Both the position numbers and the translations under genes were made by a program. Below the pieces are notes generated by a model. It was not told the DNA's origin and ran no database searches. It worked only from the letters and a program-made list of their open reading frames with translations. A stretch of DNA of 64,000 bases. It comes from Dendrobates tinctorius. Its lineage: Eukaryota. This document shows positions 1 to 64,000 of this stretch, in pieces. The stretch is taken from assembly GCF_039654945.1 (NCBI RefSeq), contig NW_027361751.1, positions 8,184,001-8,248,000 of the forward strand. The letters run 5' to 3'. How positions within the stretch are numbered: position 1 is the stretch's first letter; the number at the start of each line of letters is the position of its first letter.

Positions 1-1015
1 CAACTGCATGGAATGTGCCGGGAAGGGGTTAAGCTTTAATCTGAGGGCAGATGCAGCTTACCCACGGTCCTGTGCTGTGTCCCCCTGGAGGAAAGCGGTG
101 GCTCTGTGGTGTCACCCGGTATCCTGCACGCCTCACAACTCGTGTCCAGAGCAGGCTGAGGTAAAAGACAATGCCCCCCGAGATTAGAATTGCGCGACTC
201 GTAAGTAATGAGGCGCCAAGAGGGGGCGGCGACGTTAGCGCGGGCGGCACTATTCAAATTGCGGCATAGTAGGTCGGAAAAGCTGGGGACTAAATTTTTG
301 GCCTACTCGAGCACAGAGAGCAGGGGGGGGCACGATGGGGTGCCGGTGCAACGCCGCTGACGCTAAGTCAGCGCTTCTCCCGGGGGTCAGGACCCGACCC
401 CATACCTCTACTCCAGTGCTCGGCAGGCCGCGCTGTCCGGAGCCATCCATGCAGGTCTTCTCATCCTCCTGGCTGATGAAGCAGAGCTGGAGGAGTTCTT
501 ACGCTCAATCGATCCTTCCTATGGCAGGGGGATGGAGAGCTATGGGGCTGATTCAGGGCATTCGGAAGAGCTGTTCCAGTCTTCTCCATTGCACTCCATG
601 CACTTGCCCTTGTATCCGTGGATTACCGGGACCGTAAAGATCATCGCCATCATCGTCCAGAGGAATCAGCACCAATCGTCGCAGGAAAGGGTACGGGGAG
701 GTATACTCCACGTGCTTGCCTGTTGTTGGTTCGGGGAGAGCGCCCGTAGAAAGTAACCGTCACCCCCTTCACTCCGTTAATTAAAAAAATAAAAATTTAC
801 AGAAAAATCAAAAATAAAATAAAAACAATGGGGTCTGAAACCAGACCCAAGTGCCTCCTACAGACACTAAGCAAGAACTGGAGAAATCTCATCCAGTGAG
901 AGGGTGTATACTGCAGGGGAGGAGTTAACTTTTTTTCTGGTTTACTTAGTGTCCTCCTAGTGGCAGCAGCATAACACCCACTGTCTCTGTGTCCCCCAAT
1001 GAGGCGTAGGAGAAA
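1..1015 (-). mobile_element. DIRS-type (tyrosine recombinase) retrotransposon, 5' terminal part, truncated by window edge
   Basis: Minus strand begins TTTCTCCTACGCCTCATTGGGGGACACAG...GCTGCCACTAGGAGGACACT, resembling amphibian DIRS1 termini as I recall them; GC-rich interior; lies in a GFM2 intron. Confidence 0.6.
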
Positions 1016-1855
1016 ACACATTTATATCGGAAAAAGAAGTGTACAGATGTGTATTATATTGTTCTAATGCGTCTTATGGCAAACATATGCAGGGTTTGGT
1101 AACTAAGGTACACATCGGGTCACGTGCGTCACTTAGAAACCCGATGTGTACCTTAGTTACCAGTTCCCTCCATCAGCGCGCTGGTAACTAAGATACACAG
1201 AGGGTTTCTAAGCACAGCGCCGTGCTTAGAAACCCTGCGTTTACCTTAGTTACCAGCTGATCGCTGGTCTCCCGCAGCGATGCGTGCTGGCCAGCGGGAG
1301 ACCAGCGACCAAAAAAATGTCCAGGGCTTTCCAACAGCGATACCGGCAGGGAGGCCGGTTGCTGAGAAGTGTCACACACAGCGATCTCGCTGGTGAGATC
1401 GCTGTTACGTCACAAAACTTGTGACTCAGCAGCGATCTCGCTAGCGAGATCGTTATGTGTGATGGGGCCCTTAGGAGAAAATAGTGAACACAGTGCTAAC
1501 TGGCCGTAGGGATTGCGTCACAAAGCAATATAACACGATCTTCAGGACAGCCAGTGCTGACACCGCTGCAACAGTGCCGGCAACGGAAGGGAGCATAGTT
1601 GTTGTTTTTAGTGGGGAAACATAGACATTCAGAAGGGCTTGTCGGGGTAGTGGGCAATCCCCTTAACATACGTACCTTTTTTGGCACAAATCTCAGAGGT
1701 TAGGGCTACCTAGGGCATTATTAGGGTGTATACCGTAATCATCGACTATATATTTTTGTTTATTTGTGTGTTCATCTTGGATTATTTCCATTTTAAGCAT
1801 ATCCAATAAAAATTGATAATTTTTAAGGTTTTTTGATTGTTTTCATTAAGTTTTA

Positions 1856-2529
1856 AGGCCCCGTCACACATAGCGACTTACCAGCGATCCCGACAACGAT
1901 ATCAACGTGTCAGGATCGCTGGTGAATCGCTATGTGATCGCTTGTGAGCTGTCAAACAGACAGCTTCACCAGCGATTAGCACAGCGACGCCGCACGTGCG
2001 GCATCGCTGTGTTCGGCGCTGATTCATGTCAAAAATAGAATTAAAATAAAAAATATTGTTATTCTCACCTTCCGACGTCCCGCGCAGCATTCCCACCTCT
2101 CTCCACACTCCGGTCCCAGTAATCCTTTACGAGAATTACCGCGATGACGTCCGTTCTCGCGGGATCGCGAAGTCTCGCGGTCATTCTTGCAAAGGATTAC
2201 TGGGACCGGAGCGTGGAGAGAGGCGGGAATGCTGCGCGGGACGTCGGAAGGTGAGAATAGTAATATTTTTTTTTTTTTTTTTTTAATTATTTTATCGCTG
2301 ATCGCTGGTCTCCCGCCTGTCACACACAGCAATGCGTGCTGGCCAGCAGGAGATCAGCGACGAAAGAAATGTCCAGAGATTTCCAGAGCGATCAGCGATA
2401 CCGGCAGGGGGGGCCAGTCGCTGATCGCTGTCACACACAGCGATCTCGCTGGTGAGATCGCTGTTGTGTCACAAAACTTGTGACTCAGCAGCGATCTCGC
2501 TAGTGAGATCGCTATGTGTGACGGGGCCT
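1856..2529. mobile_element. PIF/Harbinger-type MITE (related partial copy ~1095-1470; another copy 24481-24941)
   Basis: TIRs AGGCCCCGTCACACATAGCG...CGCTATGTGTGACGGGGCCT, TTA target duplication on both sides, internal palindromes. Confidence 0.75.
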
Positions 2530-3438
2530 TTAGGAAAGAATGTGCAGGGGCAGAACAAAGAGATATTGTTTCAAGGTATTTCAATCGTTCAGATCGCTTT
2601 CAAATGCTCCCCAGCATGGAAAGGCTAACATGACCCCGATTCATCATTTATGTGGGGTTTTTTATGTTTTCATCCTAAAGTCATTTTTTTGCGTTGTCTA
2701 TCTGCTTGCACTGGTGGATTTTGCGGCAAATTCATCAATATGGATGCAAAATGTTTGATGAACAAGCCCAAATTCAGAAATGTATTTTGTCTCTTTTGTG
2801 CCTTTTGGGAGGGAAAAGTCACAGCTGCTCAATAGGCCTGAAAATATTGCAAGTTAGTCTTTAACTGGACATGAAACAAACCGTGAAGACAGATTTTGGA
2901 CTCCACTAGGAAACTGGAGCTCAAATGCACAAAAATCTGGCAACAGTTTAAGAAGTTACAAATGATGAATTAGGCCAAAACATCTGGATAACCAAAACCG
3001 TGTCCATAGTGACAAACTGAAGGAGATAAATAAAAAAATAAAAATAAAAAAAATCACAGCCAAAACCAAATAAAGTTATCATAAAAAAGGTGAAAATGAA
3101 ATTATAAAAAATAAATAAGAAAAAATAATAATATAAAAAAGAAAATCACGATCAGAACCATTTTGACTTAACAAAAAAAATGAAGAAAAAAGAAGAAAAA
3201 TGCCAAAAAGTGATTCTGAATCGACCCCTATGTGGTCGGAGATATATTAGTAGTGATATTTGGTGACAGTCCATTAAGGTCCTCATTATCAGTCGCATGT
3301 ATCCAGTATCACAGCCGCCATCATAGGGAATCACTGACATAAACCAGGGTCAGACTTGTCGATGTACCAGCCCAATGCACTACATCCTCCATACTAATTA
3401 ACCGGATAATGACCACGCACTACACACCATCATTTTAC

Positions 3439-3499
3439 CTGTAGTAACAAGGGCCTGGCTTTCAACTTCTCTTTGATGCTTTCAACAGAATATGTAAAG
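3439..3499 (-). CDS. GFM2: GFM2 (mitochondrial ribosome-releasing factor 2 / EF-G2mt) coding exon 8; gene continues beyond left edge
   Basis: AG/GT-bounded 61-nt exon, (S)FTYSVESIKEKLKARPLLLQ, phase-compatible with previous exon. Confidence 0.9.
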
Positions 3500-3642
3500 C
3501 TAAAAGAGTAACAAAGAAATTACACCAATTGTGTATCTCATATGTAATAAAGCAGAACAACATAATTCACACTGGCCGGATCCATATTGCAGTCTATAAT
3601 CTATGATCACACCGTACCGCAGACCCCAATAATGCCCAGTAC

Positions 3643-3731
3643 CTGGCTCCAGTCTTGTCCATCTTGTTTAAGAAGCACATTCGTGGTACTGAGTGCTTAT
3701 CTGCTTGTCTCCACACCGTCAGCGTCTGAGC
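3643..3731 (-). CDS. GFM2: GFM2 coding exon 7
   Basis: 89 nt, [29 protein letters not shown] (G4 NKxD motif), canonical splice sites. Confidence 0.95.
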
Positions 3732-5218
3732 CTTAGGGGTAAAGAGACCATATGGTTATCCTACAGATATCCTCACACACTACAAGATATGTACAATGCT
3801 GACGGAGATACTATAGCTTCATTTCATTGTACGGTGTGCATCTGATCCTATTATACATGTTTTAATGAGGGATCCCCTAGTTTGGAGGTTATCAGACCAC
3901 TGGGGCCCCCACCGATCTCACCGTGAGAATGGAGCGATAGTCAATCATGCACACAGTCACTCCATCCATTCAGTGTCAAAGAAAAGCCGAGCGCTGGGCT
4001 CAGCTATCTCAGGTGATCGCAATAAGAATATATGGAGTGGCGGTGCGCAAGACTGACCGCCGCTCCATTCTCACCCGGCTCTTTAGATCCCCAGTTTTTG
4101 GGATCAGTGGGGGGACCCGGTGATTGGGAATTTATACCCTATACTATGAATAAGGGATAACTTAAAAACTTTAGAATACCCCTTTAAGTTCCCATAAAAT
4201 AAAGTATCTACATTTCATTTGTGGAAATCTATCATGGTTTGATCAATGAAACCAAAATCAGAAATCACTATTCAAGCCTAAAGGGATTTGAAATTTTGCA
4301 AAATGGATAATGCTCATGATTTTCTGACCAGTTTGTAGGATATAATCAGAAAATTGCTCTTTGATTAATCTGGATTGTAAAATAAACTGATTGATATCCT
4401 TAGAGGCACAATTACCCTTCCCATAGGAAGCCCTGTACAATAGTATGGGGTGTCCATCTTGTCACTCTACTGGTCCCCTTATCCATAAACACTATTTTGG
4501 TGGACAGCTATGTTTCCAAGCGCCATCAAAAAAGGCCGAGACAGCGCATGTTCATAGCATTGTCACATGTAGAATAGCAACTTATACACACGTAGACCAC
4601 GTTCACACGGTCAGTATTTGACATCAGTATTTCTAAACCAAGACCAGGAGTGGGAGATAAATATAGAAGTGGTGACGTGTGTCTATTATACTTTACCTCT
4701 GATTGATCCAATCAATCGAAATAGAACAATTATCGGATCGCATTCCGTGGAAAAAGATCGGACCGCACTCAAATGACATCTAAGTGCAGTCCGTTTTTCA
4801 CGGACTGGCAAAATGAAGACAAACAAGGTTTTTTTTAACCTCATCTTCTCCTCATCTTAGAAACTCTGATCACACTCCTGATCACCCATAATCGGACCGA
4901 TTTTCTCAGATTAGAGGAAGTACGATCGTGTGACCCAAGCCTTAGCGTAGCCATTTATCTCCTGAGGGAACAAAGGATTAGATGTGATGAAATCCAGGCC
5001 GTCCTCATACACACTAGATAATCTGCAGAGTCATGTGGCTTTCATCCAATGTGTATGACCCGCTTAAGAAAATCCCAGCTAATCTCCCTGATGGCATCTA
5101 ACCGGTACAGCCAAAATATATAACTGCCAAAAAACAGGATGATAATTAGGAGAAGAGATATTTCTCCAAATGAGAACACTTTATCCAGTATTTTGTTAAC
5201 CAAAGTAATCCGTTATAC

Positions 5219-5307
5219 CTCCACACCAGCAGAGGCATCAAACACAGCGACTGCACCATCCAACACCCTCAGTGAGCGCTCCACTTCCACCGTGAAGTCC
5301 ACATGTC
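5219..5307 (-). CDS. GFM2: GFM2 coding exon 6
   Basis: 89 nt, [29 protein letters not shown], canonical splice sites. Confidence 0.95.
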
Positions 5308-5400
5308 CTGCGAACAAACACAATATATAGTTCAGAAGATACTACATGGAGACAGCCAGGATCCTTGTACACAATGCACCAGAAGAGTACGAGCGACAAC

Positions 5401-5526
5401 CTGGAGTGTCAATCAAGTTGATCCTATGGCCATTCCAGTCAAAGGTGACAGCGGCTGACTGAATAGTGATCCCTCGTTCTCTTTCCTGCACCATAAAATC
5501 TGTCACTGTGTCTCCATCATCAACAT
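5401..5526 (-). CDS. GFM2: GFM2 coding exon 5
   Basis: 126 nt, [43 protein letters not shown] (G2/G3 motifs of translational GTPases). Confidence 0.95.
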
Positions 5527-5581
5527 CTGTTATAAAGAAATGAAATAATATATGATGAAAAGCCACTTTGTATGATAGATA

Positions 5582-6514
5582 CAGTGACAAGTAAAGGTTT
5601 AGGCACCCTATTCAAAATTAATGTTATTGTGAACAGTTAAGCAAGTTGAAGATGAAATGATCTCTAAGGGCCCTAAAGTTAAAGTGAAAATTCTGTGTCC
5701 TTTTTTCTCCACACATACCTTTGATCATTGCGGCCAAAGTGTTCTATTTTAACCTCATTGGCCCTCAGGACTTGTTTCCAAAATGCATCAGGCTTGTTTA
5801 GATGTTCTTTTGCATACTTCTGTCACTGAATTTTATGGTGAGGACACGAGATGTTTTCTTCTGATGACTCTTCCATGAAGGCCATATTTGTGCAGGTGTC
5901 TGAAAAGTAGAACAATCTACCACAACTTCAGAGTCTGATAAATCTTTCTGAAGCTTCTCTGCAGTCAAGTGAGGGTTCTGATTTGCCTCTCTAGCAATCT
6001 GAAGAGCAGCTCTCACTGAAATTTTGCTTGATCTTCCAGACCTTATCTTGACCTTCACTGTTCATGTTAACTGCCATTTCTTAATTAATTAGATTTCAAA
6101 CTAAAGAAAGGGCAACTTGAAAACACTTTGCTTTCTTCTTATAGCCTTCTCCTGCTTTGTGGGCCTCCACAATTTTCAGAGAACTAGGCAGCTGCTTAGA
6201 AGAACCCATCGCTGCAGTTTTTCAGCACAAGGTTAGAGGAGGATGGATTTTTAGAGAGCTGGGAAATGTGAATCACCTGGCCTTTCCTAATGATGTTAGT
6301 GAACAAGTCGTGACCCGAAGAGGCTAATTAAGGTCTGAAACCTTGGTCAAAGTCATCTGATCACACAAATCTCCAAGGGTGCCCAAACTTTTGCATCTGC
6401 CCATCTAATATACAAAGGAAATTGGTCACCTTTAGGCCTTTTGAAGATCATTTCATCTTGATTAACTGTTCACAATAACACTAACTAGGGGTGCCAAAAC
6501 TTTTCATGCCACTG
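5582..6514 (-). mobile_element. Internally deleted Tc1-like transposon
   Basis: TA-CAGTG...CACTG-TA ends with inverted repeats; residual transposase HTH (RSGRSSKIS...NPHLTAEKLQ). Confidence 0.8.
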
Positions 6515-6583
6515 TAGATACATAGACAAAGTCTTCAGGTAACTCAAGCCTGTATAGCAGACACATTTGTGCATTTCTTTTAC

Positions 6584-6681
6584 CTCCAAGAGCCCGGATG
6601 TACCCGGAATAATACAACATTCTCTCTGTAGTTGTGGTTTTCCCGGCATCAATATGAGCCATGATCCCTATGTTTCTGATC
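6584..6681 (-). CDS. GFM2: GFM2 coding exon 4
   Basis: 98 nt, [32 protein letters not shown] (P-loop G1). Confidence 0.95.
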
Positions 6682-7099
6682 CTTCAGTGAAAGCAAAAGG
6701 AAATATTAGTATTCGAGCATATGAAGAAGACACTGCAGCAAACAGACAGGTTTAATTTCACAATTTTTCTACACTCCTTTGGAAAATGAGAGCAGTGGCT
6801 GGATATATTACTATGGGCAATTATCCATGACAAATAGGGTAGCAAACTTTTATGTATTCCATGCTGTATCTCAGCAGTTTGTGATTACGACTGCATAGTG
6901 TAAAGATTGAGGGGGGTTCAGGTTTTGAGACACCCTCAGCGAACGCTTAGGCCTCTTTCACACTTCAGTTTTTTGTGTCAGTTAAAATCTGCCAAAAGGA
7001 CGGATAGCGGAGCCGTTTTAGTACTGATGACAATGGATGCCACCCGTCCGTTTTTTTGATGGATCCGCCAAATGAAGAATGTTAAAGGAATAGCAGCCT

Positions 7100-7170
7100 G
7101 GAGAGAGAGAGAGGAGAGAGAGAGAGGAGAGAGAAGAGAGGAGAGAGGAGAGAGGAGAGAGGAGAGAGAA
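7100..7170. repeat. Purine microsatellite (GAGAGGA)n
   Basis: Directly visible; source of the low-complexity S/L/P ORFs. Confidence 0.9.
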
Positions 7171-7654
7171 TATACTTTGAAGAGACAGGAACAAGAATAG
7201 TTCGGCGCCACCCCAGGCCGGCTCTTCCCAGCGCTGCATAAATAGAGAGAACTGTCTGTCACCTCTAGCAGGGCTGGGAAGAGCCGCCAGGGGCAGTGCC
7301 GGACTAGTCTCGCCTCCGATTCACGCCCGGCACGTAAAAGTATATTTTATCTAATAATAAATCTGACTACAATCCTACAGCCAGACTGTGCCTCATACTG
7401 ACCACGGTTAAGGTGGCATGAATCGCATGACAGGCTACCTTTAAACCACTGTGCAGAAGCGCTCAGTTTAGCAGGCTGGAGTGTGTGTGCACAAGAGGAT
7501 ACACCCACATACATTCTATCGAGATCATGCACCGCTGTGAGCGCGCACTTATGCACCGCTGTGAGCACACACTCATGCACTTACACTTCTAGCTTAGTTA
7601 CACTTTCAGGAAGAAAGCATGGACTGAATACCGGTAGTGTGCATCATTCCTTAC

Positions 7655-7700
7655 CTGGAAACAGGAGGGGTGATAATACTTCGCAATGATTTGATAGCCC
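7655..7700 (-). CDS. GFM2: GFM2 coding exon 3
   Basis: 46 nt, AIKSLRSIITPPVS, CAG/GTAAG boundaries, phases fit both neighbours. Confidence 0.88.
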
Positions 7701-9121
7701 CTGAAAAACAGCAGCAGAAGAAATGACTACGGGGCTAACCACTGGAGCAGTACATTCAGTGAAAATATAGACTAATTTATAGCTGAAGAAAAATAGACAA
7801 TTGTTAAAGGGAATCTGACATCAGTAAACTACATATTAATCTGATGCCATTCTCCTGCTGGTAACTTATAGCGGCACTCCAGCTTTTTTTTTTATTGCAC
7901 TGCTGGAGTGGTGCTTTAAATGTAATTCCCCTGCCGCTGCCTTCATCCTTTTCCAGCGCTGCTCCCGTCGGTCTCCTGGAAACAGTGACCTGCCGGTTTA
8001 CATGGGGCGGTGCAGAGGTCATTTATCAATACATGTATATGATCATGAGCCTTGTTGCATTGAGCTCTTGTGACGTAACTTATGACTTCCAACCAGTCAA
8101 AAGTTCCGGACACAGGATAGCACCAGGGGACCAGAGCGGCTCTGAAAAACAGGGAAGACTCTGGAAGGAGAGTATAGAACTGTGGGTAAGTGGCTTACAT
8201 TTAATGCGCCATTCCAGGACAGAAAAAAAAACACTGGAGTGGTGCTTTAACGATAATACTGTTGTCTCTAATAAAATGAATATGTGCCTATTTGTGTGAA
8301 AAAACAATCCGAGCGATTGCAAAGTTCCACCATCTGGAACGAGTCATCCCTGTGATCACGCCCACACTCTTTTGCTTAATTGTTTGCGGTATGGCGACAT
8401 CAGAGCAGCCACCTCTGAAATCTTGCACATGCTCTTTAAGGGTCCGAACGCCGAATGCCTCTTTCATACGCTGTGAGCCGAGGTGTACGCTATTATGTAT
8501 GATCTATACCGCGCCTCAGTCCAGAGCTTGGCGAGGATGAGATATATACACCCCAAACTCACTGTACATGAAAGAGGCACTCTGAATCCGGAATATAACA
8601 ACAGCATGCGTCAGAAGCGACTGCTCTGATATCAACACACCAATGAAAAGAGAATGGGCGTGATTACAAGGATGACTTGGCCCAGCGCTCATCCGAACAC
8701 TTGTACTATAGAAAGCAATACCACAGTATTGCAGAATATAGTAAAAATAATGGAGCCCAGCCACAGGCGGAGTTTCAACAGAGCACTGTCATGGCAGACA
8801 AAGGGGGTCTTCGGCAGACCCGGCTACCATCTGACACCCAACGATCGCATTATGGTGGGGGGCAATGGCTGCATTGAATGATGAGCTTCAGCGATTCTCA
8901 TAGGCATTCTAACAGTTCACTTTAGACATCTAAGCACCGTCTGCAGCTGTTAGTGGCAGATGATGGCTGAATAACACAGGAATCATGTGCCCAGAATGGA
9001 GCGGGCTCAGCCTGTTCCCAAAGTGCGCCATAGATGTACGGTGGCTTTCAGGAAGGTGATGTTCTCTGAAAGAATAATATAATATATTTACAAGGAAATG
9101 GTGTCTAGTGCACAACTCTAC

Positions 9122-9209
9122 CTGCTGGCATGCTGTAGCTCCTAGAGGATCCATAATGATGTCTTGATCTGCCACACAGTGAATGTTGTCTTCTACAGCA
9201 ATGAACACA
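9122..9209 (-). CDS. GFM2: GFM2 coding exon 2 (mitochondrial targeting peptide)
   Basis: 88 nt, CVHCCRRQHSLCGRSRHHYGSSRSYSMPA; Arg/Ser-rich, no acidic residues, RSYS cleavage-like motif; phase 0 in, phase 1 out as required. Confidence 0.75.
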
Positions 9210-9966
9210 CTACACGAGAAAACACTCATGTTAGCTATGCGATGGGATCATTCATTTTGTTTCAAGCTTAATTAACGGCTTCTGCCATCGTGCTCCCGAT
9301 ATTATCAGTCACTCAGCAGTAGACACCGTGATGCCTGGACTACTCCAAGTGACATGACGTTACCTTTAAATTAAACGAATGGATGAAAACTGGAACAAGT
9401 AGTGGTCTCAATCATTACTTTCCAGTTAGGGATCACAGAAAACAAGCTTTTTAATTGGAATAATGTGTCTAAATATTGCTGTTACACACTTGCTATAGCG
9501 CCCCCTCATGTTCTTTTCACTCACTCTCAGAATATACAACTAATAGTTCCAGGGCAGAAGAGAAGAAGCCACTTCTAGGGCACTAATTTCTACAGATATC
9601 CCTCTGCCGTCCGGTGCTACGGAGCGTGTGGCCACAAGCAGAGGACTCATCAGCAGGATGTCCTAAGAGCGAATCAAAAGTCCACCACAGGGGGCGCCAT
9701 AATATGCAACTGTGATATCTGGACAATTTTAAAATACTTTCAATTAAACAATTGTTATTTTCTGTGTGGTTAACACAGAAACTTAATACTTCATCAAGGG
9801 ACAGTGACATGGAAATTATTTTTTTTTAAATGAAAATCCACAACAGTGAAGAGAACCCAATGATTGTTGAATGTGTTCCCCACGTTCAAGTATTTCACTA
9901 ACTTGGGGTCAAACACATGCTTGTGTATGGCCACTGCAGGATCCCAATATGACAGCCAAGATCATA

Positions 9967-11921
9967 CAATGGGGAATATAAGTATTTGATACACTGTCGA
10001 TTTTGCAAGTTTTCCCACCTACAAAGAATGGAGAGGTCTGTAATTTTTATCGTAGGTACACTTCACCTGTGAGAGACAGAATCTGAAAATAAAAAACAGT
10101 AAATCACAATTTACATAATCCACTAGTAGAAAACCCCTTCTTGAACGAAATTTTTACCCCCAATAACAAAAAAAAAAAAAAAAAAAACATACTCACCTCC
10201 AGTGCTGTGCTGGTGCCCTTTCCGCACTGTCAGGACACCCTCTCCACGGGGCTCTTGTGCGGTGTTGTCACACGTTACCCCAGTGCTCAATCAGCGCCGA
10301 CGTCCCTGTCCCTGCCTACGTACAGATTGAACATGAAGAGGAAGCCAGGGATCAGCTACAGCCCCGACTACCTCTTTATGTTCAATCCATACGTAGGCAG
10401 GGACAGTGATGTCTGCGCTGACTGAGCACTGGGGTCACATGTGACAACACCGCACAAGAGCCCCGTGTAAACAGAGTCCTGTCACCGCGGGAACGGCACC
10501 GACAAGAAGCGAGTATAGATTTTTTTATTTTATCAGAGGCAAAAATTTTGTTCAAGAAGGGGATGTTACAGTAGTGGACAACAGAAAAACAAAATATTTG
10601 GTACAGAGACCTTTGTTTTCAATTACAGAGGTCAGAAGTTTCCTGTAGTTTGCACACACCGCAGCTGGGATTTTGGCCTATTCGTCCATACAGATCTTAT
10701 CCAGATCTGTCAGGGTTCTGGGCTGTCACTAAGAAACATTGAGTTTCAGCTCCCTCCAAAGATTTACTATTGGGTTCAGTTGTGCAGACTGGCTAGGCCA
10801 CTCCGGGACCTTGAAATGCTTCTTGTGGAGCCACTCCTTAGTTGCCCTGGCTGTGTGTTTCAGGTCATTGTCATGCTGGAAGACAAAGCCACAACCCATC
10901 TTCAATGATCTTACTGAGTGAAGGAGGTTGTTGACCAAAATCTCGCAATACATGACCCCATCCATCCTCTCTTCAATACGATGCAGTTGCCTTGTCCCCT
11001 TTGCAGAAAAGCACCCCCATAGTATGATGTTTCCCCCACCATGCTTCACAGTTGGAACGGTAATCTTGGGGTTGTACTTATCCTTCTTCCTACAAACACG
11101 GCGAATGGTGTTGATACCAAAAATTTCTATTTTGGCCTCATCTGAACACATTACATTCTCCCATGCCTCATCCAGATGGTTTTTGGCGATCTTCAAACAG
11201 GTCAGGACGTGTGCTGGTGGGAGCAGGGTGACACTGTATGCCCTGCAGAATTTTAATCCATGACGGCGTAGTGTGGTACTAAAGGTAATGTTTGAGACTG
11301 TGGTCCCAGCTCTTTTCAGTCCATTGACCAGGTCTTCTCGTGTAATTCTGCGGTGATTCCTGACCTTTCTCAGAATCATCCTTACCCCACGATGCAAGAT
11401 CTTGCATGGAGCCCCAGACCTTAGAAGATTGACAGTCACCTTTGTGCTTCTTCCATTTTCTAATAATTGTGCCAACAGTTGTTGCCTTCTAACCAAGCTG
11501 CTTTCCTATTGTTCTGTATCCCATCCCAGCCTTGTGCAGGTTTACAATTTTGTCCTGGTATCGTTATACAGATCTTTGGCCTTGGCCATGGTGGAGAAGT
11601 TGGCGTGATTGATTGAGTGGACAGGCGTCTTTTATACAGGTAATGAGCGCAGAGTAGGAGGGCTTTTTAAGGAAAAACTAACAGGTCTGTGAGAGACAGA
11701 ATTCATGCTGATTGCTAGGTGATAACATAGTTATTTCATGCAATAAAATGCATATGAATTATGTAAAAATCATACAATGTGATTTTTTTGGTATTTATTT
11801 TTTACATTCTGTCTCTCACAGTGGAAGAGTACCGACAATAAAAATTACAGACCTCTCCATTCTTTGTAGGTAGGAAAACTTGCAAAATCGGCAGTGTATC
11901 CAATACTTATTTTCCCCACTG
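9967..11921 (-). mobile_element. Tc1-like transposon with decayed transposase (10729-11496) and a nested palindromic MITE (~10120-10580)
   Basis: Long TIRs flanked by TA; motifs [24 protein letters not shown]. Confidence 0.9.
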
Positions 11922-11936
11922 TATATCAAGCCTTAC

Positions 11937-11987
11937 CTTTCTGTACACAGCAGATGTTCTCAGCATTGACTTGTACACCGCTAACAT
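11937..11987 (-). CDS. GFM2: GFM2 first coding exon (whole exon 11937-12029)
   Basis: MLAVYKSMLRTSAVYRK followed by GTAAGG donor; polypyrimidine TCTTTCTATAG acceptor at 12030-12031. Confidence 0.75.
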
Positions 11988-12227
11988 CCTCGCTCGCTGC
12001 TTTGTATTCTACAGACACCGCATAGAAACCTATAGAAAGAGACTGCAATGTTTACTAGAATTTAGAATCTGTTTACAGATGACCTCCAGCAAAAAGTGAT
12101 TAACCAAGGGATCTTATATGGGGTAAAATGGCAAAGTGACAGGAAAAAAAACAACTTTGCAATTTACATGTAAAAATCTTCTCCGTTCTAAGGAGAGAAT
12201 CAATTTTTAGTATTCTAGTTTACTGAT

Positions 12228-13010
12228 CGCTGTCAAGGGTACCGGCCACCTCTGCAATTTATCGTGGGTCGCTGGTCTCCTAGGCAAGGACTATGGGCTT
12301 AGTTTAATACAGATTTTAGGGTAAAAATATCAAATACTGTCACTTCCAAACAAAAAACAGGTGTGAACAGGTGCAGGCTAAGAGTAGCCACCTCCATATA
12401 GAACTAACAAATAAAGTTGCACTCTGTAACGCTATAACATGCAAACATGAAATATGACATTGGAATTGCATTACTGCTCTAGAAAACAGGTTAGAACTAA
12501 GAATCTTGGTGCATATATTGGTCAATTCATGCGTGCCCAGCAGCCACGACAAGGTGATCCTCTATGCTGGGAACCTAAGCTAACATGAAATCTCTCCTGG
12601 GCTGCATAATTATATCGGAAGTACCTCGTAGGATTCTGCTGTGATTAAAACTACCAGAGGCTGATGTGTGGAGTGCTCGGTCAGAGACCCCGAGTATACA
12701 TATATCAAAGACTGACCATCATTTCCAAGCAGAAAACTGGTGTGAACAGGTGCGTACTAAGAGTAGCCATCTCTATATATAACTAACAAATAAAGCTGCA
12801 TTCTGTAACACTATAACATGCAAACATGAAATATATGAAATTGGAATTGCATTACTGCTCTAGAAAACAGGTTAAAGCAAAGATACTAAGTATTTCTAGT
12901 CTGTAGTATCTTTGCTTTAACCTATTTTCTAGAGCAGTAATGCAATTCCAATTTCAAATACTTCATGTTTGCATGTTATAGTGTTACAGAATGCAGCTTT
13001 ATTTGTTAGT
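12228..13010 (-). mobile_element. Non-coding fold-back element, Penelope-like architecture (partial tandem plus inverted arm)
   Basis: Direct repeat 12360-12492 / 12739-12873, inverted copy ~12905-13010, possible TACTGAT duplication at 12221-12227 / 13011-13017. Confidence 0.55.
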
Positions 13011-14425
13011 TACTGATTGTAGGGTGACACAAACCCTTTAAAAAATACATTTCACATAAAGCTTGATTTAAGAACGTCATTTTCTGATGATACATTCTGT
13101 TTAGTAGAGCCACCCTCCTATTCAGTTACAGTTGGGGAGTGGGAGGAAATCACTTTTTCTGGAGAATCTACCCCATCTACAGGACATGGACAATCCACTG
13201 ATCTGAATGGGCAATGCATAATGCTGAATTTTCCCTGTGATTACAGTGCAGAGTCTGAAAACTTAGTGCCAGCCCCCACCCTATCACATCTGATCCCTGG
13301 TGGTCCCCCAAGAGGCAGACCCTTTGGAGTCAGTGTACAGTCACTGGTATATACGGATCATCCAGAGAGAGCACCCCTTCATGACATTTTCTACAGCAGT
13401 CAGTCCATCCTGATGTGATGTTACATTCCTCCATGCGAGAATGTAAGGACAATGCCCTGCCTGACAGATAGGAAGGGAACAACATGTGGATCTTATATAG
13501 TCCTGACTGATATATGTGAACATAACCCGGAGAGTGAGGGTTGTAGTCTTTAACTAATGATCCTATCCATTGGTGGCACCTAATATGGCTGAGGAGGGTT
13601 GCAGCCTTTACTGTTTCTATTGGTGGAGTCTGACTGCCATTCTCAGATAAATGTGCCAACTTTTCATAAGTTAGGGGGTCGAACCGCTAGGACCCCCACC
13701 AATTTATATAAAGAAACCCAGTGCCCCATCAATGGGCCAACTATGGTGGGGAGGACTTGTATCGAGATCTGGCACCTTGTCCTTCCATACAGCGATACGG
13801 GAAGTTGGGACACGGAAAGGTCCCAGACAACATGCCGGCCATGGAGCGGGAGGTGAGCACAATAGATCGCTATTATCAATATAGACCTGAATACTGTATT
13901 CGGAATGGTGAGCCACCACCTGCACGATCCCGTTTTAAATTAAGTACTCGCCCTTGTAAAATAAAGGTATCAGATTCTCGTTCCCATCTTGTGACGTCAG
14001 TGCCGTGTCACCTGGGGCTCGTGTCGCACTGTTATGCCAGGTAAGCACTGCAGCCAATCAGAGGTTGCTGCCGCGCTTCCCTCAGACAAGTGGAAGTAGT
14101 TTGAGAGCAGCAGCACAACAGGGGCGAGTGACTGGCTGCAGTGATTACCTGACATAACAGTGTCACACAAGCCCCGGGTGTCCCAGCACTAACAGTGCAG
14201 GCCAGCGCCAATGTGCTAAGTAGCCATTGTTTTATTTTACGGGGGACAACTTCACATATGATGGAGATGTCCAGGTAGTGGGAAACCCCCCTTAAAGCAC
14301 AATTCCACTTTCAATAAGATTTCCCATAAGCCTCTCCTGTGCTGCCCCTCTGCCCCAATACTAATGCCATTATCAGCAGGGGAAACATGGCTGCATCAGT
14401 GACGACCTACAGGAGCACGACTCAC

Positions 14426-14480
14426 CTGCCAGAAGAGCACACCCCACGTGACTACACTGAAGCTCACGTGACATCAGTAC
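14426..14480 (-). other. GFM2: Probable non-coding exon 1 of GFM2 (5' end uncertain)
   Basis: Consensus CAG|GTGAGT donor at 14426/14425 at the edge of the shared promoter. Confidence 0.55.
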
Positions 14481-14775
14481 CAGGGAACGTGATGACGTCA
14501 TTGCGTACTCCTAGCGCATGTGACCGTTTTCCCAGAATTCCAGGTGTGGGCGCTACCAATATCAACGTAACACTTAGAAAATGACCGTTTGTAAACATCC
14601 TGTGTATTTTCTAGTGATCTCTCTGCCTGGACTGTGTCCTCCATGAAGCTGTCAGCTACAGGTAGAGACTATCGCCATGATTCAAGTGAATTAATGCAAC
14701 CCTGCTGCTAGTGAGAATGGTTTTACCCGGAAATGACGCAATGCCTGCTCTGTGGGCGGAGTCTCCTTTTCCACC
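14440..14775. promoter_or_regulatory. Bidirectional GFM2/NSA2 promoter
   Basis: Two CACGTGAC E-boxes (14445, 14465), full CRE TGACGTCA (14493), ETS-CRE-like CCGGAAATGACGCA (14727), GC box (14753), pyrimidine TCT/TOP-like CTCCTTTTCC (14763); CpG-rich. Confidence 0.75.
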
Positions 14776-14918
14776 TCCATCTTGCTCGGCGGCGTCGTCC
14801 ACCGTCCAGGCCTCCGGGAGCTGAAGGTTCCATCTTGCGTCTCCTCTTCTGGATAGAGGCCGGAGCAGAGGCCGCAAAGTAACAGGCCAGTAGCGCAGCG
14901 CCGGAGAGGACAACCGCC

Positions 14919-14921
14919 ATG
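14919..14921 (+). CDS. NSA2: NSA2 exon 1: start codon only
   Basis: ACCGCCATG|GTGAGC: Kozak ATG directly followed by donor; joins PQNDYIELH in frame. Confidence 0.88.
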
Positions 14922-16189
14922 GTGAGCGCGGCGCTGTGTGTAGGCCGCCGCACTGTGTGCCTGTGCTGGGGGCGGTGTCTGCGGGCGTGCTGGGACTTGT
15001 GGTGCCACCTCTGGCAGCGTCGTCTTATCACATCTGTGACCTGGTGCCTCTCACACACAGCTCGCGCTTCTATTGACACCCTATAACCTGTGTGAGGAGT
15101 CAGGTTTCCTCTCCTTGTCTGTGAGTTTATTTCCTGGTTTCCATTTTGCCTCTGGGACAGAGAACCTAAAATCCCAGCAGCGGAATCTGTCACCTCCGTC
15201 TGTGCTGGGACCGTCCTCCGCGGATATAATTCAGCGCCGGAGTCTCCTCTTCAGATGTCAGAAATGGAGGTTAATCAGCGGCTCACCTTCTGGGGATTGG
15301 GTCGCCGGTCCCATATCTGGTTCCTGTGACAGGGGAGGGCGCAGCGATGGTCATAGGTAGAGGACACTTTCTGCTGACGCTGCTTTCTCATATATGGTAG
15401 TGTGGTAATAGGTCAGAACCTGGAAGACTTCCTCGTATTAAAGGGGTTCTCTGGTCATATGATATTGATGATCTCTCCATAGAAAGGCATTGATATGAGC
15501 TGATTGGTGGAGGAGCGCAGCGGACTGTTTAGTTGTGTCTAGAATCAAACCGCACAGATCTGTTCCATGTTAAGCAAGTGCTGCCGAGTGCAGAGAACAG
15601 CTGTTACCTGAGAAAACGGCTTACAATAGCTGATCGGTGGGGGCGCCGGACCCCTAAAGATCTGTTATTGATTAGATAACCTGCAAGTAGGTCATCTGCC
15701 CCTGCTGTTTGGCATAATAAGAGCGCTCCTCTTAGTGTCCCACATAATAATGTCCGCCACTGTGCTCCTTACATAGTAATAATGCCTTCTTTGTGCCCTC
15801 GCAAATGTCATAGAAACCAGTGCCCACGTTTTGACACAATACTGAGTGTCCTAAATGTGTCCACTTAATATTTAATAACGTGCACAGTCCCCCCAATGTA
15901 CAACTCCCCAAAACACAGTATGATGGGCCCACAGCTAGGCAAAAACAGTGTGATGGACTCCTTGTTACTACCCTGAGACCCGTCCCCCTCAAAACACAGT
16001 AACCCCCTGCACTATGTGACTGTCCCCCATTGCTTATAATGCCCCCACGAGTTTTAATTAAAATAAAAAGAAAAAACAGTGCATACCCACCTAATCCAGG
16101 ATTCTGACGACTCCACCAGCAAGACCTGGCGGGACCAATACGCTGTCATCGTGCTTGGTGCTGTGTGATGGCATTACAAATAACATAAT

Positions 16190-16373
16190 ATTATAGGTAG
16201 ATGGTTGACCCAGCTTAGGGGAAGGAATTTTTTTCCCTATAGAGAAAATTGGCTTCTACTCTGTGGGTTTTTTGCCTTCCCCAGGATCAACAATGCAGAA
16301 CAGCTGCACTAACAATAGGCTGAACTAGATGGACATAAGGTCTTCCTTCAGCCTTCAAACCTATGTTACCATG
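16190..16373 (+). mobile_element. 3' end of a CR1-type LINE
   Basis: GGCTGAACTAGATGGAC...TCTTCCTTCAGCC hairpin followed by CTATGTTA-type tail. Confidence 0.6.
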
Positions 16374-17130
16374 CTAGGACTCTGACATCCTACACATACG
16401 TTGGCACCTTGGCCATTCTGTAGACCACAGGCTTAGTCACCTGCAGTCTACAGAATGCAGAGTGGTAGTGCGGGGAGATTGTCATCCTGCTCTACTGCAG
16501 GGCTTAACTGTATTGGTGAGCTGCGCACACCAATATAGTTGACATTAGCGTAGCTCCTTGTGGGTCCCGCAGAGCACGGGGCTCAGTGATGTTTGTAGCA
16601 AAATATCAGAACGGGTTCTCCATTTAAGAAGAAGAGAAAAAGTGAACTTATTCAGTAACAACTTGCTCACGGGTGGTCTGATCTGCAGAGCAAAATTCTG
16701 TTCTTTCTGTTAAAACAGCGGCAGTCCACATGCCCAACCTGTAAGCTACTTATCAGTTAGTCACTTATCCAGCAGATGAGTGATGACTTGTTTCAGGACC
16801 ACCTCTGTAATATCCTTTCTAGGGTATTAGCACTTGAATGGGCTACGGTTCTCCGTATCGTCTTGATGGGGTTTCTGGGAATCCCAGCACAAAACACAGA
16901 ACCTCCCCATTCTGACATCAGAACTGATTTTCAGTTGCAGAAATGTCTTGAATATCTACGCTGTGTGAATATACACTGATGGTTGTATTAGTTGTTTTTT
17001 TTTTTGTTTTTTTTTCATGTAGTATTTTGATAATTTGTCATGTTAATATTGCATGTAGTTGGGGTTGAGTTCTTATCGTCAGCATGTATAATTCTGTGGT
17101 TTTTTTTTTGGTTTTTTTTTGTGTATTCAG

Positions 17131-17318
17131 CCTCAGAACGACTACATCGAGTTACACCGTAAGCGGTACGGCTATCGCTTGGACTACCATGAGAAGAAGA
17201 GGAAGAAGGAGGGCCGTGAGGCTCATGAGCGATCACAGAAAGCTAAGAAACTTATTGGTCTGAAGGCAAAACTGTACCACAAGCAGCGCCATGCCGAGAA
17301 GATACAGATGAAGAAAAC
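17131..17318 (+). CDS. NSA2: NSA2 (60S ribosome biogenesis protein) exon 2
   Basis: 188 nt, [30 protein letters not shown]...KIQMKK. Confidence 0.97.
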
Positions 17319-19221
17319 GTAAGTAGCTCTTATTTCACGGCGCAGACAGACACACGGAAAAGAATTCCTGAAGTTCTGTGGCTTTAGGTAATTCGTGGAA
17401 CATGAGGCAACAAGTCATCAAGTTCAATGCCTTTTGTGGCTAAAGCATGGACTTTGTGTTTTGCTCTATTCTTGAATTGAATAAAACAAATGAACTTCTG
17501 GAGGAGCTGAGCTGCAGAATCCAGGAACGGCCACTACCCAGAATGGAGCTGTGCTGGCTGCCTCTGCTTGCGTCCACCCACTGCTGAGGCTGGAAACAGC
17601 TGATCCGTGGTGGGATCAGGCCCTCACACATCTAACATAGACACCTACTTTATTTTTAACTTAAGCCTGGAAAATCCCTTTAACACTGATAGAAATTGAT
17701 GCAAGTGTATTTTTAATTTTTTTATAATTAAAAAAATAATGCTGAATGCTGCTGAGAAAAGGAAAGCTAACTGAAGATGGGCCTATAATGAAGTCAGTAT
17801 GAAGTGCGCTTACCCTGGTAGATGTATACAGCCAGAATTGTTTTATTTAAAAGGGGCTGTCCATCTTCAGGTACAGTTCTTAGATTTTTTTTTTTCTTAG
17901 GTGCCTGTAATTGGGGCTGAAAAAATAATTTTTGCAGTTGAGTTTTATTAAAAATCTTGCACTCCAAAAGGAGTTAACTGAGAGTCAGTCAGTTTGCTAT
18001 GATGGTCTGACAGGTGTAACTTATCTGCCCTTTTCTAAGCTCCTCAGCTAATTTATGACCACCGAGCACATCATAGTTGAATGTGAAAGAAGACCAAGAG
18101 CCTGGAAAAGTCAAACTGTGAAATATTACTAAAACCCAATTAGTCAAATTTATTTTTCTCTCAAAATACATGTATTTCAGTTAAATATAATTCTCCAGTC
18201 GTGGACAGCCCCTTTTAATGTATTTTGTGGTAGTAAGCCACTCTCACTGATCCACTTGATAATGGACCTGGTAGATCATGGGACAACTGATGAGAATCAC
18301 ACCGTACTTCTTGATTGAATGGAGCATTGGTCGAGCACATGCGTTGCTGCTGTATTCAATGTCTTCAGTCGATGGAGAGATCCCATCCGTAGTTTAACTA
18401 TCTTCGTCCCGTAGACTATATTGGCGTGTCAGTGTGCATTCTACATTGCCCCTCCATTCAAACTGATAACGAGGGACTATGTTTTGGTGATGGCGCCATC
18501 AGTGGTCCCCAATTTCCAGAACACCCTTTTAAGTTTGTGGCTGTGTTAAAGGATGAATGGATTTGAAGCTACAAAATCTACGACACTCCAAAAAGAAATA
18601 TTAAGGGGTTGTCCAGGTTTGATACAAGTCTTCTGAATGCTGACGGCATGTGGTGAGCACGCAGTCAGGTTTCCCCGATATTGCTGGTGCTGGCGAGCAG
18701 ACATGACGGCATGTGTGTGATGTGGGCATGTGCTGACGAGACCTGCTTAGCCTTTCTGGATTGAAGTGCATTAAGTGAAGCCGGATACGTCTAGTCGTCA
18801 CAAGACTGCAGTTATGCAAATAGCGCACACATGGTCACATGATCGATCGCTTGCACCATCAATATCTGTGGATCCTGACTGCGTGCATACCACACGCTGT
18901 GATTCAGAAAACTTTGTGTCAAGCCTGGACAACCCCTCTAAACAGTGCAGACCTAACCTATTTAGGATGAAAATAATCCACAACTATAGGTAAACTTCAT
19001 GTGATTATAGACTTACTATGCATTGCTATAGTTTTACTTTAAATGTCTGATCTGATTTTTGTATGTACCCAATATTACAATTATGCCCTGGTTGCTGTCT
19101 GATGTTCTGGAGGGTTATATACTATGTACAGGGTTTATTATCTAGAAAGCCATCTCTAAATAAAACAGGTTAATGACGGCTATTACCCCACCATTTCACA
19201 TGTCTTTTTTGCATCTTCCAG

Positions 19222-19372
19222 TATTAAAATGCATGAAAAGAGGAACACCAAACAGAAGAATGATGAGAAGACCCCAGAAGGAGCCGTTCCAGCGTATCTG
19301 CTGGACAGAGAAGGGCAAAACCGAGCCAAAGTTCTCTCCAATATGATCAAACAGAAGCGAAAAGAGAAAGCA
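19222..19372 (+). CDS. NSA2: NSA2 exon 3
   Basis: 151 nt, [12 protein letters not shown]...[11 protein letters not shown]...KQKRKEKA. Confidence 0.97.
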
Positions 19373-19457
19373 GTAAGTGATATTTGTTTCATTGATTGGT
19401 CAGCCTTCATATCCATCTATTAGTCTCTTACACAACATTACTTGTGCATCTTTTTAG

Positions 19458-19637
19458 GGTAAATGGGAGGTTCCTCTCCCCAAAGTCCGCGCTCAAGGAG
19501 AGACCGAAGTGCTTAAAGTTATACGCACAGGAAAAAGGAAGAAGAAGGCTTGGAAGAGGATGGTCACCAAAGTTTGCTTTGTCGGAGATGGATTCACACG
19601 AAAACCTCCTAAATATGAAAGATTTATCAGACCCATG
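19458..19637 (+). CDS. NSA2: NSA2 exon 4
   Basis: 180 nt, [18 protein letters not shown]...[12 protein letters not shown]. Confidence 0.97.
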
Positions 19638-20190
19638 GTGAGTCGGTAATAAGTCACTTTTCATGTCATAATTGGGATAGAAGGTTGCTGTATACTGCAT
19701 CTTGAATATGACCTCAGATCATAGTCCATAAAGGGGTGGTCCAAACCTCATTTTGATTTTCATCCTAAATTTCTCTAGTTTTATTGTAATCCGTTTCCTT
19801 TTCTAATATGCCCACATTAAAAAGCCCCTACTTTTCCCTATTTATGTCTAAAATACATACGGAGAGTTGATAAAATAATGTCCCCAATCTTTCTACTGAT
19901 AACTTTAATGAGATGTATTTTATTTCAATTTATTTTCACTTGATGGCACCCGGGTTGTCATAACTACGGTAACTAGCAGAACAGGACATGCAATTAGTGT
20001 GCACGTTTGAGTGTCCCAGGTTTGCACTGGGGATTCTCAAATGGGACATCTTCAAGGGCCAGAGACTGGTCACTGCTGCAGCCCCTGGCCCTACCCTGAA
20101 ACCGCGTAGTCTCCAATCTCCGTTTCGGGGTCTGAGCTGGTCTCCTCTGTTGAGCATGTGTTGTTTAATTCTGACATATGCTCAATACAA

Positions 20191-21197
20191 AACCAATCCA
20201 AATAAGTTATACCTCAAATCCCAAAAAAAAATTTTTATTTTTTTTTATATAAATGATCCCTTCAAAATATTAAACCATAATACCAAAAGAGAAACAACGA
20301 AGGAACAAATAGATCCAACAATAATTTTATTAATACATAACACCTATTAAAAAGCATATCATAATAGCACAATAAGATATAGAATACATGGGGGGTGGTA
20401 AATACCTAACCCTAATCAATTACATATAGCTGTGACTAACTGAAAACTGTAAAAGGCCACACATCCCAAACCGTTAGGCAGTCATAAATATATATGGAAC
20501 AATGCTCCTACCATATATCACACAGCAGGAGCATCATCCCTACTCTGGACTAACAACAATTCTGTTGACACAACGATCAAAGCACTGGCTCACTATCTCA
20601 AAAGTGCATGTGTCAATAGATTAAAACATAATAAATGGCTATTTAATGTGGTCAAAGCCAATAAGTAATCAGTGTATAGCCCATTTACCTGCAGTCATGT
20701 TGCCGTCTGGTGAACTGGATATATGGCCTGTAACGCACCCCGACGCGCGTTTCACCGCCTCTGCAGTTTCATCAGGAGGTCCGGGTGCGTTACAGGCCAT
20801 ATACACTGATTACTTATTGGCTTTGACCACATTAAATAGCCATTTATTATGTTTTAATCTATTGACACATGCACTTTTGAGATAGTGAGCCAGTGCTTTG
20901 ATCGTTGTGTCAACAGAATTGTTGTTAGTCCAGAGTAGGGATGATGCTCCTGCTGTGTGATATGGTAGGAGCATTGTTCCATATATATTTATGACTGCCT
21001 AACGGTTTGGGATGTGTGGCCTTTTACAGTTTTCAGTTAGTCACAGCTATATGTAATTGATTAGGGTTAGGTATTTACCACCCCCCATGTATTCTATATC
21101 TTATTGTGCTATTATGATATGCTTTTTAATAGGTGTTTTGTATTAATAAAATTATTGTTGGATCTATTTGTTCCTTCGTTGTTTCTCTTTTGGTATT
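20191..21197. mobile_element. Non-autonomous Penelope-like / retrozyme-like fold-back retroelement in NSA2 intron 4
   Basis: ~420-bp near-perfect inverted arms (~20278-20740 vs 20783-21197), 15-bp TSD ATATGCTCAATACAA (20176-20190, 21198-21212), central hammerhead. Confidence 0.8.
20737..20780 (-). ncRNA. Minimal type I hammerhead ribozyme
   Basis: ACCTC-CTGATGA-A-ACTGC(AGAG)GCGGT-GAAA-CGCGCG-TC^GGGGT: intact core, 5-bp stems I and II, palindromic stem III. Confidence 0.85.
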
Positions 21198-21740
21198 ATA
21201 TGCTCAATACAAGCCCCCTTTTCACTGTGCAATATTCCTTTCAATGCACAGTGACAGTGCGCTCCCTCACCGGCACTGATGAGAAGTGATGAGCGGCAAG
21301 AGGGCACCCTATCAGTGCGCATTGTAAGGAGAAAACCTGGCGAGCAGAGATCAGCCCTGTTCCTGTAACAGACATCACTTTCATGGATGGTGCCAGTCTC
21401 TGCTCTTCCTGCTTGCCAGGCTATCTCCTTACAATGTTCACAGACCGTGCCCTCTCTTGCTGGCTCGTCACTTCTAATTGGAGCCAGTGAGGGAGTGCAC
21501 TGTAACTATTCACTGAGAAGAATATCATACAGTGACAAGGGAGCTTTTACTGAGCATATGTTAGTAATGACAGCCAAAGCATGCTCAGAGCAGGGACTAG
21601 CCCAGCCCCTGAAACATATGTCACTGATAACTCATTTCAGGTTGGGGGGAGAGGCTGCACAGTGACAGGAGCCTCTACCACACCCACCGATGACATCTCA
21701 ATTGGCCATTTATTTTAGCACTCCTCTAAGCTAAGCCTTA

Positions 21741-22217
21741 GGCCGGTTTCACATTTGCGCTTTATAGCGCAGCGATGGCCTGCGCACGGCCGCTGCTAAG
21801 CCCCGCCCACTGCCGGCTCCCTGCCCGCCCCTTCCGGTCATCGCCACCTTCTAGCGCACATGGGTGCTTGCGATCTGCGCACCCTATCTTTAGCATAGGG
21901 TGCGCAGATCGTGCGCTAGCAGGATTTTGCCGTGCGCTGCGCACTTTTGAAGGTGCGCCCGTGTGCGCTGACCGCAGCATGTTGCATTTCGGCACGCACG
22001 GCGCACCTTCAAAAGTGCGCAGCGCACGGCAAAATCCTGCTAGCGCACGATCCGCGCACCCTATGCTAAAGATAGGGTGCGCAGATCGCAAGCGCCCATG
22101 TGCGCTAGAAGGCGGCGATGACTGGAAGGGGCGGGCAGGGAGCCGGCAGGGGCGGGGCTTAGCGGCGGCCGTGCGCAGGCCGTCGCTGCGCTTTAAGGCG
22201 CAAATGTGAAACCGGCC
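21741..22217. mobile_element. Harbinger-type MITE, near-perfect ~477-bp palindrome
   Basis: TTA-GGCCGGTTTCACATTTGCG...CGCAAATGTGAAACCGGCC-TTA; ORFs on both strands mirror each other. Confidence 0.85.
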
Positions 22218-22354
22218 TTACCTGTACAGATATGGACTCTTCAGCAAGACTTGCTTGAAAAAAATATGCACATGCAGGACGGAGTCTTCTATATACTGTA
22301 GTGTTACTATTAAAACTTTACAACCCAGAATTTCACGTGTCATGTGTTTTCCAG

Positions 22355-22547
22355 GGCTTGCGGTTTAAAAAGGCTCACGTGACTCACCCTGAACTCAAAG
22401 CCACATTCTGCTTGCCTATCCTGGGTGTAAAGAAGAACCCATCCTCGCCACTCTACACAACTTTAGGTGTCATCACAAAGGGAACAGTCATTGAGGTGAA
22501 CGTCAGCGAGCTTGGTCTCGTCACTCAAGGAGGCAAAGTTATATGGG
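22355..22547 (+). CDS. NSA2: NSA2 exon 5
   Basis: 193 nt, [29 protein letters not shown]...GGKVIW. Confidence 0.97.
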
Positions 22548-22633
22548 GTAAGGCTTCAATTTCTAAACTGCAGATGATTGTCATTCATACTATGATACAG
22601 CCAATATATAATTGTTCATTTTTTTCCTTTTAG

Positions 22634-22701
22634 GAAAATATGCACAAGTTACGAATAATCCTGAAAATGATGGCTGCATTAACGCAGTTTTGCTCGTATA
22701 A
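22634..22701 (+). CDS. NSA2: NSA2 exon 6 (terminal)
   Basis: KYAQVTNNPENDGCINAVLLV*; total CDS 783 nt = 260 aa. Confidence 0.97.
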
Positions 22702-22777
22702 CGTTCAATGTGGCTGAACATGGACTGGATTGTGCTATAAGTAACGCCCCATATTGGGAGATCACCTTCTGCGAAGT

Positions 22778-22783
22778 AATAAA
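22778..22783 (+). terminator. NSA2 polyadenylation signal
   Basis: AATAAA 77 nt after the stop, followed by GT/T-rich sequence. Confidence 0.7.
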
Positions 22784-23349
22784 TGAGTTTTGTGTTAATA
22801 AGCTCAGACTATTGGTCTTTTTCTTCTGTTAGATTAAGTTAACTAAAAACTGTCAGCTACAATTATTACAGTTGGGAGCAGAACTGCTTTACCCGGCAAT
22901 AATGGCTGAATCCTTCCACGCTGATCACCGGGCCTTCCTCTGATTCAGCCATGTTCAGGTTTGTTGGAAAGAGTAGCTGCTCCCCTCCCCTGTAAATTAG
23001 ACACCTGTCGGCTGGCTTAAATGCAATGATCGGGCCTAATATCTGCTGGCATTTTAACTTGAAAATGTTTTGCTTGATCTAAAAAAGGAATGTAATAGTG
23101 GCAGGACCCATTTAAACCCAGCAGCATAGTCTGGTGACAGATCCACTGTACAGAGTGAGCAAATGTGTGGTAAGGTGAGAGGTTCTGGTCACCCTATGGA
23201 CACAGATTTCCAGTTCCTCCATAAATAGACATGATACATTATTAAGCTTATTTTGTGCTGGTTCCCACTGCTTTGTGTACTGGGGATAATTGTACACTGC
23301 TCATCTCATATTTACAAGCATTGTCTCTGCAGAGCTTTCTCTGATGACT

Positions 23350-25240
23350 ATATATAGCACCATTGATTCCATGGTGCTGTACATGAGAAGGGGTTACATA
23401 CAAATTGCAGATATCACTTACAGTAAACAAACTAACAATCACAGACTGATATAGAGCGGAGAGGACCCTGCCCTTTCGGGCTTACATTATACAAGATGGT
23501 GGGGAAGGAGACAGGTTGGTGGGTTGCAGTAGTTCCCGTGTTGGTTGAGGTGATATCTCCGGTAGTGGTGAGGAGGTAGCGGGGTCATTGCAGGCTGTAA
23601 GCTTTCTTGAGGTGGGTTTTCAGGTTCTGTCTGAAGGATCCAAATGTGTTTTATAGTCGGACATGTTGGGGCAGAGAATTCCAGAGGATGAGGGATATGG
23701 GGGATGTTTGGGAGAAGTCTTGGAGGCGGTTGGATGAGGAGCAAATAAGTGGAGAAGAGAAGGAGGTCTTGGGAAGACCGGAGACTACGTGAGGGAAGGT
23801 ATCGGGAAATTAGTTCAGACATATGGGGGAGACAGGTTATAGGTGGCCTTGTAGGTCAGTATTAGTAATTTGAACTGGTTACGCTGAGGGAATGGGAGCC
23901 AGTGAAGAGATTTGCAGAGGGGAGAAGCGGAGGAGTAGCAAGGAGAGAGATGAATTAGTTGAGCAGCAGAGTTAAGGATGGACTGGAGAGGTGCGAGGGT
24001 GTTAGCAGGGAGGCCACAGAAAAGGATGTTACAGTAGTCTAGGTGGGAGATGAGGGTGTGCACAAGCATTTTAATAGAATGAGGGTAGAGGAAACGACTG
24101 ATTCTGGAAATGTTTTTGAGCTGGAGGCGACAGGAGGTAGAAAGAGCTTGGATGTGCGGTTTGAAGGACAGGGCAGAGTCAAAGGTTACTCTGAGGCAGC
24201 AGACTTCCGGTACGGGGGGAAAATGTGATGTCATTAATTGTGATAGCTCAAGTAAGGAAGATCTGTGAGATGGAGGAAAGATGAGTTCAGATTTGTCCAC
24301 ATTGAGCTTGAAGAAGCGAGAGAAGGAGGATATGGCTGATAGACACTCTGGGATTCTGGACAGCAGCGAGGTGATGTCTGGGCCAGAGAGGTTGATCTGA
24401 GCGTCATCAGCATAAAGATGTTACTGGATCCATGGGACTTTGAGTTGCCCCAGGCCAAGTGTATAGATTGAGAAGAGTAAAGGCCCCGTCACACATAGCG
24501 ATCTCGCTAGCGAGATCGCTGCTGAGTCACAAGTTTTGTGACAACAGCGATCTCACCAGCGAGATCGCTGTGTGTGACAGCGATCAGCGACCGGCCCCCC
24601 TGCCGGGATCGCTGCAAGAAACCTCTGGACATTTCTTTCATCGCTGATCTCCCGCTGGCCAGCACGCATCGCTGCGTGTGACGGGAGACCAGCGATCAGC
24701 TGGTAACTAACGTACACATCGGGTGTCCAAGGGACATGCGTCCCTTAGATACCAGATGTGTACGTTATCAGCGCGCTGGTAACGAACACAGCGACACCGC
24801 GCGCTCGGCGTCGCTGTGCTGATCGCTGGTGAAGCTGTCTGTGTGACAGCTCACCAGCGATCACATAGCGACTTACCAGCGATCCTGACACGCTGATATC
24901 GTTGTCGGGATCGCTGGTAAGTCGCTATGTGTGACTCCAGCTTAAGGGTCCTAGAACAGAGCCTTGGGGGACTCCAACAGAGAGAGGGTGGGATGAGGAG
25001 GTAGTGTGGGAGAGGCTGAATGTGCGGTTGGAAAGGTTTGAGGAGATCCAGGATAGGGCGAGGTCTTTGATGCCAAAGGAGGAGAGGATCAGTAGTAGGA
25101 GGCAGTGGTCAACTGTGTCGAAAGCAGAGGACAGATCTAGAAGGAGGCGTATAAACTATTGTCTGTTTGCTTTGGCTATAAGTAGGTCGTTAGTAATTTT
25201 GGTCAGGGCTGATGGGGGCGGAAACCAGATTGTAATTGTC
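23350..25240 (-). mobile_element. L2-clade LINE, decayed RT and 3' end, interrupted by MITE 24481-24941
   Basis: YADD-like segment, KSELI, LDYCN, LHWLP motifs in ORF fragments. Confidence 0.85.
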
Positions 25241-25622
25241 AAAGAGCAAGTGATGTATACTATAAGGGTGCCAAGGAAATGCATGGTAAAAATTAAGTAG
25301 CACGTTTTTGAAGGTCTTGCCTCCTAATTTGGTTATAGATATTTTATTTTTTTTAAGATTATTTACTGGTTGCTCAATGGCACATCATATTGCAGTTTTA
25401 AATGTTTGTTTAGTATTTATCGTCATGCATATCCCGCGTGTTATGTATGGTATGTTATGCCGTTTACCGATCAGATTGATATTTTACATGGTGAATCCTT
25501 ATGCCAAAAGGAACAAATTTGAGGGGTAAGACTTACCAATTTGCAAAGTTCATTTTTCCTTGGCACCCTACTATATATACATCACCCTGGGCACTGTACA
25601 TTGCATTATTGGATCATAGCTA

Positions 25623-27079
25623 CAGTGGGTACAGGAAGTATTCAGACCCCTTGAAATTTTTCACTGTTTTATTGCATCCATTTGGTAAATTAAAAAAAGT
25701 TCATATTTTTTTCTTATTAATGAATGTACACTCTGCATCCCGTCTTGACTAAAAAACAAATGTTGAATTTTTTGCAAATTTATTAAAGAAGAAAAACTGA
25801 AATATTTCATGGTCAAAGTATTCAGATCCTTTGCTCAGACACTCATATGTAAGTCACATGCTGTCCATTTCCTTGTGATCCTCCTTGAGATGGTTCTACT
25901 CCTTCATTGAAGTCCCGTTGTGTATAATTAAACTGATGGGTGTGTGCCTTTAAAACTTAAGTCATGTCAGACCAAATGAGAATCATGAGGTCAAAGGAAC
26001 TGGCCAAGGAGCTCAGACAGAATTGTGGCAAGGCACAGATCTGGCCAAGGTTACAAAAGAATTTCTACAGTACTCAAGGTTCCTAAGAGCACAGTGGCCT
26101 CCATAATCCTTAAATGGAAGAAGTTTGGGACCACCAGAAGTCTTCCTAGACTTGGCCGTCCAGCCAAACTGAGCAATCGTGGGAGAAGAGCCTTGGTGAG
26201 AAAGGTAAAGAAGATCCCTGAGATTACTGTGGCTGAGCTCCACAGATGCAGTAGGGAGATGAGAGAAAGGTCACCACCACCAGTCGGGCCTTTATGGCAG
26301 AGTGGCCCGAAGGAAGCCTCTCCTCAGTGCCAGACATGAAAGCCCGCATTGAGTTTGCTAAAAACACATGAGGGACTCCCAGACTATGAAAAATAAGATT
26401 CTCTGGTCTGATGAGACGAAGATAGAACTTTTTGGTGATAGAAAATTCTAAGCAGTATGTGTGGAGAAAACGAAGCACTGCTCATCACCTGCCCCATACA
26501 ATCCCAAAAAGTGAAACGTGGTGGCAGCATCACGCTATGGGGTGTTTTTCAGCTGCAGGGACAGGACGACTGGTTGCAATTGAAGGAAATATGAATGCGG
26601 CCAAGTTCAGAGATATCCTGGATGAAAACTTCTTCCTGAGTGCTCTGGACCTCAGACTTGGCCAAAGGTTCACCTTCCAACAAGACAATGACCCTAAGCA
26701 CACAGCTAAAATAACAAAGGAGTGGCTTCAGAACAACTCTGTGACCTTTCTTGACTGACCCAGCCAGAGCCCTGACCTAAACCCAATTGAGCATCTCTGG
26801 AGAGACCTGAAAATGGCTGTCCACCAACGTTCATCCAACCTGACGGAACTGGAGAGGATCTGCAAGGAAGAATGGCAGAGGATCCCCAAATCCAGGTGTG
26901 AATAACTTATTGCATCATTCCCAAGCAGACTCATGGCTGTACTAGCTCAACAGGATGCTTCTACTCAATACTGAGCAAAGGGTCTGAATACTTATGACCA
27001 TGTGATATTTGTTTTTCTTTAATAAATTTGCAAAAATTTCTACATTTGTTTTTTTCAGTCAAGATGGGGTGCAGAGTGA
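25623..27079 (+). mobile_element. Tc1-like transposon with frameshifted transposase
   Basis: TA-CAGTGG left end; [35 protein letters not shown]. Confidence 0.9.
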
Positions 27080-27084
27080 AAAAA

Positions 27085-28330
27085 GCAAGGTTTTTTTCAA
27101 GTGTTACTAACAAGTGTAGAACCAACATGCACTTACTACCAAAATGTTTAATAATTATAATTTTCTACAATTCAATATACATCAATTCATTAATTGCAAC
27201 ACAACTAACGTGGTATACAATATCAATTGCATAAGTTATCAAATATGTTATACGGGCTGTACCACTCGGAAATTGAAGATACGCATTTCCGAAAATATTG
27301 GTGATATAATAAACAACAATCTCTCTCTAATTGTAATATCTCCACAGCAGCCAGACATTTCACAACTCTCCATGCAGGCAATACAACTTCTTTTCAGGTC
27401 TAAAACATGTCAGTAAGGCTGGTTTCACATTAGTGTTTTTAGCACAGCGCATCGTGCGCGTCCATGCGCCCCTATGTTTGACATGGGGGCGCACGGTCTA
27501 GCGTTTGCATGCGTTTTCGTGTGCATGCATTTTTTTGTAGTGTGCGCCTAGGCGCGCCGGACGCAACCTGTTGCATTTTTGGTCCGTCCAACCTGTGTAA
27601 AAAAAAAAAAAAAAAACGCATGTGCACGGAATGCGCCATAATAACACATTACAGTTTATGGGAACGCAGGCGTGCCCATAGACATGCGCACGCCTGCGTT
27701 TAAAATCGCATGCGTTTTAAGAGTTAACATGGCTAGAAACTGGTTAAAACGCATGCAAAACGCATGATGCGTTTTTTGCATGCGTTTCTATTGCGCACGA
27801 AGCGCAGGACTAAAAAAACGCTAATGTGAAAGTAGCCTGAGCCTCCGCTGCGTGGAGGGGATGTCAGACGTTGGCTCCTCACGCATGAGGCTTCTTGGAT
27901 TTATAACCTGGATACTCGGTGTTTCAAACGGCCTTAACAAGCGTTTACAAAATAATGTTTCATTATTGAAGTTGGATTGGTTTTATATATCTTTATATGT
28001 TCTTTTGAATGAGCATGTCTTTGATCATTGTATTTGACCATTCATGTACATGACTTTTTGTTACAATGTGAGTTCATGTACCTTTTATAGTGCACTGCTA
28101 TTTGATCTTTTAGAACCCTTCAGAAAGTCATCTGACAGGGGATTAATTGATTGGTTTTTGCACACTATAAGGATTTCCTGTTGCTACATGAGGTTTAGCT
28201 TTGATAACGATCTATGTACAGATCAAAACGCATTGCTATGTACCCCCCCTTCTTTTTTTTGTCCACAGACACTGGTGAGGAAATTCCTCCAATACTACTT
28301 TATCATGGATTAATAAAGATTGAAAGGAGC
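27085..28330 (+). mobile_element. Penelope-like element 3' fragment (GIY-YIG endonuclease plus 3' UTR), split by MITE 27417-27838
   Basis: FINCNTTNVVYNINC...YTGCTTRKLKIRISE, then RGGD...EASWIYNLDTR..NGLN; decayed hammerhead at 28196-28238. Confidence 0.8.
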
Positions 28331-28439
28331 TGGAACACCAATCATTCATCCTTTTCGTGCTTCATGTCCCGTCAACACGAAGTTCCGTGCACCTGTGTGT
28401 TAGTGAGCTGGCTGTGGCTTGTAGCTGTTTTTTCCTTAT

Positions 28440-29487
28440 TTTGTATTGGCCAAAATCTTGCGATACATGACCCCATCCATACTCCCTTCAATACAGTGCA
28501 GACGTCCTGTCCCCTTTCCAGAAAAGCACCCCCAAAGTATGATGATTCTCCCACCATGCTTCACGCTTGGAAAGGTGTTGGGTTGTATACATCCTTCTTC
28601 CTCGAAACATGGCAAGTGTAGTTGATACCAAAAAGTTCTGTTTTGGACTCCTCTGACCATGACTTTCTCCCATACCTCATGATCGTCCAGATGGTCATTG
28701 GGGAAGTTCAAACAGGCCTGGACATATGCAGGCTAGAGCAGGGGGAACTTGGGTGCCCTGCAGGATTTTTATCCATGATAGCATAGTATGTTAGTAACTG
28801 TAATGATTGAGACTGTGGTCCCAGCTCCCTTCGGGTCATTGACCAGGTTCTCCCGTGTAGTTCTCAGCTGATTGCTGATCTTTCTCAGAATCGTCTATAC
28901 CCTACGAGGCGAGATCTTGCATGGAGCCACAGACCAAGAAAAATTGACTGTCTTGTGTTTCTTCCATTTTCTAATAATTGTGTCAATGGTTGTTTCCTTC
29001 TCACCAAGCTGCTTGCCTATTGTCCTATAGTCCATCCCAGCCTTGTGCAGGTCTACAATTTTATACCTGGTGTGCTTAGACAGCTCTTTGGTGTTGGCCG
29101 TGGTGGAGAGGTTGGAGTGATTGTGGTGTTGGCCGTGGTGGAGAGGTTGGAGAGATTGTGTGTGGACAGGTATCTTCTAAACAGGTAACGAGTTTGCACA
29201 TGTACAATTAATACAGATAATGAGCGCAGAGTAGGAGGGCTTCTTAAGGAAAACTAACAGTTCTGTAAGAGCCAGAATTCTTGCTGGTTGGTAGCTGATC
29301 AATTACATATTTCATGCAATAAAATGCAATTTAAGTAACAATCATACAATGTTATTTTCTGTTTTTATTTTTAGATTCTGTCTCTCACAGGTGAAGTGTA
29401 CCTACGATAAAAATTACAGATCTCTCCATTCTTTGTAGGTGGGAAAACTTTCAAAATCGGCAATGCATCAAATTAATTTCCCCACTG
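28440..29487 (-). mobile_element. Tc1 fragment, same family as 9967-11921
   Basis: Shared terminal sequence ending CCCCACTG-TA; VKHGG..LWGCF motif. Confidence 0.85.
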
Positions 29488-29488
29488 T

Positions 29489-29720
29489 AGTATAATACAC
29501 TCCCCATAGTCCTCCATATAGTGCAATGCACTCCCCATAGTATAATGCATCCCGTAGTCCTTTAATATAGTATGATGCATTCCCCATAGTCCTTGATACA
29601 GTATAATGCAGGTCCCATATAGTATAATGCACTTCCCATTGTCCTCGATAGAGTATAATGCAGCCCACATATAGTATAATGCACCCCATAGTCCTCGATA
29701 GAGTATAATGCAGCCCACAG
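29489..29720. repeat. Degenerate minisatellite (CCCATAGTCCT../AGTATAATGCA units)
   Basis: Repeated AGTATAATGCA motif. Confidence 0.75.
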
Positions 29721-30758
29721 TCCTGCAGTGTTTTGGCCAACACGAACTCACTGATATAAAAAAAAAAAATACAATACTTGCCTCTCCCTGTTCCCCAGCT
29801 CCTACAGTCTCTGCAGCTTCAATGCCCGTCACAGTATGTTGTTCGATGAGGCAGAAGTGGAATGAAGGGAGAGGGAACATCATCTGATGCTCTTTCCGCC
29901 ATCATTGCTTTCAACTGTATTGGCTTCTCTGATGCTGATACAGTTGAATGTGAGGGGCTGGCACCGAGCCCGCCTGACTCACGGGCCCCATAGCGGCTGC
30001 CCGGTGTGCTGCTGTTAGTGGCACGCCACTGGCTGGGGGAGCTGGGGCCCTGGGCAAATGTGGATCTGCAAATTTTTTGATGACAGATAGTTCTAATTAC
30101 CATATATCACCAGCTTATTGCCACGAAAATCCAAAGGCCATGTCCCCGCACAGCATTCCACTAAAAGTTTTCTTTAGTAAAAAAAATCTGATGCGTGTAA
30201 CAGTTCAAGCACTGGCTGTGATTATATAAAAACATCTTTTTATCACATTTTCCCTATGGTTTTTATGGGGAGCCTGAAAAAATTAATGTTAAGCACAATT
30301 GCATTGGTCTCCAGGTTTTTGCTACCTCATCTGAGAGCAGCATAATATAGGAAAAGAGGCCCTGAAACCAATGATGTAACCCTTTATAACAGCTGCTGCA
30401 CTAGTAAACTATCCAGAGTTATAAGATGTAGTGGAGCTCCCTCACCCACACCACAGCTTTCTGTGTAGATTGTATGTTGACAGTGAGCTGCTAATCAGAA
30501 GAGGGGGTAGATCGGACCAGGGCTCATGTGCACTATGGTCCCAGCGGTGATAATCTCCTTGCGATAAAACCTTCATTGTATGGAAACATCAGCACACACA
30601 CACACACAGCCTGATATATCATTGAACTTTGTATTTCAGCCTCTATTTCCTGATGTCTTCAAATAACATGGCAAACAGGTTCCCTAAAACGCATGAAATA
30701 AAAGAAACTCTATTAAATCTACAAAAGGGGGAAAAAAAAAGCAACAAGAACCACAAGT

Positions 30759-31355
30759 ATCAAAACAACCATACCCTACACGGATACTAGGAATGTTTCA
30801 AGAAAAGGATTTTTTATAAAAATTTATTAGTCAACATTTAAAGTTTACATTTTATAGGTTCCTTTTTGAAGAAGGAACACCGAAACGCGCGTCAGGGGAT
30901 ACGTGGTAGGTCCCGAAACCGCAGCACAGGTACTTTGACATGTCATGCACATAAGGGTGGTGAACTTTTTTCGTGTAACAAGCCCTATACTATTTGGTCT
31001 CTGCTTCTGATGAGATTCAGTTAGCACATTGACACTTTATGGCAGGCTATGGTCAGGCGCCATGATGCACTGTTTGGAATGCATTGTATACATTGATGCT
31101 GCTTTTTATTAGTTACAAATTTGTGCAACTTTATGAGGAGTTTGAATGCTGATGAATACATGAATTTCATGTTCCACCCAGCACCGTATATATAATTGGT
31201 TTTGTGACCTGGCTGCTTGTTTTTTTATTCCCACCTGTTTTGGATTGATCTATGAGCACCTATATTATGTAAACTTTAAATGTTGACTAATTTATTTGTA
31301 TAAAAAAAACTTTTCTTGAAACATTCCTAGTATCCGTGTAGGGTATAGTTTTGAT
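30759..31355 (+). mobile_element. Second hammerhead-bearing non-coding fold-back element
   Basis: Inverted repeat ~30759-30850 vs ~31268-31355; hammerhead immediately inside the junction; T-rich body. Confidence 0.7.
30860..30899 (+). ncRNA. Minimal hammerhead ribozyme variant (UUGAAGA core)
   Basis: TCCTTT-TTGAAGA-A-GG(AACA)CC-GAAA-CGCGCG-TC^AGGGGA. Confidence 0.65.
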
Positions 31356-32015
31356 GTATGTGCGGAATGTGACCCAGGTTTGAGGTCAAGGACTATAATG
31401 TTTAAAAGAACCGCAAGCAGATTGCTATCTCATATTTTCCTACAATCGTAGGGTTATTGTTTTTGCACATGGGAGCATGGCTTTAGGACATGGGTCAGCA
31501 GGAAGGTTCTGTTTTGTTAAGCACAGCGGCATCTTTTATCGTTTGCTGTCTGTGAGATTCACTGTGGCATAAACTGACACGATTTCAGATCTGCAGCTCC
31601 AGTGAATTTACACTGGATTTAATCCGCAGCTTTTTAATTGGACTCAGTTATGGTGCAAGCAGTGGAATATTTGCTGTATATTTGCCTGGTGGAAATGAGG
31701 CCTAAAACATGGATTGTTGGCCAAACTTGAGCGCTGCATATGATCTACACATTGCTTTTACACCACAGCTCAACCCGGGCTGATGTGTGACGCAGTTTTC
31801 ATTCTGACAGTTTGGTGGCTGTGCTGTTTGGTTGCCTTCACATATTGCAACGCTGCAGGTTTTTTGCTGCCACTGGGGCAAAAATTTACCACTTTGCTGC
31901 GATTTTCAAAAAACGTGGCCAAAACGTTCCATTTTTACTGCAATCACTGTAAAGAAACGCAATGTGTGAACACAGCATTAGCCTTATGTGACTTGACGGA
32001 ATCCAAATTCTTTTA

Positions 32016-33121
32016 CAGTGCCTTGAAAGCGTATTCATACCCCATGAACTTCAAAGTATTTTATAGGGCTTTTATGGGATACTTGCTACTTTGAAGGTAT
32101 ATTTGTGACGTGTAAGAAAACTATACATGGCTTTCTAATTTTATAAATATCAATCTGAAAATTGTAACGTGCATTTGTATTCCTTCTCTCTTAGTCAATA
32201 CTTGGTAGGACCACCTTTTGCTGAAATTACTGCTGCAGGTCTTTTGGGGTCCGTCCCTACCAACTTTGTACATCTAGAGGCGACATTTTTGCCGATTCTT
32301 CTTTGCACACTAGATCAGTGAGATTGGATGCAGGCGTCTGTGAACAGCAATTTTCTCGTCTTGCTGCAGATTCTCAGTGGGATTTAGGTCTGGACTGTGA
32401 TTGGCGCCATTCGCACACAGGAACATGATTTGATCTAAACCATCCACTGTAGCTCTGGCAGTATGTTTAGGGTTGTTGTCCTGCTGGACGGTGAACCTAT
32501 GCCCGAATCTCAACTTTTCAGTCCTCCTCAGTGCTCCCCCCATCCTCCTCTGTCATACTCGCCCTCCTCGTGCCATTGCTGAACATCCCTGTTAATAAAT
32601 ATGCCTCCATGGCAATGGGATTGGAGTCACGTCCATATTCGTTACCTTAATGGTACCATGTGACTGCTCAACACAGGAAGAAGCTGCCAGCCCTGGGACA
32701 ACGGAGGATGCAGGGACGTTCAGCGATGGCATTAGGAGGGTGATTATGATGTCCCAGCCACCGGCTCCTGCCGCCGCTCCCCCTCCACTGCCGGCTTTCT
32801 GGACCGTGACTCATGTATAAGCCGAGGGGGGCATTTTCAGCACAAAAAAAGTGCTGAAAATCTTGGCTTATACACGAGTATATACGGTATGTGACTTCTG
32901 GAGGCAATTTGTTATTTAGGGATTTCAGACTACAAATGCACGTGACAATTTTCAAACTCGTGTTTTTTTTTAAATATTTAGAAAACCATGCATTATTTCC
33001 TTTACACTTGACAAATATTTTCTACTTTGGTATTGTACATAATACACCCAAAATGTACATTTACGCTTGTCAGTGTTATATGGAGAAGTTCACAGGGTAT
33101 GAATACTTTTTCAAGGCACTG
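32016..33121 (-). mobile_element. Deleted Tc1-like element with a nested insertion (~32540-32887)
   Basis: TA-CAGTGCCTTGAAA...TTTCAAGGCACTG-TA; QQDNNPKH, SPDLNPTE remnants. Confidence 0.8.
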
Positions 33122-33377
33122 TAGGTGCAATCACTTTACAAGCAGAATATCAGTGTTTTGGTCACAGAGCAGCTGCAAAAGTGTAATCTCAGCCTGAGCG
33201 AATCTAAAGTGGTGCAACTTGGAACTAACTCAATCAGCCACACATTTCACTCGTAGCAGGGGTTAGGCCACATTCACATGGTCAGTATTTTCTAAGTATT
33301 TTACCTCAGTATTTATAAGCCAAAACCAGGTGAGGAACAATCAGAGGAAAAGTATAATAGTGTGAGGGTGATCTTTT

Positions 33378-33805
33378 AGGGCAGTTTCACACGTCAGTGT
33401 CTCCGGTACGTGTAGTGACAGTTTTCTCACGTACCGGAGACACTGACACACGTTGACACATTCGAATGAATGTGTCTATGCAGATGTCAGCGTGTTTTCA
33501 TGGACCGTGTGTCCGTGTGCAAAACACGCTGACATGTCCGTTTTTGTGCAACAGCACAGATCACACGGACCCATACAAGTCAATGGGTCCGTGTAAACAC
33601 GTACCGCACACGGATGCTGTCCGTGTGCGTTTTGAAAAGTCAAAGGGTTAACATTGAAAATAATTTTTCAAAAACACAGACACGGACAGCACACGGACAG
33701 CACACGGATGGTACACACGGACGGCATATGTATGCACACGGAAACTGATAGCTCCGATACCGGTTTTTCCGGTACCGGAATTATCTGGACGTGTGAAACT
33801 GCCCT
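33378..33805. mobile_element. Harbinger-type MITE
   Basis: GGGCAGTTTCACACGTC...GACGTGTGAAACTGCCC TIRs, TTA-type flanks. Confidence 0.75.
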
Positions 33806-35177
33806 TAAGGTGAGATCTAAGTGATTGCCCGTCCCTGACCTAATAAATATGAGCCGAGTGCATGCTTAGAAGAGTTACATCAGACAAAGTCAGATGTGAG
33901 GTCCTCTCTCGGCGAGAGCTGGCACTGAACTTTATTTAGTACAAAAGATCATGTAACAGACAGGTAAAGGGCGTCGCACAACTCCTGAGTAGCAATGGTG
34001 TCAGTCTGTGATAGGTCCATGCTAACTCCATCTATATATACTGCTCAGAAAAATAAACGGAACACTAAACAATACAATGAGCAGTCAGGGTTCTCTGCAG
34101 AGGATTCCTGCTTTCCATCCCAGTAGATGGTGCTGCAACATCAGACATTAAAGGGGTACTCCAATTTGACTATCTTATAATATAATCAACAGTTGGGACT
34201 TTCGACCACTGTCCCCGAATCCCATGAGGCACCATGGCAGTGTTACTTGCGCAGGCGCAGTTCGTGGTCGTAAGTGACATTCACGTCACCGCTATTCCCG
34301 CGCATGTGCAGTAACAGCCACAACTGTGCTCTACCCGTGCATGCGCGGTAATGACGCGGCTGTTACTGCGCCTGCGTAGGGAATAGGGGTGACGTGGATG
34401 TTGCACCGCACTCCCGATACGATAGCATCGGGCCTATTTCTAGTTCCATATATAGTCTTCAGTGTATCTACTTCACATTCCAAAGATTCCTTCAAGGGCG
34501 TTGTTCCAGGATACAGACGCCATCTTGTCACACCACATCTGAGCTAGCTTATGTAAGGTTAACAATTGATTTCAGTAGCCATTCTCTCCTTCACAATAGA
34601 ACAAGTCACCCACTCCTGATTTTGGCTTACAAATACTGAGGTAAAAAAACTGACCAAATACTGAACGTGTGAACGTGGACTTGCATCTAGTTTACCAGCA
34701 ATGGAGCTTCTGCTAATAGAGGATGTTAACTCCCATTTCCTGCCTGTATGACCTATGCCTCTTAATGAGACCTTGCATTTCCAAAATACAGTATTTACTG
34801 GAAAAATATATTGGTGGTGTGTTATTAAAGTCAGGAATACACAATTTCAGGGAAATAGAAATATTCAAAAGTGGCTTTACTTCAATAAACTGGAAAATGT
34901 TCCCATTACCATGGACTCCTCGCAGGTTTCCATCACGTAACTCTTGTGCTCTTTGCTAGATTCTGACAATTCAGTGCCAATGTGTAAGAAACATGGGACT
35001 CAGGTAAAACACAAATCAGAAAAATAACATGAACCATAAAACTTTAAAATTGGACAGATACAAATGTCTGTGACCTATGTTGCACAACTTTATAGAACTT
35101 TAAAAAAAAAAAACTAGATTATTATGTCTTACAAATAGTGTGTGAAGGAGAACAGGTACATTGCATACTGCCTTCAA

Positions 35178-35711
35178 CTAAGCTGATAACTTGGTTCTTC
35201 GCTTGGGTGGTCCTTTGTAGGCCCTGGCCTTCCGGCGCAGACCACCTCTTCTGTCTACTATGGGGGCCTCTGTTTCCACTTCTTCTGAACTGCTCTCGCC
35301 ACCTCTCTCTCTATTTTTCTGGGCTGACTGATTGGTCTCCACGGACCCTTCAGACTGTTCTCCAGAAATGCTCCTCTGTCCGTCAGATTGTTGCTGCAAC
35401 ACTACGTCCTGAAGTTCAACCACAAGATGAGGACCTTGCCGGAGAAGAGGCAATGTTTCTGCAGAAACGTGAACTGTTGTTTGATTGATGTCCAGGGTGG
35501 ATGTTTTATCAGTGGTTGGACACGCATCTGTAGAATTACCCTCGGTGTAGCCAGGAAGACCATTATCTGTCGTGTCTTCACCTGGCAGACATGCTTCAGT
35601 TGATTTTGCTGCCATTTTCTCTTTGGGTTCCTCATCTTGTATTTCTGTTTCTTCTACTTCGGTTGTGATGTTTTCTTGTAAGGAAGTGTTCTGGTCGTCT
35701 GGCTTAAGGAC
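35178..35711 (-). CDS. FAM169A: FAM169A (soluble lamin-associated protein) terminal coding exon
   Basis: Acidic region ending EAPIVDRRGGLRRKARAYKGPPKRRTKLSA*, like the FAM169A C-terminus; TTTACAG acceptor; synteny with NSA2/GFM2. Confidence 0.88.
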   Translation of the reverse strand, partial: VLKPDDQNTSLQENITTEVEETEIQDEEPKEKMAAKSTEACLPGEDTTDNGLPGYTEGNSTDACPTTDKTSTLDINQTTVHVSAETLPLLRQGPHLVVELQDVVLQQQSDGQRSISGEQSEGSVETNQSAQKNRERGGESSSEEVETEAPIVDRRGGLRRKARAYKGPPKRRTKLSA

Positions 35712-37659
35712 CTGTAAAGGATCACACAAAGCAAAGTTACAGGGACCACTTCATATATAGACCTCATCAAGTAGGACTTTCTCATCCATTCACACAAGTT
35801 TGGTAAATTGGCTGTACAGTTTTAGGAATGTAGACGTGTTAAGCCTGATGAATGGGGTCAACTCCTGTACACATACATATAAAGGTAAGTATGGCATTAT
35901 TCGGCACTCTATGGTTGTAGAGAGTGCTCTATGTGGTAAAGTTTTTCTGAATGTTTCCATGCGGTCTTAGTATAGGGTAAAATATGTCAATATAAGTTCC
36001 TTAGCCCGGGATTAGATTTGCGGGAAACTTGGACAAGTCTTGCACGTCAAGCACTGCCACCGGCACTCGGATCGGAGCGTTCAGCTGCATAGAAATACAT
36101 GCAGCTGAACACTCTGATCCGAGTGCTGGCGGCAATGCCGGTTATTGACGTGCGAGACTCATCCGAGTTTATCGCAAGTCTGATCCCGGCCTTAGATATA
36201 AGTGAACTGGTTCTTAATCGGTTGTGGACCATCAAGAATCCGCCTGGACCGCCCAGACCAGAATCTGCAGCTGCAGAGAAATGTGCATCTGTCGCAGCTG
36301 ATTACACAACGCTGTATATAGCAGTGGCACATAGACAGTAGGTGAAATAAGTATTGAACACGTCACCAATTTTCTAAGTAAGCACTGCCCCCTTTTGTAC
36401 GCATGGTGATGCGTCTCCGCAAGATAAATAGACATGCTGCGGTCTATAAAGTGCGTTTACATGGGTCTGCCACCTGCGTCTTTGTACGCATAGTGGAGAT
36501 GAGATTTCATAAATTCCCCTCCACTGTGCTGTAACATCTGGATGCTGCGGACTGGACGCTGTGGCTGTACGCAGCGTCCAATTTGCAGCAAATCCAGACG
36601 GTAGAAACATACCCTTATAATGAGAGATGGCACAGGGAAAAAGTATTGAACACATGAACAAAGAGAGATGCAAAAGCCATGGAGAGTCATGACACCAGCA
36701 GAAATCCATCAGTAATGGCTTAGACCAGTATTGGTCAGGTGCAGTCCAATTTTTTCACGGACCCATAACTTGCATTGCCGATTTTAATCCAACATTCAGA
36801 AAATTGGACGTCTGCGTGATTTTCCACCAACTAATCGCTCAGCAAAAATTCACGCAGAAAAAAACGTGCGGTTTCTGGGAAGGAGTCCGGTTTTTATGTA
36901 GAAATTTTCTGCCTACATGTGCACATAGCCTTATAGTCTTTATGGCTTCAGAGACAAACCACAGTGATCAGAATTGGCGACATCCGCCGTACAGGTAGAG
37001 TGGATGTGTGCATTGCAAGCACCAACCAGGCTCCATGCAGGGGTGGCCTGTGTTATACAGCCAGCACCAACGCCTCCGATCACAACAGTTTACCCTGTTA
37101 AATGCAACTGTCAATAGTGACAACAGCATTCCAGAGGCTGGAGATGGGTGGATGTGACCCTTCCGATGTACGTACCTATCTCCCCAACACCTCGGCAACA
37201 TGATTGCGGGGTCTTCATGTCATTGCCATGGTAGACTGGGTCACGAACCTACTGAAGTCCACAGTGTCTGCCATGTTTCTGCACCTAAATAGGTTGGCAA
37301 TTTTACAATAATGCAAGTCATCACAGTTTCCTAAAGGGGGGCAATAAAAATGTAAAAAAAACTAAATCTAAGATCTATATAGCTGCCTGAGTAACTGAGC
37401 TAAGAAAATGTCAAAAAATGTATCACATTTGGTGAACGATAAAAGAAAGAATATCCAAATGACAGAATCTTTTTATTTTTTGGAGTCTTTACCTGGATAG
37501 AAGTCGATAAAGTCATAAAGACCCCATAATGGTGATGACAAAACCTACTGCTCGCACTGCAGAAAGCAAGCCCTGATACAACGCTATCGACCGAAAAATA
37601 AAAATGTAGGAAGAATCGAAAGCAGAGGAGAGCACATTGGGACTCAGGCCTGGAGCAGC

Positions 37660-40068
37660 CTGGGCACCCCGTACCGAGGACGGTCTGAGGCACCCCGTAC
37701 CGAGGACGGTCTGAGGCACCCCGTACCGAGGACGGTCTGGGACGCTTCGTACGGAGGACGGTCTGGATACAGAGGACAGTCTGGGGCACTTGACGGTCTG
37801 AGGCACTACGTACGGAGGATGGTTTGAGGCACTAACGGAAGACGGTCTAGGGCGCTCCATACAGAGGACAGTCTGAGGCACTATGTACGGAGGAAGGTCT
37901 GGGGCACGCCATACGGAGAACGGTCTGAAGCACTATGTACGGAGGATGGTCTGGGGCGCTTCGTACGGAGGACGGTCTGAGGCACCCCGTACGGAGGACG
38001 GTCTGAGGCACTCCGTACGGAGGACGGTCTGAGGCACTATGTACGGAGGACGGTCTGGGGCGCTTCGTATGGAGGACGGTCTGGGGCGCTCGACGGTCTG
38101 AGGCACTCCATACAGAGGACGATCTGGGGCGCTCCATACAGAGGATGGTCTGAGGCACTACGTACAGAGGATGGTTTGAGGCACTAACGGAAGACGGTCT
38201 GGCGTGCTCCATATAGAGGACAGTGAAAAATGAGGATGAATGAACTCATGGAGATCAACATCCAACACTGCCGAGACACCATCACATGTTTCTCAACGCA
38301 GTGATTCTAGAGCACTGCCCCCATCCCTTATGGGAATTATGCAAAAACATGCAAAACACAAGCCGCGGAGACACCATCACATGTTTCTCAACGCAAGCAA
38401 TGACTAGCCAGGTCTTTCCCCGGGAAGGAACAACCACGGGAAGGGCAGTCTCCAATGAAGGAAACCACCTATGCCAAAACATAGGCACTCCATACAGAGG
38501 ACGGTCTGAGGCACTACATACGAAGGACAGTTTGAGGCACTACTTACGGAGGACGGTCTGGGGTGCTCCATACAGAGGACAGCCTGAGGCACTATGTACG
38601 AAGGACGGTCTGGGGCGCTCCATACAGAGGACAGCCTGAGGCACTATGTACGGAGGACGGTCTGGGGCGCTCCATACAGAGGACGTTCTAAGGCACTATG
38701 TACGGAGGACAGTTTGAGGCACTACTTACGGAGGACGGTCTGGGGTGCTCCATACAGAGGACAGCCTGAGGCACTATGTACGAAGGACGGTCTGGGGTGC
38801 TCCATACAGAGGACAGCCTGAGGCACTATGTACGAAGGACGGTCTGGGGCGCTCCATACAGAGGACAGCCTGAGGCACTATGTATGGAGGACGGTCTGGG
38901 GCGCTCCATACAGAGGACGTTCTAAGGCACTATGTACGGAGGACAGTTTCAGGCACTACTTACGGAGGACGGTCTGGTGCGCTCCATACAGAGAACGGTC
39001 TGAGGCACTACATATGGAGGATGGTTTGAGGCACTACTTACGGAGGATGGTCTGGTGCGCTCCATAAAGAGAACGGTCTGAGGCACTACATATGGAGGAT
39101 GGTTTGAGGCACTACTTACGGAGGATGGTCTGGGGTGCTCCATACAGAGGACGTTCTGAGGCACTATGTACAGAGGACGGTCTGAGGCACTATGTACGAT
39201 GGATGGTTTCAGGCACTACTTACGGAGGACGGTTTGGGGCGCTCCATACAGAGAACGGTCTGAGTCACTACATATGGAGGACGGTCTGGGGCACTACATA
39301 CGGAGGATGGACTGGGACGCTCTGTACGTAGTGCCCCAGACCGTCCTCAGTATGGAGTGACCCAGACCGTCCTCCGTACATATTGCCTCAGACCGTCCTC
39401 CATACATAGTGCATCAGACTATCCATACATAGTGCCTCAGACCGTCCACTGTACGGAGGACGGTCTGAGGCAGTCTGTACGAAGGACATCTGAGTCATTC
39501 CGTACGGAGGATGGTCTGGGGCACTCCATACAGAGGACAGTCTGAGGCACTATGTATGGAGGATAGTCTGATGCACTCCTTACAGAAAGGACGGTCTTTG
39601 GCAATATGTACAGAGGACGGTCTGAGGCACTCCATACAGAGGACGGTCTGAGGCACTCCATACAGAAAGGACGGTCTGAGGCACTCCATACAGAAAGGAC
39701 GGTCTTTGGCACTATGTATGGAGGACGGTCTGAGGCACTATGTATGGAGGACGGTCTGAGGCACTATGTATGGAGGACGGTCTGAGGCACTATGTATGGA
39801 GGACGGTCTGAGGCACTATGTATGGAGGACGGTCTGAGGCACTATGTATGGAGGACGGTCTGAGGCACTATGTATGGAGGACGGTCTGAGGCACTATGTA
39901 TGGAGGACGGTCTGAGGCACTATGTATGGAGGACGGTCTGAGGCACTATATATGGAGGACGGTCTGAGGCACTATGTATGGAGGACGGTCTGAGGCACTA
40001 TGTATGGAGGACGGTCTGAGGCACTATGTATGGAGGACGGTCTGAGGCGCTCCGCACCAAGGACGGTT
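37660..40068. repeat. ~2.4-kb minisatellite of 23-27-bp units (GGAGGACGGTCTGAGGCACTATGTAT)
   Basis: Near-perfect 26-bp units 39710-40046, variant units elsewhere; foreign insert 38224-38482 and inverted block ~39325-39449. Confidence 0.95.
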
Positions 40069-40153
40069 TCTATACGTGGACAGAACACACAGCGTTTGCT
40101 AACATATTACATATCTTTATTTTTAGCTGGATACAATCATATCACCATTGTCT

Positions 40154-40813
40154 CTAGGACAGCGGGGGGCACTGGGGGCTGAGGAAGTTCCTGGGCTGGA
40201 TCATGCCGCCTTGCTTGCCCGCCTCGGCCTGCAGGGCGCTGAGCACTTCACTGATGGTGCTGTCCGCTATGTCTCCATCGATTTGGGCCAGGTAGCTGTA
40301 GAGAAATACAAATGTCTGCTGTGGGATGCGGGCGGCGCCCCCCTCGGGATCCTCGGTCAGTATCTCGCAGGCGTACTTCAGGGCGGTGGTGATGCTGCCC
40401 CCCAGGGCGCTGCAGGCGAGAGCCAGGAACTTCATCCACTCCACCTGTGTGCCAGGCGGGTCCAGCTCCAGGAGGCCGAGCAGCTGCGCCTGCGGTAAGC
40501 ACACGGCCCGCCACCTCTGCTCCAGCTCCTCCACCGGCACCAGCACCCGGCCGGACAGCTGTCTGTGCAGCACCCGCAGCAGCCCCGGGCTCAGGCCGCT
40601 GTCATTCCTCTGCGTGGCCACCGGCAGCTCCACCCGATCCGTCACCGGCAGCGGCTCCCCCCTGGACAGGCTGTGGAAGTACGCCGCCGACCACTGCAGC
40701 ACGTCGTGAGGCTGCGTCCGGATCGCCGCCTTGGTGAACTGCTTCAGCAGGTCCGGGAGCTCGGGCGGGATGTGGATCTGCTGAGCGCAGAACATGGGCT
40801 CCGGGAGGGGCAT
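40154..40813 (-). CDS. ROPN1L: Ropporin-1-like protein (RIIa dimerisation/docking domain), intronless, nested in FAM169A last intron
   Basis: GCCGCCATG start; MPLPEPMFCAQQIHIPPELPDLLKQFTKAAIRTQPHDVLQWSAAYF...; 219 aa uninterrupted; AATAAA at 40116-40121. Confidence 0.92.
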   Translation of the reverse strand: MPLPEPMFCAQQIHIPPELPDLLKQFTKAAIRTQPHDVLQWSAAYFHSLSRGEPLPVTDRVELPVATQRNDSGLSPGLLRVLHRQLSGRVLVPVEELEQRWRAVCLPQAQLLGLLELDPPGTQVEWMKFLALACSALGGSITTALKYACEILTEDPEGGAARIPQQTFVFLYSYLAQIDGDIADSTISEVLSALQAEAGKQGGMIQPRNFLSPQCPPLS

Positions 40814-40891
40814 GGCGGCAGGTAGCGGGGACACCGAGAGACACGGAGCACCGGCACAGCCAGCAATGGCGGGCAGGGACTGTAGCGTCCC

Positions 40892-40904
40892 GTTACCAGG
40901 CAAC
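40892..40904. promoter_or_regulatory. RFX X-box upstream of ROPN1L
   Basis: GTTACCAGGCAAC, 79 bp upstream of the ATG; second degenerate site CTGCCAAGGCAGC adjacent. Confidence 0.75.
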
Positions 40905-41139
40905 AACTGCCAAGGCAGCGAGGATACGTTACTGCGTCGGGTCACGTAGTCGCTTTAGCGGCACCACCTGGTGCATAGCGGAACTGCAGCTAATTACACA
41001 GAAAATCGCGTGACTAGGAGAGGCTATAAAACAACGTGTAGGCTGTATACAGGTCACTGCACTGTATACCCGACACACAGGAACATGCCTGTTATACACA
41101 CACACATATACCTCTGTTATATACAGATAAACATTCCTA

Positions 41140-41367
41140 TGTATGGCAGGGGGGAACAACGTAAAGATCATGGTTGACAGATGCAGCCTCAAGGCTGATA
41201 AGAAATGGTTGTGGGGTTCGGATCAGGGTGTGAATGATGTAGTATGGCTGTCTACCAGAAATATTAAACTGAATATTCCTTCCTGGAAATTAGATCCTAG
41301 GTTCATTGGTCCTTACAAGGCGATCGCCATAATTAACCCTGTGGCCTTTTGTTCTGAGCTTCTTCTA
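41140..41367 (+). mobile_element. Gypsy (chromovirus) integrase C-terminal remnant, first part
   Basis: VWLSTRNIKL..PSWKLDPRFIGPY..INPVAF (GPY/F motif); continues at ~49005. Confidence 0.8.
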
Positions 41368-42299
41368 AGGGTTCATGTACACATTCAGTATTTTACCTCA
41401 GTATCTGTAAGCCAAAAGCAGGAGAGGAACAATCAGGAAAAGTATAAGGGCTCATACTCACTTGAGAGAGACTCACTCACTTGCGAGAGACTTGCATGAA
41501 AACCTGGCACTGCCGCCGGCACACGGACCGGCTGCATAGAAATGCATGTAGCCTCACGCTCCGGTCCGAGTGCCGGCGGCAGTGCCAGGTTTTCATGCAA
41601 GTCTCTCGCAAGTGAGTGAGTCTCTCTCAAGTGAGTATGAGCCCTTATACTTTTCCTCTGACTGTTCCACTCCTGCTTTTGGCTTACAGATACTGAGGTA
41701 AAAAAAACTCACCAAAAACTCAATGTGTGCACATGGCCTTAGGCTGGAGTCACACTAAACGTATGAAAAATCGGTCCGAGTCTCCCTGCCGAGAGTCACA
41801 CGAGTGTCATGCGAGTACAATGCGATTTTTCACACCTAGCATCAGATTAACATCCGAATACAGTGTGATTGCTATCCGACTGCAATGTAATTTTAACATG
41901 AGCTTTTACATAGATCAATTCTCTATGTGATTTACACGTCATTTTCAAAGGAAATATTTGTCAAAATACACTCACACACACAATAGAATAAAAGCCGGCA
42001 ATTCATGTGCCACATACAGTAAAATCACAGTGACAGGTTAGAATAGAATAGATATATACACACAGATATATAGATGTCAGTGACACACACATGTATAATC
42101 ACAGCAGGAGCCGACTGGATACAAGAGATTGATTACATACAGTAAATACAAATAAAATAGGTATATAGATAGTCTGTGACAAACACAATTACTGCAGTGT
42201 GTGCAGCTTACTGTACATGTATTTAATCCCTTAACGATCGCTGATACGCCTTGTAACGGTGGCAGTTAAGGGTACTTAACCCTCAGCACCGCTTTTTAA

Positions 42300-45200
42300 C
42301 CCCTTACCTACAATTGACGTAATATTCCGTCCATGTGACCATGGACCTAATTACCATGGACGGAATATTACGTCATCGCGATCAGCGGCGCCCACGTGGT
42401 GAGCGCCGCTGATCGCGGCCGAGTGTCAGCTAATTATCATAGCTGACACCCGGCACAATGTGTCAGGGGCGGTCACGGACCGCCCCCGACACGTTAACCC
42501 CTTGCACACCGCGATCAAACGCGATCGCGGTGTACCGGGGGTTAAAGGGAAGCATCGGCAGGGAGGGGGCTCCCTCCGTGCTTCCCTGAGCCCCCCACGG
42601 CAGCGCAATGTGCAGCGCTGCTGCGGGGGGCTCTTTCCCTACAGGCCCCCGGATCCAAGATGGCGACGGGGGCCTGCAGGGAGCTGACTTCCTCACTGCC
42701 TGCAAAGCGCAGGCATGAGGAAGTCTGCAGCAGTGCCTGTGACAGATCGCTGATCTGTCACAGTGATCTGTGATGTGACAGATCAGCGATCTGTCACAGG
42801 ACAGTGATGTCCCACCTGGGACAAGGTAATAAAGTAAAAAAAAAAAAAAAAAAAAAAGTGTTAAAAATAATTAAAAAAAAATCGCTAAATAAATCAGTAA
42901 AAAAAAAAAAATATATTCCCCAATAAATCCATTTTTTCAAAATAAAAAAAACCAAAAACAATAAAAGTACACATATTTGGTATCGCCGCGTCCGTAATGA
43001 CCTGCCCTATAAAACTGTCCCATTAGTTAACCCCTTTAGCGAACCCCTTAAAAAATAAAAATAAAAAACGAAGCAAAAAATAATGATTTATTATCATACC
43101 ACCGAACAAAAAGTGCAATAACGCGCGATCAAAAAGACGCATATAAATATGCATGGTACCGCTGAAAACATCATCTTGTCCCGCAAAAAACGATCCACCA
43201 TACAGCATCATCCGCAAAAAAATAAAAAAGTTATAGCTCGCAGAATAAAGCGATACAAAAATAATTATTTTTTATATAAAATAGTTTTCATTGCAAAAAA
43301 CCGACAAAACATAAAAAAAGACCTAAATGAGGTATCGCTGTAACCGTACTGACCCGAAGAATAAAAACGCGTTATCAATTTTACCGCACGCGGAATGGTG
43401 TAAACGCACCCCCCAAAAGAAATTCATGAAACGCTGGTTTTTGTTCATTCTGCGTCCCAAAAATCGGAATAAAAAGCGATCAAAAAATGTCACGTGCCCG
43501 AAAATGGTACCAATAAAAACGTCAACTCGTCCCGCAAAAAATAAGACCTCACATGACTCGGTGGGTCAAAATACGGAAAAATTATAGCTCACAATATGTG
43601 GTGATGCAAAAACTATTTTTACAATAAAAAGCGTCTTTTAGCGTGCGACAGCCGCCAAACATAAAAACCGCCATAAATCGTAAATCAAACCCCCCGTTAT
43701 CACCCCCTTAGTTAGGGAAAAATAATAAAACTAAAAGAAAATGTATTTATTTCCATTTTCCCGCTAGGGTTAGGGCTAGGGTTAGGGCTAGGGCTCAGAT
43801 TAGGGTTAGGGGTGTGTTGAGGTTCGGGTTGGAGTTATAATTGGGGGTTTCCACTGTTTGGGCACATCAGGTGCTCTCCAAAGGCAACATGGCGTCTGAT
43901 CTCAATTCCAGCCAATTCTGCGTTGAAAAAGTCAAATGGTGCTCCTTCCCTTCCAAGCTCTGCCATGTGCCCAAACAGTGTTTTACCCCCACATGTAGGG
44001 TATCAGCCTACTCAGGACAAATTACAAAACAACTTTTGGGGTCCAATTTCTCCTGTTACCCTTAGGAAAATAAAAAATTGGGGGCAAAAATATAATTTTG
44101 CGGAAAAAAATGTTTTTTTTATTTTCACGCCCAGGCGTTATAAACTTCTGTGAAGCACTTGGGGGTTCAAAGTGCTCTCCACACATCTAGATAAGCTCCG
44201 TGGGGGGTCTAGTTTCCAAAATGGGGTCACTTGTGGGGAGTTTCAATAGTTTAGGTACATCAGGGGCTCTCCAAACGCACATGACACCCGCAGACCAATC
44301 CATGAAAGTCTGCATTCCAAAACGTCACTACTTCCCTTCCGAGCCCCGACGTGTGCCCATACAGTAGTTTTCTCCCACATATGAGGTATCAGCGTACTCA
44401 GGACAAATTGGACAACAACTTTTGGGGTCCAATTTCTCCTGTTACCCTTGGGAAAATAAAAAAAATGGGGACTAAAAGATGATGTTTGTTGAAAAAATAC
44501 GATATTTTTATTTTCACGCCCGGTCGTTATAAACTTCTGTGAAGCACTGGGGGGTTCAAAGTGCTCACCACACATCTAGATAAGTTCATTAGGGGGTCTA
44601 GTTTCCAAAATGGGGTCACTTGTGGGGGGTTTCCACTGTTTAGGTACATCAGGGGCTCTCCAAACGCAACATGACACCCGCAGACCATTCCATCAAAGTC
44701 TGCATTCCAAAACGTCACTACTTCCCTTCCGAGCCCCGACGTGTGCCCATACAGTAGTTTTCTCCCACATATGAGGTATCAGCGTACTCAGGACAAATTG
44801 GACAACAACTTTTGGGGTCCAATTTCTCCTGTTACCCTTGGGAAAATAAAAAAATGGGGACTAAAAGATCATGTTTGTGGAAAAAATACGATTTTTTTAT
44901 TTTCACGCACGGACGTTATAAACTTCTGTGAAGCACTGGGGGGGTTCAAAGTGCTCACCACACATCTAGATAAGTTCATTAGGGGGTCTAGTTTCCAAAA
45001 TGGGGTCACTTGTGGGGGGTTTCCACTGTTTAGGTACATCAGGGGCTCTCCAAACGCAACATGACACCCGCAGACCATTCCATCAAAGTCTGCATTCCAA
45101 AACGTCACTACTTCCCTTCCGAGCCCCGACGTGTGCCCATACAGTAGTTTTCTCCCACATATGAGGTATCAGCGTACTCAGGACAAATTGGACAACAACT

Positions 45201-47805
45201 TTTGGGGTCCAATTTCTCCTGTTACCCTTAGGAAAATAAAAAAATGGGGACTAAAAGATCATGTTTGTGGAAAAAATACGATTTTTTTATTTTCACGCAC
45301 GGACGTTATAAACTTCTGTGAAGCACTGGGGGGGGTTCAAAGTGCTCACCACACATCTAGATAAGTTCATTAGGGGGTCTAGTTTCCAAAATGGGGTCAC
45401 TTGTGGGGGGTTTCCACTGTTTAGGTACATCAGGGGCTCTCCAAACGCAACATGACACCCGCAGACCATTCCATCAAAGTCTGCATTCCAAAACGTCACT
45501 ACTTCCCTTCCGAGCCCCGACGTGTGCCCATACAGTAGTTTTCTCCCACATATGAGGTATCAGCGTACTCAGGACAAATTGGACAACAACTTTTGGGGTC
45601 CAATTTCTCCTGTTACCCTTGGGAAAATAAAAAAATGGGGACTAAAAGATCATGTTTGTGGAAAAAATACGATTTTTTTATTTTCACGCCCGGACGTTAT
45701 AAACTTCAGTGAAGCACTGGGGGGTTCAAAGTGCTCACCACACATCTAGATAAGTTCCTTGGGGGGTCTAGTTTCCAAAATGGTGTCATTTGTGGGGGGT
45801 TTCTACTGTTTTGGTACATCAGGGGCTCTCCAAACGCAACATGACACCCGCAGACCATTCCATCAAAGTCTGCATTCCAAAACGTCACTACTTCCCTTCC
45901 GAGCCCCGACGTGTGCCCATACAGTAGTTTTCTCCCACATATGAGGTATCAGCGTACTCAGGACAAATTGGACAACAACTTTTGGGGTCCAATTTCTCCT
46001 GTTACCCTTGGGAAAATAAAAAAATGGGGACTAAAAGATCATGTTTGTGGAAAAAATACGATTTTTTTATTTTCACGCCCGGACGTTATAAACTTCAGTG
46101 AAGCACTGGGGGGTTCAAAGTGCTCACCACACATCTAGATAAGTTCCTTGGGGGGTCTAGTTTCCAAAATGGTGTCATTTGTGGGGGGTTTCTACTGTTT
46201 TGGTACATCAGGGGCTTTCCTAACGCGACATGGTGTCCGATCTCAATTCCAGCCAAAAACGTCAAATGGCGCTGCTTCCCTTCCGAGCTCTGCCATACGC
46301 CCAAATAGTGGTTTACCCCCACATGTGGGGTATCAGCGTACTCAGGATAAATTGCACAATATCTTTTAGGGTCCTGTTACTTTTGGAAAAATAAGAATTG
46401 AGGGTGAAAAGATCATTTTTGTGGAAAAAATATGATTTTTTAATTGTACTGCTGTACGTTATAAACTTCTGTGAAGCCCTTGGGGGTTCAAAGTTCTCAC
46501 CACACATCTAGATAAGTTCCTTGGGGGGTATAGATTCCAAAATGGTGTCATTTGTGGGGGGTTTTCACTGTTTTGGTACATCAGGGGTTTTCCAATCGCG
46601 ACATGGTGTCCGATCTCAATTCTAGCCAAAAACGTCAAATGGCGCTGCTTCCCTTCCGAGCTCTGCTATGCGCCCAAATAGTCATTTACACCCACATATG
46701 GGGTATCAGCGTACTCAGGACAAATTGCACAATAACTTTTAGGGTCCTGTTACCCTTGGAAAAATAAAAATTGGGGGTGAAAAGATCATTTTTGTGGAAA
46801 AAATATGATTTTTTAATTGTACCGCTGTACGTTATAAACTTCTGTGAAGCCCTTGTGGGTTCAAAGTTCTCACCACATATTTAGATAAGTTCCTTGGGGG
46901 GTCTAGTTTCCAAAATGGGGTCACTTGGGGGGGTTTCCACTGTTTAGGTACATCAGGGGCTCGCCAAACGTGACATGGCGTCCGATCTGAATTCCAGCCA
47001 ATTTTGCATTGAAAAAGTCAAACGGCGCTCCTTCCATTCTGAGCTCTGCCATGCGCCGAAACAGTGGTTCCCCCCCACATATCAGGTATCAGCGTACTCA
47101 GGACAAATTGCACAATAAGTCTTGCAGTCCAATTTCTCCTGTTACCCTTGGTAAAATAAAGAAAATTGAACCTGAAGTATTTTTTTTGTGAAAAAAAGTT
47201 AAATGTTCATTTTTTTTTAATATTCAAAAAATTCCTGTGACGCACCTAAAGGGTTAATAAACTTCTTGAATGTGGTTTTAAGCACCTTAAGGGGTGCAGT
47301 TTTTAGAATGATGTCACTTTTGGGTATTTTCTATCATATAGACCCCTCAAAGTGGCTTCAAATGTGAAGTGGTCCCTAAAAATAAAATGGTGTTGCAAAA
47401 ATGAGAAATCGCTGGTCAATTTTTAACCCTTATAACTTCCTGACAAAAAAAAATTTTGGTTCCAAAACTGTGCTGATGTAAAGTAAACATGTGGGAAATG
47501 TTATGTATTAAGTTTTTTTTGTGTGCCGTATCGCTGTGATTTAAGGGCATAAAAATTCAAAGTTGGAAAATTGCGAAATTTTCAAAATTTTCACCAAATT
47601 TCCGTTTTTTTCACAAATAAACGCAAGTTATTTGAATGCAATTTTACCACTAACATGAAGTACAATATGTCACGAGAAAACAATGTCAGAATCACCGGGA
47701 TCCATGAAAGCGTTCCAGAGTTATGACCTCATAAAGGTACAGTGGTCAGAATTGTAAAAATTGGCCCGGTAGTTAACGTGCAAACCACCCTTGGTAGTGA
47801 AGGGG
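42300..47805. mobile_element. Non-autonomous piggyBac-type element (5.5 kb) nested in a related outer element (~42227-48865)
   Basis: TTAA|CCCCTTACCTAC...GTAGTGAAGGGG|TTAA; no transposase seen. Confidence 0.8.
43840..47150. repeat. ~390-bp tandem array, about 8.5 copies, inside the piggyBac-type element
   Basis: Same motif at 44351, 44741, 45131, 45522, 45911 (spacing 389-391). Confidence 0.95.
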
Positions 47806-47819
47806 TTAATGGCGCTGAG

Positions 47820-47919
47820 CAGGGCTGTGGAGTCGGTAAGCCAAACCTCCAACTCCTCAAATTCCATGACACCGACTCTGAGCGACTCCACCAAAATCGG
47901 CTCCGACTCCACAGCCCTG
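47820..47919. mobile_element. hAT-type mini-MITE (100 bp)
   Basis: CAGGGCTGTGGAGTCGG TIRs, 8-bp TSD GCGCTGAG/GCACTGAG. Confidence 0.75.
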
Positions 47920-49004
47920 GCACTGAGAAATAAGTCTATAACGCCCCCCATCATTGGAAATTCTCCAGGCTCTCAGCTCAGTTCTGAGATCCCAGAGAAC
48001 AAGGTTCGGATCGGTTTTTACCAACCTCAGTGTTGCAATCTCCATTATTAACGGCGACCGCAAAAAAAAGTCAGATTTCCAATTTAATTTCTCTCTTCTC
48101 TGATGTGATCACACATCAGAGAGAGAAATAGGGTCCCCTGATCCCCCCCCAGGTACCTCCTGTGTCACTGGATCCTCCTGCATCCCCCTGAAATGTCCCA
48201 TGGCCGGCGACATCTTCTTCCGGGAAGAAGATGGAGGTCTCATGCGCAGTGCGCCCACCGAGATCTGCTGGCCGGCACCCGACAACAATGGGAAATTTTT
48301 CCTATTGGTTCATTTTGAACACTGTGATAGACCCTATCACAGTGATCAAAATAAAAAAAAATAGTAAATCAAACCCCCATTTATCACCCCCTTAGTTAGG
48401 TAAAAATAATAAAATAAAAAGTATTTATTTCCATTTTTCCATTAGGGTTAGGGTTGGGGTTAGAGTTAGGATTGGGCTAAAGTTAAGGTTGAGCTGAAGT
48501 TAGGGTTGATAGAAAACCACCACAAATTAAACTACCCAGATACAAAAGTATAAAAATTAAAATAATTAAATCGTTCTTTAGGAACTCCCAAAAAAAATTA
48601 TTTCACCCCACTTTGTGGAAATTAAAGTTAGGCTTGGGCTAAAGTTAGGCTTGAACTAGGGTTAGGGCTGTAGTTATGGTTAGGGATGTGGTTAGGGTTA
48701 TGGTTAGGGTTATGGTTAGGGATGTGTTGGGGTTAGGGTTGGAGTTAGAATTGGGGGTGTTCCACTGTTTAGGTACATCAGGGGGACTCCAAACGCGACA
48801 TGGCGCCGCCATTGATTCCAGACAATTTTGTGTTCAAAAAGTCAAAAGGTGCTTCCTTCCCTTCCGATGTTACACGCACGCTGAATACGCCTGAGAAAAT
48901 AAACGTTGATGTGAACTGCCCCATAGATTAACACTGGGCCGACTGCTATGCGACGGTTTTTCGCATAGCACTCTCCCGTACTCTACGATAGTGTAACGCT
49001 GGCC

Positions 49005-51632
49005 TAACTCTTAAAATCCACAACGTTCTCCACAGTTTCATTAAAAATATGTAGCGCTTGTGGAGCTGTCACCCTTACCGCTGCCGCCACCGATTATTGT
49101 TGATGATAGTTTGCTGTTTCAGGTGGCAAGAATTGTGGATTTCTCATATGGTTTGCCACTCTTTACAATATTTGGTGCACTGGAAAGGGGTATGGTCCTG
49201 TGGAGAGGATGTGAGTACCAGCATCCAAGGTTAATGCCCCTAAATTAATTTGGTCTTTCCATGCGGCCCATCTGGATAAACCAGATCCCGATGGTTCAGT
49301 AGCCCCTCATAGAAGGAGGGGTTCTGACAGAAGGGTGTCACACCCTCCTGGAAAACATGGAGTTAGATGGTCACATCGGGTAATGAATCGCAGGTCTTCT
49401 TTAGAGATGGTGGGATTTGTGTCCCATATTAAATGGATTTAGTTTCTTCTGGTGCTGAAGAGGTTAACAACCCTTTCTATTGTTTGTCAGAAATATGCAG
49501 CTCTATTTCAGCTGCTTTTGATCTGGTCATTACCTCTTTCTATATAAACTGGTCCGACCTTCTTGGCCCTGCTTCTTCCTGCACTGTGTGTTAAAGCTGA
49601 GTGGTTGAAATAAAGTTGTTGTAGAGGTGTTATGTGGTTTGTGCAAGCTGAAGGTTTTACAATGGCCCTCTCAGTCCCCTGATCTGAACATCATTGTTAT
49701 TCTGAGGCTAGACCTCAAAATAGCAGTGCATGCAAGACGACCCAGGAATATCACAGAACTGAAACAAATTTCCAAGGAGGAAACTTTACAGACCTTCGGT
49801 GCCCTTAGGCTGTTCAATCACCTGGGTAGTGGTGGATCATTTCTCGAAGATGGCACATTTCACTCCTTTATCGGGCCTTCCATGTGCTCCGGGACTTGCC
49901 AAGATGTTCATCCAGCACATCTTCCTTCTTCGCGGATTCCCTCATCACATCGACCGAGGCGTCCAGTTCACATCTAGATTCTGGCAAGCTTTGTGTAAGC
50001 TTCTGAACGTTGTCCTGGATTTCTTGTCTGCATTCCACCCTCAATCCATCAGACAGGTGAAGAAAATCAACCAGATTCTTGCTAGCTTCTTGCGGCACTT
50101 GACAAACGCATATCATGACGATTGGGTCAAGCTCTTACCATGAGAAGAGTTGAAGTCATCAAACAAATTAATCCCATATCCTATAAGATGGAAGCTTCCA
50201 GCCTCCTTATGAATACCCAATTCCTTCCATGTGTCACACCTGAAGACGGTCATCTTTAGTCTCTTCTTCGAGGATCCTGTTGTCATGCCTGCTCCCATTA
50301 GCTCCGATGATGTCTTTGAGGTGAAGAATATCCTAGACTTGCAGAGGGTAAGATGGAGGACTTTTTTTTTAGTTTGGAAGGGATTTGGACCTGATGAAAA
50401 ATCTTGTGAGCCCAAAGAAAATATTCATGCTTCACTTCTTTAGAAATTTCTAGCGGGCTTGAAGAAGTAGGGGCATAAAGTGGTAGTGGGGGGAAACTAT
50501 TAGCACATAGCCGACGCCCATGCTTGAGTCTCCTTCCTCTCCCTGCAGGGACGTCGGCGTGTTCACTTACCGTCCGAGCTACCTCAGCGTCTGTTTCCTC
50601 GCAAGTCCTGCGCACTGCACGAAGGTCTCCTAGGAGTGTGCTTAGGGTGCACACCAGTGTGCTCCTGGCCTCTTAAAGGACCAGTGAGCATGCTGCTAAA
50701 ATGTCCCCAGCTAATGGCTGGGAGACGTCTGGTGTTTAAGACACCTTCCTCTATTGGGAGATGTCTTAGCAACTTCAGTTATCAATCTATATCCAGATAC
50801 CTAGTTGTAATGTCCTTGTACCAGTGCTGTCTGTATCTGATCATGCCCGTTCCACTGTAACTATACCCAAAACCATTGTACCTGTGCCTATTCTTGTTCC
50901 TGACCTGTCTGAACCTGCACCTGTGTTCCCCTACTTGTGGCTGTCCTGGGTCTTTGTACCAGTCCTGCTGGTGCATGATCCTACAATCTGTCTTCCAGTC
51001 AAATACATCCTGCTAACCAGCTCTTGGCTGGTCCTCCTTTCCTGTCCCCTAGGGCAGTGGTCCCCAACCTTTCTAACTTTGAGAGCCACATCCAGCTCTG
51101 AGCAAAGCTTTTCCACAGAAGCAGTATATCAAGATCCAAGGGTTACCACAATCCCCCCTTTCAGTATTCTCCCATCAAGCACTCCCACCACACTGTCGTA
51201 TCCAACTTTAAGCACCCTCTGACCGGTAGTATCATCCTGTCTCCAGCACACCATCCTTATATTATCTCTAAACCCCTAAGAACAGTATATGTGCATTCAG
51301 ATCTGCGCCGGGCTACTCACAATATTCACCATTTTGAGATGCGCTCATCATAGCTCTTTGCTAGACCTGGAGCTAATGCACCAACCTAGCAGACAGCCGC
51401 GAGCCACAATTCATGAGATCGCGAGCCACATGTGGCTCCCGAGCTACAGGTTGGGGACCCCTGCCCTAAGGGGTCAGCTGCCATGGCTCCATCCTGGAGT
51501 AACCCTTGGTGTCCACCCAGGTTCAAGTCTAACCATACCATCAGGGGCTCCAGTGAAGTGAAGAACCATGTGTTCGCTTAGTTACACTCCTCCAGGCTCT
51601 CCCCGGACCGTGGCACAACCACGTGAGTGACA
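49005..51632 (+). mobile_element. Gypsy remnants: chromodomain (49005-49320), second integrase/chromodomain (49795-50495) and probable LTR
   Basis: KIHNV, VARIVD, WVVVDHFSKMAHF, DRGVQFTSRFW, FLVWKGFGPDE motifs; purine tracts; nested Tc1 fragment (~49640-49790) and hAT MITE. Confidence 0.75.
51055..51463. mobile_element. hAT/Charlie-type MITE
   Basis: CAGTGGTCCCCAACC...GGTTGGGGACCCCTG, 8-bp TSD CCCTAGGG/CCCTAAGG. Confidence 0.75.
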
Positions 51633-51634
51633 CC

Positions 51635-51872
51635 TACACACAAATATACCTATGCTATATACACATAAATATACCTATGTTATATACACATAAATATACC
51701 TGTTGTATGCTCACAAACAAATATACCTATGTCATATACACATAAATATGGCTATATTATATACAAATAAATATACCTGTTATAAACCCACAAACAAATA
51801 TACATGTTATATGCCCACAAACAAGTATACCTATGCTATATGCACATAAATATACCTATGTTATATACACAT
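51635..51872. repeat. AT-rich ~25-bp minisatellite (TATACACATAAATATACCTATGTTA)
   Basis: Directly visible. Confidence 0.8.
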
Positions 51873-51873
51873 A

Positions 51874-52642
<769 letters not shown>

Positions 52643-53186
52643 TGATGTGAAATATTGACCTGATACTGAATGTGTGAACATGGCCTTATTGTTTATATAC
52701 ACTGCGCAGTACCACTTATCAGTATCTGTATTATTCTTTATATATACACTGCACAGTACCACGTCTCCTGTCCTGTTTTTGGAGAGGTGACATTGGACTT
52801 CAGGATTGTCAGTATTAATTTATTATTTTCTAAATTCCTTTGGCCAAATAAATATACATCTTGGAAAACCTGTTTAAATCGGTTATCCGGACATTGGACG
52901 TTATCCCCTATCGTCTGGATAGGTGATGACTTTCCAATCGCTGGGGATCTGACTGCTGGGGCCCCATGATCTTGAGAATCGGAGCTCTGAAGAGCACAAT
53001 GTAAATGGAGCTGTGGTCAATCACACACACTGCTGCACCAAATAACTCCTGTTAAAATCACTGTTTGGGGCTGGTGGGTGTTACAGCATGTGAGCTAGTG
53101 GGGTTTGTGTGCCAGGGATGTTTTTTGCTCAGCCATGGATGGGGGCCCACGCCATCTAAACTGCCTGGGGCCCTGACTATTCATAA

Positions 53187-53690
53187 AGGGAATCTATCAC
53201 CCCATTTTTGGACTATCAGCTGCCGGCACCGCCATCAGGGGCATTCTGTAATGCTGTAGATAAGCCCCTGATGTAACCTGAAAGAGAAGAAAAACGAGTT
53301 AGATTATACTCACCCGGGGGGGCGGTCCGGTCTTGGTCCGATGGGTGTCACGGTCCGGCGCCTCCCATCTTGTAGCGCTGACGTCCTCTTCTTTGCTTCC
53401 CATCGCGGCTCCGACGCAGGCGTACTTTACCTGCCCTGTTGAGGGCAGAGTAAAGTACTGCAGTGCGCAGGCGCCGGACCTCTCTGACATGGTACTCTGC
53501 TCTGCCCTCAACAGAGCAGTGCGCTGGAGCCGCGACGGGAAGCAAAGAAGAGGTGAGTATAATCTAACTCGTTTTTAATCTCTTTCAGGTTACATCGGGG
53601 GCTTATCTACAGCATTACAGAATGCTGTAGATAAGCCCCTGATGGTGGTGCCGGCAGCTGATAGGTGAAAAATGGGCTGACAGATTCCCT
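53187..53690. mobile_element. Kolobok/T2-type palindromic MITE
   Basis: AGGGAATCT...AGATTCCCT|TTAA, long inverted arms. Confidence 0.75.
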
Positions 53691-53743
53691 TTAATCCACC
53701 CCTGCCTGCCAATACCTAGTTATATAGATCCTTACTTACTTAC

Positions 53744-53947
53744 CTGGTCTGGAAAGGAGTTTTCAATGGATTTCTCCAAGTCCATGTTAACTGAAACCAG
53801 AGTGGTTAGAGATTTTCCATCACCGTCTCCTGTGTCCCTGTTGGATTCTGTATCAGAAGCGTCTTTTCCTTCTTCATGTGCATCTACCAATTGAGGCTGA
53901 AAGACTTCCTTTGCGATATCCCCATTCACCGCCTCCAATTCAAGCTC
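53744..53947 (-). CDS. FAM169A: FAM169A penultimate coding exon
   Basis: 204 nt, ELELEAVNGDIAKEV...ENSFPDQ; TTTTAG / GTAAGT boundaries, phase 0-0. Confidence 0.82.
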
Positions 53948-54834
53948 CTAAAATGGAGATATAAGGGATTATCACAACTTTCTTACTCCATGTATGTTAG
54001 TCAGTGTCTCGTATATAACAGAACCAGCAGAGCAGGTGATCATACCAGTAAACATAAGCTAGACCTCAGTGCATTGTCTATACTGGGGAATAAATGGCTG
54101 CAGGTAACAGATGACATTTTTACCTCATGTTCCATCAGCCATAACTATTTATTGTTATGACTAAGAAGGAATTTAAGGTTATTTGAGGTAAATTTGTCAT
54201 TTTCTCATGTATCATTGAAGGGTTACTTCCATCTGAAACATCTCAGGATGTACTACAAGTGTCTGATAGATGCAGGTCACCTCTCCAGTCACAGTGGGGC
54301 AAGATGGAACATGGTTTTCTACATAGGTACAAACCCAGAGGTGGGACCACTACCTATCAGACATAAAAGTTTGGTAGGAATACCTCTAGTCTTTCATTAA
54401 GATATATTTTCATGACTCCATTTTTATATTATTTTTCTGACCATTTAAATATTTGTGATACTTTTTATTCCCAATTTTCGGTAAAACTTTTTTTTAATTT
54501 TCCTATGATACATTCATTTTGCCTGTTATATAAAATGGGGATGAGATAATAAAAATAGTCTTATTCTGAGATATTGTATTCATGTCTTATCCTATGGAGC
54601 AGATTAAACTGATCTTTCAGTTCAGATCTTTCAGTTTGGGGGGGTTTTCAGGACACAAATTTATTATATCCAAAAGTGAACTCCTGAAGGTGGGTGATAA
54701 GTATCCCGTAACCTTGCGGGAATCTCTGGAGTTGTATTTATGCTCTGTAAAAATCTACATCAGGCAGGCAGGTCCTATTAAGTGCTTTCGTGATTGAGAA
54801 TAGGTGTAGCAGTAATCAGAACTGGGTGTGAGTA

Positions 54835-55112
54835 AGGAAATTGAACGCAACTTCCCAAATATGTGATAAACCACAGATAATTTATGTTTTAAGGGGAGGG
54901 CGAGGCAATCACTTTTTCACACTGGGCCCTGTAGGTTTGGATTTCTTTTTTCCTTAATAATAAAAGACCTTCATTTATAGAGTGCATTTTGTGACTACTT
55001 GTGTTATCTTTGTCTAACAATTAAATTTGTTTGGTGATCTGAAACACTTAAGTGTCACAACATGCAAAAGAATAGGAAATCAGGAAGGGGCAAACACTTT
55101 TTCACACCACTG
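54835..55112. mobile_element. Tc1 terminal (IR/DR) fragment
   Basis: Two GGCAA..ACTTTTTCACAC direct repeats, ends CACTG-TA. Confidence 0.65.
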
Positions 55113-56651
55113 TATATTACATGCTTTGAATTGGAGGTGTATATATTATATGCTCACTGTGAGTTCCCTAATAACTGGCCTAGTAGTAGAAACTGCCGCA
55201 GCATCGTCCATCAATTGCCAATTGTACAGACGACTGGAGGCAGCAGAGTTGCGTCACTTGACACACGCAAATATATATTCCATCTATTCATCCTATTTGC
55301 ATACTCTAGCCAGGGAGGTGCCCATACACACACTAGACGTTACCACAGACCCTTACAGCCATAGAGTAGGTATCAGTACTATGCAGAGCACTCAGAAATA
55401 ATTTCTTACAGCTAGATTCAAAGAAGTTGTGTAAAATATGGGAACACTGGATGGGAGATGCGAATATCACTGATGATATACTATATGTCTAGGCTCAGAT
55501 GTTTCTCTGACCCAGTTACTGATGATTGCAAGTGAAGAGAAGTTCAGTGCTTTGAAATCTACAATATAGCCGAGCAGTGTCTGGAGTTTAACCCTTCTGT
55601 AATAGAAGATGTTCCACACCAGGGCAAAAAATTTTTGAGCATGCAGAGAAAAAGAAAGCAGGAGAATGCAGAACGATTTGTTATCCCTTTAGATTTGCTT
55701 CTTTTTCCTCCACATGAGGAAGCCATTCTGGAACAGATGAAAGAGTGCAGGTATGAAGGTCCGTGCAACAATGATCCTGCAGATTCTTCTGAAAGAGAGA
55801 ATTCTTCACAACCATACAGAACAGCGCTATCTGCATCTTATGAGGAACCCATAGAAGAAGGACCAAACAGTCAATCTCAAAATCCCTGGAACAAGCTACA
55901 GTCCTTTTGCGTCAGTGTGGGCGGCAGCCAAAGCCATAGTTATGGCCTGCAAAAATCTCTGCTTTAGCGTGCCCTGGCCACCTGCACCACCTACACACAG
56001 TCCCACTCTCTCATTTGCCTGGTTCTCAGGGTCCTCCCTGAGTCACAGAGAAACTTCTTCCTTCATTTCAGAGCATAAAGATTGATTCCATACGCAGCAT
56101 GTCCAGATCAGTTACAGCATTGACATGGGATTCCACACAGTACACATCGTACACTCTCCCTGTGCTCCTCCTCACATCTCTGGGCATACTCCCAGGTCCT
56201 ACCATTTCGCTCGGTACCGCAGCGTCCTCACTGTAGGGCTTAACTACCTTTAGGAGTTCCCCTGTCCATTTTGCCCCAGACATAAGGGCATCTGCCCATG
56301 TAGAAACATGTAGAAAGCTGCCACATCTTGAAGCGACCTGCGTTTCTATTCTGCTGCGACGTCTGCTGTACACTTTTCCTGTAGCTTCTGGCCACTATAG
56401 ATCCTGGACGGCTGGGCACCTAGCTTTACAATGTTGCGGGGTCACTGTGCTGTCCCGACTCTAAAGCCCATCTGGACAGTTTGGGGTCCCTGGCCCTACT
56501 ACCCACAATCAGGAAATGTTCCTAGCTTACCCACAGTGGCCCCTCCTATCCTTACTATATACACTAATGTACCCCATCTAGTGTTCTAACTGAGGTACTG
56601 CACTTTCCTTAAGCAACAGTATACATTCAACAGCACATGAGTACAAACAAC

Positions 56652-56682
<31 letters not shown>

Positions 56683-56958
56683 TGAGAGAGTAACAAATTC
56701 AGAAACGGGGCAAGTCTGGGAATAATAACGTCCCTGTAACCCCCCTTACATCAGCATTGCTACGAATTCCAATTCCGAGCCAAAGTATTTGTCTTCTGCT
56801 TCTCAGAAGAGCAAGGAAAATGATGCTGGATCAGATTCAAACAGTAGCACTCCCAATATATTCATAGCTAAACACCCTGCCTAACAGTCCCTGTATTACA
56901 TTACATACATAAACATATTTTTCTAAAAAGTATTTCTAAAGTTCATTTATGATATGTA

Positions 56959-58593
<1,635 letters not shown>

Positions 58594-58948
58594 TAAATGA
58601 GGCCTTTGACTAGTTAAGGGGGCGTTTGTGTCCACTGACCAGTCTGCCCACTTAGAAGACTTCCGATCATGCGCAGCGCGCCTCTCTGAAGCGGAACGCG
58701 TACACCCGGTTGCAGAGACTCAATAATGTAAGGGAAAGAAGCTGTGGCTTGTATAGTGCTAGCGATGATGCCAGCACTAGTAAGTCATGTTATCACACCA
58801 TCAGGGGCGTGATAACATGCTAAGTGGGCCGACTAGTCTATCTATTGGCCCACTATATAGCGGTTACTACAGGTATTACTGTGTTGTAACATTAATGTGA
58901 ATAGAAGAACGTTGTGATAATGTACAAACCAGCCACAGCTAAGGACTG

Positions 58949-59122
58949 GCCAACAGTAACAATGCCTGACTCCTAAGGACTGGCCATGAATAACAATGCC
59001 TGACGCCTAAGGACTGGCCATCAGTAACAATGCCTGACTCCTAAGGACTGGCCATGAATAACAATGCCTGACGCCTAAGGACTGGCCATCAGTAACAATG
59101 CCTGTCGCCTAAGGACTGGCCA
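58949..59122. repeat. 34-bp tandem repeat, ~5 copies
   Basis: CTAAGGACTGGCCA....TAACAATGCCTGAC.C units. Confidence 0.9.
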
Positions 59123-60074
59123 TAAGTAATAATATAAGTAAAAAAACAATTAGATTTATACACGATGGTCCTAATACGTAATAGTTTCGCCCTTAAACCA
59201 AAGGCTGCACTTCAAATACAGACAAATCATTATTTTTGTATATCTCATATCCCATTGAGAAAACAAAAATTAATAGAAGTGCTCAAAAAATTCATTAAAA
59301 TTGAAATTTATTGATTCATCTAAACATTATTAGAAATTACAGGAACATAAGATACTGGAATAAATGGAGGCTGGCTTTTAAGTCCACATTGATAACATAG
59401 CAAAGTAGAACAATAAAAAAATCATTACAAAAGTCTATAGTGCCTGTGCAAAATATTTGTAAAGTGCAAAATACATAAAGAGATACTGCTCTGTATACAC
59501 GTGATTGTGCAAAAGTGCTCTGTCATGAAATGACCACACAGGTTATATTAGCACTAGTAAATAAATATTAATACAGAAAATTAATTACTAGCACTATTAA
59601 ATCTATATTCATATTCTTTGTAAATCCATCCCATACATGTGAACGGATGTGAATGGTGTTATAGCTTAGGCATGTGCATGGATTTCTACAGGTCCACATT
59701 ATATATATTGGACATGCAGAAATTTCTGCATCACATTTATCACATGTACAAACCCTAAAAATTCATGATCACAGCTAAGCCGCGTGCAATGATCCTGTAT
59801 GGAGGCGAGTGGCCTATATTAGGTTTTCTGTGTCCCCACATACGGCACTTTACTCTTCCCCAGAAGTATTGCCATGAATACCCGCACTAATGGAACGGCA
59901 CTTTTTTGCACTCATGACTTCTAAATGAATCTGTGAGAAATTTTTTGTACCTTTGTAAAATATTGGTGGCATAGGGACATTATGGGCCTGAGTAGGATGG
60001 GCACCATATTATGGAGCAGAGTACTGTGATACGATACTAGTAAGGAGCTTTAACTAGACTTGTGATTTCCGTAC

Positions 60075-60252
60075 CTGTTTGCTCTCACTCCTTTCCTCTT
60101 TCTGAGGATCCAGGTTGTCACATAACATGTGCTCCACGGGTCTTGCTGAGATCTGCTCCTGGAGCTTGGTCATGTCGCTCTCATCCTTGTCTTCTGCAAG
60201 CTGCTGGATGAGCTCTTTGAAGGTCTCCACTATCTGTTCTTTAGACACCATT
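60075..60252 (-). CDS. FAM169A: FAM169A coding exon
   Basis: 178 nt, MVSKEQIVETFKELIQQLAEDKDESD...RSESKQ; TTACAG / GTACGG boundaries; phases fit both neighbours. Confidence 0.72.
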
Positions 60253-61919
60253 CTGTAACCAAAACAGCAGAATGAAAAAGTCACCAAAAAGCCACAGGGT
60301 CATACCAAAGTGCACCCACCTCTGCTCCAAAGTGATACAACTAATCATGGAGAACAGTCAGCAATCCATAAAAGTGCATTCACACAGAATCACAGAGATT
60401 TCATAGTGATCCGATACCCCACATAATACAATAAGGACAAGTGCCCATTAAAGGACATATAAGGGCTTAATTTCACAGCAATGTGTATATTTCTGATAGA
60501 AAAAACTGTTCCCAGTGCTGAAATCTATAAAGACACCCGACATTTCCACCAATCAGCTGTTATTTGCTCTGGCGGCGACCGGACGTAAACACTATGAACA
60601 GAGCTGCAGGGTACTGCAGAACAGAATATTTAGAAAATTAGGAAGGGGAAAGGGAAATTTGTGCTCACCAAAATAGTCCTATAAGCCGGTCGTGCCTAGG
60701 GATCAAATGGCTGACCACCATGTGTTGCAAACATAAAGAGAGAAGGAAGATCCAGTGCCGGATCTTCCTTCTCTCTTTATGTTTACTGCAGAACAGCTCC
60801 CATCAAATGAATAGGAGATGTTCTGCAGTACCCGGCAGTGGCCACTACATATTGGATAGAACTGCACTTTCCGGCTCTGTTCAAAGAGTTTACATCCTGA
60901 GGCCTCTGGAGCAAATAATAGCTGATCTGTGGTGGTTTCAGGGTGTCGGACACACACTAATCTTATTATTGACCCCATCCCATAGGTACATCAACAATAT
61001 GACAGCATGTTGTGAAGGACAACACCATTAAATAATCAATTATGCACGAGAATATAAAAACGTATGTATCTTATCAAATAAGTGCACTTCTTTCTCACCA
61101 ATAAGCCACTTCTTCCTCCCCGCACATCAACTGATCATTCACTTTCAATCTACTAGTAAAATCCGTCTTGAGAATCAAGATTATTATCTCGATTAGGGAT
61201 CACATTACATACTGCCCATAGAAAGCTTTGGAAAGGTGAGGGAGCTGGTGTAGGAAGACCGAGGCAGAAAAACAGCTCCAGCTTTTAGTAAGTGTTTTAT
61301 CTCATCTCATGGCTGGATTCACAGCTACACTACTCAGTACTACACCCAGACAAGTTTAATTTTAAGGACATAAAGCTCTCCTGATCAAGAGCTAAATTTT
61401 CTGTAAATCTCAGGAAGAACATACTAAGCAAAGTTCTGGTGTTTTGAGTGACTATTTTCTTAGAATGTATGAGATATTTTATGTGTTGGCTATCGAAAAG
61501 CAATAATGATTGAATTTTGCTAATGTATAATTTGGGGAAAAAAAGTGGAGGTCTAAATAAAAAAAAATACCATTGTGATCTCTATTAAATGCTAGGCTAG
61601 GGGTGTATATTTTTAACATTCCTTTTGTGTTAGAAGGGTCCATTAATAAATATAATCACTAACTAATTAATAAATTAATAAATACATTAATTAATTAATA
61701 AAGCTCATCACTAAATGACCTGTTGGTAAGGCCTCCAGTATTCGGCTATAATTTGTAAAGAAACCTATCAGCAAGTTTTCTACTACAGGAGACAAGAAGC
61801 ATAACATACACTCAATATTGAGTTTGCAGCATCAAGAAGGAAAAGTTGTGGAATTATGAAAATCACAGTATAGATTAATATGTTAATGATATGCAGATGA
61901 TCAAACAACATTTTCAAAA

Positions 61920-62200
61920 TATATTGATTTAATCAGCATCGAATATAAGCGCCACATACAGAAATTCCCTCACATACACGACTTGGCTACTATTGACAAG
62001 GTTATTAATGATTGTCTGAGCAATGTTCTGTCATTGAATGATCTTGAGCACGTAAATCATCAAGATCCACTGCTGGCAGCTACCTTTGTAATTTCTGACC
62101 AATGACATTCCAGATGTGTTCAACTGGAGACAAGTCCGGAGACTCTGCAGGCCATGGGAGCACGTTCAGGCAATGTCTACCATTCAGCACATCTATGACA
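61920..62200 (-). mobile_element. Old Tc1/mariner transposase C-terminal fragment
   Basis: PWPAESPDLSPVEHIWNVIG on the minus strand. Confidence 0.65.
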
Positions 62201-62445
62201 TCACTGATAGGTCAATTTGATGTTTGCAATTTTAAATGTTGAGGATAGCAGATTGTACTGAAATCAATGAAGTGTACATTGACATGTTGGTTCCTCCAGA
62301 AGGATATGCACCCACACCTTCGCTATTATCTCAAAATTCTCTTATGTGGTATTTATGACATTTATGTATGTTTTAATCACATAATCTCTTTAGGTAATGA
62401 TCTACAATCAGAGACTAATAAATAACAGTGGGTGTACACCATTAC

Positions 62446-62566
62446 TTCATAGATGAGTTATCACTGCTGGCAGTGTCCACCGCTGCTTCAACAACTTTCT
62501 TTCCAATATTTGGCCTCTTCAGCTGGCTGCTTCTAGTGCGAGTGGAGACGGGGGTTATATCGTACT
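62446..62566 (-). CDS. FAM169A: FAM169A coding exon; gene continues beyond right edge
   Basis: 121 nt, YDITPVSTRTRSSQLKRPNIGKK..., matches the conserved PVSTRTRS..LKRP.IGK motif. Confidence 0.82.
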
Positions 62567-62730
62567 CTAGAATAAAGGCGGAATTAACAAGTCTGATTAA
62601 TTGATCATACAATGGCCATGCTGTATTTTCTGGAACCCACTTTCTGAAAGTGTATTTCCAAAATATGATATGGATACATACATTATCATTTATTTCCCTA
62701 AATTCAGAAATCAGGCCAATTCAGAAGTAG

Positions 62731-63145
62731 CAGAAACAAAAAACACAAATATCCTAAAATAAAAAATAAACTGCAAATAATGCATAAAAGTAATAATAAT
62801 AATAAGCGTATATTATGTGTGTATAACTCTAGTATTTAAAACCTTTCCACTTGTTCACATTCACGTCACTTGGCAAGTAGAAAGGTTTTAAATACTAGAG
62901 TTAGGACTGTCCCACAGGGGTTGCCTTGACGTGGCGGGATGGTTTGTACATTATTTTGATCAAAATTATGTTTACTAAATACCCTTATTATTATTATTAT
63001 TACTTTTATATGCATTATTTGCAGTTTATTTTTTATTTGTGTTTTTTGTTTCTGTATTCTCTGTGTAATGGTCATGTGTTAATATGCGCTTACATTGTGC
63101 ATACACATTACCTTACTTTCTCAGTTCAGACTCAAGTTTTTTATT
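62731..63145 (+). mobile_element. Non-coding fold-back retroelement without a hammerhead
   Basis: 14-bp TSD CAATTCAGAAGTAG (62717-62730, 63146-63159); left arm is an internally deleted inverse of the T-rich right arm. Confidence 0.7.
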
Positions 63146-64000
63146 CAATTCAGAAGTAGGCAAATTTACCATGCTTCATTCACTTGTCTTAAATTTTATG
63201 CTTGATTCATTTTTTTCCTCTTTGGTGTGTGCACACGCTGCGGATTCTGCTGCGGTTCCGCAGCGGATTTGGCCGCTGTGGGTCCGCAGCAGTTTTTGCT
63301 GCGATGTACAGTACCATTATTGCCTATGGGAAATTGTCAATTGTCATGTCAATTGTTTCTGCGGATTCCGCTGCGGTTTGCCATCTCCTCCACTGTGGAG
63401 ATGAAAAACCACAGGGCAAAACCGCAGAGCAATCCGCAGGTAAAACCGCAGGTCTTTTGACCTGCAGATTTACCTGCAGATTTTACAAAATCCGCAAGGC
63501 CAAATCTTCACCCCATTCCGCAGGGTGTGCACATAGCCTTATACAAACAGATGAGGGAATTTACTAATTAAATTGAAACAAATTGGGGCTGAATCCTGGC
63601 ATACATGCCATGTATCATATTTAGGCAGTGGTCAGACATGCAAGAAACTCGCACGTCAATACCCGGCACTGCCGCCGGCACACGGGATCAGAGCGTTCAG
63701 CTGCATAGAAATACATGCAGCTGAGTGCTCCGGTCCAAGTGCCGGTGGCAGTGCCGGGTAGAGATGAGCGACTTTGCCTTTTTTCGGGTCGAGTCGGGTT
63801 TCATGAAACCCGACTTTCTCAAAAGTCAGGTCGAACGAAATCGGCCGATTATCGTGAAAAGTCGAAGGCCGACTGAAACAGGAAACCTAATGCAAGTCAA
63901 TGGGGAAGCAAAGTCGGCACCTACAGTGCCCATTTGAATGGCAAAAAATCAATTTTTATTACTGAAGCTTGTCAACCTTAATTTACTTCATAATAATAGT

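What the first reader, a model, noticed from the sequence alone, without database searches (positions are those of the whole stretch)
40100..40960. Intact intronless ROPN1L nested in the FAM169A last intron, with its own ciliary promoter
Seen: uninterrupted 219-aa ORF, perfect Kozak, polyA signal, CpG-rich body and a palindromic RFX X-box 79 bp upstream, on the same strand as the host and surrounded by decayed repeats. Established: mammalian ROPN1L is multi-exon, unlinked to FAM169A, and acts as an AKAP-binding radial-spoke/sperm protein; RFX factors drive ciliary genes. Inference: a functional retrogene that may have replaced the parent gene in this lineage. Its polyA site could also truncate FAM169A transcripts.
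Basis: partly seen in the sequence, partly recalled or inferred. Interest (0 to 1): 0.7.

Follow-up and report, generated by a model that had tools for sequence, protein, structure and literature searches.

The report
Old frog ROPN1L retrogene, promoter included
This poison-frog gene for a sperm-tail and cilium protein is an intact copy made from an mRNA; about half of all frog lineages share it, seemingly in place of the original five-exon gene, and it brought its own cilia-gene switch along in its leader sequence.

Summary
On the minus strand, 40813..40154 is an uninterrupted 219-codon ROPN1L gene (E 1e-82 to ROPN1L chains in solved axonemes). An AATAAA follows 33 nt after the stop. A consensus RFX X-box lies 78 nt before the ATG. 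GC is 0.67.

The gene sits in the last intron of FAM169A, on the same strand, tail-to-tail with NSA2.

It is not special to this species. The same intronless, FAM169A-nested gene is in Phyllobates, Bufo, Mixophyes and Pseudophryne. Xenopus, bullfrog, Gastrophryne and axolotl keep a multi-exon gene spanning 31-218 kb that is not nested. The copy therefore arose once, in the stem of hyloid frogs in the broad sense.

dN/dS among the copies is 0.10-0.22. None of eleven hyloid proteomes shows a second ROPN1L, so it is a probable "orphan" retrogene.

New here: the promoter was not acquired. A 29-nt double X-box block is homologous to exon 1 (5'UTR) of the bullfrog parental mRNA and to the Xenopus promoter region. 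It was evidently carried on the retrotransposed mRNA.

A 991-nt contig from a close relative at depth 68 indicates transcription starting near 40959.

Not tested: parental relics, the tissue of expression, RFX binding, and truncation of the host transcript.

The scan had noted other retrogenes in this genome (CEP43, UHRF1, PPIL1, ODAD3), but not this one.

The parts
40154..40813 (-). ROPN1L coding sequence: 219 codons plus stop, with no intron
   Evidence: E 8.5e-83 and 8.1e-82 to ROPN1L chains 9fqr_IX and 8j07_Q, collinear over residues 1-210/214. RIIa domain at residues 19-49; 92% identical to Phyllobates ROPN1L.
40116..40121 (-). AATAAA polyadenylation signal, 33 nt after the stop
   Evidence: An AATAAA lies 33-77 nt after the stop in all five retrogene loci. 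Its use was not shown: the relative's contig runs past it.
40814..40959 (-). 5' leader and promoter-proximal region. It corresponds to the 5'UTR of the retrotransposed mRNA. The transcript contig ends at 40959.
   Evidence: the X1 contig covers 40077-40959, with no cover at 40982-41365; the block conserved with Bufo starts near 40949. CpG o/e 1.01.
40892..40904 (-). X-box 2, GTTGCCTGGTAAC, a consensus RFX site
   Evidence: the only match in the window; identical in Phyllobates, Bufo and a further hyloid contig (L015).
40906..40919 (-). X-box 1 (degenerate). Together with X-box 2 it forms the 29-nt block 40892-40920 that is homologous to the parental exon 1 / promoter.
   Evidence: A weight matrix built from retrocopies only scores 24.0 bits at X. 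tropicalis L002:8406 and 21.6 bits at nt 9-19 of the bullfrog mRNAs, both above all shuffles.
40925..40931 (-). CRE-like TAACGT (TGACGT/TGACGG in other species and in the Xenopus promoter), just upstream of the X-boxes
   Evidence: alignment. Its function was not tested.
40296..40376 (-). Candidate 81-nt in-frame internal intron ('exitron') with GT..polypyrimidine-AG. It matches the 27-aa gap of the annotated Ranitomeya isoform X2.
   Evidence: No spliced reads were seen.
35178..35711 (-). Last coding exon of the host gene FAM169A (SLAP75)
   Evidence: hit to 'soluble lamin-associated protein of 75 kDa', E 3.6e-13; conserved with the end of the host gene in Phyllobates and Mixophyes; acceptor site located.
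53744..53947 (-). Penultimate FAM169A exon (204 nt, ends in phase 0, in frame with the last exon)
   Evidence: No other conserved coding block lies between it and the last exon except ROPN1L.
60075..60252 (-). Earlier FAM169A exon (178 nt)
37663..40067 (.). 26-bp minisatellite arrays starting about 50 nt beyond the polyA signal
   Evidence: The same repeat follows the gene in Phyllobates.
41143..41499 (+). Decayed LTR-retrotransposon integrase fragment upstream of the gene
   Evidence: PF24626 SH3_Tf2-1, E 3.6e-8.

Best explanation
This is an ancient, functional ROPN1L retrogene.

Origin (inferred from distribution): in the common ancestor of hyloid frogs in the broad sense (Nobleobatrachia plus the Australian myobatrachids), after the split from ranoid frogs, a spliced, essentially full-length ROPN1L mRNA was reverse-transcribed and inserted into the last intron of FAM169A in the sense orientation.

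Promoter (sequence homology shown, activity inferred): the parental transcript started upstream of its promoter-proximal RFX sites. The copy therefore arrived with a CRE-like element and a tandem pair of X-boxes in its 5' leader. These elements now lie about 40-65 nt downstream of the copy's own transcript start. They most likely let RFX factors switch the gene on in cells with motile cilia and in spermatids, as Rfx2 does for the parent in Xenopus.

Protein (shown by similarity, function inferred): it has an RIIa-type docking domain and is the radial-spoke / AKAP-binding ropporin-1-like protein. It stayed under purifying selection.

Parent (probable): the multi-exon parent was then lost, so this copy is probably the only ROPN1L of these frogs.
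For: Identity: (E 1e-82 to ROPN1L in axoneme structures).

Retrocopy:
- Xenopus and bullfrog genes have 5 coding exons, with introns after CDS nt 131, 255, 417 and 593, plus a 5'UTR intron. All are absent here.
- Gene spans are 31 kb in Xenopus, 64 kb in bullfrog, 39 kb in Gastrophryne and 218 kb in axolotl, and none overlaps a host gene.
- The gene is 660 bp and nested in a 677-686-aa gene on the same strand in Phyllobates, Bufo, Mixophyes and Pseudophryne.

Host is FAM169A and the intron is the last one: (NSA2 lies tail-to-tail).

Single origin: shared insertion site, and a starred clade of 11 hyloid proteins.

Selection: dN/dS 0.10-0.22 by NG86, with dS up to 1.5, and all copies are exactly 219 codons.

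Inherited promoter: a weight matrix built only from the retrocopies finds the parental site in the X. tropicalis locus (24.0 bits, next best 12.1, best of 100 shuffles 18.0). That site is 1.6 kb upstream of the ATG exon. The matrix also finds the site inside four independent bullfrog mRNA contigs (21.6 bits, best of 500 shuffles 13.6). Mixophyes and bullfrog share 19 of 21 nt.

Expression: one 991-nt contig at depth 68 in a 75-million-letter run of a relative about 96% identical. It ends at 40959 with no upstream cover and no joint. The window's own species gives low-depth contigs.

Parent is an Rfx2-controlled gene in Xenopus: PMC3889689.

No second ROPN1L in any of 11 hyloid species among the 120 best hits.
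Against: - No poly(A) remnant or target-site duplication could be found. This is expected after more than 100 million years, but the hallmark is missing.
- The sequencing runs are not on record as RNA. That they are RNA is inferred from depth against run size, and the tissue is unknown.
- The relative's contig extends at least 39 nt, probably about 130 nt, past the AATAAA. Use of that signal is therefore not shown.
- Loss of the parent rests on annotated proteomes only. This assembly could not be searched for a parental gene or relic.
- Taken singly, X-box homology is significant only for Mixophyes against bullfrog. For the Nobleobatrachia it rests on the multiple alignment and the weight-matrix scan.
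- RFX binding is inferred from the motif and from Xenopus literature.
Confidence: 0.85

Rival explanations
1. It is a functional retrogene, but the multi-exon parent still exists in hyloid frogs, unannotated or divergent. The copy is then an extra paralogue and not a replacement.
For: No whole-genome search of this or any hyloid assembly was possible with the tools at hand. Annotation pipelines can miss genes in very large, repeat-rich frog genomes.
Against: Eleven hyloid species each show exactly one ROPN1L among the 120 best hits, and non-hyloid frogs also show one. An intact parent at 65% identity or more would have ranked inside that list. The copies keep the exact parental length and low dN/dS, as expected of a sole copy.
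Confidence: 0.15
2. The X-boxes were gained after insertion, de novo or from the host intron, and resemble the parental ones only because both bind RFX.
For: RFX sites are constrained palindromes, so some similarity is expected. In pairwise tests the dendrobatid and Bufo sequences are not individually significant against the bullfrog 5'UTR.
Against: The similarity covers a 29-nt tandem arrangement with identical spacing, a CRE-like element 5' of it and a GACGC 3' of it. The two myobatrachid copies share TGGAAATAGT(T/C)GCA with the bullfrog mRNA. The distance to the ATG (78-165 nt) fits the spliced mRNA (about 100 nt), not the parental genome, where the distance is 1.6 kb in Xenopus and over 10 kb in bullfrog. 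The retrocopy-only matrix picks the parental site out of 51 kb.
Confidence: 0.1
3. It is not a retrocopy. The ancestral gene sat in FAM169A and lost its introns in place, or the nested arrangement is ancestral and was lost elsewhere.
For: No poly(A) tail or target-site duplication was found.
Against: In Xenopus, bullfrog and Gastrophryne no host gene overlaps the 31-64 kb ROPN1L gene. All five introns, including the 5'UTR intron, are missing at once.
Confidence: 0.03
4. It is a transcribed processed pseudogene, or a by-product of FAM169A pre-mRNA, without protein function.
For: It lies in the sense orientation in a host intron, so some reads could be host pre-mRNA. Low-depth contigs of the window species also cover 40951-41358.
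Against: The open frame is exactly 219 codons in at least five sequenced loci separated by dS up to 1.5, with dN/dS 0.1-0.2. The high-depth contig stops at 40959 with zero cover upstream. The upstream cover in the other runs falls on a retrotransposon fragment.
Confidence: 0.02

Closest known systems
Orphan retrogenes (Ciomborowska et al. 2013, PMC3548309; Carelli et al. 2016, PMC4772013)
   Same: An intronless mRNA-derived copy under purifying selection. The intron-bearing parent is present in outgroups and apparently absent in the lineage that holds the copy. The copy is expected to keep the parental expression.
   Different: The published sets are mammalian or human. This case is in frogs, is shared by a clade of thousands of species, and concerns a radial-spoke/sperm gene. 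Absence of the parent is shown here only at the level of annotated proteomes.
Retrocopies that carry their parent's promoter (Okamura & Nakai 2008, PMC2386082; about 3% of expressed retrocopies in Carelli et al. 2016)
   Same: Promoter-proximal sequence lay downstream of a parental start site. It was transcribed, reverse-transcribed, and sits in front of the copy.
   Different: Here the carried element is a defined, tissue-programme motif (tandem RFX X-boxes), not a generic CpG core promoter. It is still recognisable after a divergence with saturated synonymous sites.
Vertebrate ROPN1L (ropporin-1-like; radial spoke protein RSP11 homologue)
   Same: About 60% identical and collinear over the whole length with the mammalian protein in solved axoneme structures. 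It has the N-terminal RIIa docking domain. The Xenopus orthologue is among the genes controlled by Rfx2 (PMC3889689).
   Different: One exon instead of five coding exons plus a 5'UTR exon. It sits at a new locus inside FAM169A. GC3 is 0.89 against 0.31 in the parental genes.

Membership tests
ROPN1L protein family | Full-length collinear similarity to ROPN1L, not to ROPN1 or other RIIa proteins | tested here: met
   E 8.5e-83 and 8.1e-82 over residues 1-210/214; best named hits are all ropporin-1-like; it falls inside the frog ROPN1L tree following the species tree.
ROPN1L protein family | N-terminal RIIa dimerisation/docking domain | tested here: inconclusive
   PF02197 at residues 19-49, E 1.9e-4, 21.5 bits, just under the 22.4-bit cut-off. 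Most orthologues also lack a precomputed Pfam hit. The residues are invariant across frogs.
Processed retrogene | Lacks all introns of the parental gene at once | tested here: met
   four CDS introns in Xenopus and bullfrog; one 5'UTR intron. All are absent in the window.
Processed retrogene | Lies at a locus different from the parent | tested here: met
   Nested in FAM169A in five hyloid genomes (and 28 for the window). Not nested in Xenopus, bullfrog or Gastrophryne.
Processed retrogene | Poly(A) tract and target-site duplications at the borders | tested here: not met
   none recognisable. The direct repeats around the Mixophyes copy are two copies of a fold-back element, not duplications of the target. 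This is expected for an insertion this old and does not exclude retroposition.
Orphan retrogene | Purifying selection on the copy | tested here: met
   pairwise dN/dS 0.10-0.22 (NG86) and 0.03-0.11 (ML) among four retrocopies.
Orphan retrogene | No functional parent in the same genome | tested here: inconclusive
   one ROPN1L per hyloid species in the protein collection. No tool allowed a search of the frog assemblies for parental exons.
Orphan retrogene | The copy is expressed | tested here: inconclusive
   a contig at depth 68 in a 75-million-letter run of a close relative, and low-depth contigs in the window species. Library type and tissue are not on record.
RFX (X-box) regulated cilia gene | Match to GTNRCC(N0-3)RGYAAC close to the transcript start, conserved between species | tested here: met
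   a unique match in 64 kb, identical in four Nobleobatrachian sequences, with weaker variants in the two myobatrachids.
RFX (X-box) regulated cilia gene | RFX occupancy and dependence of expression on RFX | not testable with these tools
   The only support is from literature on the Xenopus parent (PMC3889689).
Promoter-carrying retrocopy | Sequence 5' of the copy's ATG is homologous to transcribed parental promoter sequence | tested here: met

The most novel reading that the evidence does not exclude
Cilia genes whose RFX X-boxes lie just downstream of the transcript start are 'portable': their mRNA carries enough of the switch to rebuild correct expression wherever it lands. If so, this would help explain why early neobatrachian frogs replaced several cilium/centriole genes by retrocopies. 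ROPN1L is shown here. CEP43 and ODAD3 were noted elsewhere in this genome by the scan but were not checked by me. ROPN1L would then be the first case where the carried element is identified base by base.
Probability: 0.2. Interest if true: 0.7.

Novelty: new member of a known kind. Interest (0 to 1): 0.5.

Why it matters
It is a clean natural experiment. A motile-cilium/sperm gene was moved as a bare mRNA copy into another gene's intron, and has apparently served as the only copy in a clade holding roughly half of all frog species.

The regulatory element that came with it (CRE-like site plus tandem X-boxes, about 50 nt) is small and defined, and it is still alignable to the parental promoter. 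That gives a directly testable minimal ciliary promoter. It also gives a concrete example of how retrocopies can inherit tissue-specific rather than housekeeping expression.

The shift of GC3 from 0.31 to 0.6-0.9 after intron loss is also a strong single-gene illustration of the link between intronless genes and GC-rich synonymous sites.

For annotation, the practical point is that hyloid ROPN1L is not a synteny-conserved orthologue of the Xenopus or human gene.

Tried and rejected
- Protein-atlas search of the host's last exon gave no usable hit, and Pfam found nothing on it. The word search then found a named SLAP75 fragment.
- The first attempt to link the retrocopy leader to the parent used a bullfrog mRNA contig that started with sequencing adapter. 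The apparent similarity to the end of exon 1 was dropped once longer contigs were fetched.
- Bullfrog exon 1 is not within 10 kb upstream of the ATG exon, so the bullfrog genomic promoter could not be read.
- The 5'UTR of a second non-hyloid transcript (L016/L017, species unknown) has no clear X-box block. Its best score is 4.3 bits. That contig may simply start downstream of the block.
- A strict X-box pattern finds nothing in the Xenopus, bullfrog or Gastrophryne loci. Only the weight matrix found the degenerate Xenopus site.
- The Ranitomeya isoform could not be located on a contig.
- No poly(A) remnant or target-site duplication was found.
- Literature searches for ROPN1L with 'retrogene' or 'intronless', and for frog retrogenes, found no prior description.

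Full report
**What is at the coordinates**

The feature is on the minus strand.
- An ATG at 40813 opens a 219-codon frame that ends with a stop at 40156-40154.
- The protein aligns end to end with ropporin-1-like protein chains from solved axoneme structures: 9fqr_IX at E 8.5e-83 and 8j07_Q at E 8.1e-82. It aligns more weakly with Chlamydomonas radial spoke protein 11.
- Pfam places an RIIa docking domain at residues 19-49, just below the curated cut-off (21.5 against 22.4 bits).
- The start context is GCCGCC-ATG-C.
- An AATAAA lies at 40121-40116.
- The stretch 40150-40960 has GC 0.67 and CpG observed/expected 0.71.
- The 13-mer GTTGCCTGGTAAC at 40904-40892 is the only match to the published X-box consensus GTNRCC(N0-3)RGYAAC in the whole window. 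Shuffles give 0.79 matches per 64 kb on both strands, about 0.002 for a given 150 bp.

Only 'perfect Kozak' is slightly generous.

**Host gene and surroundings**

- The gene lies between two exons of a minus-strand gene. One is a 204-nt exon at 53947-53744. The other is a terminal exon at 35711-35178. Both are flanked by proper splice signals and are in frame with each other.
- The terminal exon matches a protein fragment named 'soluble lamin-associated protein of 75 kDa', which is FAM169A (E 3.6e-13).
- An NSA2 exon (Ribosomal_S8e, E 1.2e-22) lies on the plus strand at 22301-22633. From my own knowledge this matches the GFM2-NSA2-FAM169A order of other vertebrates.
- Translated comparison with the Mixophyes locus finds no other conserved coding block between the penultimate and last host exons except ROPN1L. 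The gene therefore sits in the 18-kb last intron, in the sense orientation.
- It is flanked by a 26-bp minisatellite (37663-40067) and a decayed LTR-retrotransposon integrase fragment (41143-41499).

**It is a retrocopy, and an old one**

The closest proteins are from poison frogs: Phyllobates at 92%, and a Ranitomeya isoform at 95% over its aligned part.

| Species | Gene structure | Nested in a host gene? |
|---|---|---|
| X. tropicalis | multi-exon, 31 kb | no overlapping gene |
| Bullfrog (Aquarana) | multi-exon, 64 kb | no overlapping gene |
| Gastrophryne (microhylid) | multi-exon, 39 kb | no overlapping gene |
| Axolotl | multi-exon, 218 kb | no overlapping gene listed |
| Phyllobates | 660 bp, intronless | yes, 678-aa gene, same strand |
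| Bufo bufo | 660 bp, intronless | yes, 677-aa gene, same strand |
| Mixophyes | 660 bp, intronless | yes, 686-aa gene, same strand |
| Pseudophryne | 660 bp, intronless | yes, 684-aa gene, same strand |

- In Xenopus and bullfrog the coding sequence is split into five exons, with introns after CDS nt 131, 255, 417 and 593.
- A further intron lies in the 5'UTR, directly before the ATG exon.
- The shared insertion site shows one origin. So does a well-supported clade of all eleven hyloid proteins, including the two myobatrachids (95/93 support).
- That origin falls after the split from ranoid frogs and before the split of the Australian myobatrachids from the other hyloids. From published frog time trees this is of the order of 100-150 million years. 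That figure is my own knowledge and was not tested. Synonymous sites between the window and Mixophyes are near saturation (dS 1.5), which fits.

**It is functional**

- All five retrogene loci keep exactly 219 codons.
- Pairwise dN/dS among four of them is 0.10-0.22 by Nei-Gojobori and lower by maximum likelihood. This is similar to bullfrog against Xenopus for the parental gene, at 0.08-0.09.
- An AATAAA is kept 33-77 nt after the stop in all five.
- In the laid runs, a close relative (about 96% identical) gives a single 991-nt contig at word depth 68 in a run of only 75 million letters. It covers 40077-40959, ends exactly at 40959, shows no joint to any upstream exon, and has no cover over 40982-41365.
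- Runs of the window's own species give low-depth contigs over 40141-41036.
- A single-copy locus of a multi-gigabase genome cannot reach that depth in so small a DNA run, so I read these as transcripts. The library type is not on record and the tissue is unknown.
- The contig runs past the AATAAA, so use of that signal is not demonstrated.

**The parent is probably gone**

Among the 120 best of 726 hits, every hyloid species appears once and every non-hyloid frog once. The hyloids are Phyllobates, Anomaloglossus, Rhinoderma, Bufo, Dendropsophus, Eleutherodactylus, Engystomops, Leptodactylus, Mixophyes and Pseudophryne, plus the window. An intact parental copy would have ranked well inside that list. 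This is annotation-level evidence only. No tool allowed a search of the frog assemblies for a parental gene or its relics.

**The promoter came with the mRNA**

- Upstream of the ATG, the hyloid copies share a conserved block. It begins near 40949 in the window, which is where similarity with Bufo starts and about where the transcript contig ends.
- The core of the block is a tandem pair of X-boxes (40919-40906 and 40904-40892), preceded by a CRE-like TAACGT/TGACGT.
- Four bullfrog mRNA contigs from different runs extend 137-146 nt upstream of the ATG. At nt 9-47 they contain the sequence GTTACTATGGAAATAGTTGCATGGAGAC. Mixophyes and Pseudophryne retrocopies read GTTGTCTTGGAAATAGT(T/C)GCA... at the aligned place. 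Mixophyes against bullfrog scores 32 in a local alignment, against a maximum of 25 in 1000 shuffles.
- A weight matrix built from the six retrocopy sequences alone was then scanned over the parental loci. In the 51-kb X. tropicalis locus the best site scores 24.0 bits at L002:8406. The next best scores 12.1, and the best of 100 shuffles 18.0. The site is on the gene's strand, 1.6 kb upstream of the ATG exon. It sits in a stretch with a CCAAT box, a TGACGT and a plausible splice donor about 50 nt further on. In the bullfrog mRNAs the best site scores 21.6 bits, against 13.6 for the best of 500 shuffles.
- In the retrocopies the X-boxes lie 78-165 nt from the ATG. That matches the spliced mRNA (about 100 nt) and not the parental genome (1.6 kb in Xenopus, over 10 kb in bullfrog).

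The simplest account is that the parental transcript began upstream of its own RFX sites, so the retrocopy landed with them in its leader. [quoted passage not shown] In the Nobleobatrachia the second box has moved to a full consensus match (GTTGCCTGGTAAC), identical in four species. In the two myobatrachids it stays closer to the parental, weaker form.

**How it most likely works**

| Step | Status |
|---|---|
| Insertion of a full-length spliced mRNA copy | shown |
| Purifying selection | shown |
| Transcription starting near the 5' border of the inserted sequence | shown |
| Homology of the leader to the parental promoter/exon 1 | shown |
| RFX factors bind the carried X-boxes and drive expression in motile-ciliated cells and spermatids | inferred |
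| The protein takes the place of ROPN1L in the radial spoke / AKAP-binding scaffold | inferred |
| The parent decayed once the copy reproduced its expression | inferred |
| The copy's polyA site affects FAM169A | untested |

On the last point, the host's last exon is conserved from Mixophyes to the window, so the host still reaches it.

**Comparison with what is known**

Parent-replacing ('orphan') retrogenes are a described class (PMC3548309; ten families in mammals in PMC4772013). Retrocopies that carry parental promoter sequence are also described. That holds for more than half of 29 functional human retrogenes in PMC2386082, and for about 3% of expressed retrocopies in PMC4772013. This case belongs to both. 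I found no paper describing it. It is therefore a new member of a known kind. Two features stand out: the carried element is a defined tissue-programme motif, and the clade that depends on the copy is large. The scan has noted other intact retrogenes in this same genome (CEP43, UHRF1, PPIL1, ODAD3). I did not check those.

**Limits**

The bullfrog genomic promoter, more parental 5'UTRs, the tissue of expression and the fate of the parental locus remain open.

Noticed in passing
window 40154-40813; L001, L003, L004 at 10001-10657; L011, L002: Synonymous-site GC rose sharply after intron loss. GC3 is 0.89 (window), 0.86 (Phyllobates), 0.74 (Bufo) and 0.61 (Mixophyes), against 0.32 and 0.31 in the bullfrog and Xenopus parental genes. 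The flanking intron is only 0.44-0.53 GC. This fits the reported link between intronless genes or retrogenes and GC-rich synonymous sites (PMC7181179, seen, abstract only). Biased gene conversion is not excluded.
   Followed up: partly
window 40296-40376 (-): An 81-nt in-frame stretch inside the coding sequence has a GT donor and a polypyrimidine-AG acceptor. Removing it gives exactly the 27-residue gap of the annotated Ranitomeya variabilis 'isoform X2' (192 aa). It lies inside what was parental exon 4, so it would be a newly arisen optional intron. No spliced reads were seen.
   Followed up: partly
L004:9461-9629 and L004:10865-11050 (Mixophyes): Two copies (92% alike) of a fold-back element of about 170-190 nt flank the Mixophyes retrogene. 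Each carries a perfect palindromic X-box-type motif (GTTGCCTATAGCAAC). In this species the inherited X-box is weak. Whether these supply RFX sites is unknown.
   Followed up: partly
window 37663-40067; L001:10750-14107 and 15680-15938: Arrays of a 26-bp minisatellite start about 50 nt beyond the retrogene's polyA signal. They total about 2.1 kb: roughly 540 bp at 37663-38202 and 61 copies at 38483-40067. The same repeat follows the gene in Phyllobates but not in Bufo or Mixophyes.
   Followed up: no
window 43945-46977: A tandem array of a 389-bp unit, 7.9 copies, 93% matches, lies in the same FAM169A intron. Translated similarity to repeated sequence in the Bufo locus (L003 about 18.2-20.6 kb) suggests a shared repeat family.
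   Followed up: no
window 10729-11496 (-): A 255-aa ORF with Tc3-type transposase HTH and DDE_3 domains: a Tc1/mariner transposase remnant.
   Followed up: partly
window 41385-41436: A roughly 50-nt stretch is covered at depth 100-1900 in all four laid runs, with many unlike continuations. It is part of a very abundant, transcribed or high-copy repeat.
   Followed up: no
window 22301-22633 (+): An NSA2 exon (Ribosomal_S8e domain) lies tail-to-tail with FAM169A.
   Followed up: partly

Follow-up and report, generated by a model that had tools for sequence, protein, structure and literature searches.

The window analysed here is a 64 kb stretch (64,000 nucleotides) of a Dendrobates tinctorius contig. 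It contains two insertions, element A on the minus strand and element B on the plus strand, each with one copy of a short motif. The elements and their main parts are listed below, numbered along the window.

62731..63145, plus strand: element B insertion, 415 bp, with 14-bp target duplications CAATTCAGAAGTAG at 62717-62730 and 63146-63159
62731-62811 and 62979-63054, plus strand: inverted arms of element B, the left arm being an inverted copy of the right segment
62824-53 / 62874-903, plus strand: near-perfect 30-bp palindrome in element B, ending 3 nt before the predicted cleavage site
62904-62945, plus strand: copy B of the motif, GGACTGTCCC / ACA / GGGG-TTG-CCTT / GACGTGGC / GGGATGGTTT
63055-63145, plus strand: unique 3' part of element B
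12323..13010, minus strand: element A insertion, 688 bp, with 15-bp target duplications at 13025-13011 and 12322-12308 (13/15 matching)
13010-12323, minus strand: content of element A, namely an inverted arm (13010-12904), a partial tandem of a unit of ~380 bp and one predicted ribozyme
12574-12533, minus strand: copy A of the motif, GTTCCCAGCA / TA / GAGG-ATCA-CCTT / GTCGTGGC / TGCTGGGCAC

Open reading frames, poly(A) tails and hammerheads are absent from both elements. Penelope-type insertion anatomy is present in element A (partial tandem plus inverted arm) and partly present in element B. A preliminary description of this DNA had called the elements otherwise dissimilar. This does not hold throughout, as short collinear matches are shared downstream of the motif and the distance from the predicted cleavage site to the 3' end is nearly equal in the two elements (239 and 249 nt). 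The predicted ribozyme described below is internal to the insertion in the two window copies, at about 175 and 440 nt from the 5' end. Each insertion also covers DNA on the 5' side of the predicted cleavage site, which means that the RNAs serving as templates had not been cut at this ribozyme. The inverted segment starts at the 3' edge of a ribozyme copy (J4/2-P2') in both elements (62979-63054; 12889-12903), a position which suggests that cDNA synthesis may often end at the folded ribozyme before a strand switch. The palindrome at 62824-62903 folds at -39 kcal/mol (z -8.9) and could shield ribozyme folding from upstream sequence.

No autonomous partner is found within the window, and elements A and B match nothing else there. 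Fold-back insertions with a hammerhead-type core lie at 20176-21212 (CTGATGA...GAAACgcgcGTC on the minus strand, with 14-bp target duplications) and at 30690-31355 (GAAACGCGCGTC, whose upstream box is degenerate). Directly after element B, at 63236-63482, direct and inverted CTGCGGATTC-type repeats form a cluster that belongs to a different repeat.

When both copies are re-read, the motif letters match the earlier description. The degenerate 12-mer CCTTGWCGTGGC has two exact matches on both strands of the 64 kb, compared with none in 100 dinucleotide shuffles. A descriptor scan of the window allowing up to two core mismatches does not find a further credible copy. The outer stems differ in sequence between the copies and still pair, as had been reported, with 10/10 pairs in copy B and 9/10 in copy A. 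The copy B outer helix includes four G-U pairs and can therefore form only from the plus strand. The supposedly conserved TAG..TTAG leader is weak: in element B it coincides with the right arm of the 30-bp palindrome, and the copies of the family differ in it (62890, 62896). Nested minimum free energy folding of the motif is no better than that of shuffled sequences (z -1.1 and -1.4).

Parsed as RNA, the motif fits the nested double pseudoknot of HDV-like ribozymes point by point, and the earlier statement that it does not match the HDV consensus is wrong. The predicted parts of the two ribozymes are as follows.

62907..62986, plus strand: predicted HDV-like ribozyme of copy B, 80 nt, predicted cleavage between 62906 and 62907 (structural parse and generic descriptor)
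62907..62913, plus strand: P1 5' strand CUGUCCC, pairing with 62936-62942 GGGAUGG (7 bp, two G-U), the inner 7 bp of the outer stem described earlier
62914-62915, plus strand: J1/2 (structural parse)
62916..62921, plus strand: P2 5' strand AGGGGU, pairing with 62981-62986 ACCCUU
62923-25 / 62933-35, plus strand: P3, GCC / GGC, enclosing L3
62926-32, plus strand: L3 UUGACGU, beginning at ribozyme nt 20
62943, plus strand: J1/4 nucleotide, pairing with L3 G62928 (P1.1); U in copy B, C in nearly all family reads
62946..62974, plus strand: P4 hairpin, weak and AU-rich
62975..62980, plus strand: J4/2 CUAAAU, beginning with candidate catalytic C62975
62981..62986, plus strand: P2 3' strand ACCCUU (structural parse)
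12499..12571, minus strand: predicted HDV-like ribozyme of copy A, 73 nt, predicted cleavage between 12572 and 12571 (parse and generic descriptor)
12565..12571, minus strand: P1 5' strand CCCAGCA, pairing with 12536-12542 UGCUGGG (7 Watson-Crick bp)
12564-63, minus strand: J1/2 (structural parse)
12556..12562, minus strand: P2 5' strand GAGGAUC, pairing with 12499-12505 GAUUCUU (5 Watson-Crick and 2 G-U pairs)
12557-12564 with 12480-12487, minus strand: alternative P2 with a second candidate 3' strand
12555-53 / 12545-43, minus strand: P3, ACC / GGC, outer pair A x C, enclosing L3
12552-46, minus strand: L3 UUGUCGU, beginning at ribozyme nt 20
12534..12535, minus strand: J1/4 CA, forming a two-pair P1.1 of 12550/12535 (G-C) and 12551/12534 (U-A)
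12533-12511, minus strand: P4 hairpin, weak
12510-12506, minus strand: J4/2 ACCAA, with C12509 or C12508 as candidate catalytic C

HDV-like ribozymes are described as nested double pseudoknots that cleave at the first P1 nucleotide and have a core made of L3 and J4/2 (PMC4908430). Their P1 is about 7 nt long and anneals to about 7 nt just downstream of L3/P3. P2 is 5 bp or longer, J1/4 has 0-2 nt and P4 varies widely; the family also has a catalytic C and an L3 with an important G (PMC3774820). The order of elements (P1, P2, P3-L3-P3', P1', P1.1, P4, J4/2, P2') is identical in all nine parsed representatives. This nested double-pseudoknot order is found in both window copies and in five further lineages, with P2 unassigned in one of them (L127). 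P1 is paired 7/7 in all seven lineages (two from the window and five from public contigs), and P1' comes directly after P3'. Where P2 is assigned, in six lineages, it is paired in every one and its strand sequences differ in each.

The P1 and P2 partners covary across lineages, in agreement with the earlier proposal of selection on RNA structure. P1 strands pair 7/7 with their own partners, compared with a mean of 5.0/7 with foreign partners, which are fully paired in 1/42 combinations. Foreign P2 partners are fully paired in 0/30. Each of P1 positions 2-7 has two to four pair types among the seven lineages. These pair counts come from a hand script run on the structural parse of the representatives. 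MAFFT core alignments misregister P1 because the length of J1/2 varies.

A generic HDV descriptor, which is independent of the core sequence of the motif, matches exactly two sites on both strands of the 64 kb, and these are copies A and B. Block-shuffled windows have a mean of 0.2 matches. The descriptor asks for an L3 of the form U-Y-N-N-C-G, 3 bp in P3, a P1 with all 7 bp paired, a single P1.1 pair and a P2 preceded by C. P3 (GCC/GGC, with the A x C outer pair in copy A) closes a 7-nt L3, UUGWCGU, that holds the conserved G in both window copies. Some R2 ribozymes tolerate a mismatch in P3 (PMC3774820). The G-to-A difference in P3 of copy A also occurs in several metagenome copies, at a CpG. 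P1.1 consists of G-C plus U-A in copy A and of G-C in the majority of the B family, and in copy B itself it is only G-U. Every lineage in which J4/2 is placed has a C at its start, for which a catalytic part is predicted.

Other measures of the fold are less distinctive. P2 by itself is statistically weak, with single-sequence shuffles giving p values from 0.01 to 0.86. A hairpin-anchored P2 test gives a combined p of 0.02, with P4 misplaced in three of the six lineages. The predicted ribozymes do not stand out by nested folding energy (z +0.5 and -0.5), and each copy has a weak P4. Each window copy also departs from the core, copy A by the A x C pair in P3 and copy B by the G-U pair in P1.1 (U instead of C), and each may be an inactive relic of an active master.

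Taken with the fold, the covariation and the descriptor matches, both motif copies very probably represent the catalytic core of an HDV-like (delta-type) self-cleaving ribozyme, located on the sense strand of a non-coding retroelement. The fit to this fold also supports the earlier suggestion that the motif may take the self-cleaving role of the hammerhead. That neither element contains a hammerhead is borne out by the lack of an Rfam hammerhead match and by the absence of the CUGANGA / GAAA core letters from the motif. The candidate new ribozyme class is not upheld, since both copies fit a known fold.

The motif lies outside the narrow HDV and CPEB3 families. The HDV (RF00094) and CPEB3 (RF00622) covariance models do not match at E<=10, the first P1 pair is C-G in both copies and not a G-U wobble, and the P1.1 pair is reversed. 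At the gathering threshold, Rfam 15 has no match in the whole window. A comparison with Rfam had been proposed in the preliminary description. At E<=10, across four slices and ten loci that include slices of 111-206 nt, for which filtering is most lenient, neither copy matches a described family, and the only matches are generic hairpin and miRNA matches to the palindromes around the copies. The motif is thus an atypical sequence variant within the known HDV-like class, carried by two non-coding mobile-element copies.

Other identities were considered and rejected. Twister, pistol, hatchet, hairpin and hammerhead ribozymes have no Rfam match and do not fit on inspection by eye. A tRNA or tRNA-derived SINE head is rejected, as ARAGORN finds none. 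Resemblances to 5S rRNA, 7SL/Alu letters, telomerase CR4/5 P6.1 and kink-turns are unsupported by Rfam or by the second copy, as is a tRNA primer-binding site starting at TGGC. A pseudoknot of GWCGUGGC with the palindrome loop (CACGUC in element B) is not conserved in element A. A literature search for the literal sequence of the motif found nothing.

The repeat family of copy B is very abundant in sequencing reads. The 100 nt around copy B are present in sequencing runs of at least four organisms, and copy B belongs to a repeat that is very abundant in three or more organisms, the organism of the window included. Logan contigs from three DNA-type runs and one RNA-type run were placed on 62650-63200 at 80% likeness. 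Their summed word depths reach hundreds of thousands over 62897-62972 and 63049-63124. Within the motif, the read contigs of the B family are near-uniform. Copy B differs from the family majority at 62917 (G, majority A), where the majority letter changes a P2 G-U pair into A-U, and at 62943 (T), where C makes up >99% of the depth in three runs. A further difference is the T at 62926, where the majority in organism A is G. The majority G at this first L3 position is found in the window's own organism (organism A), unlike in organisms C and D. Read depth rises near 62907 in two organisms, a rise that is confounded by clipping. Contigs of the one RNA-type run cross the predicted cleavage site.

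Relatives of the motif also occur in metagenomes. A scan of metagenome contigs with a pattern made of the letters common to A and B matched at least 120 loci. About 44 of the matches listed are on low-GC, eukaryote-like contigs, and the rest are high-GC chance matches without the surrounding helix. The low-GC copies have no Rfam match. Among the matches listed, the low-GC set has the motif at the very start of a repeat. Across at least 26 independent insertions, the frequency of the commonest letter is 0.3-0.5 upstream and rises to 0.8-1.0 from P1 nucleotide 1. A structured RNA that begins exactly at the start of non-LTR retrotransposon copies is a signature of HDV-like ribozymes (PMC6765202; PMC3774820). 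The start of the LINE copies exactly at P1 nucleotide 1 is therefore a signature of HDV-like processing and points indirectly to cutting in the LINE relatives. The sequence UACUAA at J4/2 is common to copy B and the metagenome LINE ribozymes.

The motif-headed repeat on contig L058 runs into ORF1 (DUF4780) and then into ORF2 with an APE-type endonuclease and a reverse transcriptase; full-length LINE relatives additionally carry RNase H. In L058 (170-3963), L125 and L126, an HDV-like ribozyme at nucleotide 1 is followed by ORF1 (DUF4780) and ORF2 (APE, RT, RNase H). The stop-to-stop frame of ORF1 in this family opens already inside the ribozyme. Two of the lineages were obtained outside the pattern selection. 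L126 keeps the fold with an L3 of UUGUCGC, and L127 (44-88) has a compensated P3 (ACC/GGU), an L3 of UCGACGC and a two-pair P1.1. ORF2 of L127 is 39% identical, and its variant core lies about 700 nt upstream of ORF1. In the more distant LINE relatives L121-L124, the descriptor does not find a ribozyme in the 5' UTRs. Only a UUGUCGU remnant is seen in L121, at 597-603.

The proposed mechanism takes the fold and its covariation as observed, and catalysis, a role in RNA release in this genome and the mobilising reverse transcriptase as presumed. The element has no evident promoter and would be transcribed inside longer transcripts. The ribozyme would then fold with a 7-bp P1, a J1/2 of 2-3 nt, the P2 5' strand and a 3-bp P3 (GCC/GGC) with its 7-nt L3 (UUGWCGU). 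The fold would continue with the P1.1 C paired to the L3 G, a variable P4, J4/2, whose C is presumed to be catalytic, and the distal strand of P2. Cleavage would occur immediately 5' of P1 (62906|62907 in B; 12572|12571 in A) and would free an RNA of ~240-250 nt with the ribozyme at its start and the 3' end of the element at its end. A reverse transcriptase supplied in trans would use the 3' region of this RNA. The simplest candidate for the trans-acting enzyme is an APE-type LINE with the same ribozyme, on the model of L1Tc and NARTc. A more specific proposal, possible though less likely than not, is that A and B are a "delta-retrozyme". Such non-coding units, ~240-540 nt long and present at very high copy number, would carry an HDV-like ribozyme and not a hammerhead. 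Their insertions would follow the Penelope pattern, with a partial tandem, an inversion at the 5' end and an internal 3' start, and their RNA might pass through a self-cleaved, ligated circle.

Among the readings that compete with a self-cleaving ribozyme, one accepts the HDV-like fold and takes it mainly as a protein- or ribosome-binding module (RT recognition, IRES-like, or a roadblock to reverse transcription) in which self-cleavage is weak or lost. The uncleaved upstream sequence in both insertions fits this reading, as do the inverted arms that start at the 3' edge of a ribozyme copy in both, as if reverse transcription had halted there. The R2 protein binds a pseudoknot in its 5' ribozyme, and HDV-like ribozymes have been proposed as translation aids (PMC6765202). 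For a Penelope-like element, unprocessed RNA is the main in vitro insertion substrate (PMC11167929). This reading is unlikely, however. Related LINE copies begin exactly at the cleavage site, which demands cutting; an IRES role has no object in elements that are non-coding; and the conserved J4/2 C and L3 CG are features of a catalytic core.

The two remaining readings dispense with the HDV-like fold. In the model of the preliminary description, the motif is a plain hairpin, with two stems and an internal loop that is asymmetric and conserved, and stands for a new class of ribozyme or for a signal recognised by a Penelope RT/endonuclease. Such a hairpin fits the letters of both copies, and for copy B nested folding gives it as the minimum free energy structure. 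The lack of an Rfam match agrees with this model, as does the presence of hammerhead-bearing fold-back elements of similar insertion anatomy in the same window. Its outer stem stands as P1 plus a 3-bp extension, but its inner GGGG/CCTT stem competes with P2 and P3. In the majority family variants the inner stem is disrupted by 62926 T>G (organism A), and 62943 T>C disrupts the 3 bp by which the outer stem exceeds P1. These three additional pairs in the 10-bp stem of copy B are an extension of P1 by upstream bases, and such an extension is reported to disturb P1.1 in the L1Tc and R2 ribozymes (PMC3185411). The family-majority C at 62943 blocks the extension and creates P1.1, and the shared "mismatch" C after P1' in the hairpin is thereby the P1.1 partner of the L3 G in the HDV-like fold. 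The two-stem model also gives no account of the conserved C that follows the stem, the hairpin further downstream, the CUAA or the distal complementary strand. A Penelope signal is unsupported, since the nearest relatives of the motif are at the 5' end of APE-type LINEs and not of Penelope elements; no Penelope ORF is linked to copy A or copy B, and neither element has a hammerhead. The hairpin model is consequently very improbable. Least credible is a DNA-level signal or a coincidence, such as a TGACGTGG-type (CRE/UPRE-like) promoter site in two unrelated repeats. TGACGTGG is present in copy B, and the abundant part of the repeat has the motif close to its 5' end. Copy A has TGTCGTGG instead and is without the site, the helices are specific to one strand through their G-U pairs, two exact 12-mers are unexpected by chance, and compensatory changes in P1 and P2 occur across lineages.

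The assignment to an HDV-like ribozyme explains the motif without any new ribozyme class and removes a false lead. It defines an atypical HDV-like branch that Rfam misses, with a C-G first pair, a reversed P1.1 and an L3 of UUGWCGU. This branch is common to a LINE lineage of environmental eukaryotes with APE, RT and RNase H and to very abundant non-coding repeats in this vertebrate and at least two related organisms. The covariance models of today miss the branch, so a descriptor or model built on it could bring numerous further copies to light. Should the carriers turn out to be retrozyme-like, they would be the first with such a life style built on a delta-type ribozyme, and they would bear on the source of the ribozymes of deltavirus-like agents. 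A delta-retrozyme, if real, would mean that HDV-type and hammerhead ribozymes can replace each other as modules within a single vertebrate mobilisation system, and would provide a genomic reservoir of delta-type ribozymes.

The HDV and CPEB3 ribozymes share with A and B the same nested double-pseudoknot helix order, a 7-bp P1 directly after P3', a 3-bp P3, a 7-nt L3 from about nt 20 with C-G at L3 positions 5-6, a J4/2 in which an initial C precedes A-rich letters, and a total length of 73-80 nt. In the mouse Cpeb3 ribozyme, GTTCACGTCGC is located 18 nt from the cleavage site (PMC10919898). The position of this sequence, taken from a primer in that paper, places the L3 UUCACGU of Cpeb3 at the same place as UUGWCGU in A and B. 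Unlike A and B, where the first P1 pair is C-G and P1.1 joins an L3 G with a J1/4 C (U in copy B itself), HDV and CPEB3 have a G-U wobble as the first P1 pair and a P1.1 of an L3 C with a J1/4 G. Their context is a viral genome or a conserved intron, whereas that of A and B is a repeat.

Penelope-like elements and animal non-LTR retrozymes (PMC4209133; a 2026 bioRxiv preprint) resemble A and B as non-coding units of a few hundred nucleotides without poly(A). A partial tandem preceded by an inverted copy and one small self-cleaving ribozyme per unit are further likenesses. Mobilisation of this class is by a GIY-YIG/RT protein. The anatomy of partial tandem plus inversion is described for Penelope-like elements (PMC11167929). 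Their ribozyme is a hammerhead and not HDV-like, unlike the one predicted in A and B, and according to a review hammerheads are a constant feature of the repeats of Penelope-like elements (PMC6765202). In the literature searched, no paper reports an HDV-like ribozyme in a carrier of retrozyme or Penelope type.

The 5' ribozymes of R2 and other LINEs (RTE, Baggins) free the element RNA from a co-transcript by cutting at the start of P1 (PMC3774820; PMC6765202). R2-type ribozymes are similar to those described here in that P1 varies by compensatory change, the P3/L3/P1.1 core is similar and P4 is highly variable (PMC3774820; PMC6765202). R2 is site-specific in rDNA, whereas A and B are dispersed. 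Their target duplications measure 14-15 bp, their 5' arms are inverted, and A also contains a partial tandem. L1TcRz of L1Tc from Trypanosoma cruzi is an HDV-like ribozyme in the first ~77 nt of a LINE with APE, RT and RNase H (PMC3185411; PMC3383444). It has a single-pair P1.1 and is sensitive to extension of P1 by upstream bases (PMC3185411). L1TcRz is at the 5' start of its element, in contrast to the ribozymes of A and B, which are internal to the insertion. It is common to L1Tc and to the short non-coding derivative NARTc (PMC3383444), to which A and B are likened by description.
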